Shown: piece by piece, positions 1 to 41,726 of the stretch
Position numbering within the stretch: position 1 is the stretch's first letter
How the letters are laid out: each line of letters opens with the position of its first letter
IMG/VR virus record: IMGVR_UViG_3300030037_000001
Coordinates: 1-41,726 of that record
Length of the DNA stretch: 41,726 bases
From: a virus
Lineage: Duplodnaviria; Caudoviricetes
Strand: one strand, 5' to 3'
The notes under the pieces: model-generated
Databases searched by the model: none
Seen by the model: the letters and a program-made list of their open reading frames with translations, nothing else
What the model was told of the DNA's origin: nothing
Program-made: the position numbers and the translations under genes

Positions 1-127
1 GTAAACCCGCTGTTGCCAGTAAGGTGTTCTTAGATTACTTACATTTATCCTATATAGACTCGGGGTCAATGCAGGTAGTTGTAGAGGATACACGTAATGG
101 TAGGGAGCAAACCTTTAGAATCAAGAG
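1..127. repeat. Exact 127-nt duplicate of window end (41600-41726); circular-assembly overlap
   Basis: GTAAACCCGC...ATCAAGAG is identical at both ends; 127 is a common assembler k-mer length; it lies inside a CDS. Confidence 0.95.
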
Positions 128-326
128 TGACTTTGGTAAACCCTTGGGTTCCATTCACTCCCTGTCTGACAGGCCAGTCTACAATGTATATACAGAAACA
201 GGTAGACGCCATGTTGGAGCAAGAGGTAGAACTGAGACGATTAAAGTAAAATTACAAGCAAACGGAGGACTCCCAGTTAGGATCTCCTCAGTAGAACAAA
301 CAGGCACAAGCCTAAACGAAAGTTAA
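1..326 (+). CDS. 3' part of a 135-aa gene starting at 41518 across the junction; C-terminal segment of tail tubular protein B (gp12-like)
   Basis: Continuous frame through the overlap; LDYLHLSYIDSGSMQVVVE...GRRHVGARG...LPVRISSVEQTG resembles the T7 gp12 C-terminus (LRRAWVNYENSGTFDIYVE...GQYRFPVVG...TPLNIIGCGWEG); directly upstream of the gp13-like gene. Confidence 0.75.
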   Translation, partial: KPAVASKVFLDYLHLSYIDSGSMQVVVEDTRNGREQTFRIKSDFGKPLGSIHSLSDRPVYNVYTETGRRHVGARGRTETIKVKLQANGGLPVRISSVEQTGTSLNES

Positions 327-345
327 ACACACAGGATAGTAAAAC

Positions 346-831
346 ATGGAATACACAATTATTGACGTTACGCAAGCACCACTCGATGTACTAAGACAGA
401 TTGCTAACATGAAGTTAAAACCAATTGATGCAGAAGAGTGCCTATACATGGGAGCTGAGAGTACTGAACAAGCTATAGGAACAGGTATAGCTACTAGTCA
501 GTTCTGTCAAGCACTCATTGATGACGCAGGTGAGCCACAGGCTGTATATGGCGTTGTGGACACCCCTGCTGGCTTCTCTGTACCTTGGTTGCTAACCACC
601 AGTGAACACAAGATCACTAAGTCGTGGTTGAGGATGTGCAAAGATACAATCTTCCCTTTGATGTGTGAGGATAGGAACTTCATGACTAACATGTGTTTCA
701 GTGACAACGTGGCTACAAAGAGATGGCTTAAGTTCATGGGTTTCTACTTTAAGAAATACGATGACAAGTGTGATCGCTTTATGCAGGATGTAACATTAAT
801 TCAACCAGAAGAGGATATAATCAATGTGTAG
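346..831 (+). CDS. Internal virion protein A-like (T7 gp13-like, GNAT-like fold)
   Basis: 161 aa; DAEE..., PWLLTT, N...N...RWLKFMGF pattern; synteny after gp12. Confidence 0.7.
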   Translation: MEYTIIDVTQAPLDVLRQIANMKLKPIDAEECLYMGAESTEQAIGTGIATSQFCQALIDDAGEPQAVYGVVDTPAGFSVPWLLTTSEHKITKSWLRMCKDTIFPLMCEDRNFMTNMCFSDNVATKRWLKFMGFYFKKYDDKCDRFMQDVTLIQPEEDIINV

Positions 832-1060
832 CTCAAACCCAATAAGATCAGTAGTTGAACCAGTGGCTGAATGGACTGGTACAGATGCTATAACAAAAGG
901 TGTAACAGGTAAATCCTTCACGGATACTGTAGCACCTAAGATTAAACCACTCTCGCCTTATAAGGAAGCAGGTCGTAAGCACCTAGCTATTGGTACTAGT
1001 GCAGGTGGTGGACAAGGCCTACGTAAACCCTTAGGCTCAAAGTCTGGGTTAAACAATTAA
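824..1060 (+). CDS. Small virion protein with MCSS start, gp6.7/gp7.3-like
   Basis: MC start, G/K-rich C-terminus GLRKPLGSKSGLN similar to 28595-28783; RBS GAGGA. Confidence 0.55.
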   Translation: MCSSNPIRSVVEPVAEWTGTDAITKGVTGKSFTDTVAPKIKPLSPYKEAGRKHLAIGTSAGGGQGLRKPLGSKSGLNN

Positions 1061-1076
1061 ACTAAGGAGTATATAT

Positions 1077-1631
1077 ATGTCATTCTTAGCTATGGCAGGG
1101 TTAAACCTCCTGTCTTCTATATATCAAAATCAAGCAGTAGAGGCAACAGCTGAGTCAAACTACGCTAGTTCGGTTGAACGTGCAGAACGTGAGGCTATGT
1201 CTCAGCGTGGTCAACTAATGACACAAGCACGTGAGAACTCTATGGCTGTTAACCAAGAGCGTTACAACCTTCAGCGTGAAGGGATGCGTGAACGTGCGTC
1301 TGAATCAGTTGCTACAGCAGAGGGTGGATTCTCTGGTGTACTAGCTCAGCGTATGAAGTCAGCTACCAACATCACCGAGGGTGTACAGGATTCAACCATC
1401 ACGATAAACGAGGGGTTAGAACAAGATGCCCTCAATGCTAAAGCCATGGGTGTAGCGCAGGGTAAGATCGATCGTATAGCCAATGCTCAGACAGCTCGTC
1501 ATAACACCTTGTCTCAGCGTACAGGTGGACTAGGGCTAGTAACTGGTGCGTTAGGTGCTGGAGCCCAAGGTAGTCAGATAGCGGGTAGTTTAGGTTACGG
1601 TAACAATACAAAAGTAAATAAGGTGAAGTGA
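1077..1631 (+). CDS. Internal virion protein B (gp14-like ejection protein)
   Basis: 184 aa, A/Q-rich helical, RASESVATAEGGFSG motif, Gly-rich hydrophobic C-terminus; synteny. Confidence 0.75.
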   Translation: MSFLAMAGLNLLSSIYQNQAVEATAESNYASSVERAEREAMSQRGQLMTQARENSMAVNQERYNLQREGMRERASESVATAEGGFSGVLAQRMKSATNITEGVQDSTITINEGLEQDALNAKAMGVAQGKIDRIANAQTARHNTLSQRTGGLGLVTGALGAGAQGSQIAGSLGYGNNTKVNKVK

Positions 1632-3898
1632 TGGCTATACAAGAACGCGGAATTCGTAAAACAGGAGGTGGGTCCACTGCAACAGGTGTGGGGGTTCAAC
1701 AACAGGCTGTGAAACCTAGTGCTGCTGAGAAGTTGATGCAGTCACTAGGCGTACTGACTAACTCTAACAAGTTGTCTCCACATCAGCAACACCAAGTTGA
1801 CACAGCGTCAGAAGCATCATACAATGAGTTAGAACGTGAGATCAGAGGTCTACCCGCTGATCAGCAACTGATTAAACGTCAAGAGCACAGAGAGGCTTTC
1901 GAAGGTGCAAACCCTAACAGCTTCATTGGTGATCTTACAGGACAGGTCAACCCTAAGATGCAAGGCTATGATAATGCCATATCTAGAAACGCAATGTTTG
2001 AGACTATGGATGGAATCAAGGCGCTGAACAGTGGGTTCACGGAGGCTGACACAGAGGCTGATAGACTGGGAGCCCTCACAGCTATGTATGATACACAGCG
2101 AGGACGTTTAGAAGGTGTTTCACCACAGGTTGCAGACCAGTGGTCTAACTCTAGTATGGACGCCTTTAACAATGCTTACAGTACCATCAAAGCAGAAGCT
2201 AAGGCTATTCGTATAGAGGAGGCTGTAGGTGAGGAGATACGTCTAGCTGATAATGAGCTAACACACATAGGTGACTATGATATCATAGCAGGTAGTAAGA
2301 CACTGGCAGGATTCAATCAGTTAAGGGATGACTTGCAGGTTGCTGATGAAGGTGGAGGCACTAGGTTTGATTATGCTCTAGGTGATAAGGTATTCTCATC
2401 TATACAATACCTGCGTAAGCGTGTTAAGTTACAGAACCCTACAGTCAGTAAGGATCAGTTAAACGCTATGGTATTGGAGAAATACAAGTGGACTGCTGAG
2501 ATGTACAACTCACCAGAGATGTTCGAACACCTCATGAACGCTAAGAATGGTTCTGGTATGTCAGCCTCTGAGTTGAACCCCCAGTATGCACAGGATACTT
2601 ATCAAGGTATTGCTGAGATGGTCACACGTAAAGAGGAAGCCTTGGACGCTAAAGCTGAGCAAGGACGTAAGGTTACTGGGCGTCAACTGATTGACAACAA
2701 TAAGTTGAAATACATGGATATGCACAGAGCCTCGAAAGGTTTTAGTAATGATCCTAACCAACCACCCGCATTAGCACCCCGTGAGATATTCGCTGAGATA
2801 CATAAGGATAGACAACAGGTTCGCAATGAGTTGGAAGCAGGTACTATAAATAGTGGGGAAGCTATTCGTGCGTATAATGAGTTAGACTCGATGGAGGCAG
2901 TATTTCATGACACAGTACGTGATACTATTGTAACACCTCAGCATGACTCAGCGCTTAGACGATATGTTATTGAAGGTGGTGACCTAACAGGGCTTGCTAA
3001 ATACAAGTACGCATCCAATGCTGTCAAAGGTTGGGCATCTGAAACTATTGAAGCACGTGGTTCAGCAGTAAGTGATATTAAGAAAGAGATCATGAGAAGC
3101 ACTAACAAGGCTACTGATAGATACGTACAGGAGCATGTGGATCAACTAAAGCAAGCCAGTAGTACAGGTAAGGATTTTGCAAGTGTTGCAGGTGTAGCAC
3201 CTTATGACTATGATAGACATGTAGCTAAGGTCAAACGTGTGTACCAAGAGGCTCAGATACAGTGGCTTGAGGATAATGATGCAAGCGAGTTGACACCAGA
3301 GGTTAACCGTCAGATTCATGAACAGGTTAGACCACAGGTTGACACTATAGTTGAGAACATGCAGTTAGGAGCTAAGGAGTATGACTCCAAGCTGGTAGAG
3401 CGTGCTAATGAGCTACAGAAGGTTAGGACTGAGGCTGAGACACAGGAGAAGGTTAAGGTAGAACAGAAGGTTAAAGCTGAGTCACAGAAGGTCGAGAACC
3501 TACAAGGAACAGCTAGATTAGATAAGGTTAGGGAAGGTATAGCAAGTGTACCTCTAGATAGGTCTAACCCTTCTATATACCCCATGGCTACACAGCTAGT
3601 AGAGCAGATACGTGAGTTTGGATCGGGAGACATAGAAGCTGATATCAGACGTGGATTACCTACAGTACTAAATGAGTTCGCTAATGCTTTTGAGGATAAC
3701 TCAGATAGTTACGACTCAGAGACTAAGGATAGGATCAGACAAGCTATCGCAGACCTAAGAGACCCCTCTACAGGTAACATAAGACCCGATGCCATCGACA
3801 TGCTGATGTCTGGTGGTTTCATGCAGGAATCAACAAGTATGGCTAATAACTCTGACAACTCTGGCTTCGCTAGGTTCTTGGAGGCACTAGCTAAATAA
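1631..3898 (+). CDS. Internal virion protein C (gp15-like)
   Basis: ~755 aa, helical; size and position between gp14- and gp16-like genes. Confidence 0.65.
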   Translation: MAIQERGIRKTGGGSTATGVGVQQQAVKPSAAEKLMQSLGVLTNSNKLSPHQQHQVDTASEASYNELEREIRGLPADQQLIKRQEHREAFEGANPNSFIGDLTGQVNPKMQGYDNAISRNAMFETMDGIKALNSGFTEADTEADRLGALTAMYDTQRGRLEGVSPQVADQWSNSSMDAFNNAYSTIKAEAKAIRIEEAVGEEIRLADNELTHIGDYDIIAGSKTLAGFNQLRDDLQVADEGGGTRFDYALGDKVFSSIQYLRKRVKLQNPTVSKDQLNAMVLEKYKWTAEMYNSPEMFEHLMNAKNGSGMSASELNPQYAQDTYQGIAEMVTRKEEALDAKAEQGRKVTGRQLIDNNKLKYMDMHRASKGFSNDPNQPPALAPREIFAEIHKDRQQVRNELEAGTINSGEAIRAYNELDSMEAVFHDTVRDTIVTPQHDSALRRYVIEGGDLTGLAKYKYASNAVKGWASETIEARGSAVSDIKKEIMRSTNKATDRYVQEHVDQLKQASSTGKDFASVAGVAPYDYDRHVAKVKRVYQEAQIQWLEDNDASELTPEVNRQIHEQVRPQVDTIVENMQLGAKEYDSKLVERANELQKVRTEAETQEKVKVEQKVKAESQKVENLQGTARLDKVREGIASVPLDRSNPSIYPMATQLVEQIREFGSGDIEADIRRGLPTVLNEFANAFEDNSDSYDSETKDRIRQAIADLRDPSTGNIRPDAIDMLMSGGFMQESTSMANNSDNSGFARFLEALAK

Positions 3899-3923
3899 AA
3901 CATAACACAACGGAGTAACATAT

Positions 3924-6900
3924 ATGAGTGAAGCAACTAGAAACCTCTTTGATACGATTGACGAAGAGGAGTTAAATAGAAGTGGTGAACGTGACTTAGC
4001 GTATAAGATTGGTGATTACACAAACCCTATGGGCAAAGTGGCTGTAGGTAGTGTAGTATCAGCTGTACATGGGTCAGCAACCCTTGGTAACACACTTAAA
4101 GAAGTAGCTAGGGAGACAGAGGTTGACGAGAAGTTAAACCGCGTGTTAGGTAGCTCTATGCAGACAGCCTTTGGTTTCGACGTAGAGGATTACTTCCATG
4201 AGGATACTGATGTACCCATTGATGCGACACCTTACGAATCACTAAGTAGATTAGGTTTAGAACTGAGTGAGGGAGAGAAGACTGCCTCTGACATTGTAGC
4301 ATTAGTAGGTACATCTATGAGTGCCATAAATAAGTTGAATAGTTTACCTAGTATAGCTAAGCTAACTAACAGCCCGTCATGGGTAGCTAGGAACTTAACA
4401 AACATGGGTGTCGATGTAGCAGGTACAGTAGGAGCTAGTGCTTTAGTATCGGATGAGACTGAGGGCTCATTAGTTGACTTCATACCGGAAGCTAATAGAC
4501 CCGAGTTCTTAGATTGGTTGATGGACGAGGAAGGTGACACAGGGTTGGAACGCAGGACTAAAAACCTAGTTGAGGACATCTTTGTTGGACTACCTTTTAA
4601 TGTGGCCTTCAGTATGTTTGACCTATTATCTAAAGTGAAGAAAGGTGTCCATGGTGGGAAGACTCGAGCTGATAAACTAAATAGAGCTATAGAGGTAGTA
4701 GCTGATGGTAGAGCAGACAAGATGCGAGAGTTTGTAGACAACAAGACGGCCTCAGCTAGTATAGTACCCGATGTTCCACTGAATGCTCCCGACACAGGAA
4801 TGATGTCATCCAGCAAACACGCTGTTGGTAACACTAGTGAGATCAGTAGACTAGAGGCTCAGCTTAAGAAAGAGCCCTTGCAACATAAACGTGACAAGCT
4901 AGCTAAGAAGATAACAAGGGCTAAACATCTAGCTAAGTCTGATACAGCTCGATATTACGATAGTATGCCCGAGGAAGCTATGTTAGATACAGTAGCTAAG
5001 TCTAACCCTCAGATCAAGACTAAGAAGGATTTGTCGGACATGAAGGCATCACAGGCTACACTTAAGGAGACCATCATACAGGAAGTTGGTGACTTTAGTA
5101 AAGCTGTTGAGTTGAATCCCTTGTTGAAGGATCAGAAGGGTGCAGAGGAGTTGCTACGAAGGTTCAAGGACAAGACACCTAAGAACGCTCAGACTAGAAA
5201 TAGTGTCAAGATGACCTCAACTGGTGATGAGGCTATTGATGGCGCAGTAAGTGTTATGGAGCAATTAGCTAAAGCCGAGGGTTTCAAGAAGTCCAAGATA
5301 AGTGTTGCTGACCAAATGAACCACATTAATAAGACACTGAAGGATAACCCGACAGGCGAGTTAGCCAATGAGTTCAGAAGCTTCATTACTAAACATGGTA
5401 TTGACGAGGATGCTCTTATTGCTACTATGTCTACAGTGAAGGCTCAATCAGAAGCTCTACCCGTAATGATACGTTCAATAAACTACATGCGGTCTAAACG
5501 TCTGGTTGAATGGAAGAAGCTAGCTACTGAGTTAGACGGGGTTGCTGAACTAAGTGCTGACCAGATAGCACAGTTCTTGAAGGTGGGTACTAAAATGAAC
5601 GCCCTTGACCAATCACTGCAAGGCACATTGTCAAACCTAGGTAGATCGCTACAAGCACAGGGTAGAGCGGGTCGTGACAGCTTTGGTCAACTACTACAGG
5701 ACACTATGACGGATATAGATCCTAAAGACTTGATTAAGACTAAATCAAACTCAGTGTTCAACGATATGATAAACAATATCGACCCAGCTGACGCCCTAGA
5801 ACTTAAGAAGTTGATTAGTAAGATATCACGTACACCTGCTAATGAACTAACAGCTAAAGCTATTGACAAAGCAATGGATGGGCCAAGGTTCCATGACTTG
5901 ATCCTAGGTCACGCTGTGGGTGGTATGATCTCTAGACTATCAACTGTAGCTGGTGCTCTTACTGGTGGTTTAACACATGGTATATACAAGAATGTAGTAT
6001 TACGTAACCTTGAGTCCTTACCCTCAATGTTCCACGGTGGTGGTATAAACCCATTCACTGAGAATATGGAACGAGCTGTTGCGTTGTTTGATGTATTAGG
6101 TGATTACTTAAAGATGTTTACGTCAATGGGTAAGAACAAGATACTTAAGAGTGTGGGTCTAGATAGTGCTGACTATACAAACGCACTGACTCATCTAACA
6201 AACAAACAGCTTAGTGATGTAATTGATGGTGCTGTTAAGAGGACAGCTGACGAGGGTCGCACTAAGGCTCACTTCGTTCAGAAGATGCTGTCTATACCCC
6301 TAGGTATCTCAATGCAGACTGTTAACTATGGTGTGCGTGGTATGGAAGCCGCTGATGGTTTGATACGACGTATGGGTATACAGCTGGAAGCTAGAACACT
6401 AGCGAACCGCCTCTGGTATAAGGAAGGTGGAAACAAGATGTATAACCAGTCAATGACTCGTCATCAATTCGTTGATCGTGTTGCTGAGGATACCAATGAC
6501 TACCTAATACTACTTGAGAAGCATAGGGCGGGTAAACTTGATGATGATGCACTAGCTGAAGCCTCTAGTAAGATACTCGGTGAGTCCGATGTTGTTAAAG
6601 GCCACATAGACCACATAGCACGTGATGCCAACCAAGAAGCTTTAGAGACTACACTACAGGAGTCAACAGAAGGAACACTAGCTGGTGATGCGTTCCAATG
6701 GTTAGGCAACAAGTCTAAAGACTCAGTTGCAGGTAAGTATGCATTAGGTCTAACATTCCCATTCAAGAAGACCCCTATTAACTTCGTACGAGGTGCTATT
6801 GAGCACTCACCTTTTGCTTTCGTAGGTAAGCGGTGGCGAGACCGTATGTTCGGTGATGACCTCAATGATAAGATTAAAGCAACTGCACAGATCATGAGCG

Positions 6901-8009
6901 GTTTCGGTCTTATGGGTGGTGGGTTATACCTAGCAGGTCAAGGTCGTCTAACAGGTTCTATGCGTACTGAGGAATGGACTGAGACACATGGTAGAGGTGC
7001 TAAACCTAATAGTGTACTAATTGGGGACACTTGGTACGATCATACTAAATGGGGTGTTATATCACCAGCGTTAACAGCTATGGCAGACTACATGAACATG
7101 AAGTCTGACACTGATACACCTCAAGATGTACATTGGACTAACATGGGCTTACTGTTCACACAGGCTACATTGGATAGCTCACACCTCGCTATTATACAGG
7201 ATGTGATGGAGACCATACAAGATCCTAACTCCAGTGAAGCTACTGGTAAACTACTGGTCGATAAACTGACTATGTTAGCTAAACCTGCACAGGGTGTGGC
7301 TGGTACGTATCAAGACCTAATGGGTGATAATGTTAATTATGAATCAGTAATAGACAAGGAGTCAGCCGATGGTTTAGAATACTTCCAGATGCTACTCATG
7401 AATAGCTACAAGTCTTATCAGCAAGGCTGGGGTGCAACACTGGGTCTAGAACCTAAGGTTGACATCTTCGGTGAGGAGTCTTCACGCTATGGTAATACCA
7501 GAGCTGACTGGCTACTAAACCTTATAGGTCAGAAGACCGATACAGCTCAGATATCACGTGCTAAGAACGCCTTGTTCAACCACGGGTTAATACCTTCGAT
7601 TGATAAGGCGACTAACGTAGAGGGCGTGCCTATGACTAAAGCTCAATACAAGAAGTACAAGGCTACTCTATGGCAAGGTGAGGAAGGGTTGTTGACACAG
7701 ATGGAGAACATGGTTACAGGCAGTGCTTGGGCTTCAATGAACCAAGGACAGCAGAAGCGCACACTCGAGTCTATGATGACTAAACGTAAGAATCTCATCA
7801 AGTCTAGAATCGCCTCGTTAGACCCTAAGTTCAAACAAACACGTGAGGCTGATGTAACTGATAAGTTCGTAAAGGAGTCTAAGACTAAGGACACCCGAGG
7901 GCTAACAGCACTTGAGGAGTATCGTGGTGTACAGCCTACGGAGGTACAAAGAAAGGAACGTCTACAGGAAGCAGGGGCAAGCGTCCTAGAAAGCCTCGAC
8001 ATAGACTAG
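3924..8009 (+). CDS. Internal virion protein D (gp16-like)
   Basis: 1361 aa; FPFKKTPIN, GRLTG and PNSVLIGDTWY motifs typical of large ejection proteins of T7-like phages. Confidence 0.75.
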   Translation: MSEATRNLFDTIDEEELNRSGERDLAYKIGDYTNPMGKVAVGSVVSAVHGSATLGNTLKEVARETEVDEKLNRVLGSSMQTAFGFDVEDYFHEDTDVPIDATPYESLSRLGLELSEGEKTASDIVALVGTSMSAINKLNSLPSIAKLTNSPSWVARNLTNMGVDVAGTVGASALVSDETEGSLVDFIPEANRPEFLDWLMDEEGDTGLERRTKNLVEDIFVGLPFNVAFSMFDLLSKVKKGVHGGKTRADKLNRAIEVVADGRADKMREFVDNKTASASIVPDVPLNAPDTGMMSSSKHAVGNTSEISRLEAQLKKEPLQHKRDKLAKKITRAKHLAKSDTARYYDSMPEEAMLDTVAKSNPQIKTKKDLSDMKASQATLKETIIQEVGDFSKAVELNPLLKDQKGAEELLRRFKDKTPKNAQTRNSVKMTSTGDEAIDGAVSVMEQLAKAEGFKKSKISVADQMNHINKTLKDNPTGELANEFRSFITKHGIDEDALIATMSTVKAQSEALPVMIRSINYMRSKRLVEWKKLATELDGVAELSADQIAQFLKVGTKMNALDQSLQGTLSNLGRSLQAQGRAGRDSFGQLLQDTMTDIDPKDLIKTKSNSVFNDMINNIDPADALELKKLISKISRTPANELTAKAIDKAMDGPRFHDLILGHAVGGMISRLSTVAGALTGGLTHGIYKNVVLRNLESLPSMFHGGGINPFTENMERAVALFDVLGDYLKMFTSMGKNKILKSVGLDSADYTNALTHLTNKQLSDVIDGAVKRTADEGRTKAHFVQKMLSIPLGISMQTVNYGVRGMEAADGLIRRMGIQLEARTLANRLWYKEGGNKMYNQSMTRHQFVDRVAEDTNDYLILLEKHRAGKLDDDALAEASSKILGESDVVKGHIDHIARDANQEALETTLQESTEGTLAGDAFQWLGNKSKDSVAGKYALGLTFPFKKTPINFVRGAIEHSPFAFVGKRWRDRMFGDDLNDKIKATAQIMSGFGLMGGGLYLAGQGRLTGSMRTEEWTETHGRGAKPNSVLIGDTWYDHTKWGVISPALTAMADYMNMKSDTDTPQDVHWTNMGLLFTQATLDSSHLAIIQDVMETIQDPNSSEATGKLLVDKLTMLAKPAQGVAGTYQDLMGDNVNYESVIDKESADGLEYFQMLLMNSYKSYQQGWGATLGLEPKVDIFGEESSRYGNTRADWLLNLIGQKTDTAQISRAKNALFNHGLIPSIDKATNVEGVPMTKAQYKKYKATLWQGEEGLLTQMENMVTGSAWASMNQGQQKRTLESMMTKRKNLIKSRIASLDPKFKQTREADVTDKFVKESKTKDTRGLTALEEYRGVQPTEVQRKERLQEAGASVLESLDID

Positions 8010-8043
8010 TAAGTAACTTATACCAGAATAATAACTAGATAGG

Positions 8044-8071
8044 CTCTAGGGGCTTTAAAAGGCCTCTAGGG
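8044..8071 (+). other. Intergenic hairpin without U-tract (possible processing or stabilising stem)
   Basis: CTCTAGGGGCTT-TAAA-AGGCCTCTAGGG forms a 12-bp stem with G-U pairs. Confidence 0.4.
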
Positions 8072-8101
8072 ACATTCTAACACATAAACAAAGGATACAT
8101 A

Positions 8102-8368
8102 ATGAGTAAGAGATCAACAGACAGTAAATTAGGTGGACTACATGAGATGCTAGGTTCGTTATACACTGACGAGTTAGCACTGATGGTGAAGGAGGGTGAG
8201 TACGACATACAGATGCTTAAGATGATACAGGACTTCTTGAAACAGAATAACATAACCAGTAACATCGAAGACAGTCCCCAACTAGGTGAATTGAATACAT
8301 CTATAATTGAGTTGGATGAATCAGCACTTCCAGTAGGACATAACTTTCAGAAAGTAAGCCACGGGTAA
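8102..8368 (+). CDS. terS: Terminase small subunit (gp18-like)
   Basis: LGGLHE...QDFLKQNNIT motif, 88 aa, immediately upstream of terL. Confidence 0.8.
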   Translation: MSKRSTDSKLGGLHEMLGSLYTDELALMVKEGEYDIQMLKMIQDFLKQNNITSNIEDSPQLGELNTSIIELDESALPVGHNFQKVSHG

Positions 8369-8374
8369 ACACCT

Positions 8375-10141
8375 ATGAGCAAGGTACAAATCACAGAACA
8401 AGCCTTGAAGGATGACTTTATATTATTCCTTCATTACGTATGGACACTCCTAGGGCTACCAGCTCCTACTAAGTGCCAAGTCTTGATGGCACACCATATA
8501 TGTAATAGTAAACTAAGGCAACGAGGGGTTATGGCCTATCGTGGAGCTGGTAAGTCATACATCGCCTATGCTTATTGTGTATGGCGTATGTGGAATACCC
8601 CAGACATTAAGATACTTGTTATATCAGCCACAAGTGGACGAGCTGATGCCTTCAGTAAGACATGTAAGCAGATCCTAGAGTTAAGCCCCCTGTTAAAGAA
8701 GCTTATACCGCCCTCTGGTTCAGATAACCAATGGTCGAACATTGAGTGGACAGTCCAAGGGGCGTCAGCCTCGGGTTCGTGTACAGTTAAATCAGTTGGT
8801 ATCACAAGTCAGATAACAGGTACACGTGCTGACCTCATCCTCAGTGATGACGTTAGTTCACCTAAGAATAGTATGACAGTTGACCAGCGTGAGAAGCTCA
8901 GAGGTCAAGTAGCAGAATTCCAAGATATTAAGAAAGGTGATGAGTCGGGTACAGGCAAAGGGGCTAGCTCCGAGATTCTATACCTAGGTACACCTCAGAG
9001 TTATGAGTCGCTGTACTACCATCTGTCAGCACAGGGTGTAACCTTTCGTATATGGCCTGCTAGATACCCTCAGACGGACGCTATACGTGGTTACAATGGA
9101 ATGCTGTGCCCAGTTATCGAAAACGAAGTGTTTGAAGATACAGAGCTACAGGGAGTACCTACAGACCCTAAGCGTTTTACACATGAGGAGTTGTTAGAAC
9201 GGGAGGCTATGCAGGGTAAGGCAAGGTTCCAGATGCAGTTCATGTTGAACACTGAGTTAACTGATGCTGACAAGTTCCCCTTGAAGTTATCAGACTTGAT
9301 TGTTTATACACCAAGTAGATTCAGTGCTCCACGACAGGTCAGCCACTCGTTAGATAAGAACCTAGAGATTAAGGAACTTAAGAACATGGGTTTCTCTAGT
9401 GACAGATGGAGACGACCTTCATACATTGATGAGAAGCAAGTACCCTATGAACGTATCATAATGGGCTGTGACCCTTCTGGTCGTGGTACAGATGAGACCT
9501 CATGGTGGGTAGTTGGTATCGTCATGGGTACAATATACATCCTAGACGGTGGTGGACTTGAAGGTGGGTATGATACTGAACGAGTGTTGATACCACTAGC
9601 TAAGAAAGCTAAGGAATGGAACATACAGGTATTCATCTCTGAGTCAAACATGGGTGACGGGATGTTCACCGAGTTAATGCGTCCAGTTATGCTGAAGTAC
9701 CAAAGATGTGTTCTTGAGGAAGTACGTAATCATATACGTAAGGAGACAAGGATCATTGATACGTTGGAACCGCTCATGGCTAGACATAAGCTAGTAGTAT
9801 CTGAGGATATCATTACCCGTGATATACGTGATGCTGAGAAACACGGTAAGGAAGGTAAGAGTGCAAACCGCATGGCTTGGTCTTTGTTCCACCAGATGAC
9901 TCACATCTCCCATGAGAAGGATTGTCTAATTCATGATGATAGACTGGATGGACTAGCTATAGCAGTTGGTTACCTAGTGGACTCAGTTGATGTGGATGTT
10001 GAACTTGAGATCAGACGAGCGTCAGACCAAGAGTTAGAAGACCGAATGTCACGTGAAGGACGCTATACAGTAGGAATGGACTACGAGGTTAGCCGTAATA
10101 CAGGTTACGGCCACTCAGGGTCTTACTCCCTGCTGGACTAG
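8375..10141 (+). CDS. terL: Terminase large subunit (gp19-like)
   Basis: AYRGAGKS Walker A, ITGTRADLILSDD Walker B, LGTPQ, DPSGRGTDET nuclease motif, HDDRLD. Confidence 0.97.
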   Translation: MSKVQITEQALKDDFILFLHYVWTLLGLPAPTKCQVLMAHHICNSKLRQRGVMAYRGAGKSYIAYAYCVWRMWNTPDIKILVISATSGRADAFSKTCKQILELSPLLKKLIPPSGSDNQWSNIEWTVQGASASGSCTVKSVGITSQITGTRADLILSDDVSSPKNSMTVDQREKLRGQVAEFQDIKKGDESGTGKGASSEILYLGTPQSYESLYYHLSAQGVTFRIWPARYPQTDAIRGYNGMLCPVIENEVFEDTELQGVPTDPKRFTHEELLEREAMQGKARFQMQFMLNTELTDADKFPLKLSDLIVYTPSRFSAPRQVSHSLDKNLEIKELKNMGFSSDRWRRPSYIDEKQVPYERIIMGCDPSGRGTDETSWWVVGIVMGTIYILDGGGLEGGYDTERVLIPLAKKAKEWNIQVFISESNMGDGMFTELMRPVMLKYQRCVLEEVRNHIRKETRIIDTLEPLMARHKLVVSEDIITRDIRDAEKHGKEGKSANRMAWSLFHQMTHISHEKDCLIHDDRLDGLAIAVGYLVDSVDVDVELEIRRASDQELEDRMSREGRYTVGMDYEVSRNTGYGHSGSYSLLD

Positions 10142-10236
10142 CTAACGCAGGTAAACAGGGGGTTATATTACCTATATTTAGTGCTATTTATAGTATAATT
10201 TATGACTTGTATAACTCCCTGTAAACCAGTGGTATA

Positions 10237-10260
10237 CGAATAGGGCGCACTATAGACCCT
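10237..10260 (+). promoter_or_regulatory. Phage RNAP promoter (right-end, phiOR-like)
   Basis: CGAATAGGGCGCACTATAGACCCT is identical to 31335-31358; CACTATAG core as in T7 promoters. Confidence 0.8.
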
Positions 10261-11227
10261 AGGAAAACCTCTAGTATAACTACTAGTTAAGACTAGATGT
10301 TAACTAATGGTCTAACCAAGTGTTTAACTACGTGTTAAACCCCATGGCTCATTAGGTCTAGAGTCGAGCAGTCCAACCTCTTGTATCATGTCCAACCAAG
10401 CGTACTACGATGACCGATAGGGAATCTAACTAGGGAGGTATAGACAAGTGGTTTATTACCGATAGGGTGTTAAGACCACCAGTTAAGATAGACCCTGTGT
10501 TTCAACCAGCAGTCATACCTAAGGTTTTATCCTTGTGTGTATGTGTGTGTGTTATGTGTTTTACTTAGTGTAAGACTGTTGGTTAAAACCTAGGGTTGCC
10601 CTTATAAAAATGTTAGAAAAATATGTCACCTCTATATATATATAACGTACACCGTCATTCCCCCCCTTGGTCTACCTTATATGCAACCATTCGTATAACC
10701 AGATGTTAACCCCCAGTCAACCCATGTTCCAATGTATGTTATAACCAATGAAGCCATTCTGGCGAATGACAGGGTCAGACAACTGGTTTACTTAATGTTT
10801 TAATTGCATGCAACAAACACTGGGTCTAACCAATGGTTCAAACCTCATGTTATAACACATGTTAAATGCTCGACTGTCAACATGAAGGCTCACTTGGTGT
10901 CTAACCTCTGGTTAACGATGTGTTACCTCTGGTTACTTGTGGTCGTACGCAGTACGATGTGGTTAAACTACTGGTTATGTCACTTGTGTCACTTCTTGTT
11001 TAACCATTGGTTAGCTGCCTCTTTTTTCATCTTATGTTCACATTATGAATTAAACCAATGGTTCAACACTAGGCTCAACTACATGTCTACCTGTAATACT
11101 GGTTAAACATAAGGTAACACCTTGTTTAACACGCTGTAGAGGCCCTAGGATTGGACTAATGGTTATCACGAGGTAGTAACACCATGTTTAACAATAGGTA
11201 GGGCTTAGGGCTTCAAAAAGAAATATG

Positions 11228-11289
11228 AATAAACTTTCAACTTTCTTTAGCATTAGGGTTTGCAATAACATTTTAACCATGTATAGTAT
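11228..11289 (+). promoter_or_regulatory. Host sigma70-type early promoter 1 with conserved upstream element
   Basis: AATAAACTTTCAACTTTCTTT, then TTGCAA (11260) ... TATAGT/TAGTAT. Confidence 0.6.
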
Positions 11290-11354
11290 AAATATCAACA
11301 ACCTAAACTAACCAAGGAAGTGAATTAAATAAACTAGAAGGAGGTTCAAACACC

Positions 11355-11468
11355 ATGACTTACTCACTATCACCATGTCACAAGAGGTTCAACCAAGCGC
11401 ACACAGCACTACAGTTCAGACCAGCAGTACACTACACAGTCAAGACCGCACGTAAACTAACTAAGTAA
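11355..11468 (+). CDS. Small early hypothetical protein (37 aa)
   Basis: Strong RBS GGAGG; MTYSLSPCHKRFNQAH...KLTK. Confidence 0.5.
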   Translation: MTYSLSPCHKRFNQAHTALQFRPAVHYTVKTARKLTK

Positions 11469-11480
11469 AGGATTGAGACA

Positions 11481-11945
11481 ATGAGAGAAATAATTAACAC
11501 ACCTAATGAAAACATCGACGCACATCATATCCTAGCAAGGGCCATCAACGCATGGGATATCAACGCAGGAGATATTAACGCAAGGGCCATCAACGCATGG
11601 GATATCAACGCAGGAGATATTAACGCATGGGATATCAACGCATGGGATATCAACGCAGGAGATATTAACGCATGGGATATCAACGCATGGGATATCAACG
11701 CAGGAGATATTAACGCATGGGATATCAACGCAGGAGATATTAACGCATGGGATATCAACGCAGGAGATATTAACGCAGGAGATATTAACGCATGGGATAT
11801 CAACGCAGGAGATATTAACGCATGGGATATCAACGCAGGAGATATTAACGCAGGAGATATTAACGCGGATAGAATCACATGCAAGTCCTTGCAGTGCACA
11901 AACAGGCAGGAATTGATTGACGATGGTACGGTCACATTTACTTAA
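11481..11945 (+). CDS. Early pentapeptide-repeat protein (INAWD/INAGD), probable beta-solenoid
   Basis: 23 five-residue units; RBS AAGGA. Confidence 0.75.
   Translation: MREIINTPNENIDAHHILARAINAWDINAGDINARAINAWDINAGDINAWDINAWDINAGDINAWDINAWDINAGDINAWDINAGDINAWDINAGDINAGDINAWDINAGDINAWDINAGDINAGDINADRITCKSLQCTNRQELIDDGTVTFT
11529..11873 (+). repeat. 15-bp coding tandem repeat, 23 units
   Basis: AACGCA-TGGGATATC (10 copies), AACGCA-GGAGATATT (10 copies), plus 3 degenerate units. Confidence 0.95.
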
Positions 11946-11963
11946 TAAAAAGATGTATTATAT

Positions 11964-12023
11964 AATAAACTTTCAACTTTCTTTCCTAAACCATTTGTAA
12001 CATCCCGTTTAACATAGTATTAT
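11964..12023 (+). promoter_or_regulatory. Host sigma70-type early promoter 2
   Basis: Same upstream element; TTGTAA-17 nt-TATTAT. Confidence 0.7.
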
Positions 12024-12058
12024 AAGTAATACCAACTAACCAAACAAGGAGTCACACC

Positions 12059-12280
12059 ATGTCCACCAATACCACGTCACGCCCAACAGTCGTAGTTATC
12101 TCAAAGTATGAGGCATTAGGCACGTATCCTGTAGTACTAAGAGGGTTTACCCGTGAGACTACAAAATATAGAGTTGATTATGGTTGTCAAGAGCAGTGCC
12201 ACGACCTATTAACAGAGGCCATGGAACACTTCATGGAATGCGTACACCATGCTAATACAAGTGTTGGACTAGTAGACTAG
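12059..12280 (+). CDS. Early hypothetical protein
   Basis: 73 aa, RBS AAGGAG. Confidence 0.7.
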   Translation: MSTNTTSRPTVVVISKYEALGTYPVVLRGFTRETTKYRVDYGCQEQCHDLLTEAMEHFMECVHHANTSVGLVD

Positions 12281-12288
12281 TACTAATA

Positions 12289-12348
12289 AATAAACTTTAA
12301 ACTTTCTTTCATAAACCATTTGTAACATCCCGTTTAACACTGTAATAG
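12289..12348 (+). promoter_or_regulatory. Host sigma70-type early promoter 3
   Basis: Near-duplicate of 11964-12023; TTGTAA-17 nt-TAATAG. Confidence 0.6.
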
Positions 12349-12386
12349 TAAGTATTACACACTAACCAAACAAGGAGTTTAACACC

Positions 12387-12464
12387 ATGAATAACCAATA
12401 CACAACTACAACTGATGACCACGATTACACTTTAGAAGAACTTAACGAATTACTAGGAGCTTAG
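12387..12464 (+). CDS. 25-aa acidic micro-protein
   Basis: RBS AAGGAG; MNNQYTTTTDDHDYTLEELNELLGA. Confidence 0.5.
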   Translation: MNNQYTTTTDDHDYTLEELNELLGA

Positions 12465-12468
12465 CACC

Positions 12469-12624
12469 ATGAGTAACCCTAATTTGAACGGAATACAAGT
12501 ATCTTACCTATTATTAATGTTACGCAGCAAGCAGGATGATCTACCACATGATGACGACTATAATTCAGAGTACGATATAATACAGTTAATGATTGATAAA
12601 CTATCAGCATCAAGAGGAGCTTAA
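12469..12624 (+). CDS. 51-aa early hypothetical protein
   Basis: RBS AGGAG; MSNPNLNGIQ...SASRGA; fills the gap exactly. Confidence 0.6.
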   Translation: MSNPNLNGIQVSYLLLMLRSKQDDLPHDDDYNSEYDIIQLMIDKLSASRGA

Positions 12625-12628
12625 TACT

Positions 12629-12874
12629 ATGTCACAACGTATAACAACCAAACAATTAGATGCCCATATCGACACACTCAATAACATGACCAAGGGTCAA
12701 CGAGATGGTACATGGGAGTTTGATAGATGTTCAGCCAATGGTGGCCACCTGTTAGTCAAGAAGTTCTTCAAGCATGGTGCTGAAAGTCACGTAACGTATG
12801 AAAGAGAGTCTCCACGTATAGTACTAAACACAGTCAACGCAATCATTAACACAATACAATCACTAGGAGTTTAA
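12629..12874 (+). CDS. Early hypothetical protein (MSQRITTKQL...)
   Basis: ATG at 12629 with GAGGAG RBS preferred over TTG at 12593. Confidence 0.7.
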   Translation: MSQRITTKQLDAHIDTLNNMTKGQRDGTWEFDRCSANGGHLLVKKFFKHGAESHVTYERESPRIVLNTVNAIINTIQSLGV

Positions 12875-12876
12875 CC

Positions 12877-13080
12877 ATGAATACTAATATTAAAAGAGAA
12901 GATCTAGTTAAGGCATGGGACGAAGCTTATAGGGTACATGACGAAGCTTATGGGTTATATAACGAAGCTCATAGGGCATGTGGCGAAGCTTACGGGTTAT
13001 ATAACGAAGCTCATAGGGCATGTGGCGAAGCTGGTAGGGCATTGATAGATTTTGACAACCTAAACAGACAAGGAGTTTAA
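12877..13080 (+). CDS. Early heptad-repeat helical protein
   Basis: xEA(Y/H)xxx heptads, including a 42-bp duplication; RBS AGGAG. Confidence 0.7.
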   Translation: MNTNIKREDLVKAWDEAYRVHDEAYGLYNEAHRACGEAYGLYNEAHRACGEAGRALIDFDNLNRQGV

Positions 13081-13082
13081 CC

Positions 13083-13271
13083 ATGAGTATAATTAAGGAT
13101 GAACAGAGGTACTATACGTTAGTGCGTCTGATGCGAATTAAGTGTAGACGAGTAGTAGAATATACTGAAAGTATGGAGGCATCGGGTAATACCACGGGAT
13201 ACAGTAAGTTAATAAACAAAGCTATTGAAGATATTCAACGATTAAAGGAGGTTTTAAACCATGAGTTCTAA
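13083..13271 (+). CDS. Early hypothetical protein
   Basis: 62 aa, RBS AGGAG. Confidence 0.65.
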   Translation: MSIIKDEQRYYTLVRLMRIKCRRVVEYTESMEASGNTTGYSKLINKAIEDIQRLKEVLNHEF

Positions 13272-13533
13272 ACTATCAGGCATCCAAGCACAACACGAAG
13301 CGAGAGAGCCCGACTACGTACACATGACAGACGCAGAGTCATTACATGAGGACATAAGCACGGTAGCCAATGAGGTAGTAAATGCTTTACGCACTTTGAA
13401 ACGTAGGGTTAACACCTTGCATGAACTAACTGAGGACACACGGTATGAGGAGGTATTCAATTACACCATGTATCAGCTCGATACAGACACTGCACAAGAT
13501 GAACTTGAACTATTCCTAGGGGTTGACTCATGA
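13261..13533 (+). CDS. Early acidic helical hypothetical protein
   Basis: 90 aa, RBS GGAGG. Confidence 0.7.
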   Translation: MSSKLSGIQAQHEAREPDYVHMTDAESLHEDISTVANEVVNALRTLKRRVNTLHELTEDTRYEEVFNYTMYQLDTDTAQDELELFLGVDS

Positions 13534-13694
13534 TACGACTTAAAGCCTGCGGTCTCATAGTACTAACAACCCTACTATATCCTATCAAAGCCTTACATCT
13601 ACATTTATTAGGTAGGGGGTGTTACACACAGTATGATCTCAAGTGGGATACGTATGATACAATCAAATATAACCTAACCTTAATTAAGAGGTAA
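13530..13694 (+). CDS. 54-aa hypothetical protein
   Basis: ATGA overlap with previous stop; MIRLKACGLIVLTTLL... Confidence 0.5.
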   Translation: MIRLKACGLIVLTTLLYPIKALHLHLLGRGCYTQYDLKWDTYDTIKYNLTLIKR

Positions 13695-13698
13695 TACA

Positions 13699-13920
13699 AT
13701 GATACGAAACTACACGTTCACATGCACAGTAAAGGCTGTCAACTCTGACTATCAACATAAGGCCTCTGGGCACCTCTCGTTTGACTACGAGACCACAGGG
13801 CAGTACACTTCTGGGTACAAGGTGCATAAGGCTATCAAGGAGAGGCTCAAGGTAAACCACTGGATGCCAAAGGCTTACACCTTAAGTGAAATAAAGTTAA
13901 TGAATAGAGTAGAGATATAA
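13699..13920 (+). CDS. Early hypothetical protein
   Basis: 73 aa, RBS GAGG. Confidence 0.65.
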   Translation: MIRNYTFTCTVKAVNSDYQHKASGHLSFDYETTGQYTSGYKVHKAIKERLKVNHWMPKAYTLSEIKLMNRVEI

Positions 13921-13922
13921 TC

Positions 13923-14018
13923 ATGCGTAATAGCACATTGGGTAGACTAGTTTTAGGCATCATGTTGGCTATAAGTTTCCCATTAGTATTCTTATTAGTT
14001 ACATTATTTTCAAAATAA
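13923..14018 (+). CDS. 31-aa single-TM micro-protein
   Basis: MRNSTLGRLVLGIMLAISFPLVFLLVTLFSK. Confidence 0.45.
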   Translation: MRNSTLGRLVLGIMLAISFPLVFLLVTLFSK

Positions 14019-14163
14019 GTAAACAACACAGCTTGCACGTAGAGTGCAGTGAGGTTAACAAATAACTAAATAAAGATGTAAAGACGACTTGTAACGGAGC
14101 GAGTTAGCGTTACTTTAATACAGATCGATAACTAAACCATAAACACAAAGAGAGAGATAAATT

Positions 14164-14742
14164 ATGACTGAATACAATGTAGAAGTATACAGAAATAGAA
14201 CAGTATGGAAAAACAAAGCTGGCAAGCGCCATCGCTTAGATGGCCCCGCGATTGAGAGGTCAGACGGGTATAAAGTATGGTTTGTAGAAGGCAAGCGCCA
14301 TCGCTTAGACGGCCCCGCGGTTGAAGAAGGGGACGGCTCTAAAGTATGGTATGTAGAAGGCAAGCTCCACCGCTTAGATGGCCCCGCGATTGAAGAAGTG
14401 GATGGATATGGAGCATGGTACGTAGAAGGCAAGCGCCATCGTTTAGACGGCCCCGCGATTGAGTGGGCAGACGGCTATGGATCATGGTACGTAGAAGGCA
14501 AGCGTCATCGTTTAGACGGCCCCGCGATTGAGTGGGCAGACGGTTATACAGCATGGTACGTAGAGGACAAGCGCCATCGTTTAGACGGCCCCGCGATTGA
14601 GAGGTCAGACGGTTATAAAGCATGGTACGTAGAAGGCGAGGAACTAACTGAGCAAGAATTTAATAATACTGATAAGACTAAAGAAATGACGGTAGCAGAA
14701 AGCGAGAAGGCTTTAGGGTATTCAGTAAAAATAACTAAATAA
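14164..14742 (+). CDS. HRxDGPA-repeat (MORN-like beta-hairpin) protein
   Basis: Six 23-aa repeats GKRHRLDGPAIExxDGYxxWYVE; C-terminal EMTVAESEKALGYSVKI. Confidence 0.85.
   Translation: MTEYNVEVYRNRTVWKNKAGKRHRLDGPAIERSDGYKVWFVEGKRHRLDGPAVEEGDGSKVWYVEGKLHRLDGPAIEEVDGYGAWYVEGKRHRLDGPAIEWADGYGSWYVEGKRHRLDGPAIEWADGYTAWYVEDKRHRLDGPAIERSDGYKAWYVEGEELTEQEFNNTDKTKEMTVAESEKALGYSVKITK
14221..14634 (+). repeat. 69-bp coding tandem repeat, 6 units
   Basis: Units start at 14221, 14290, 14359, 14428, 14497 and 14566. Confidence 0.95.
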
Positions 14743-14827
14743 AGTTTCTTAACATCGAGGCTTACATTACTGTAAAAAAGGGGTGTAAGTTTATGTATTA
14801 ACTAATTATAAACAAAGGGTTTTAACC

Positions 14828-17305
14828 ATGGCTACACTATTCGATCAAGTACAGTTTGAGGACAAGTGTCACGAAGATGCATTCAAAGGTACTGACCACC
14901 TGTCACGCTCAGTACACACACAGTTAATACCTGCCTTCATCGAGCAGTATGACGCATGGCTAAACACTAAATCAGCAGGTAAAGCGGGTAAACTGCGTGG
15001 AATCATGAGAGAAGCTGTTACACCTAAGGCTCTCATTGCCTCCAACATGCTCAAGACTGTATTCGAATTAGAAGGCCAAGAGGTCAGCACATTAGTACAC
15101 AAGTTAACTAAATGCTTCATGGTCGAGGAAGAGTATCAAGATAGTATGCAGGCCATTCAGAAAGGTAACAATAAGAAGATGGCTGACCGTGTAGCCTTCC
15201 AGATGCAGAACAAGCCCACACATGCCAGCCGTATGGAGCACCTACAAAAGACACGCTCTAGACTTACTAATATTGGTGAGTTCGACAAGAAGCTTTATGC
15301 AGGTGTTGGAGCCTTAATGCTTGACATTGCATCATCTATACAGGTATACACTCAAGGTGTTACCTTCAATGTATTCTTAATGGAAGCCCCATTCAAGGAA
15401 TATAACAGCCAGAACCGCCCACGTACATCGAGACGAGTGGTTTTCACTGCTGACTTCAACAAGTGGTTTGGCCTTAAAGTACATAACGTACAAGCCTCGG
15501 CGTTCAGCCTCAAGCCTACACTAATCAAGCCTAACAAGTGGGAAGACTTAGTAGGTGGCGGTTACTACTCACAACGTGGTAATCTACACTGGCAGTTCAT
15601 CCGTAATGCTGACCTCAGATTGTACAAAGCTTCGGACGTACCTGCTGAACTCTATGAGGCGGTCAACGCTATACAAGAAACGCCTTGGAAGATCAATAGT
15701 AAGGTCTTATCTATAATGAACTGGTGTTTAGAAAATAACTTCCCTATGGGTGGCTTAACGTGCCTTGACACTAAGATAGGTAAGAAGGAAAGACGTGACG
15801 TTTTACGTAATCGTATACCTAAAGATGAGTGGGACTTACTCACACTTGAAGATCGTATCAAGTTCACTAAAGAACGGGATGCTAAAACTATCGACACTGC
15901 CCGTCAAGAGTCTAAGTACGACAAGGTAAAGAGCCAAGTTGCTATGGCTCAAGAGTTCTCTAAATATAACGAGGTGTTCTTCCCTCACGCTGTAGACTTT
16001 CGCGGTCGTATATACCCTATACCTTGTGCTGTTAACCCACAGGCTGACAAGATAGGTCAAGCTTTACTACAGTTGGCACATGGTGAAGCATTAGGAGAAG
16101 ATGGTCGTTTCTTCCTAGCTGTACAGGGTGCTAATACATTTGGTAATGACAAAGTATCTTTCGAGGATCGTGTAGCCTTCATTGAAGGTAAGTCCGAAGA
16201 GATTAAAGAGATCGCCTTAAACCCCCTTAAAACTCGTGAAATATGGTCTACATGTAGTGAGCCTTGGGCTTACCTCTCGTTCTGCTTTGAGTGGGCTGAA
16301 ATGCTAGCTATGAGTGACCATACGAAATACGTGAGTCACACAGCAGTTAAACTTGACGCTACATGTAGTGGCCTACAGCATTACTCAGCTATGCTTCTCG
16401 ATCCTAAAGGTGCACTAGCTACAAACATTGGTAACAACTCAGATCGTCAAGATATCTACATCGAAGCCAAGGACGCAACCAAGGGTCTGATCTTTGATGA
16501 GCTCGTAAGTCTAACCGACCCAGTAGAAAAGAACTGGAAGCGTTCATTCATTGATACATTGACACGTAACGTAGCGAAAAACCCTTGTATGACACTGCCT
16601 TATGGTGTATCAACATTCGGTATAACTGATACACTTGTATTACTTGAACGTGATGGTGATTTCAAAGAGGCGTACATAGAGGAGGGTTCTAATGCTAAAG
16701 ACAAGTTGTTAAAGCTTAGATGGTTGGCTCAGCAGTTGGAGCAAGGTGTAGCTGACACAGTACCCTCAGCAGTTGATGCAATGGGTTGGTTGAAGGCCTG
16801 TGATAAGATCGTATGTAAATCACTACCGTCCAACGAGTACTATGAGTTCCCTAGCCCAATAGGTTTCATGGTAAAGCAAGCGAGACTTAAGGAGACCACC
16901 AAACGTTTCAAGAGTTACTTCGGTGACACTAAACTACGGGTTGACATGTCAGTTAGCGTAAAGTCTACAGACTACAATAAAGCTAAATCCAATACATCTA
17001 TATCTCCTAACTTCATCCACGCACAGGATGCAAGCCATTTGACTAACGTAGCACTCAGAGCTAAACGTGAGTTAGGCCTTAAGTCGTACAGCTTCATTCA
17101 TGACTCATTTGGTGTACATCCTAGTGAGACAGGTGCGTTCCTCAAGGTAATCAAGGAGGAGTTCCACCAACTCTACTCTGGTAACCGTCTAGTCGAGCTT
17201 AAGACATACTTAGAAGAGAGATACCACGTTGAGTTACCAGTTGCTCCAACACAGGGATCATTCGATATCAACACCGTCCTAGACTCTAAGTTTATCTTCA
17301 GCTAA
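14828..17305 (+). CDS. Single-subunit DNA-directed RNA polymerase (T7 gp1-like)
   Basis: DFRGRIY, DATCSGLQH, RNVAKNPCMTLPYG, PNFIHAQDASH and IHDSFG motifs. Confidence 0.98.
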   Translation: MATLFDQVQFEDKCHEDAFKGTDHLSRSVHTQLIPAFIEQYDAWLNTKSAGKAGKLRGIMREAVTPKALIASNMLKTVFELEGQEVSTLVHKLTKCFMVEEEYQDSMQAIQKGNNKKMADRVAFQMQNKPTHASRMEHLQKTRSRLTNIGEFDKKLYAGVGALMLDIASSIQVYTQGVTFNVFLMEAPFKEYNSQNRPRTSRRVVFTADFNKWFGLKVHNVQASAFSLKPTLIKPNKWEDLVGGGYYSQRGNLHWQFIRNADLRLYKASDVPAELYEAVNAIQETPWKINSKVLSIMNWCLENNFPMGGLTCLDTKIGKKERRDVLRNRIPKDEWDLLTLEDRIKFTKERDAKTIDTARQESKYDKVKSQVAMAQEFSKYNEVFFPHAVDFRGRIYPIPCAVNPQADKIGQALLQLAHGEALGEDGRFFLAVQGANTFGNDKVSFEDRVAFIEGKSEEIKEIALNPLKTREIWSTCSEPWAYLSFCFEWAEMLAMSDHTKYVSHTAVKLDATCSGLQHYSAMLLDPKGALATNIGNNSDRQDIYIEAKDATKGLIFDELVSLTDPVEKNWKRSFIDTLTRNVAKNPCMTLPYGVSTFGITDTLVLLERDGDFKEAYIEEGSNAKDKLLKLRWLAQQLEQGVADTVPSAVDAMGWLKACDKIVCKSLPSNEYYEFPSPIGFMVKQARLKETTKRFKSYFGDTKLRVDMSVSVKSTDYNKAKSNTSISPNFIHAQDASHLTNVALRAKRELGLKSYSFIHDSFGVHPSETGAFLKVIKEEFHQLYSGNRLVELKTYLEERYHVELPVAPTQGSFDINTVLDSKFIFS

Positions 17306-17318
17306 AACCTGTCGTTCT

Positions 17319-17356
17319 AGCCCCCTATGTCCTTAACTGGATGTGGGGGCTTTTTT
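17319..17356 (+). terminator. Intrinsic terminator after the RNAP gene (TE-like)
   Basis: AGCCCCC-TATGTCC / GGATGT-GGGGGCT stem followed by a T-run. Confidence 0.85.
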
Positions 17357-17477
17357 GTGTTTAGGTGTGTTATAACTCATGTTAATCTAACTATAACCTT
17401 TGTCGGAAAACATAATCCGCAATAAGTTATAGTAGGCTAAATACCACTCTTGTAAACCCTTAGCTACCAGCAGGTTA

Positions 17478-17497
17478 CGAATAGGGCGTAGCATAGA
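17478..17497 (+). promoter_or_regulatory. Phage RNAP promoter variant (class II-like)
   Basis: CGAATAGGGCGTAGCATAGA matches the other two copies at 17/20 positions; just after the RNAP terminator. Confidence 0.65.
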
Positions 17498-17499
17498 AT

Positions 17500-17750
17500 A
17501 GAACACACTCCAACAAAATGTGATTTTATATCCAGTAATAGCCAAGAGGTTTTACTGCTCGTCTCACTATAGGTTAAACCACATGTTTCACTGTATGCTA
17601 ACCTATCGCTAAAACATAAGATCTTATATATACATATAATATATATAAACAATAACATTAAGTTAAAACCAAGTGTCTACTCCGCAAGGATGTTAAAACC
17701 CTTGGTCTAAGAGATTAGTTTAATTTATACATTAATAATAAATAAAGAGG
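17500..17750. other. AT-rich region, candidate primary replication origin
   Basis: TATATATACATATAATATATATAAA tract downstream of a phage promoter after RNAP, as in the T7 origin layout (inference). Confidence 0.4.
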
Positions 17751-17758
17751 TAAACTCC

Positions 17759-17923
17759 ATGTTAGACCAATTAAATAAAGAAGTACAAGCCACCTTCCTA
17801 CGTAATGATGCAGTACAGGTAGTTAGAAGAGACCTACAGGTTGAACGTAAGGCTAAACACATCAAGGCACAGGAGGCTCACGCCTTCAATAATGCATTAT
17901 GTAAACGACTCATTAAATACTAA
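17759..17923 (+). CDS. 54-aa hypothetical protein
   Basis: RBS GAGG; MLDQLNKEVQ...KRLIKY; stop overlaps the next ATG (TAATG). Confidence 0.65.
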   Translation: MLDQLNKEVQATFLRNDAVQVVRRDLQVERKAKHIKAQEAHAFNNALCKRLIKY

Positions 17924-18069
17924 TGGGTATCATGATGGGATGTGATCCTTCGGGTCGTGGTACAGATGAGACATCATGGTGGTTAGTTGATACCATAACG
18001 GGTACAATATACATACTAGATTGTGCCTACTGTGTACCTAAGGAGAACCAGCATGTCACTACTAATTAA
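17923..18069 (+). CDS. 48-aa ORF containing a copy of the TerL nuclease motif
   Basis: MGIMMGCDPSGRGTDETSWWLVDTITGTIYILDCAYCVPKENQHVTTN; 17926-18024 matches terL 9452-9550 at 84/99 nt. Confidence 0.6.
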   Translation: MGIMMGCDPSGRGTDETSWWLVDTITGTIYILDCAYCVPKENQHVTTN

Positions 18070-18094
18070 AATCATCATTGAACACTATGTGTGA
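18053..18094 (+). pseudogene. Truncated duplicate of the 18163 gene start (MSLLIKIIIEHYV*)
   Basis: RBS and first 8 codons duplicated, 110 nt apart. Confidence 0.55.
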
Positions 18095-18162
18095 ACTATG
18101 TGTCACAGGATGTATACAATATAAATTAACTGGTGCTTATTGTGCACCTAGGGAGAAACAAA

Positions 18163-18435
18163 ATGTCACTACTAATTAAAATCATCATGCAATTCATCCG
18201 TGGGTTATTCTCTAAGAAGGACTCAGAGGCTAAGCATAAGGCTCTATTAGAAGAAGTCACACAAGAAGTCAACAAGAAGTCTATAACCATTAATAGGGCT
18301 ACTAGACGTGAAATGGCTAAGGCTTTAGCTCACCACCCCGACCACAAGGGGATCACACACCTAGATCTACCCAAGGTTTGTAGTAAGGTTGAGTTCATCT
18401 GGTGGGTCAATCAAGTAGAGTATACAGCACGATGA
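18163..18435 (+). CDS. Hypothetical protein (90 aa, amphipathic N-terminus)
   Basis: ATG at 18163 with GGGAG RBS. Confidence 0.7.
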   Translation: MSLLIKIIMQFIRGLFSKKDSEAKHKALLEEVTQEVNKKSITINRATRREMAKALAHHPDHKGITHLDLPKVCSKVEFIWWVNQVEYTAR

Positions 18436-18689
18436 GCAAATTTGTACACGCGTTCACCTTTGGTCAGAGACTCACGGCTTTTGACTGGTCGAAGCCTAGG
18501 TATCATCTAGGCTACGCATATGATGGTTCACATATAACAACAAAATGTAATGTACTAGCAGGTGAGCAGGTTACTGACAGCTACAAGTGGTACGATGACT
18601 CGCATATAGAGCCTTATGTTGAACCTAAAGCTACGACCAAACGTGGATGGGCTATGATCCCTCAATGTTGGGAATATGCTAAACCATGA
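18432..18689 (+). CDS. Hypothetical protein
   Basis: ATGA overlap; MSKFVHAF... Confidence 0.65.
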   Translation: MSKFVHAFTFGQRLTAFDWSKPRYHLGYAYDGSHITTKCNVLAGEQVTDSYKWYDDSHIEPYVEPKATTKRGWAMIPQCWEYAKP

Positions 18690-18874
18690 TTCATGACTCG
18701 TTAAACCCTCTAGGACTACCTGTTAACACTCATGTATACATTGGTGCAACAGAGTCCGAGGTTTTGAACATGAAGCGCCGAGGGTTAACCACTGGCTACT
18801 CTGAAAAGGGTTTACAAGTGGTTAATACCGATGGTATAATAAGAACATTTAATAATTGGATGGTAGTACTATGA
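18686..18874 (+). CDS. Hypothetical protein
   Basis: ATGA overlaps at both ends. Confidence 0.65.
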   Translation: MIHDSLNPLGLPVNTHVYIGATESEVLNMKRRGLTTGYSEKGLQVVNTDGIIRTFNNWMVVL

Positions 18875-18996
18875 AAGCAGAAGACGCAATCCTAGGATTA
18901 ATCCTAGTGTCCCTATGTGCAATCATTGCAATAATGTCTGTACAGGTAAACACCTTGAAACAGGATGTGGAACAATTAAAGATAGAGGTTCACTAA
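18871..18996 (+). CDS. 41-aa TM plus short coiled-coil protein
   Basis: MKAEDAILGLILVSLCAIIAIMSVQVNTLKQDVEQLKIEVH; coupled overlaps at both ends. Confidence 0.6.
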   Translation: MKAEDAILGLILVSLCAIIAIMSVQVNTLKQDVEQLKIEVH

Positions 18997-19193
18997 TGAA
19001 GTATACCATTAAACATAACTTAGTTACAGGGAGCTATGTGCCTTACTGGGGTCATCTAATTATAGGAGAAGATGGTGTAACTGGTTGCTCCTATGTTACA
19101 TGGACTAGTTATGGGGAAGCACGACGCCTTATAGAGTTGCATAAGATGCTGGCACTCACTGGTACTGAATACATCATTGAGATTCCGACATGA
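18996..19193 (+). CDS. Hypothetical protein (MKYTIKHN...)
   Basis: TAATG coupling and GAGG RBS favour the start at 18996. Confidence 0.65.
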   Translation: MKYTIKHNLVTGSYVPYWGHLIIGEDGVTGCSYVTWTSYGEARRLIELHKMLALTGTEYIIEIPT

Positions 19194-19489
19194 TGCCTTA
19201 CTGGTGCCACATACCCTCCTTTACGGATGCTGTAGAAGTGGTTAGACACCTTGAGGACGCAGGTGTGACATCTCATATCAGACACTCGACTAAACGACCC
19301 GACCATGACATGATAGTAACCCAAGCTCATACCGCCCTAGAAATTATGGTGTATGATAATGTTGCTACAGGTGGTCAGTATTATAAGTACTTTAGTCATA
19401 CCGAGAGGACAGCCAAGGATTTAAACCCCGCGCTTGAACTCCCATATAATAAATTTGTAGAATACCTACAATACGAAGCAACTAAATAA
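19190..19489 (+). CDS. Hypothetical protein
   Basis: 99 aa, ATGA overlap. Confidence 0.65.
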   Translation: MMPYWCHIPSFTDAVEVVRHLEDAGVTSHIRHSTKRPDHDMIVTQAHTALEIMVYDNVATGGQYYKYFSHTERTAKDLNPALELPYNKFVEYLQYEATK

Positions 19490-19511
19490 AACACACAAAG
19501 GAATAAGCAAT

Positions 19512-20267
19512 ATGTCAAACATTACAAACACACGCAAAGAAGAGTTTAAAGGGTCTATGCAGGTTAAAGCATCGTGCAAGACTCCAGAGGGTTTCGCATC
19601 ATTCCCACACCTTAACCGTCCAGATGAGTACATGGGTAAGAAGCAGTACAAGGTTGACCTTCGTATTGACCCGAGTAACCCAGAGTCAGCCGCATTCATT
19701 GAAGAGGTGAAGGTATGGGAAGCTAAGCATAAGGTCGTACAGGCTCAAAACATCAAGGCGTCCATTAAGGATATCCCAGAGGATTCAGCTAACCCTAAGC
19801 ATAAGAAGGCCATTGATAAGGCTAACGTTATGCTTGCAACGCTTGAGAACGATGACTACAAGTCATTGTTGATCGAAGAGTATGACAACGACAGTGGACA
19901 ACCTACTGGTATGTTCAAGTTACGTGCCAAGTGTAATGCAGGTGGTGTAGCCCGTGATGGGAAAGAGTACAAAATCCAACCAAAGATCTATACAGCCTCT
20001 GGTCGTGTAGCTCTGGAAGATGCACCTATTATCACCGCGGGTTCAACACTCCGTCTAAACCTCGACATCAGTACTTACGAGATGCCCTCCAGCGGTTACG
20101 TGGGTATTTCTGTTCGACTCAAGGATGTACTCATCGTTAAGATCGGGGGTGGTGCAGACTCTGGTGGTTCAAACCCCTTCGGAGGTGACGACGCATATAA
20201 GCCAGATACATTCAGTGCACCCGAGGCTACATCTGGTGACGAAGATGATTCTGAAGAGGGATACTAA
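19512..20267 (+). CDS. ssb: Single-stranded DNA-binding protein (gp2.5-like)
   Basis: TPEG..FPHLNRPD, YKVDL, AGSTLRL, GISVRLKDV; acidic tail ending in an aromatic residue. Confidence 0.9.
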   Translation: MSNITNTRKEEFKGSMQVKASCKTPEGFASFPHLNRPDEYMGKKQYKVDLRIDPSNPESAAFIEEVKVWEAKHKVVQAQNIKASIKDIPEDSANPKHKKAIDKANVMLATLENDDYKSLLIEEYDNDSGQPTGMFKLRAKCNAGGVARDGKEYKIQPKIYTASGRVALEDAPIITAGSTLRLNLDISTYEMPSSGYVGISVRLKDVLIVKIGGGADSGGSNPFGGDDAYKPDTFSAPEATSGDEDDSEEGY

Positions 20268-20279
20268 GAGTTAAAACAA

Positions 20280-20302
20280 GTGGTCTACCTAGTGTAGGCC
20301 AC
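20280..20302 (+). other. Hairpin after ssb
   Basis: GTGGTCTAC-CTAGT-GTAGGCCAC 9-bp stem, no U-tract. Confidence 0.45.
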
Positions 20303-20327
20303 ATACAAACATAATAAGGATTAGCTT

Positions 20328-20561
20328 ATGAATTGGTTCAAACGAAAAGTAAAACCACAAGTAGGTGACATTTGGTGTAAGGATTACGAAGACCCCTTCT
20401 CTGAAAGGACTGCCATAGAGATATTAGATGTACGTGAAGGGTACGCACTGTGTAAATATCTAATGGTTGACGGTTTGGATATGACTAGTCAGTCCCCCCG
20501 CTCTAAGGCGGTGTCAACCATCAGGGCACTATACAAACGGGAGGTTAGCCATGCCACGTAG
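20328..20561 (+). CDS. Small hypothetical protein (PQVGDIW, possibly SH3-like)
   Basis: 77 aa, RBS AAGGA. Confidence 0.65.
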   Translation: MNWFKRKVKPQVGDIWCKDYEDPFSERTAIEILDVREGYALCKYLMVDGLDMTSQSPRSKAVSTIRALYKREVSHAT

Positions 20562-21030
20562 ACAATCATTTCATAGACAGCCGAGACGAAGTGATAACCA
20601 AGGGTTTGGCTCTGGGTTAGAGAAGACCAACAACAACATCCTAGTCAAGGCAGGCGCTAAGTTTGACTATGAGAATGAAGCCTGTGTATTCAACTATAAG
20701 AAGAAGGTATACCAAGGTAAGTGTGACACCTGCGAAGGTCATGAAGTCTACTCGCACCATATCTATACAGCTGACTTTAAGGTTGTAACCAAGAGTGGTA
20801 AAGAGATCTGGATTGAGATTAAAGGCGGTGGAGTTTCATGGACTGGTGAGACACGTAGTAAACACGTTGCCATCAAGAAGCAATACCCAGACCGTGAGGT
20901 TCGCTTTGTGTTCAGTAACATGAATGCCTCGATTGGTAAGAATGCCAAGACAACTAATAAGCAATGGTGTAAGACCAAAGGTTTCATCTGTGCAAACCAG
21001 AAGATCCCCCTAGCGTGGCTTAACGAATAG
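20551..21030 (+). CDS. Endonuclease I / Holliday junction resolvase (gp3-like)
   Basis: SGLE, YE, YTADF, IEIKG, KH..IKKQYPD..VRFVF, WC...GF motifs. Confidence 0.92.
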   Translation: MPRRQSFHRQPRRSDNQGFGSGLEKTNNNILVKAGAKFDYENEACVFNYKKKVYQGKCDTCEGHEVYSHHIYTADFKVVTKSGKEIWIEIKGGGVSWTGETRSKHVAIKKQYPDREVRFVFSNMNASIGKNAKTTNKQWCKTKGFICANQKIPLAWLNE

Positions 21031-21061
21031 ATAAACTAATAATTAAACAAGGAGTCACCCA

Positions 21062-21376
21062 ATGTTAGACCCGAAAGATATACAAATAATGGCTAACATT
21101 GCGTTAGTCCTAGCGTCACTCGTAGTAATCATATTCTATCTACTACCTGCACTATTTGACCAAGATATCTCAGCTGATGATTTTATCAGAAGTAGTACAC
21201 TTGGTGAACTAGAGATAGGACAAGTAGCCTACTTTGAAGGGAACCCTACAGCATTATTTCGTAAGAGATCTTGTGAGACTTATGTATACCTAGAGGACTT
21301 AGCGCGTATCCATGCGATACAGCCTTGGGCTAAATGTACACAAGTAACTATAGAGGAGGTTATGTCCAATGTCTAA
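21062..21376 (+). CDS. Hypothetical protein with N-terminal TM helix
   Basis: IALVLASLVVIIFYLLPALF; RBS AAGGAG. Confidence 0.65.
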   Translation: MLDPKDIQIMANIALVLASLVVIIFYLLPALFDQDISADDFIRSSTLGELEIGQVAYFEGNPTALFRKRSCETYVYLEDLARIHAIQPWAKCTQVTIEEVMSNV

Positions 21377-21587
21377 AGCACTATACAGAGTCACGTTAAA
21401 ACCTACGGATGCATGGAGTAAATGCACACATACTAAGTTGAAACCTATGTACGTAGTCGAGGACTCGAAGAAGGGAGCACGAAGTTACGCAGAGAGGCAC
21501 CTTAAGGCAGGTCTCTCTATTAAATCCGTATCCTTCTTGGGTGAACAGTTAGGTATGAGTATGTACAGTGGAGGTAAGGATGCCTAA
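21369..21587 (+). CDS. Hypothetical protein
   Basis: 72 aa, RBS GGAGG. Confidence 0.65.
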   Translation: MSKALYRVTLKPTDAWSKCTHTKLKPMYVVEDSKKGARSYAERHLKAGLSIKSVSFLGEQLGMSMYSGGKDA

Positions 21588-23277
21588 AACTAATTGTGAA
21601 GCCTGTGATTCATCTGATGCACGTGAGGTGTATGACGATGGTGGGTCACATTGTTTCAGCTGTGGAGACCATGAGTTTCCAACAGATGGTGAGAAGCGGG
21701 AGGTTAAACCCGTAGTAACCAAGAGTAAACCAAACCAACCTATGTTAGAAGGTGGAGTACACACAGCTTTGAGAGGAATAACAGCCTCAACCTGTAAGAA
21801 GTATGATTACAGAGTCCATTCACAATACCAAGGGCAGTCAGGCGTTCATAGTGCACCATATACTAACCGTGAAGGCGCAGTAGTAGCTCAACATCTACGT
21901 ATGCCGAACAAGGCGATGCCCTTTGTTGGTAACGCTGGGGCTGACCAAGAGCTTCAACTCTTCGGTCAACATTTATTCCCTAAGGGTGGTAAGCGCCTTG
22001 TTATATGTGAAGGTGAGATCGACACGTTATCGGCTTATACAGCGTTAGGCGAGTCGTGGCCTTGTGTTGGACTAGCTGGTTCAAACCGAGTAGAGAAGAT
22101 CTTCAAAAGTAATATGGAGTTCATCAGCTCGTTTGATACAGTCGTCCTTGCGTTTGACAATGATGATGCAGGACACAAAGCCACTAAGGTTGCATTGGAT
22201 ATACTATCATTCGGAACATGTGTAGTAAAAGATTTCGCAGCAGGTTGTAACGACCTCAATGATATACTTGTAGGTAAAGGTGCTAAGGCTCTTAGGGACA
22301 TGCTGTTCTACAAGGCTGAGGAGCATCTACCAGATGGTATCAAGTCTATAGCTGATGTTGAATTTAAAGAGGAGACATTTGATGTAACCTTATTCCCTTG
22401 GAAGTCCTTCAATGAGAAGCTATTCGCTATGCGCTCTGGTGAAATCACTGTGCATACCTCGGGCTCTGGTATGGGTAAGTCTACCATCATGAGACAGATT
22501 GTTTCAGACCTAATGAAACAAGGAGAGAACTGTGGGTTAATCATGCTTGAAGAAAGCACTGAGGAGACCAAGGCTGACCTCATGTCTCTACACTTGAATA
22601 AACCAGTACGTATCATCATGGCTCAACGAGCGATCAACGCTAAGTTAGAAGCCAAAGGTTTACCCCCATTATACCTAGATGTAGCAGAGCTGACAGATAG
22701 TGAGATAAGTAGTGCTAACCAAGCTGTCAATGACAGTAACTTGATGATCCTAGATCACTCAGACGGTTATACTGTGGACTCCATTGTTAATCAGATTCGA
22801 TACCTCTCAGTTGCTAAGGGTGTTAAACACATTGTCCTTGACCACATAACCATACTTGTATCTTCGAGTAAGGAGATTGAGAACGAGGTTAAAGCTGTTG
22901 ATGTAATCATGAAGGAACTTCGTATGTTAGCTGAGGAGAAGAATATTAGTATCCACATCATCTCACATATACGTAAGAAACCTACTGGTTCAAAGTCGGT
23001 TAACAATGGTGGTGACATTCAGATGGAAGACCTCAGAGGTTCTGGTGGTTTGTATCAGATTGCTAACAACGTGTTAGCCTATGGTCGAGACCAGCATGAC
23101 GAGGAGCGTAAGAACATTACAGTAGTACGCAGTCTTAAGGCTAGGCTTGGTGGTTACACTGGTATAGTCTGCGAGTTGGAGTTTGATCCAACTACTGGTG
23201 TACTTAATGAAGTAGAAGGTATTACACAATCAACTAGCCCCTTCAGCGGGGATACAAACAACAAGGAAGAATACTAA
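21580..23277 (+). CDS. Primase-helicase (gp4-like)
   Basis: CxxC...CxxC zinc domain, EGEID and DND TOPRIM motifs, GSGMGKST, LDHI, DLRGSG. Confidence 0.97.
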   Translation: MPKTNCEACDSSDAREVYDDGGSHCFSCGDHEFPTDGEKREVKPVVTKSKPNQPMLEGGVHTALRGITASTCKKYDYRVHSQYQGQSGVHSAPYTNREGAVVAQHLRMPNKAMPFVGNAGADQELQLFGQHLFPKGGKRLVICEGEIDTLSAYTALGESWPCVGLAGSNRVEKIFKSNMEFISSFDTVVLAFDNDDAGHKATKVALDILSFGTCVVKDFAAGCNDLNDILVGKGAKALRDMLFYKAEEHLPDGIKSIADVEFKEETFDVTLFPWKSFNEKLFAMRSGEITVHTSGSGMGKSTIMRQIVSDLMKQGENCGLIMLEESTEETKADLMSLHLNKPVRIIMAQRAINAKLEAKGLPPLYLDVAELTDSEISSANQAVNDSNLMILDHSDGYTVDSIVNQIRYLSVAKGVKHIVLDHITILVSSSKEIENEVKAVDVIMKELRMLAEEKNISIHIISHIRKKPTGSKSVNNGGDIQMEDLRGSGGLYQIANNVLAYGRDQHDEERKNITVVRSLKARLGGYTGIVCELEFDPTTGVLNEVEGITQSTSPFSGDTNNKEEY

Positions 23278-23438
23278 TGGCTATTAAGGAAGGTCAGACC
23301 TGTATTGACAATAATACAGGTACAAGGCGTAAGCAGTGGCGTAAGAAACCATGTAAGCGCTGTGGTGAATGTATATATAGTAAGGGTAAACCTAGTTATA
23401 TTAGTGGGCGTTCGTTGATATGTGATGGATGCTTATGA
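23277..23438 (+). CDS. 53-aa zinc-finger-like protein
   Basis: CKRC...CDGC; TAATG coupling to the helicase. Confidence 0.6.
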   Translation: MAIKEGQTCIDNNTGTRRKQWRKKPCKRCGECIYSKGKPSYISGRSLICDGCL

Positions 23439-23671
23439 TTCCCTTAGGTAGACCAATAACGCTATTTGGTAAATGGGTCGGACTTGCATTGAAACAGTCT
23501 GGCTCTTCTTACTATCTCTGTTCGTTTCACGATGGGTTGACCAATCGTAAAGAACTGGTTCACACAGACCACATAGAGGTAGGAGGTAATATATACAAGG
23601 TTCATGACACCAGTAACGAGGTGGTTGAGCAAGAAGACGCAGGTTGCGAAGGCGGTGCGTGCAAGATATAA
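23435..23671 (+). CDS. 78-aa protein ending in GCEGGACKI (class II RNR-like tail)
   Basis: ATGA overlap; acidic linker then CxxxxC at the C-terminus. Confidence 0.65.
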   Translation: MIPLGRPITLFGKWVGLALKQSGSSYYLCSFHDGLTNRKELVHTDHIEVGGNIYKVHDTSNEVVEQEDAGCEGGACKI

Positions 23672-23694
23672 CTAAAACACACAAGGATAAACAC

Positions 23695-25605
23695 ATGGTA
23701 CGCTTAGTTTTTGATATAGAGAGTAATCATTATGATTTTGACATAATGCACACACTCCACTGCCTAGCGATAGGTGATGTGGATACAGAGGTTGTAAAAC
23801 TTTATGTAACACCAGAAGAGATCGAGGTGGGGATCAAGAGGTTGGAGCAGGCAGATGTACTCATTGCACACAATGGTATTAAGTTTGACATCCCAGCCCT
23901 ACAGATTTTCTACCCAGAGTTTAAACCAAAAGGAGAAGTACACGACACACTGATCCTATCAAGGCTTAGTATGTTTGAAGGTGTATATGGTTATGGTCAC
24001 TCATTGGAGAACTGGGGTAAATACCTCAAGTTATACAAAGGTGATTACGCCAAGGAATTCAAGTCTAAATACTGTGAGACTCATGGTATTAAGGAAGCGA
24101 AGTACCCTAAGGGTGAGGAGTGGTTAGTATACTGTCAAGCTATGGGTGACTACTGCGTCCAAGACGTTGTGTTAAACATACAGGTATACCAGAAGTTACT
24201 TACTATGAATCGATTCACTTGGGACGTATATGACCTAGAGGCTTACACTATGCGACTCATGGAGCAACAGAAAGGTTTTGGTGTAGGGTTCAACATGGAG
24301 AAGGCGAAGGTTCTAGAGCGTACGCTTGATGACCATTTAGCTAGACTCGATGATACCATACGTGCCAACCCTCTCTTCAAAGGTTTCTACAAGATCACAC
24401 CAGAGTATATGCCTAAGGTCAACAGACCCGACCTAGGGTACGCCAAGGGTTCACCATGCTGTAAGCTTAAGTATGAGGACTTCAAGGCGGGGTCAGACCT
24501 CCACATCAGAAGAGTCTTGAAAGAGAGATTCAACTGGGAGCCTACTGAGTTTACAAAGAGGGGTTTACCCAGTGTTACAACCGAGGTGTTAGATGCCTTG
24601 GCTGTACATAGACCAGAGCTAGGTGTTCTAGCCGAGCGTTTCATGGTGAGTAAAAGACTCAGTGCTTTACGAGATGGTGCGGGCTCTTGGTTCAACACCC
24701 AGAAGGAAGGGCGTATACATGGCAGTGTCAACTCACTAGGTACAGTAACATTCAGAGCTACACATAATAGCCCTAACTTAGGACAGGTTCCCTCAGTACA
24801 TTCAGCTACCAAGAAGCATGAACACCTAGGATATAAGAAGGGGGATATACTTCTAGGTAAAGAGGGTGTATATGGGGCCGAATGTCGCGAACTCTTCTCT
24901 CATGGGGAAGGTGCGGGCTGGAAGTTCATGGGTTGTGATATGAGTGGTATCGAGTTTAGACTACTAGCCCACTTCTGCGCAGGTTTTGATGGTGGTGAGT
25001 TAGCAGACCTAGTTATCAATGGTGATATACATGTACATAATCAGAAGATGGCTGGTTTGGATACACGAAACCAAGCCAAGACGTTCATCTATGCGCTGAT
25101 CTATGGTGCAGGTGATGCTAACCTAGGTACACAGCTAGGAGGCGGTAGGTACAAAGGTGCTAAAGCTCGTAAGACCTTTATGACCAATATGCCTGCACTA
25201 GCTACACTACTTCAGCGTGTGACAACCTATCGTAAAAACAAGGCTGGTAACAGACCTAAGGCTTACGATAAGTGCATCAAGGCTATTGATGGGAGACATA
25301 TCTTCGTAGGATCAGATCACGTGGTTCTAAACTACCTACTTCAATCAGCTGGTGCTATCCTGTCAAAGGCTTGGATGCGAGAGTTTCACAGACTCTGTGA
25401 AGACCACGGGTTAGTACATGGTGTTCACTACAAACAGCTACTTTGGGTTCATGATGAAGTACAATGTGCTGTAATGACAGCCTCCGCTGAGACATTGGGT
25501 CAACTCTGTGTTCAAGCAATTGAGAACGTAGGTGAGCAGTATAAACTGAAGTGTGCAATCACTGGTGAATACAAGGTTGGTGATTCGTGGAAGGACACAC
25601 ACTAA
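23695..25605 (+). CDS. polA: Family A DNA polymerase (gp5-like)
   Basis: FDIES, HNGIKFD and YCVQDV exonuclease motifs; DMSGIEFR, RNQAKTFIYALIYG, VHDE; ATG at 23695 with AAGGA RBS. Confidence 0.98.
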   Translation: MVRLVFDIESNHYDFDIMHTLHCLAIGDVDTEVVKLYVTPEEIEVGIKRLEQADVLIAHNGIKFDIPALQIFYPEFKPKGEVHDTLILSRLSMFEGVYGYGHSLENWGKYLKLYKGDYAKEFKSKYCETHGIKEAKYPKGEEWLVYCQAMGDYCVQDVVLNIQVYQKLLTMNRFTWDVYDLEAYTMRLMEQQKGFGVGFNMEKAKVLERTLDDHLARLDDTIRANPLFKGFYKITPEYMPKVNRPDLGYAKGSPCCKLKYEDFKAGSDLHIRRVLKERFNWEPTEFTKRGLPSVTTEVLDALAVHRPELGVLAERFMVSKRLSALRDGAGSWFNTQKEGRIHGSVNSLGTVTFRATHNSPNLGQVPSVHSATKKHEHLGYKKGDILLGKEGVYGAECRELFSHGEGAGWKFMGCDMSGIEFRLLAHFCAGFDGGELADLVINGDIHVHNQKMAGLDTRNQAKTFIYALIYGAGDANLGTQLGGGRYKGAKARKTFMTNMPALATLLQRVTTYRKNKAGNRPKAYDKCIKAIDGRHIFVGSDHVVLNYLLQSAGAILSKAWMREFHRLCEDHGLVHGVHYKQLLWVHDEVQCAVMTASAETLGQLCVQAIENVGEQYKLKCAITGEYKVGDSWKDTH

Positions 25606-25625
25606 ACAAACACAAGGATAAACAC

Positions 25626-25925
25626 ATGGATAATACATTAGAAGTGAAGATACAGAAGGTTTTAACTCTAAAGCTCATAGAAGGTCTCCTCGGAGGGTTA
25701 GATGACCTTGGTTTTAAACGCGGTACTAAACGCTACCGTTTAATCGAAGAGATGACTGATACAGCCAAGGCGTTACACCGAGAGTTAGACCGCTGTGTTA
25801 CTAAGCAGGAAGTACGTGAGATCAAAGGGGAGTTAGCCACTGAGTTAATGACCAAGGGTAGACTCCCTAATAGCGTGAAGTTCATCCTAATTGAAGCCCT
25901 TGAGTCTGATGGGGGTTACAAGTGA
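25626..25925 (+). CDS. Hypothetical helical protein
   Basis: ATG at 25626; same 20-nt leader as polA. Confidence 0.7.
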   Translation: MDNTLEVKIQKVLTLKLIEGLLGGLDDLGFKRGTKRYRLIEEMTDTAKALHRELDRCVTKQEVREIKGELATELMTKGRLPNSVKFILIEALESDGGYK

Positions 25926-26098
25926 GGTACATAGGAGATATGTTAGGTTTGGATACTTACTTTACACATAATGGTACACTAGAGTTCACATGGTTCGATG
26001 GAGGGTTCTGCTCGTCTGAGGCATATACAATCAACCAAGTGAAAAACCTAATGTCACACCTACAAAGAGCTCTTGATGAGCATGGAGATAAACAATGA
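25922..26098 (+). CDS. 58-aa hypothetical protein
   Basis: GTGA and ATGA overlaps with its neighbours. Confidence 0.5.
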   Translation: MRYIGDMLGLDTYFTHNGTLEFTWFDGGFCSSEAYTINQVKNLMSHLQRALDEHGDKQ

Positions 26099-26316
26099 GT
26101 AAATCAAAAGTAATCGAGCGTCAAGCAATTGGTGACATCCAGTTAGGCGACGTGTATGATGACCAAGGGTTACACTACAAGGTCATTGCTATCAAACATG
26201 AGGATGAGACTTACCCTATTGTATGTCTGGTCAACACTGGTGACATCATGTGTTACAACGAGCAAGTCCTCGGTGAGTGTAAGCTCCTCGAGCGATCTTG
26301 GTTTAAAGACCTATGA
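26095..26316 (+). CDS. Small hypothetical protein (IQLGDVY, possibly SH3-like)
   Basis: 73 aa, RBS GGAG. Confidence 0.65.
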   Translation: MSKSKVIERQAIGDIQLGDVYDDQGLHYKVIAIKHEDETYPIVCLVNTGDIMCYNEQVLGECKLLERSWFKDL

Positions 26317-27137
26317 AAGCTCTAATTGATGCAGATGCCCTGTGTTTCCGCATGGCTGTTGTCGTTGAGGAAGTCAACCCCTTTACAGGTGAGGTTGAAT
26401 CAGCTGACTTAGGCGAGGCGTTTAACTTGTGTAAGATGAGGTTAGCGGAGGTTGAACAAGTGTTATTCGATGAGTTCCAAGAGGACGTTGACATCGAGTT
26501 ACACTTCTCCGACAAGACTAACTACAGGTACAGAGTTGAACCCTCATACAAATCAAATCGTAAGGGCTCTAGTAAGCCTGTGATATACAAGGAGCTTGTA
26601 GATAAATGCAAGAGGTTATATGACTGGGTTGAGTATACAGATATTGAAGCTGATGATTCTATGGGTGCTTGTCAAGATAAGTTCGCTGGTGTTACATGTA
26701 TTGTATCTCCCGACAAGGATCTTAGGCAGATAGCTGGCTACCACTTGAACCTCAATAAGCTAGTCGAGGGTGTAGAGGAAGTTACAGCTGAGCAAGGACA
26801 TAAGTTCTTCATGACCCAATGTATAGCGGGTGATACCTGTGACGGATATCATGGTGCTACTGGTTTTGGTATGAAGAAGGCTAAGGACTGGTTAGAGACC
26901 TATGGTTACACATGGGACTCAATAGTAAAAGCTTATGAGTCTTGTAAATCACCCAAGACTAAAAGAACAAAGATGCCTAATGGTAAATATAAAACAAAAC
27001 GTTTAGTGGTTAGGAACCTAGGATTAGGTGAAGCCGAGGCGTTAAAAACCGCCCGCATGGCTTTCATCTTAAATGACTGGAAGTATTATGATAAGGCTAC
27101 AAACGAGGTCAGATTATGGGAACCCAGCGATGTCTAG
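26313..27137 (+). CDS. 5'-3' exonuclease (gp6-like)
   Basis: LIDAD, YKSNR, EADD, SPDKDLRQ and GDTCDGY motifs. Confidence 0.95.
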   Translation: MKALIDADALCFRMAVVVEEVNPFTGEVESADLGEAFNLCKMRLAEVEQVLFDEFQEDVDIELHFSDKTNYRYRVEPSYKSNRKGSSKPVIYKELVDKCKRLYDWVEYTDIEADDSMGACQDKFAGVTCIVSPDKDLRQIAGYHLNLNKLVEGVEEVTAEQGHKFFMTQCIAGDTCDGYHGATGFGMKKAKDWLETYGYTWDSIVKAYESCKSPKTKRTKMPNGKYKTKRLVVRNLGLGEAEALKTARMAFILNDWKYYDKATNEVRLWEPSDV

Positions 27138-27550
27138 AATGCTGCGAATTTAAGGAGATAGGTTCTTTCTATCATAATAAGCAACTAAACAAACCTTATA
27201 GTAAATGTAAGGCCTGTGTATGTGCACGTAATAAGAAATGGAGAGATGAGCCAAAGAACAGGATTAGAAAGAATGAGGGCAATAAACGTAACCATCTACT
27301 TCGGACTTTCGGGCTTAAGTGGAGTGATTATACAGATATGCATGAGGATCAGCAAGGTCTGTGTATGATTTGTAATAAACCCCAGTCTGGTCGTAAGCTA
27401 GCTGTAGATCATAACCATAGTACAGGAGAGGTAAGAGGTCTGCTCTGTGATGGTTGTAATAGAGGTCTAGGTTACTTCAAGGATAATCCCGCGCTACTAG
27501 AAGGTGCTATAACATATTTAAGAAACAAAGGAGATTACTGTGAAGAATAA
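27116..27550 (+). CDS. Endonuclease VII-family His-Me nuclease, probable homing endonuclease
   Basis: QQGLCMIC...LAVDHNH.TGEVRGLLCDGCNRGLG; N-terminal CxxC...CxxC. Confidence 0.88.
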   Translation: MGTQRCLECCEFKEIGSFYHNKQLNKPYSKCKACVCARNKKWRDEPKNRIRKNEGNKRNHLLRTFGLKWSDYTDMHEDQQGLCMICNKPQSGRKLAVDHNHSTGEVRGLLCDGCNRGLGYFKDNPALLEGAITYLRNKGDYCEE

Positions 27551-28178
27551 TTTAGACCTTAAGTTCATTGGGTTGAACGGTATGGCTGAGTCTGGTAAGG
27601 ACACGGTGTGTGAACACCTAGTTCAAACCTTCGATAACACAGTCCGTTATGCCTTAGGTGATGTATTGCGTCAAGAGTTGTGTTTAGTGTTTGACCTTGA
27701 GTTCGACAAGATGTTAGAACGCACTAAGGACACTGAGTTATCCACTATCACATGGGGTGACCTCATGTCAGTCACTGGTATTGAACAGCGTGGTTTCTCA
27801 CGTGAATACCTTACATACCGTCAACTCATGCAGTACTATGCGACTGAGTACCGTAGAGACACTGATCCCGACTACTGGTTAAACCAGTTTAAATATAATG
27901 TTGAGGTCATGTACCCAGACAAGTGTGTGATCATCCCAGACGTACGTTTTAAAAATGAGTGTGACTTTGTGTTAAACCGAGGGTTACAGCTACGTTTAAA
28001 CTCTGATACACCAGAGGGTGAGCATGATAGCGAGAAGCTCTTACCACGGTATCACTTCGATATTGATGCTAAGGGTTTGAGTGATGTTGAAACCACTTGT
28101 AACAAAGCTGTAGAAGCTTGTTACTACCAGCAGTTCGTACTCAATAAAAAGAAAGGAGTAACATTATGCCAAGGTTAG
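27540..28178 (+). CDS. Deoxynucleoside monophosphate kinase
   Basis: GLNGMAESGKDT P-loop, RQLMQ, IPDVRFKNE, HDSE. Confidence 0.88.
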   Translation: MKNNLDLKFIGLNGMAESGKDTVCEHLVQTFDNTVRYALGDVLRQELCLVFDLEFDKMLERTKDTELSTITWGDLMSVTGIEQRGFSREYLTYRQLMQYYATEYRRDTDPDYWLNQFKYNVEVMYPDKCVIIPDVRFKNECDFVLNRGLQLRLNSDTPEGEHDSEKLLPRYHFDIDAKGLSDVETTCNKAVEACYYQQFVLNKKKGVTLCQG

Positions 28179-28339
28179 GCGATATATATGCAGATGCAGA
28201 TGGAATTCAGTTTACGGTGACAGATAGTTGGGGTAAGGGTTGGGAGCTAACAGAGATACCAACACGAGAGTTAGAAGTATTCTGTGCATCCACAAGTCAA
28301 TTACGTGATGATTACGTACTAATAGAAAGTGGGGATTAA
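28166..28339 (+). CDS. 57-aa hypothetical protein (PRLGDIY)
   Basis: RBS AAGGAG; fills the gap. Confidence 0.6.
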   Translation: MPRLGDIYADADGIQFTVTDSWGKGWELTEIPTRELEVFCASTSQLRDDYVLIESGD

Positions 28340-28341
28340 TT

Positions 28342-28575
28342 ATGCCAGAAGTAAAAGGTAGCCTACAGGGGCTTATGGCTGAACTGTGGGTTTATAAGAA
28401 GAATCTGAATGCCAACACAAAGTTACTAGATAATGCATCTTATGACCAAGTGCAGGGCATGAAGGCACTCGTCAAGAAGTGTGAACTATACTGTTTATAT
28501 AATGGTATCTATGCAGACGTTGATGAGTTAGAGGAAGAAGAGTTTAAGGCCACTCGGGTCTTAGCTCCAGAATAA
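28342..28575 (+). CDS. Hypothetical protein (gp6.5 position)
   Basis: 77 aa; synteny. Confidence 0.6.
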   Translation: MPEVKGSLQGLMAELWVYKKNLNANTKLLDNASYDQVQGMKALVKKCELYCLYNGIYADVDELEEEEFKATRVLAPE

Positions 28576-28594
28576 ACAAATAAGGAGAATACAT

Positions 28595-28783
28595 ATGTGT
28601 AGTTCAGCCCCTAAACCACCACCGCCCCAACCACCAGCTCAACCGCCTGTCATCGTAGAGAAGGCACCCGAGGTGAAGACAGGCAGTGGTGACGCAACAA
28701 ACAAAAAGAAGAAAGTAGCAGGTCGTGATCTACGTGTCCCCCTCGGTGGAGGTAGTAAACAGACTAGCGGTGTAGGAGTATAA
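28595..28783 (+). CDS. Small virion / tail assembly protein (gp7.3/6.7-like)
   Basis: MCSSAPKPPPP...KKKK.GRDLRVPL...SGVGV; immediately before the portal. Confidence 0.7.
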   Translation: MCSSAPKPPPPQPPAQPPVIVEKAPEVKTGSGDATNKKKKVAGRDLRVPLGGGSKQTSGVGV

Positions 28784-28786
28784 TAT

Positions 28787-30448
28787 ATGGATGATGACAA
28801 CAGAATCCTAGAACGTGGTGGAACCATTGCGACTAGGTATGGTAATCAAGATGGTACTAGGCAGATAAGTCTAGACAGGGGTCGTGCAGTGTCCGCACTC
28901 ACTGTTCCCCAACTGTTACCACCTCAAGGACACAATGAATATACTGAGCTCCCGACCCCGTTCAATGATACAGGTGCTTATGCTGTGAATAACCTAGTGA
29001 ACAAGTTGTTCCTAACCTTATTCCCTGTATCGACACCGTTCTTCACGTTCAAGATTAGTGAAGCTATCATAGACGAGTTAGTTGACTCTGGTAACTACCA
29101 AGCTAAGCAGGACATTGAAAAGAAGTTAAGAGCACAGGAGGAGATTGTACAGTCAGATATGGAAACCAGTGGTATGAGACCTGCGTTACACAATGTGTTG
29201 CGACATCTCGTAGTAGTAGGTGACGTACTACTACACTTGCCTAAAGAAGGTGCACCCCGTGTTTACCGAGCTGATACATATGTATGTAAGCGTTCGCACA
29301 GTGGTGTCCCATTGAGTACAATCCTAAAGCAGCAACTACATCTGCAGGAGTTGCTCCCCGAGTGGTTAGTAGCCCTTGATGATTCAGACTCTGAGGATGA
29401 GGAGATTGACTCTGGTAAGGAAGAGAAGTGCTTCGATGTATTTACTGAGATCTGGTTATCTGGTGATCACTACCTCGAGCAGTCATACCTTAAGGGTAAA
29501 CCGCTAGAAGGGACGTTTGCACGATACAAGAAGGACGAGACAGCTTGGTTGCCACTGCGTTGGTCGGCTGAGTCTGGTGAGGACTTTGGTCGATCGTACG
29601 GATATGAATATCTAGGTGCTTTAAAGGCTCTTGAAGGGTATCACAAGTCTATTCGTGAACACTCGGCTATCGCTAGTAGAACCATTGGTTTACTCTCCCG
29701 TACATCACGTTTAAACATCAAGGATTTGATCGAAGGTAAGAACGGTTCGATCTTCTATGGTGAAGAAGGCGAACTCACGTTCCCAGAGGTTGGCAAGTAC
29801 AATGACATGAGAGTGGTTGAGTCCATGATACAGTCATATAGCTCGTCAATCAACAAGGCGTTTCTAGTGGTTCAAACAAGGGATGCAGAGCGTGTAACAG
29901 CTGAGGAAATTAGGTTGACAGCTCAAGAGCTAGAGACAGCCTTAGGTGGAGCATACAGCTTGCTAGCTAAGACACTACAGGAACCCTTGCTTAGAAGACA
30001 GATTGCTAGACTCACTGATACAGGAAGTCTAAAGGAGTTTGATAACGATAAGGTCAAACCTAAGGTTATCGTAGGTCTCGAAGGGTTAGGCAAAGGGTCA
30101 GACATTGAGAAGCTTAGACGTATAGGCCAGTTAGCTGGTGAATTAGGTCAAGTAGCTCAGTTCATACCTAAGCTCAACGTAGATGGTACAATTCAATCAT
30201 TATTCAACTGGGAAGGTCTAGACCCTTCTGGTATACTGTATACTGATACTGAAGTACAGGAGAATGCGCAAGGTGCTAAGCAAGCAGAACAAGAGCAGTT
30301 CCAACAGGAGCAGCAAGCTCAGATGGCTCAGACCATGGTTCCACAGGCTATGCAGGGTATGATGAATACCGATAGCTTCAAGCAAGACCCACAAGGGTCA
30401 ATTGAAAATATGCAACAACAGATTGCACCACAACAACCACAAGGATAG
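28787..30448 (+). CDS. Portal / head-tail connector (gp8-like)
   Basis: GAYAVNNL..KL.L.LFP, GEDFGRS, RDAERVTAEEIR, ELE.ALGGAYS. Confidence 0.97.
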   Translation: MDDDNRILERGGTIATRYGNQDGTRQISLDRGRAVSALTVPQLLPPQGHNEYTELPTPFNDTGAYAVNNLVNKLFLTLFPVSTPFFTFKISEAIIDELVDSGNYQAKQDIEKKLRAQEEIVQSDMETSGMRPALHNVLRHLVVVGDVLLHLPKEGAPRVYRADTYVCKRSHSGVPLSTILKQQLHLQELLPEWLVALDDSDSEDEEIDSGKEEKCFDVFTEIWLSGDHYLEQSYLKGKPLEGTFARYKKDETAWLPLRWSAESGEDFGRSYGYEYLGALKALEGYHKSIREHSAIASRTIGLLSRTSRLNIKDLIEGKNGSIFYGEEGELTFPEVGKYNDMRVVESMIQSYSSSINKAFLVVQTRDAERVTAEEIRLTAQELETALGGAYSLLAKTLQEPLLRRQIARLTDTGSLKEFDNDKVKPKVIVGLEGLGKGSDIEKLRRIGQLAGELGQVAQFIPKLNVDGTIQSLFNWEGLDPSGILYTDTEVQENAQGAKQAEQEQFQQEQQAQMAQTMVPQAMQGMMNTDSFKQDPQGSIENMQQQIAPQQPQG

Positions 30449-30451
30449 TAT

Positions 30452-31291
30452 ATGTCAGAAGAAAACAACACACCAGTAGAAGAAGTAAGCTCAATGAAGG
30501 ACGTTACGATCTCACAGGATCAGAATAGTATGTCACTAACTGCTAACATGGCTGACCCCGAGGTTGACCCAATGGATAACCAGCCGATCGAGATGCCAGA
30601 GCAGTTCGCTAACACAGATAACCCACAGCAGGCCTTACTTAAGTCGTACAATGAGTTACGAGCTAAGATGAGTAAAGGTGAGGCACCCGAGGCTGAACCT
30701 ACTGCTGAGACACCTGCAACTGATGCTGAACCCGAGGCTACACCAGATGCTGAACCCGAGGTTAAAACTGAGGGAGCTGAGGCTAACTGGACAGCTAAAT
30801 ACCATGAGCAAGGTGGTTCGCTAACTGATGACCAGTTGATGGAAGCATCCAAGCAGACAGGCGAAACAGTGGAGTCCATTAAGGAGTACATTGAGTTCAA
30901 GAAAGGTAAGACAGACGCAGATATTGCGAACTCCGATCAACAGGTGCTTGACGCCATTGGTGGAGTAGAAGAATACACTAAGATCAGCAAGTGGGCTAAC
31001 GAGTCGTTACCCGAGGCTGACCTTAGTGCAGTGGAATCCATGTTGTCCAACCCAGAGTTGGCCAAACAAGGTGCTAACGTACTGAAGGCATTATATAACA
31101 ACCAAGCGTCTATTGAACCTAAGAGTTTAGTAGAAGGCGGAAACGGTGGAGAAGCACCAGATGTTTACATGAGTAATGCTGAAGAGGTTGAGGATATACA
31201 AAACCCCCTGTATAAAACCAGTCCTAAATTCAGACGTACAGTTGCCGAGAAGATGCAACGTTCAATGGCTTTCCACAGACGTAAGAAATAG
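30452..31291 (+). CDS. Capsid scaffolding protein (gp9-like)
   Basis: Acidic; GGVEEY...KWA, PLY..P.FR..V..K..RS C-terminus. Confidence 0.92.
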   Translation: MSEENNTPVEEVSSMKDVTISQDQNSMSLTANMADPEVDPMDNQPIEMPEQFANTDNPQQALLKSYNELRAKMSKGEAPEAEPTAETPATDAEPEATPDAEPEVKTEGAEANWTAKYHEQGGSLTDDQLMEASKQTGETVESIKEYIEFKKGKTDADIANSDQQVLDAIGGVEEYTKISKWANESLPEADLSAVESMLSNPELAKQGANVLKALYNNQASIEPKSLVEGGNGGEAPDVYMSNAEEVEDIQNPLYKTSPKFRRTVAEKMQRSMAFHRRKK

Positions 31292-31334
31292 AGTAAGTTA
31301 GGCAAGCTGTAACTCCTTGATACATAGTATGATC

Positions 31335-31358
31335 CGAATAGGGCGCACTATAGACCCT
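31335..31358 (+). promoter_or_regulatory. Phage RNAP late promoter (phi10-like)
   Basis: Identical to 10237-10260; upstream of the capsid gene. Confidence 0.85.
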
Positions 31359-31570
31359 CCAGTACTATACTACTCATGATAGGTATACTACTATAGGTCA
31401 AACAAGTAGTTAAACAATTAGTTACAGCTATAAGCCCTAAACCACTTTATACCGAGGTATGATATGTAGTAAGGATAACTTAATTAGGTGTTAAACAATT
31501 GGTTGAAACAACTGGTTATTTACCTTATATATATTATTACTATTATTAAATCTAAAAAAGAGAAAACATT

Positions 31571-32605
31571 ATGTCAGACTATACGTACAATCCTGTTGGT
31601 CAAATTAACGGTGCAGGCGACGATCGTGCACTATTCCTTAAACAGTATGCTGGTGAAATCCTCTCGGTTATGCCAGAGACACAAGATTCCCTAGGAATGA
31701 CCTATAAGAAAGTCCTCAAAGGGGCTAAGTCCTATCAGTTCCCTTACCTTGGTAAACTCAAGGCTCAATACCATATTGCAGGTGCACAGCTTACTGGTCA
31801 GCCTACTGGTCAGAACGAGAAGGTTATTGCGTTGGATTCACTCCTCGTTGTAGACCGTTTCGTTGCTAAGGTTGATGAACTCATGAAACACTATGATGAA
31901 CGTTCAGAGTACGCTAGCCAGATGGCTCAGTCACTCGCTACACTCAAGGATAACCATGTGTTCATGGAAGCTGTCCTAGGTGCACGTGCAGCTGAACAAG
32001 TTACAGGTACTGGTGCTGATGGTCTTGTTATTGCCAACGACAAGTTGAAACTTGATACAGGTGTTCCTGCCAATGCTCAGACTAACGTCGAACTAGCTGC
32101 TGCACTCAAAGCTGCCCTCATGCAAGCTGCTAAGAACTTCAAGAAGAAAGATGTTGCAGGTAACCTCCGTAAGGTTTGTTTCATTCGTTGGGACGAGTAC
32201 TTCACGGCTCTTGATGCTGTTGATACCAATGGTTTCAGTTTCTTTAATAAGGACTTCCACTCTGGTAACGCTGAGACGGGCATGATGCCTAACATCGGTG
32301 GTATCGAGATTAAAGGTACTAACAACCTCATTACTACTGATTACAGCTCTATTGCTAATGATCAAGTAGCTGACACTGGTGTGTACTACTACCACCAAGG
32401 TGACTTCTCTAAGACAATCGGTGTTATCATGTGTGATAAGGCTGTTGCAGAAGTTCAAGCGCAGGATATTACTGTTGAGCTAGGTCACTATGACGTATCT
32501 CGTAAAGGACAACTCATCACCGCTGACCTCTTCTCGGGTACAGGATGGTTGAGACCAGAATGCTTAGTAGAATTGTCACTCGACACTACTCTTACTGACG
32601 CATAG
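31571..32605 (+). CDS. Major capsid protein (gp10-like)
   Basis: RALFLKQYAGEI, GAKSYQFP, GTGWLRPE. Confidence 0.96.
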   Translation: MSDYTYNPVGQINGAGDDRALFLKQYAGEILSVMPETQDSLGMTYKKVLKGAKSYQFPYLGKLKAQYHIAGAQLTGQPTGQNEKVIALDSLLVVDRFVAKVDELMKHYDERSEYASQMAQSLATLKDNHVFMEAVLGARAAEQVTGTGADGLVIANDKLKLDTGVPANAQTNVELAAALKAALMQAAKNFKKKDVAGNLRKVCFIRWDEYFTALDAVDTNGFSFFNKDFHSGNAETGMMPNIGGIEIKGTNNLITTDYSSIANDQVADTGVYYYHQGDFSKTIGVIMCDKAVAEVQAQDITVELGHYDVSRKGQLITADLFSGTGWLRPECLVELSLDTTLTDA

Positions 32606-32617
32606 AATTAAACAATT

Positions 32618-32661
32618 AGGGGGGGAACACTTGGCTTGACGGCTGGTGTTCCCCCCTTTTT
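32618..32661 (+). terminator. Tphi-like terminator after the capsid gene
   Basis: GGGGGGAACAC / GTGTTCCCCCC stem followed by T5. Confidence 0.9.
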
Positions 32662-32691
32662 AACGCAAATTACAAATAACGAGGTACTTAA

Positions 32692-32952
32692 ATGTATATT
32701 AAAGACCCCGAGTCTAACCGTATGTACGCACTAGATTCAGCCAATGGTAGACGCCTAGCAGGCAAGTCAGAACCAGAGGTTAAACCCTCAGCAGACCCAA
32801 TGCTAGAAGCCTTCAATAACAACCCTTATGATTTAAACAAGGATGGACTCTTAGTTTTAGCCCATGGTTTAGACTTAAAGTTATCCACACGTATGAAAGA
32901 GAAGACTATGATCACTAAGATTTATGCCCACATTGAACAGGGTGGTAACTAG
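32692..32952 (+). CDS. Small protein with possible helix-extension-helix (Rho-N/SAP-like) C-terminus
   Basis: LNKDGLLVLAHGLDLKLSTRMKEKTMITKI pattern; RBS GAGG. Confidence 0.6.
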   Translation: MYIKDPESNRMYALDSANGRRLAGKSEPEVKPSADPMLEAFNNNPYDLNKDGLLVLAHGLDLKLSTRMKEKTMITKIYAHIEQGGN

Positions 32953-34559
32953 TGGCTGGTGGAGGGTTTAAAGTCCTAATACAAAAAATAGATGGTGTTG
33001 AGGTGGAATACTTCATACCAATTAATAATGCCAGTGGTGACAATGGGTTACTAGATGATGACGCCAATGTTGCTAAGCTAGAGCATTACGTAGGTGGTAC
33101 ACTTACTAATTACTGGTGGTCACACGCTAGTGGAACAGGTGGTGATGCTGGTATACCTCCAGAGATCTTCACAGCTAACATAGCTGAGTTCGATGGTACA
33201 AACAAAGGGTTAAACTTACCCGATGGTTTTGTGGATCACGCCTCAGACTTCACAGTAGGCCTTAGATTTACTGCGAATGTAACCGGGGGCATTAAGGCGC
33301 TGTTTAGAGTGCATGAGTCCACAGATAATAGGGTAGTCACACCAACCGTAACAGTAAGCGATTTAGGGCTATTAGTTATAAAAATAACAACACCTGTGGA
33401 TATTATTGAATATGAGTACGAAAGCCTTATTAGGTACGATGACGCTCTGCCTCACACCGTTGTAGTAGCTCATCAGTTGTCTACTAAGACATTGACGTAC
33501 TATGTTGATGGTGTAGAAGTGTTCACAGATACTTACGTGCAAGCTCTAAGAGCAAGCACATGGACTACTATAGGTAAGACTCGAGCAAACTACACGGGGC
33601 ATACTGGGGATTCGTACCACTCGGGGACAATTTGTGACTTCCAGTACTATGATGCATACCTTAGTGATACGCAGGTACAAGCTATGTACCCTACACTAGA
33701 TCCCATAACATGTTCGGATCTATTGGATGTCGGGGTAACTCCTAGGAACCACTACCCCGCGTACAACTATATAGGTTTTGTGAACCAAGAACTAGTTGAT
33801 ATACAAGGTAATGCAGTTGACCTAGTAGAGAGTCAAGCTATAGCTGTACCCTTCACAGGAACCTCGGATTTAGAGTGCGGTGTGTATGTACCTAGTGCTG
33901 ACCTCTGGTTTAAGACCTCGGGCTCAGTACTCAATAGAACACCTAATGTGCAATTTTCACTAGCTAATTGGCTTGTAAGTACAGGTGATCTTTATGAAGG
34001 GGTTAGTTCACCGAGTATCACAATACCCGATACAGCAGAATATTTAATAGAAGTCACCGACTTTGACCCCTTACTTTGTACGGGCGCGTTTCAGATGCAG
34101 AATGACTCAATAGTAGAAATGAGTGATTTGAGTGCTTTCTCTGAGATTACGAGCTTGCGACTAGACGAAAACTTTGCCTTACAGGAGGCTGGTAGTTTCT
34201 CTACTATGACCAAGATCAGTTCAGCATTTTACATAAATGATTGTGACTGGCAAGGCTTACGAGATGTTCCCGTTGCTCCATCTATGACAAACCTTAGGTT
34301 TCAAAATAACAGTGGACTAACTTCAATCACAACGATATTAGGCTGTTTAGCTCTAGTGGAGATTCGTGGCGAAGGTTGCGCCCTAGACTCAACCACAGTC
34401 GGAAACCTCATAACAGACACCGACACCAACGGCGCATCCAACGGTACAATGAACATCAGCGGTGGCACAAACGCACTTGTTCCACTCTCAGCACAAGCAG
34501 CATTAACAAGTCTTCTTGGAAAGGGATGGACTGTGACACATAACGGCTTAGAGGTATAA
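32952..34559 (+). CDS. LamG/concanavalin-like plus LRR-like protein, probable virion fibre or decoration
   Basis: FDG..., FTVGLRF, HTVVV, YYVDG, G.I.DFQYYD..LS..QV; C-terminal LRR-like repeats and L.GKGWTV. Confidence 0.7.
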   Translation: MAGGGFKVLIQKIDGVEVEYFIPINNASGDNGLLDDDANVAKLEHYVGGTLTNYWWSHASGTGGDAGIPPEIFTANIAEFDGTNKGLNLPDGFVDHASDFTVGLRFTANVTGGIKALFRVHESTDNRVVTPTVTVSDLGLLVIKITTPVDIIEYEYESLIRYDDALPHTVVVAHQLSTKTLTYYVDGVEVFTDTYVQALRASTWTTIGKTRANYTGHTGDSYHSGTICDFQYYDAYLSDTQVQAMYPTLDPITCSDLLDVGVTPRNHYPAYNYIGFVNQELVDIQGNAVDLVESQAIAVPFTGTSDLECGVYVPSADLWFKTSGSVLNRTPNVQFSLANWLVSTGDLYEGVSSPSITIPDTAEYLIEVTDFDPLLCTGAFQMQNDSIVEMSDLSAFSEITSLRLDENFALQEAGSFSTMTKISSAFYINDCDWQGLRDVPVAPSMTNLRFQNNSGLTSITTILGCLALVEIRGEGCALDSTTVGNLITDTDTNGASNGTMNISGGTNALVPLSAQAALTSLLGKGWTVTHNGLEV

Positions 34560-34561
34560 AA

Positions 34562-34987
34562 ATGATTGAAGTAATTGAAGCAGTAGATGAAATCTATTCA
34601 GTATCAAATGATGGTACAAAGTGGGTGATTAGTATCAATGGGGTAGACGCGCTTGGGGTCACTAAGTTTGAGGGAAGGATTGACACCGAGGCTAAATTAG
34701 CTTACATGCAATCAATGCACCCGACTTATGCAAGTACTGATATGTTAGAATTAATCCAGTATTGCATGAGCGAGTCTTTTATTGTGACTGAATTGATTTT
34801 TTCAGATGTGATTAGTTATGTAATACAGGATAATCACCCCGTGGCAGATGGGGTAACTGAAGGTTTCGCCGATTACCTCACTAGTGCGGGGGTAAGGGCC
34901 AATGAAGATAAGATATTGGAGTTGGAGGCGTATTGCACAACTAATGGTTATCAATTCGATGTGAGGTTATTGGATTTAACGCAGTGA
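34562..34987 (+). CDS. Acidic hypothetical protein
   Basis: 141 aa, RBS GAGG. Confidence 0.65.
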   Translation: MIEVIEAVDEIYSVSNDGTKWVISINGVDALGVTKFEGRIDTEAKLAYMQSMHPTYASTDMLELIQYCMSESFIVTELIFSDVISYVIQDNHPVADGVTEGFADYLTSAGVRANEDKILELEAYCTTNGYQFDVRLLDLTQ

Positions 34988-35001
34988 TGTAAATTAAATA
35001 T

Positions 35002-35031
35002 AAAAAGCCCTGCTTAATGGTGGGGTTTTTT
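35002..35031 (+). terminator. Intrinsic terminator, possibly bidirectional
   Basis: A5-GCCCTGC...GTGGGG-T6. Confidence 0.75.
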
Positions 35032-35132
35032 GTGTAAGAATAATATAACAAAATTATATAATGCGATTTGATAAAGGTTTAAGCGTGTGTATAAGGCGGT
35101 TATTAAGTTAATAAATAAAAAGAGGTTTTAAA

Positions 35133-35249
35133 ATGAATAAAAATCATGAAGTAGGTACAAAGATCTCCTACAGAAGAACCAATACAGAAGCAGAGTTAGA
35201 ACAATGGGTTTTGGACAATGATGTCACATTGCCTGTAGATGAGGTCTAG
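35133..35249 (+). CDS. 38-aa hypothetical or remnant ORF
   Basis: RBS AGAGG; MNKNHEVGTK...LPVDEV; overlaps the next start. Confidence 0.45.
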   Translation: MNKNHEVGTKISYRRTNTEAELEQWVLDNDVTLPVDEV

Positions 35250-35736
35250 CTTCACTGTAGCACTCTTATTAAACCTCGTAACCTCTTGTTCTACCCCAAG
35301 TAAGCAAAAGGTTATTGAGGCTCTTGATAGGGTCACTGCAGAGCTCACAGTAATCAAAGAGGTTGCATATGAGATTGAAGTAGAATACCCCGAGACAAAA
35401 CCTAAGGTCAAACTTATTAAAGACAGTGTGTCAAACATTGAGTCAGAACTTCCCGTAATAAAAAAGGAAGTCGGTAAGTTTGATAAAAAAGTGAAAGAGC
35501 CTACTAAGTTTGAGGCTTACTTACCTTGGGTTCTCATGGCTGGCGGTATAGCTATGCTTTGGTTTGCAATTAGTACACCAGACAGGACAGATGACTTCAT
35601 AGGTGTCATAATGTGTGCATCTAGTTTTGTTGTTGCTAAGTGGTATACAGAGATTGCAATAGGTGCAGGTATTGTACTATTACTATATTTAATTATAATT
35701 GGAGCTAAGTACTTTGCTCTAAGGAAAACACCGTGA
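35239..35736 (+). CDS. Putative lipoprotein with coiled coil and 2-3 C-terminal TM helices (candidate lysis protein)
   Basis: Lipobox-like VTS-C17; hydrophobic segments in the last ~75 aa. Confidence 0.6.
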   Translation: MRSSFTVALLLNLVTSCSTPSKQKVIEALDRVTAELTVIKEVAYEIEVEYPETKPKVKLIKDSVSNIESELPVIKKEVGKFDKKVKEPTKFEAYLPWVLMAGGIAMLWFAISTPDRTDDFIGVIMCASSFVVAKWYTEIAIGAGIVLLLYLIIIGAKYFALRKTP

Positions 35737-36071
35737 ATGAGAATATATTAAGAACTATACTAGGTCTCCTATCCGTGAGTATGGTGGCACTAGCAACTTG
35801 GGTGAATGGGACAACCAGTAAGCTGGCTGTGTTATCGGATAATGTACACACCTTACGATCTAGTCATGTTAATGGCCCCGCTCTAATGGAGCAGTTGAAG
35901 GGCTTACATAGTAGTATGAATGAGTTACGTATACCCGAGGGTAGATCCCGTATTGCTATACTTGAGAAGGAGAGTGCGCAGTTCCAACACCTAATTGTTA
36001 AACTAGATGACTCACTGCGTAAACTGGTGATTGAGATCACAGTACTACAGAATATTAAAAAAGGAGGCTGA
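35733..36071 (+). CDS. N-terminal TM plus coiled-coil protein (holin / i-spanin candidate)
   Basis: ILRTILGLLSVSMVALATWV followed by heptads. Confidence 0.55.
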   Translation: MNENILRTILGLLSVSMVALATWVNGTTSKLAVLSDNVHTLRSSHVNGPALMEQLKGLHSSMNELRIPEGRSRIAILEKESAQFQHLIVKLDDSLRKLVIEITVLQNIKKGG

Positions 36072-36073
36072 TA

Positions 36074-36685
36074 ATGCCTATAAACACAACCAGTAGTATC
36101 ACTGAGTTGTCAGCGGTTGGGGTTATATCTAGTTATCTAGGTATACCCGCACCTGTGGATATCAACGACTTGTTGATTGACCCAGACTGGATCAGATCAC
36201 TGGCAATATTGAAATCAGTAACCAAGGAAGCCTTACATAAAGGGTTAGAAGAGAATACAGATGAGGATTATACATTACTCAAGGAACCAGATGGTACAGT
36301 GTTGATACCTGCTGGAACACTCCGTTGGATCGTGAAGCACGACACCCATGAGCAGTATGTCCAACGTGATGGTATGGTGTACGATAAGAAAGCCCATACG
36401 TTCACTATTGATAAAGACCTAGTGGTTGACATCGTGTGGAACATGACGTTCGACTCCCTGCCCGAGATGATCAAGAACTACATCACCATCAAAGCAGCCT
36501 ATCGTGTGGTATCCCGTCTCAAGGGGTCAGACTCAGTGTTGAACTCTATCCAACAAGATTTGGACGATGCTAACTACGAGTACCTAAGGTATCAAGGACG
36601 TAACAACAAGATGTCACTCCTCGATAACCCAGACGTAAACTACATAGCCAGTAGGCACATGCAGTATAACCATCACTTGAGGTAG
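36074..36685 (+). CDS. Tail tubular protein A (gp11-like)
   Basis: TELSAV, R.G.VYD...T.T, FDSLPE....YI..KAA motifs. Confidence 0.9.
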   Translation: MPINTTSSITELSAVGVISSYLGIPAPVDINDLLIDPDWIRSLAILKSVTKEALHKGLEENTDEDYTLLKEPDGTVLIPAGTLRWIVKHDTHEQYVQRDGMVYDKKAHTFTIDKDLVVDIVWNMTFDSLPEMIKNYITIKAAYRVVSRLKGSDSVLNSIQQDLDDANYEYLRYQGRNNKMSLLDNPDVNYIASRHMQYNHHLR

Positions 36686-36688
36686 GCC

Positions 36689-36790
36689 ATGAATAATTTT
36701 ATAAAGTGGTCTTCAGTGCCTTACGTGATACGTATTCTAATAGCACTAGAAGCAGGTTACTTAGTTTACAATGCAGGGAGGTTCCTCTAA
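36689..36790 (+). CDS. 33-aa hydrophobic micro-ORF
   Basis: MNNFIKWSSVPYVIRILIALEAGYLVYNAGRFL; GAGG RBS; TAATG overlap with the gp12 start. Confidence 0.5.
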   Translation: MNNFIKWSSVPYVIRILIALEAGYLVYNAGRFL

Positions 36791-38916
36791 TGAGTAAATT
36801 TATTCGTAATGACAACTCCCTGTACAATGGGATTAGTCAACAAGCGGTTGAACTCAGATTGCCAAACCAAGTGTCTGACGCGGTGAATGCCAAGATGTCC
36901 GTATCCTACGGTTTAGAGAAGCGTCCACCAGCAGAGGTAATCACTCGTAAGGTAGGTTCAACTCTCAACATGGATACACTGGTTCACACCATTAACAGGG
37001 ATAGCCAAGAGCAGTATGTCATGGCTTGGTCTAACACAGGTAATAGCACAGTGTTCGATCTCTCTGGTAATGAGTTACCTATCATCTATGATGTACCAGC
37101 TGTTCAAACGTACATTGAGACTGTGGATTCAACCACTGGTCTATACAAACCTAGCTTGGACTTGAAGTTAACCACTGTACTAGATAACACGTTGTTAGTT
37201 AATACCAATGTCGTAGCCAATATGAATCCAGCGAGTAACACTCCTGCATTAACCAATGATGTATATCTATGGGTTGAGAACGGTATAGAGCAGGTTGAGC
37301 GCAAGTTAATCATTGATGGTACATTAGAGATGACAGCACCCAAGGGTAGCTTGAATGACACTGAGGTCATCATTGATGAGTTTATACTAGCCTTCGTAGG
37401 TGAGACGACTTATGTGGTATCTAAGATATCTAAGTCAGTCATGCTTATACGTAGAGCTGATGGGGCGTTACCTAAGGTTGTAGCCACAGATACATATAGT
37501 GATTCAACCATGAGTGTAACCTCCAGCCAAGGCGCTAAGTTTGAGAACCTTCCACCTAGAGCTTTAGATGGTGCAGTAGTACGTATACAATCAGACACAC
37601 CTAGTGAAGCTGAGCATTACCTTAAGTATGACGAGGAGAAAGACGCTTGGTTTGAGACAACTGGCCCGAATGAGCCCGAGGCCCTTGAGCCAAACACTAT
37701 GCCTAAGACAGTAGTCAGACGAGTGGACGATCCAGCAGGTACAATCACAGGTACGCCTAATCAGATCTACTTCAGTGTCGAGAACATTGACTGGTCTATC
37801 AAGGAATCGGGTGCTATTGAAGAGGCTCCAAACCCCTCGTTTACAGGAAGTCCCATCTCTGAGGTATTCTTCTATAAGAACAGACTAGGGTTCCTCAGTG
37901 GTGAGAACGTGATACTATCTAGGATTGACGACTTGTTTAACTTCTTCCCTACCTCGATTAAAGAGGTGTTGGACGATGACCCTGTAGATATATCCGTGAG
38001 TTCAAACACAGCGTTGAACCTCATACACGTAGCTACATTCCCCGACTCCCTAGTTCTGTTTGGTACTAACAAGCAGTTTACACTCCATTCGGATGGTAAG
38101 CCTTTCACAGCGTTGAACATCACGGTAGACCCCACGACTGCATACAATGCAAACCTTGAGGCAAGCCCTGTGTCAGTAGGCTCATCCTTATTCTTCAATG
38201 CTCCAGTAGGTCGCTACTCATCAATGAGAGAGTACGCTATCACACCAGATACACTAGTAGCTGATGCTGTAGGTGTAACAGGTCATGTACCTAGATTCCT
38301 ACCAGCCAACATAAAGCAGATACTTGCAGAGCCTAACCTCGAGTACCTATTCTTAATTGATAAGAACGAAGCTAGGGACACCTGTGATAATACACTGTGG
38401 GTATACAAGTTCTTTTGGCAAGGTAATCAGAAACTTCAATCCTCATGGGTTAAGTGGGAATTCTGGTGCAACCCGATCGGTGGTGGCTTGTTCGGTGGTA
38501 ACCTAGTAGTTCTAGCCCAAGATGGTGAAGACACTGTGTTAACCACAATGAACCTAGAGGATCAACCCGTTGAGATACTACGTGAAGGTACAGAGATTCC
38601 ATTCAAGGTAACTTTACCTTTGATTGACAATCAGACTCTCACAGCTCAAGAGGATATAACCTTTGGTCAAGACAACATCACAGCTGAAGTTACTGAGGAA
38701 GTCTACAATCAGTATGGGCAGGAATGTGTACAAGGTGTTCTAATAGATCGTTGGACAGGTGAGGAATACCTATATGATCGTAAGTTTATATCAGAGGGTA
38801 ATCACTTCTTGGTATTCATAGGTATAAGCTCTGGAGTTATTACACCAGAAGCCACAGATGATAAAGTCCTAGGTACTTACACCATAGGCGTTAACCAAAT
38901 AGACACAGGAGCTTAA
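36790..38916 (+). CDS. Tail tubular protein B (gp12-like nozzle), N-terminal 708 aa
   Basis: NGISQQ...R, GLEKRPP, NPSF.G, FFYKNRLGFLSGENVILSR, DDPVD, QSSW.KW; lacks the canonical C-terminal ~130 aa. Confidence 0.92.
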   Translation: MSKFIRNDNSLYNGISQQAVELRLPNQVSDAVNAKMSVSYGLEKRPPAEVITRKVGSTLNMDTLVHTINRDSQEQYVMAWSNTGNSTVFDLSGNELPIIYDVPAVQTYIETVDSTTGLYKPSLDLKLTTVLDNTLLVNTNVVANMNPASNTPALTNDVYLWVENGIEQVERKLIIDGTLEMTAPKGSLNDTEVIIDEFILAFVGETTYVVSKISKSVMLIRRADGALPKVVATDTYSDSTMSVTSSQGAKFENLPPRALDGAVVRIQSDTPSEAEHYLKYDEEKDAWFETTGPNEPEALEPNTMPKTVVRRVDDPAGTITGTPNQIYFSVENIDWSIKESGAIEEAPNPSFTGSPISEVFFYKNRLGFLSGENVILSRIDDLFNFFPTSIKEVLDDDPVDISVSSNTALNLIHVATFPDSLVLFGTNKQFTLHSDGKPFTALNITVDPTTAYNANLEASPVSVGSSLFFNAPVGRYSSMREYAITPDTLVADAVGVTGHVPRFLPANIKQILAEPNLEYLFLIDKNEARDTCDNTLWVYKFFWQGNQKLQSSWVKWEFWCNPIGGGLFGGNLVVLAQDGEDTVLTTMNLEDQPVEILREGTEIPFKVTLPLIDNQTLTAQEDITFGQDNITAEVTEEVYNQYGQECVQGVLIDRWTGEEYLYDRKFISEGNHFLVFIGISSGVITPEATDDKVLGTYTIGVNQIDTGA

Positions 38917-38917
38917 A

Positions 38918-40756
38918 ATGCCCTTAGTAGTAACAAATAATAACCAAGTGACACTAGGTGTTGCATTAGGTAGTTCAGACACTACGATGACAGTATCTAG
39001 TATCGTAGGTTTACCAGATGTTTCAGCACCTGCTGATTACACAATCATGACATTGACTAGTGCATCCACAGGAGCTATTGAGTATGTACGCTGTACTGAC
39101 CTTGATACCCTAACAAGGGTTTACACTATCCAACGTGGACAGGAAGGGACAATCCCACAGACATGGATCGTAGGGGACTTAGTGAAGAACTACTTCACAG
39201 CTGGTATGTTCACAGAGCTAGCTAACAGTGCCTCTAGCGCAATGAAGACAGCCAGTCATACCATTGATGGGACTCTAGCAGTAGCTAACCCTGCTGGTGA
39301 GAATAGTGACCTTCTAATACTTGCTAAGTATGGTAATCAGTTAATTGAAGGAACAGACTATAATTTAGTAGATGGTGGGGACACTATCAACTTCATTGGT
39401 GGACAAGCGGTTGAGACAGAGGTAGTGACTTTTGTTTACACCGAGGGTGTAGCAGAGTCAACACCCACCTTCGCTATAGAGGAGTTAACCGCTACTGAAG
39501 TGGATGTGAATAAAGTACTACGTCCCACGGGTGCGGGAGGTGTGGAGTGGCTGGCTGATAATTCTGGCCTAACAGGCCGTGTAGTGGTTACCGAAGCTAG
39601 TCAGCTAGCTACAATAAATCCTACAGTGGAGTACTTCATAGATGGGGTAGTAGATATGGGTACACAGACTATTGAAGTACCAGCAGGAGGTATTAACATT
39701 AGAGGGTTCAACCTAGGTATATCTAAATTAATAAGCACGCAACCTAACTATACCTTATTCACCTCACCAGTGGGTGGTAGTGGGAACGTCCTCGATCAAG
39801 ATATAACCTATGACGTATCTGGTACGAACTCCTCGGTCTACGCATTGACCGATGCTTCGGGCTTTAGTGCCTTTGAGCATAATAGGGTTAATTGGGAGAA
39901 CTGCACATCACTCGGTTACATCGACGGTTATAGGCAAGGTCTAGAACTCGGCACAGGTAGGTTTGGGGGTACACCTCAGTTAGAGCTACGTGGAACGTGG
40001 ATTGGTGGTTACAAGTGTACAACCACAATCGTTCGCTCACTTACTGATGGGGCATACAGTCTATTCTCAGCAGGTGTTGGTTTTACGATGTCATCTCGCT
40101 TCTTCTCAGACGTGAACGCTGATCTGAATACGACTGTATCTTTGATAGATTTTGCCCCTAGTAATTTTCCAAACCCTAGTACCTTGCAATTACAGGGTTG
40201 TGAGATGTCTCGTAATGGTACTAAGGATGCAGGGGATACCACGCTGTTACCTAATGTATCAGCTAGTGATTTGTGCTCAGCCTTTCGTAATAATAGTGGG
40301 TTGCCTAATACGTTTGTAGGAGGTGCTTGGAATGTCACATCTGAGGTTGCGACTATCATTAGCTCGACAGGGGTGTTTACTGACCTACTAGGTGTTTTCA
40401 CGGCGGGTGGTCTCGTACACTTTGATTCACCTGCTTCTGGCCAACTGAGACATCTAGGTACAGACCCCCGAGATTTCAGACTGACACTGGCTGTATCACT
40501 TGAAGGGCCCGCTAATGACACCGTACAACTTCGGGTAAAACGGTGGGATGACTCCGCTAGTACCCTAGTGGATGTGATAACACAAAGTCGCCCTATTAAT
40601 AACCTACAAGGTGGTAGGGATTTTGCATACTTCGATCTAATTGTATCTACACAGTTGGATATAAATGATTACGTTTACGCAGAGGTGGCTAACTTAACAA
40701 CTACAGGTAACTTAACGGCTGAAGTCGGTAGCTATATGATAGTAGAATCAAGGTAG
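38918..40756 (+). CDS. Tail fibre / spike-like receptor-binding protein
   Basis: N-terminal NN..TL...RGQEGT..W..G domain common in phage fibres; EGTDY module; beta-rich middle; C1q/TNF-like end (NDYV). Confidence 0.7.
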   Translation: MPLVVTNNNQVTLGVALGSSDTTMTVSSIVGLPDVSAPADYTIMTLTSASTGAIEYVRCTDLDTLTRVYTIQRGQEGTIPQTWIVGDLVKNYFTAGMFTELANSASSAMKTASHTIDGTLAVANPAGENSDLLILAKYGNQLIEGTDYNLVDGGDTINFIGGQAVETEVVTFVYTEGVAESTPTFAIEELTATEVDVNKVLRPTGAGGVEWLADNSGLTGRVVVTEASQLATINPTVEYFIDGVVDMGTQTIEVPAGGINIRGFNLGISKLISTQPNYTLFTSPVGGSGNVLDQDITYDVSGTNSSVYALTDASGFSAFEHNRVNWENCTSLGYIDGYRQGLELGTGRFGGTPQLELRGTWIGGYKCTTTIVRSLTDGAYSLFSAGVGFTMSSRFFSDVNADLNTTVSLIDFAPSNFPNPSTLQLQGCEMSRNGTKDAGDTTLLPNVSASDLCSAFRNNSGLPNTFVGGAWNVTSEVATIISSTGVFTDLLGVFTAGGLVHFDSPASGQLRHLGTDPRDFRLTLAVSLEGPANDTVQLRVKRWDDSASTLVDVITQSRPINNLQGGRDFAYFDLIVSTQLDINDYVYAEVANLTTTGNLTAEVGSYMIVESR

Positions 40757-40765
40757 AGGTACAAT

Positions 40766-41515
40766 ATGATATTTAAGAAATGGATTAACACTGTGTTTGG
40801 AACCACTGGTGCCCTAGAGGGTACAGACATTCCTTACGATGTGTCAGACTCAGTGACATCAAAGATTGACGCAATAACTAGAACCAAGGCTTCACAGGCT
40901 GAGGTAGACGCAGGGACTGATGACATTAAGTTTATCACCCCGTTGACACTCGAGTCTAAACCTAAGGATACAGGTAGTGACCTCTTGTACACATTCGACT
41001 TGACTAATGCTGGGGGTAATGACCTTGGTACAGCACAGGTCTTACATGATGTATCATGGGATCAGTACGATGAACTATACGTTGAACTCAAGGGTGTCAG
41101 CGTATCGGGTGTAGCATCTGATAGAGCAATAGGTGTAGTAGTTTACAATGTGAATACACCAACTACTTACATTGAGTTTGTAGGCAGTGGTCAAGAGGCC
41201 TTCCTAATGACTAATGTGAGCCTAGATGAGGGGGACATAGTTGATATTGGTTTCTTCATGTCAGCCACAGGTGTTGCTAAAGCTCCTAGAGGGCACAAGC
41301 ATGTGTCTGCAACTAGGAGTTATGGACATGCCACTGAAGGTCTGGGGTTTGGAGCAACATACGCGGGTGCAGGTTACGCGTCTAGTGGTTTTGACAACTG
41401 GCCTTGTTGGCCTACAGGTGGTGACACTTGGTCAGACCATGCGTTCGACATAAGACTAGAGAATGCCACGGTGTTCACCGGTGGTACACTAACAGTTAGA
41501 GGAGTTAATATCTGA
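40766..41515 (+). CDS. Short tail-fibre-like protein
   Basis: ASQAEVDAGTDD.KFITP fibre repeat; C-terminal GGTLTVRGV. Confidence 0.65.
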   Translation: MIFKKWINTVFGTTGALEGTDIPYDVSDSVTSKIDAITRTKASQAEVDAGTDDIKFITPLTLESKPKDTGSDLLYTFDLTNAGGNDLGTAQVLHDVSWDQYDELYVELKGVSVSGVASDRAIGVVVYNVNTPTTYIEFVGSGQEAFLMTNVSLDEGDIVDIGFFMSATGVAKAPRGHKHVSATRSYGHATEGLGFGATYAGAGYASSGFDNWPCWPTGGDTWSDHAFDIRLENATVFTGGTLTVRGVNI

Positions 41516-41517
41516 TT

Positions 41518-41726
41518 ATGGCTGACGAGAGATTTAGTATTGGGTTTAGATACCCTATGGATGTTGAACTCTCTCAGTTAGTACCTATTGATGAAGGTGG
41601 TAAACCCGCTGTTGCCAGTAAGGTGTTCTTAGATTACTTACATTTATCCTATATAGACTCGGGGTCAATGCAGGTAGTTGTAGAGGATACACGTAATGGT
41701 AGGGAGCAAACCTTTAGAATCAAGAG
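41518..41726 (+). CDS. 5' part of the 135-aa gp12 C-terminal-segment gene (continues to 326)
   Basis: MADERFSIGFRYPMDVELSQLVPIDEGGKPAVASKVFLDY...; resembles T7 gp12 YIGFNINFVYEFSKF; GAGGAG upstream; ATG 2 nt after the previous stop. Confidence 0.75.
   Translation, partial: MADERFSIGFRYPMDVELSQLVPIDEGGKPAVASKVFLDYLHLSYIDSGSMQVVVEDTRNGREQTFRIK
41600..41726. repeat. Duplicate of 1-127 (assembly overlap)
   Basis: Exact match. Confidence 0.95.

Follow-up and report, generated by a model that had tools for sequence, protein, structure and literature searches.

The window analyzed here, the whole 41,726-nucleotide record IMGVR_UViG_3300030037_000001, is the complete genome of a T7-like phage with direct terminal repeats, and it carries a 48-residue open reading frame (ORF) in which a diverged piece of the phage's own large terminase subunit gene (terL) is fused to the end of a duplicated neighboring mini-gene. 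This chimera is real and rare, its origin is well explained and its function is unproven; it is probably an old product of microhomology-guided recombination that has been drifting without a function of its own. The features of the locus and their counterparts elsewhere in the genome are:

8375-10141, + strand: terL, 588 amino acids, intact and without an intron
9452-9550, + strand: parent segment within terL
9529-9540, + strand: 12-mer in terL matching 18115-18126 of the four-cysteine gene at 11 of 12 letters, the likely 3' recombination microhomology
14828-17305: RNA polymerase gene
17478-17497, + strand: variant of a promoter-like 20-mer, upstream of the operon, a putative promoter of the phage-RNA-polymerase type
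17759-17923, + strand: upstream gene of 54 amino acids, 51% identical to its counterpart in the relative L206
17923-18069, + strand: 48-residue chimeric ORF, comprising the start codon, 32-33 TerL-derived codons and about 15 codons from the duplicated four-cysteine mini-gene
17926-18024, + strand: diverged copy of terL codons 360-392, matching 9452-9550 at 84/99 nucleotides
18022-18078, + strand: first copy of a duplication with a 110-nt period, 49/57 identical to 18132-18188
18053-18094, + strand: 13-codon ORF created by the duplication, with a strong ribosome site
18087-18179, + strand: intact 30-residue four-cysteine mini-gene (the Cys gene), conserved in L206 at 2842-2937
18163-18435, + strand: downstream gene of 90 amino acids, whose start is duplicated at 18053

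Besides terL and the RNA polymerase, the genome encodes a gp2.5-like protein, endonuclease I, a primase/helicase, a DNA polymerase, an exonuclease, the portal, capsid and tail proteins and TerS. There is no DNA match to it among cultured phages, where the best protein matches reach about 42% (TerL) and 29% (RNA polymerase). The sample is marine and the sequence is present in one seawater run; no RNA run is listed as containing it. An assembly artefact at the locus is extremely improbable: a single Logan unitig of the likely source run (X1) spans 14572-20000, both junctions included, at a depth of 178 with zero differing letters, and the locus reads the same in a second assembly record (L205). 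As the unitig and this second record possibly derive from the same source sample, they counter assembly error without representing independent samples; that all records of the locus may stem from one sample is the point in favor of an artefact, and besides the unitig itself, the longest shared word of just 20 nt and the codon-structured nature of the 15 differences speak against it. The locus is not covered in two further runs (X2 and X3).

The terL copy was confirmed by a self-BLASTn search, in which it aligns with its parent in the same frame and without gaps (E 1.3e-26), just as the first-pass annotation had described. It is the sole dispersed gene-to-gene repeat of such strength in the genome, and no fragment of another essential gene was found copied elsewhere in it. 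Likewise borne out is the description of the core MGCDPSGRGTDETSWW (TerL codons 363-378), where all four differences between copy and parent are synonymous; of the 13 changes in codons 361-391, 7 are synonymous and 6 alter the amino acid. The residue changes cluster at the end of the second predicted strand, making it more polar. To trace the donor we compared the copy with 116 motif-bearing TerL homologs, the phage's own TerL included. The copy retains G364, C365 and W378, which occur respectively in two, one and one of these proteins, and the retention of such rare residues places the donor in the phage's own terL lineage. Conversely, the substitutions L379, D381 and T384 of the copy are found in none of the 116 homologs, which argues against a functional TerL as their source; as judged from this comparison, the amino acid changes of the copy appear to have arisen outside one.

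The last 15 residues of the chimera, whose origin had been missed in the first-pass annotation, are unrelated to TerL and come from the 110-nt tandem duplication of the neighboring gene. The first copy of this duplication contains the 3' half of the Cys gene, an AAGGAG ribosome site and the first 26 nt of the 90-residue gene. In this tail 8/57 letters differ from the local parent, and 5 of these 8 changes are non-synonymous; the divergence from the respective parents is hence similar in both halves of the chimera, namely 15/99 (15%) in the terL part and 8/57 (14%) in the tail. The start of the chimeric ORF lies, as had been noted, in a TAATG overlap with the stop of the upstream 54-residue gene. 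According to our table of ribosome sites the chimera lacks a Shine-Dalgarno sequence; given that the conserved Cys gene likewise lacks one, this absence is a weak argument. The table covers 49 starts, 3 of them with mis-set coordinates and 2 longest-ORF starts doubtful, so that the rank of 5/49 drawn from it is rough. The stop of the 13-codon ORF overlaps the start of the Cys gene, which suggests that translation of the latter is likely to be coupled to it. The Cys gene itself was unannotated; its cysteines are spaced C-x2-C-x3-C-x9-C and its product is possibly metal-binding, and searches of Pfam and Atlas with it gave zero matches. The upstream 54-residue protein shows a weak match to the Pfam family Paratox (E 0.007, failing the cut-off).

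Upstream of the operon, a terminator-like hairpin (17322-17349) precedes the promoter-like 20-mer at 17478, other copies of which are found at 10237 and 31335. Thus, the earlier statement that a class II-like promoter lies ahead of the ORF stands as far as a promoter-like repeat on the + strand is concerned, its class II identity being putative. A separate, strongly conserved non-coding block (17531-17580; about 1984-2037 in L206) ends in CTCACTATAGG and is unlike the repeat at 10237, 17478 and 31335. It could be a replication origin or a second type of promoter, and L206 has its end in tandem.

We recovered one relative of this locus, L206, whose RNA polymerase is 68% identical and which shares the terminator-like hairpin, the non-coding block, the 54-residue gene and the 30-residue Cys gene. 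Among the first 24 residues of the Cys gene product 14 are identical between the window and L206, 7 of these 14 being encoded by different codons, and all four cysteines are kept. This conservation indicates that the Cys gene is real and older than the fusion, and that the ORF combines parts of two genes resident in this genome. At the syntenic slot L206 has an unrelated 55-residue gene, which does possess a Shine-Dalgarno sequence, and the terL piece is absent. Comparison with close relatives had been put forward as a check on the fragment: it is indeed missing from L206, though this phage is no close relative, being so much more distant than the age of the copy that the absence says little about conservation. 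Beyond about position 3550 L206 turns into G+C-richer, bacterial-looking DNA; it is likely to be a chimeric contig, and our comparison is confined to the part before this switch. There are relatives whose TerL is 78-82% identical. Scans of viral contigs with the exact motif and TerL yielded no close kin and a scan with the RNA polymerase yielded one locus, at 32%, while the RNA polymerase scan of genome contigs found nothing. Two patterns common to the window and L206 had zero matches in viral contigs, and one of them had zero in genome contigs.

These observations can be combined into a scenario for the birth of the chimera. A 110-nt tandem duplication of the Cys gene region would have arisen, after which the phage annealing machinery (the gp2.5-like protein, exonuclease and endonuclease I) may have pasted a stretch of terL over the front of one duplicate. 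The likely guide on the 3' side is the 12-mer at terL 9529, which sits some 20 nt from the fusion point, where the copied piece ends on the 3' side. A search of both strands for 12-mers from the replaced 57 nt, allowing one mismatch, finds 12 places in the genome, terL 9529 among them; the rough chance of such a placement is 0.004 (12 x 25 / 83,000). Since the orthologous letters are partly kept in L206, the 11/12 match predates the event. On the 5' side we infer, from terL, L206 and 18078-18086, a microhomology ATGAAC, which would require later changes. One old recombination event, guided by microhomology and followed by drift, is the likely course. The arrangement could have persisted because the duplicated ribosome site and the 13-codon ORF would supply ribosomes to the Cys gene, such that collapse of the repeat would remove the intact Cys gene, and because the terL piece lacks long flanking repeats that could excise it. 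Any chimeric peptide would be made at a low level via re-initiation.

In phage mosaicism by illegitimate or relaxed homologous recombination, as presented in the accessible part of PMC2327257, a short fragment is likewise joined to unrelated DNA at short junction homologies, and the chimera shares with that pattern a local tandem duplication; it differs in that a single genome supplied both donor and target and in that the frame is open and coupled over a catalytic motif. Certain features do sit uneasily with mere debris: the piece lies in the sense direction, in frame with a coupled start and with the tail, is free of indels and spans three whole predicted strands. The location also counts against debris, being presumably where T7-like phages keep accessory genes.

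The first-pass annotation read the synonymous bias as a mark of selection on the peptide. In our null model the copy drifts freely while its parent tolerates silent changes alone, and synonymous bias is thus expected under neutrality. The 7 silent of 13 changes fall within this model (p 0.13-0.24), so that the overall bias is no greater than a neutral copy would be expected to show. Under a one-lineage null the same 7/13 give p 0.015-0.027, which weighs against debris if most of the silent changes fell on the copy, the case in which that test applies; of the changes altering G+C, 10/14 are towards A/T in the copy (p 0.18). Neutral simulations yielded at most 6 residue changes in 25% of cases and remained stop-free in 70%. 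A 16-residue identical run emerged in only 2.8%, a further point against debris, and all ten conserved motif residues were intact in 5.2%. The intact 16-residue core is accordingly a weak signal (p 0.03-0.05), and the simulations taken together with the tail, where 5/8 changes alter the residue, point to a weak signal in the core and none overall.

Residues 3-33 of the peptide correspond to the predicted strands beta1-beta3 of the RNase H-like nuclease domain, including D366 and D373, and the copy matches the profile PF22530 with 25.4 bits, below the cut-off of 27, over positions 2-29 of 108. The homology to TerL stops at codon 391-392; the ESNMGDG and HDDRLD motifs, whose glutamate and aspartates respectively we take to be the remaining metal-site residues, are downstream and outside the copy, and the chimera lacks a complete nuclease fold with the remaining acidic ligands. 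AlphaFold run with an alignment of TerL segments returned three strands (pLDDT 81), a result that reflects the parent, and a single-sequence fold of the peptide reached pLDDT 52; if made, the peptide is predicted not to be stably folded on its own. Foldseek found nothing at E 0.001, with 8dgc_E appearing at E 1.8, and an Atlas search with the chimera gave a weak lead to terminase besides unnamed clusters at 0.91-0.92. The claim that the motif bears a catalytic aspartate holds, as D8 of the peptide is equivalent to TerL D366 and aligns with D365 of PhiV-1, which is named a nuclease catalytic aspartate in the accessible part of PMC13601566. Compared with the T7-type terminase nuclease domain (PF22530; PhiV-1 gp19, PDB 8DGC), the chimera has the first three predicted strands and this aspartate, without the rest of the domain, and ends in the unrelated Cys-gene tail.

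The presence of the catalytic motif raises the alternative that the chimera is kept as a small decoy, presenting the DPSGRG-DET loop and three strands without the ATPase domain and thereby blunting a terminase sensor, or else that it poisons the TerL of a competitor; we regard this as unlikely. It is similarly doubtful that the recombination-born fragment yields a 48-residue decoy, made early, that fills the nuclease pocket of a terminase-sensing STAND receptor and leaves the receptor inactive. Avs3 is said to contact nuclease active-site aspartates (Gao et al. 2022), and the known phage Avs inhibitors are reportedly small early-gene proteins (Gao et al. 2022). The chimera is likewise a small gene in the early/middle region; its intact core, its open and coupled frame and the more polar end of strand 2 are all compatible with a decoy. 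The portion of PMC13601566 available to us also reports that KpAvs2 is sometimes activated by the nuclease domain and that EcAvs2 holds one 11-residue nuclease helix of the partly unfolded domain, both of which would favor such a role; against it, according to the same portion, SeAvs3 makes extensive contacts with the natively folded nuclease, and the ATPase domain suffices to activate EcAvs2 and Upx (further sources on terminase sensing, likewise accessible in part: PMC13581612, PMC10448857, 10.1101/2023.04.06.535777). As activation of SeAvs3 requires both terminase domains, according to the available part of bioRxiv 10.64898/2026.08.25.746987, a nuclease-only binder would not trigger it. A non-activating nuclease piece would be a logical Avs3 decoy, but three strands without helices would make a poor mimic: the peptide covers 33 of the approximately 230 residues of the domain without the rest of the metal site. 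Moreover, the freely varying TerL residues are kept as well as the invariant ones, and the fragment was found once, is absent from L206 and is the single one of its kind in the genome. T4 vs.8 and Ksap1/2, as portrayed in the accessible parts of PMC13601566 and PMC11564622, are also small genes resembling parts of TerL outside the packaging module; they differ in being ATPase-like folded domains that occur across phage taxa and activate Avs2, whereas the chimera is a 33-residue nuclease piece in one genome. Searches of the openly available literature yielded no report of a terminase-fragment decoy or fragment-of-trigger inhibitor. A peptide of this kind, if it did block a terminase sensor, would represent a new counter-defense route: part of the trigger, unable to activate, would be expressed against receptors from which mutation of the trigger offers phages no escape.

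That the piece arrived already diverged from the terL of a co-infecting sibling phage is a reading that differs from recombination within the genome in the donor alone, and it is quite improbable. The silent core differences and the existence of relatives with TerL at 78-82% identity would accommodate it; the retention of G364, C365 and W378, however, demands a donor far closer than those relatives, L379, D381 and T384 have no precedent among the homologs, and the tail has aged equally with respect to its local parent. Hence, when the first-pass annotation offered as its neutral alternative recombination debris from a sibling phage, the debris was closer to the truth than its decoy and the sibling was probably the wrong donor. 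A further reading, to which we give slightly less credence still, is that the copy acts as DNA, either by offering another target to a sequence-guided nuclease or silencer that recognizes the first two positions of each codon (CRISPR, VIPR or a homing endonuclease) or by serving as a gene-conversion donor recoding the terL motif with the protein unchanged. All four core differences are at third positions, and the accessible part of bioRxiv 10.64898/2026.10.15.759431 describes VIPR guides as skipping wobble positions and targeting active-site codons, so that silent-only change would also fit a DNA decoy. In Vibrio phage VEN (L219, 1740-2600) an intron-like insert carrying a homing endonuclease gene splits the same TerL loop, the catalytic loop of the nuclease, and at least 80% of the VEN exon-insert junction is matched in 18 phage records; the motif is therefore a targeted DNA site in some relatives. 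However, giving the same molecule two places to be cut would probably harm the phage, as would a silencer bound here, ahead of the replication genes. A single additional copy per genome makes a poor sink, and the longest exact match to terL is 20 nt. GGYNN runs of four or more units, the VIPR criterion, are absent from both strands, and neither an Rfam match in the window nor a repeat array at the locus was found. A structured regulatory RNA was rejected, the fold being no more stable than chance: three RNA stretches holding the copy have z-scores of -0.7 to -0.9, no better than shuffles, and 68% of randomly mutated copies fold as well as the real one. A 7-bp stem pairing the start with the cluster of substitutions was discarded since a 7-bp inverted repeat occurs in 31% of null copies and the stem is missing from the predicted fold. 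A diversity-generating retroelement was also dismissed; an A stands in the copy at 6 of the 15 differing positions and in terL at 1, and no reverse transcriptase is present among the 57 proteins scanned.

Recurrence of such terL fragments, proposed earlier as a check, was not borne out, with no second stand-alone copy in the viral loci surveyed: stand-alone motif ORFs numbered 0 in 120 motif loci (2 of 64 IMG/VR parts) and 0 in 80 further loci. Of three flagged candidates, one was a chance match and the other two were TerLs that are interrupted or lie at an edge. The motif matched 2300 times in 2294 records of cultured phages, from which it follows that at most 6 records may have a second match (5-6 extra matches). 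Word searches and HMMER detected no homologs of the chimera, the seven HMMER matches besides the query being unrelated repeat proteins. A profile search for short motif-bearing proteins recovered 26 besides the query, 10 of them on contigs of 22-69 kb and each a singleton. Four of these 10 have tails that read as out-of-frame terL (0/40 shuffles) and one has such a head; among the other five, two tails are too short for this comparison and three lack a clear terL reading. Real mini-genes may exist among the 10, going by their protein sequences. An insert in terL of Yersinia phage fPS-53 is irrelevant here, being located in the ATPase half. Overall, the catalytic aspartate and the open, coupled frame survive from the earlier reading, while its argument from synonymous bias is weakened. 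Taken as recombination debris, the locus displays the birth of a phage mini-gene that can be read in one genome, with donor, target, tandem duplication and junction microhomology, and it illustrates that an excess of silent changes in a copied piece of an essential gene does not prove function.

Several other aspects of the genome deserve mention. The tail nozzle (PHROG 457) is seemingly split, with its front part at 36706-38916 and a weak match to its end part at 24-326, and two fiber-like genes lie between the parts, across the map end. An endonuclease VII-type gene (27116-27550), which is free-standing and overlaps the exonuclease gene, is a candidate homing endonuclease. In the early region the ORFs 11481-11945, 12877-13080 and 14164-14742 consist of tandem repeats of 15, 21 and 69 nt, respectively, the first matching pentapeptide repeats and the last DUF6745. 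The same region contains two A/T-rich 68-nt blocks (11955-12022 and 12280-12347), 87% identical to each other and bearing sigma70-like hexamers, which are probably promoters for the host polymerase.

What the first reader, a model, noticed from the sequence alone, without database searches (positions are those of the whole stretch)
36790..41726. Tail nozzle gene (gp12) split in two with two fibre genes nested between the halves
Seen: the gp12 homologue stops after 708 aa. Two fibre-like genes follow (612 and 249 aa). A 135-aa ORF (41518 through the junction to 326) then reads FSIGFRYPMDVELSQ...KVFLDYLHLSYIDSGSMQVVVE...LPVRISSVEQTG and is followed by gp13, the usual gp12 neighbour. The junctions between these four genes are only 1-9 nt. 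Established (recalled): T7 gp12 is a single ~794-aa chain ending YIGFNINFVYEFSKF...RLQLRRAWVNYENSGTFDIYVE...PLNIIGCGWEG, with N- and C-terminal parts forming the gp11-facing platform and a fibre-dock domain preceding the C-terminal part. Inference: the break falls just after the fibre-dock region and frees a new C-terminal arm (GVITPEATDDKVLGTYTIGVNQIDTGA) that could anchor non-gp17 fibres. This would be a two-chain nozzle with a swappable dock-plus-RBP cassette flanked by conserved gp12 sequence. It is easy to miss because the contig break cuts the small gene.
Basis: partly seen in the sequence, partly recalled or inferred. Interest (0 to 1): 0.8.

Follow-up and report, generated by a model that had tools for sequence, protein, structure and literature searches.

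The report
Split T7-like nozzle enclosing fibre genes
In this complete T7-like phage genome and its uncultured relatives, the gene for the tail nozzle is cut in two with predicted tail-fibre genes between the halves, and relatives carry different genes in that gap; the two pieces likely reassemble into one nozzle, a new variant of the split nozzle already solved in phage A1002.

Summary
Confirmed. The genome is circular and the 135-aa ORF is intact across the 127-nt end repeat. The 708-aa protein models onto T7 gp12 residues 2-660 and the 135-aa protein onto about 662-792. Nothing is lost or duplicated; the only addition is a 30-residue C-terminal arm with a conserved core. The split marks a clade: all 11 N-halves in the tree form one branch. 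A sister group at 45% identity has the same break around a different four-gene insert. Two relatives are 98.6% identical from the C-gene start codon but 27.5% just upstream, so the nested genes are exchanged. The C gene is under purifying selection (dN/dS 0.15-0.29). No gp17 was found. The first nested gene starts with a domain homologous to the phage GP4 fibre N-terminus; its binding to the dock-plus-arm region got only weak model support (0.51, best control 0.01). Correction: fibre bodies and downstream genes swap, not the dock. A split nozzle is published for Pseudomonas phage A1002, at another break point, and this scan noted split nozzles on other DNA at least nine times. I found no report for a T7-type gp12. 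Verdict: new variant of a known kind.

The parts
36074..36685 (+). gp11 adaptor (tail tubular protein A), 203 aa; predicted docking surface for the nozzle platform
   Evidence: PF17212 E 1e-22; PHROG 446
36790..38916 (+). Nozzle N-piece, 708 aa: N-terminal platform strands, propeller, tip and most of the fibre dock
   Evidence: PF25675 9-598; AF2 mean pLDDT 84; residues 2-678 align to T7 gp12 2-660, Z 31.3, rmsd 3.8, 623 aligned
38824..38913 (+). New C-terminal arm, residues 679-708, with conserved core D-x-x-[IV]-L-G-[ST]-Y-x-x-G; candidate fibre anchor
   Evidence: Outside the T7 alignment; mostly pLDDT under 50 in the monomer; core conservation 0.86 against 0.69 for the dock in 10 rows
38918..40756 (+). 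Nested gene 1, 612 aa predicted spike/fibre: anchor-type N-domain 1-105, small linker domain ~106-180, PHROG 16509 body 221-611 (beta-helix-like by predicted structure)
   Evidence: PHROG 16509 E 2e-118; PHROG 6427/8469/30299 at the N-terminus; Atlas neighbours; 1189 homologues among 7998 candidates scored
38918..39232 (+). N-domain homologous to the N-terminus of the 439-aa phage GP4 tail fibre (PDB 8JOV, 18 chains)
   Evidence: hhalign probability 96.7, E 3.5e-10; hmmsearch E 4.6e-8 to 8jov_1; 55 phage records at E<=0.01
40766..41515 (+). Nested gene 2, 249 aa fibre-like protein; N-terminus shared with L004, C-terminal domain variable
   Evidence: PHROG 910 collar-fibre repeat at 42-65, E 0.006, weak; L004 179-aa counterpart; different C-termini in L004 and L005; Atlas neighbours viral and unnamed
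41518..41726 (+). Nozzle C-piece gene, 5' part (135 aa in all, continuing across the circular junction)
   Evidence: ATG at 41518 with GAGGAG at 41499-41504; PHROG 457 666-729
1..326 (+). Nozzle C-piece gene, 3' part: platform jelly-roll equal to T7 gp12 up to ~792
   Evidence: Profile to T7 gp12 658-792, E 4.5e-22 (this profile includes intact nozzles); model to T7 7ey9, Z 11.7, rmsd 3.3, 120 aligned; dN/dS 0.15-0.29
41600..41726 (.). 127-nt terminal direct repeat (same as 1-127); circular assembly overlap that cuts the C gene
346..831 (+). gp13-like internal virion protein, the usual downstream neighbour of gp12
   Evidence: PHROG 308 E 2e-17; a gene of this size and kind follows the C gene in L003, L004, L005, L006, L031, L032

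Best explanation
The T7-type nozzle gene is split at T7 residue ~661 into a 708-aa and a 135-aa gene with predicted fibre genes nested between them, and the two products likely reassemble non-covalently into one nozzle subunit. How (inferred): in T7 the platform jelly-roll is built from the C-terminal domain plus three strands from the first 45 residues (PMC6702177), so the C piece would be held by completing that barrel and probably the last dock strand; six pairs would form the ring under gp11. Cutting the chain in this outward-facing loop freed a C-terminus that gained a 30-residue arm. The arm, with the dock, is the most likely seat for the N-domain trimer of the first nested fibre, in place of the missing gp17 (inferred, about 0.45). 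Because essential nozzle sequence flanks the fibre genes on both sides, homologous recombination can exchange them as a block or in part. The exchange is shown; the use of the flanks as homology arms is inferred.
For: Complementary coverage of T7 gp12 without overlap. 8 of 8 other hits to residues 520-708 are 708-712 aa long, and no intact form appeared among 295 candidates of 389-1239 aa. 8 other standalone 135-136-aa C pieces (only 58-188 aa searched). In the whole-library search, 5 of 6 hits are 129-137 aa and 1 is an intact 831-aa nozzle. The 11 split N-halves form one branch, SH 100. L031 and L032 have the same break around 4 other genes. L004 and L005 share 552 of 560 nt from the C-gene ATG but 44 of 160 nt upstream. 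Fibre homologues P0024 and P0029 are 97-100% identical over 1-180 and 52-54% over the body. dN/dS 0.15-0.29 in 10 pairs. Purine-rich ribosome-binding-like motifs lie upstream of all 7 C-gene starts examined (read by eye). The arm core and the fibre N-domain are both kept at 45% nozzle identity. Fibre N-domain x3 with residues 600-708: weak support, median 0.51 (runs 0.51, 0.02, 0.61), best of 3 controls 0.01, run agreement at least 46%, partner pLDDT at least 49. The mark was reached by 116 of 157 solved and 2 of 215 mismatched pairs, but at 0.60 or under by only 18 solved pairs and by both passing mismatches. A solved split nozzle completes its folds the same way (PMC13730344).
Against: No virion, protein or RNA data exist; no cultured phage matches closely. 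The N+C complex was not modelled. The arm-fibre score is of a size more often wrong than right, one run of three failed, and no contacts were given, so arm and dock cannot be told apart. The C-piece model is of low confidence (pLDDT 57). Only three loci show both halves on one contig (window, L031, L032), and the last two are near-copies. P0139-P0142 have no genomic context and lie on contigs of 545-3871 nt. Only one exchange point falls at a nozzle flank; no exchange at the N-side flank was seen.
Confidence: 0.75

Rival explanations
1. The nozzle is two-chain, but the arm does not anchor the fibre. It folds back on the dock or clamps the C piece or a neighbouring subunit, and the fibre N-domain binds gp11 or another collar site.
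For: The arm has short predicted strands (697-699, 702-704) and is conserved like a structural element. The same N-domain occurs in podophages and myophages that are not T7-like, so it can bind other partners. The complex score is weak.
Against: The arm shows no likeness to the strand now on the C piece (hhalign probability 0.9). It is kept together with the fibre N-domain across the clade. Two of three complex runs scored 0.51-0.61 against controls of 0.01 or less.
Confidence: 0.4
2. The halves are rejoined at the RNA or ribosome level (self-splicing or translational bypass), giving an ordinary one-chain gp12.
For: In the window the N stop and C start are in the same frame (gap 2601 nt); the same holds in L032 (4449 nt).
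Against: The gap in L031 is 4441 nt, out of frame. No Rfam family reached its threshold in the window or L031. The C gene has its own ATG with an upstream purine-rich motif in 7 of 7 loci. The arm is conserved as protein. The insert sequence next to the C start is freely exchanged.
Confidence: 0.03
3. The C gene is a decaying remnant and the 708-aa protein forms the nozzle alone.
For: Split genes are often decay intermediates (general knowledge).
Against: dN/dS 0.15-0.29. Length fixed at 129-137 aa down to 27% identity. The platform is the gp11-binding domain in T7 (PMC6702177), and the N piece holds only its three N-terminal strands.
Confidence: 0.03
4. Mis-assembly or sequencing error created the split.
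For: The record is metagenomic and the contig end falls inside the C gene.
Against: Identical sequence in L002 and in a Logan contig; the same layout in L001, L004, L030-L032 at 45-70% nozzle identity.
Confidence: 0.01

Closest known systems
T7 gp12 nozzle / tail tubular protein B (PF25675, PHROG 457; PDB 6R21, 9JYZ; PMC6702177, passages seen)
   Same: Same fold and domain order; the two pieces together cover residues 2-792; flanked by gp11 and gp13 in a genome with a T7-type RNA polymerase, capsid and terminase.
   Different: Two genes instead of one, a 30-residue arm at the break, fibre genes inside the nozzle locus, and no gp17 found.
Pseudomonas phage A1002 (Kochitakasuvirus) nozzle-base gp42 plus nozzle-rope gp39 (PMC13730344; parts 1-5 of 9 read, supplements not opened)
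   Same: Nozzle built from two chains by fold completion; by gene numbers the two fibre genes gp41 and gp40 lie between the halves (my inference from numbering); the freed end serves fibre attachment.
   Different: A1002 is cut inside the propeller/dock. Its C piece is 620 aa with a ~300 A rope that binds 11 fibre dimers. Here the propeller is whole, the C piece is only the 135-aa platform, the extension is on the N piece, and the fibre has a GP4 8JOV-type N-domain. The lineages differ (63.8-kb phage against a 41.6-kb T7-like phage).
Ralstonia phage GP4 439-aa tail fibre (PDB 8JOV) and Bcep22-like fibres (PHROG 8469, 30299)
   Same: Homologous ~105-residue N-domain at the start of the first nested gene.
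   Different: GP4 is not T7-like. How its fibre docks I could not read: the structure paper is not in the library and I saw only its citation. A trimer is inferred from 18 chains.
gp17-type swappable receptor-binding cassettes of T7-like phages (recalled)
   Same: Conserved anchor with exchangeable distal body, exchanged by recombination.
   Different: The anchor is not PF03906, and the cassette lies between nozzle halves rather than after gp16.

Membership tests
T7 gp12 nozzle (PF25675) | Propeller, tip and fibre-dock fold | tested here: met
   PF25675 462.6 bits against cut-off 27; Z 31.3 to 9jyz_P
T7 gp12 nozzle (PF25675) | C-terminal platform jelly-roll | tested here: met
   Present, but on the separate 135-aa gene
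T7 gp12 nozzle (PF25675) | Single polypeptide of about 800 aa | tested here: not met
   Two ORFs 2601 nt apart. It works like gp12 but is not a canonical one-chain member.
T7 gp12 nozzle (PF25675) | Position between gp11 and gp13 | tested here: met
   gp11 precedes the N gene and gp13 follows the C gene
T7 gp12 nozzle (PF25675) | Hexamer bound under gp11, with gp17 fibres docked | not testable with these tools
   No virion data; PF03906 had no match at E<=1 in the genome
A1002-type split nozzle | Nozzle encoded by two genes with fibre genes between | tested here: met
   the A1002 order is inferred from its gene numbers
A1002-type split nozzle | C piece carries propeller strands and a long rope | tested here: not met
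   C piece is 135 aa, platform only; the N piece aligns continuously through the propeller
A1002-type split nozzle | Dimeric 140-170-aa chain-like fibre subunits | tested here: inconclusive
   Nested proteins are 612 and 249 aa and match the GP4 439-aa and 295-aa fibres rather than its 140-aa protein; no direct comparison with A1002 gp40/gp41 was made
A1002-type split nozzle | Two chains complement each other in the virion | not testable with these tools
   Inferred from coverage; the N+C complex was not modelled
Self-splicing intron interrupting gp12 | Intron RNA structure and in-frame exon junction | tested here: not met
   0 Rfam matches; gap mod 3 is 0, 1, 0 in three loci

The most novel reading that the evidence does not exclude
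A marine T7-like lineage has replaced the gp17 system: it cut its nozzle at the dock-platform loop, grew a peptide arm that plugs into a GP4-type trimeric fibre anchor borrowed from unrelated podophages, and parked its receptor-binding genes between two essential half-genes that act as fixed recombination flanks. The dock-platform loop would then be a general splittable site in T7-type nozzles (L038 is cut nearby independently), and the arm/N-domain pair a portable peptide-and-socket fibre mount.
Probability: 0.35. Interest if true: 0.7.

Novelty: new variant of a known kind. Interest (0 to 1): 0.5.

Why it matters
It shows that the T7-type nozzle, the textbook one-chain tail tip, tolerates a cut at a defined loop, stably across a clade down to 45% identity. 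It also gives a sequence-level case of receptor-binding genes exchanged right at the edge of an essential half-gene. If the arm is the anchor, it is a second way for T7-like phages to mount fibres, independent of gp17. In practice it warns annotators that short 'hypothetical' genes before gp13 can be nozzle halves. The principle of a split nozzle is already published for A1002, which limits the surprise.

Tried and rejected
Single-sequence searches with the 107-aa part of the C piece found no nozzle in PDB and nothing in cultured phages. The 9-row profile also missed PDB nozzles; only the fold search and a profile widened with intact nozzles reached them. Scans of viral contigs with the C piece or its first alignment found nothing; later scans returned only L001 and L030-L032 again. 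L007 is a weak hit (E 9e-6) that my C profile did not confirm. The idea that the fibre N-domain is the GP4/A1002 chain-fibre dimer unit was dropped: it matches the 439-aa and 295-aa GP4 fibres. Residues ~101-188 of the 612-aa protein looked gp17-like by eye but had no Pfam match at E<=10, and their alignment to two gp17-like N-termini was 13-25%. No target-site duplication or terminal repeat bounds the insert. The arm is not a copy of the C piece's first strand. The first tree run did not finish; FastTree was used, leaving out ORFs under 600 or over 950 aa, L002 and rows identical in their first 80 residues. Runs X2 and X3 hold next to none of the words. Literature searches gave only A1002 for a split nozzle and no split T7-type gp12; the library lacks most subscription papers. 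Look-ups of earlier scan notes by sequence or place found no look-alike.
Full report
Setting. The window is a complete circular phage genome with a 127-nt end overlap. It encodes a T7-type RNA polymerase, capsid and terminase. No cultured phage is close: the best nozzle matches are about 30% identical and the best polymerase matches 28-29%. The only run holding the stretch is labelled seawater metagenome.

Observation. L002 matches the circularised window without mismatch over 12,855 nt and carries the 135-aa ORF whole. A Logan contig of run X1 is identical over 35500-41726, though it may come from the source sample.

Anatomy of the split. The 708-aa protein matches PHROG 457 positions 9-628 and the 135-aa protein positions 666-788. 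An AlphaFold2 model of the N piece (41 rows, pLDDT 84) aligns over residues 2-678 with T7 gp12 2-660 (Z 31.3, rmsd 3.8, 623 aligned); residues 680-708 are mostly under pLDDT 50. The C-piece model is weak (pLDDT 57), yet its 14 best Foldseek rows are T7-type nozzles, and the best VIA match is T7 gp12 at Z 11.7. A profile that also holds intact nozzles maps it to T7 658-792. The alignment puts its start eight residues before the one invariant Gly, which places the break at about T7 661. PMC6702177 (passages) says the fibre dock links propeller and platform, and that the platform barrel takes three strands from the first 45 residues and binds gp11. So the N piece cannot build a platform alone, and the C piece has a ready way to attach. 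That the C piece also gives the last dock strand is my inference.

A clade-wide trait. All 8 other proteins matching residues 520-708 end at 708-712 aa (295 candidates of 389-1239 aa). Eight other standalone C pieces of 135-136 aa were found. A whole-library profile search gave 6 hits: five of 129-137 aa and one intact nozzle of 831 aa. Of 67 further nozzle loci, 49 have both parts in one ORF; 4 complete ORFs missed my C profile but end in a platform-like segment by eye; 9 are cut by the contig end; 1 has no usable ORF; 3 (L030-L032) share this split; and 1 (L038) is cut differently. In a FastTree of 54 rows the 11 split N-halves form one branch (SH 100), with L038 far away. The C gene shows dN/dS 0.15-0.29 in 10 pairs, with some dS near saturation.

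The insert is variable. L031 and L032 (nozzle 45% identical) read: N piece 719 aa, 394-aa fibre, 737/740-aa LamG protein, DUF4376 protein, DUF1353 protein, C piece 134 aa, gp13. L004 has a 612-like gene, then a 179-aa gene sharing the start of the 249-aa protein, then the C gene. L004 and L005 are identical at 552 of 560 nt from the C-gene ATG and at 44 of 160 nt upstream, so an exchange ends at that start codon. Fibre homologues P0024 and P0029 are 97-100% identical over residues 1-180 and 52-54% over the body. What stays fixed is the dock, the arm and the first fibre's N-domain. The swapped unit is therefore the fibre bodies and downstream genes, not the dock.

The anchor question. No gp17 domain was found, and gp16 is followed by the terminase genes. 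The 612-aa N-domain is homologous to the N-terminus of the GP4 439-aa fibre, PDB 8JOV. The arm core D-x-x-[IV]-L-G-[ST]-Y-x-x-G has mean conservation 0.86 in 10 rows, against 0.69 for the dock and 0.85 for the propeller. A complex of three N-domains with residues 600-708 scored a median 0.51 (runs 0.51, 0.02, 0.61) against a best control of 0.01, with run agreement at least 46% and partner pLDDT at least 49. The mark was met by 116 of 157 solved and 2 of 215 mismatched pairs, but at 0.60 or under by only 18 solved pairs and by both passing mismatches. This is weak, gives no contacts, and does not separate arm from dock. I put the anchor role at about 0.45.

Rivals. Splicing or bypass: the gaps are 2601, 4441 and 4449 nt, not all in frame, and there is no Rfam match. 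Decay is excluded by selection and fixed length. Mis-assembly is excluded by the related loci. The live rival is a structural role of the arm within the nozzle.

Comparison with what is known. PMC13730344 (parts 1-5 of 9 read; supplements not opened) describes a two-chain nozzle in phage A1002, gp42 and gp39, with fibres gp41 and gp40 between them by numbering. Its cut is inside the propeller/dock, and its C piece is a 620-aa rope protein. This finding works like it but fails two of its features, so it is a separate variant. Seven literature searches showed no split T7-type gp12. PMC11784390 (passages) added only the GP4 citation. Earlier notes of this scan list nine split nozzles or hubs on other DNA, unchecked here; none was a look-alike by sequence.

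Verdict. Real, conserved and well resolved at gene level; two-chain assembly likely but untested; fibre anchoring by the arm open. New variant of a known kind, interest 0.5.

Noticed in passing
window 32952-34559; L031 4220-5548 and 9885-12098: A second adhesin slot lies between capsid and gp11. The window has a 535-aa LamG protein there and a PHROG 16509 spike in the nozzle gap; L030-L032 have PHROG 16509 after the capsid and LamG in the nozzle gap. The two domain families have traded places.
   Followed up: partly
L038 7974-11296: An unrelated nozzle (27% identity) is cut into three abutting ORFs of 674, 249 and 183 aa inside the dock; the last matches PHROG 457 617-792. One contig only; could be an independent split or errors.
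   Followed up: partly
L015 3489-5702; L070/L071 nozzle; L012, L047: Intact nozzles in a neighbouring branch have a very short or no dock. L015 and L070 carry a short repeated P-L-Y-P-S-type motif in its place. In L012, L015, L047 and L071 the genes after the nozzle look fibre-like by eye rather than gp13. This may resemble the state before the split.
   Followed up: partly
window 38918-40756 and 40766-41515: The two nested genes are in the same frame, separated by TAG plus 9 nt; readthrough would fuse them. The second has its own GAGGT motif, and in L004 the two genes are in different frames, so this is probably incidental.
   Followed up: partly
window 11481-11945 and 14164-14742: Two early genes are built of short peptide repeats: a five-residue repeat protein of 154 aa and a 192-aa protein with about six 22-residue repeats.
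   Followed up: no
window 34562-36071: A 141-aa ORF and two membrane-type ORFs (165 and 112 aa) lie between the LamG gene and gp11 with no PHROG match; the last two may be lysis genes in an unusual place.
   Followed up: no
L031 9885-12098: The LamG protein has three ~167-residue repeats (501-nt spacing), and L031 and L032 differ in single repeats and in the LamG domain.
   Followed up: no
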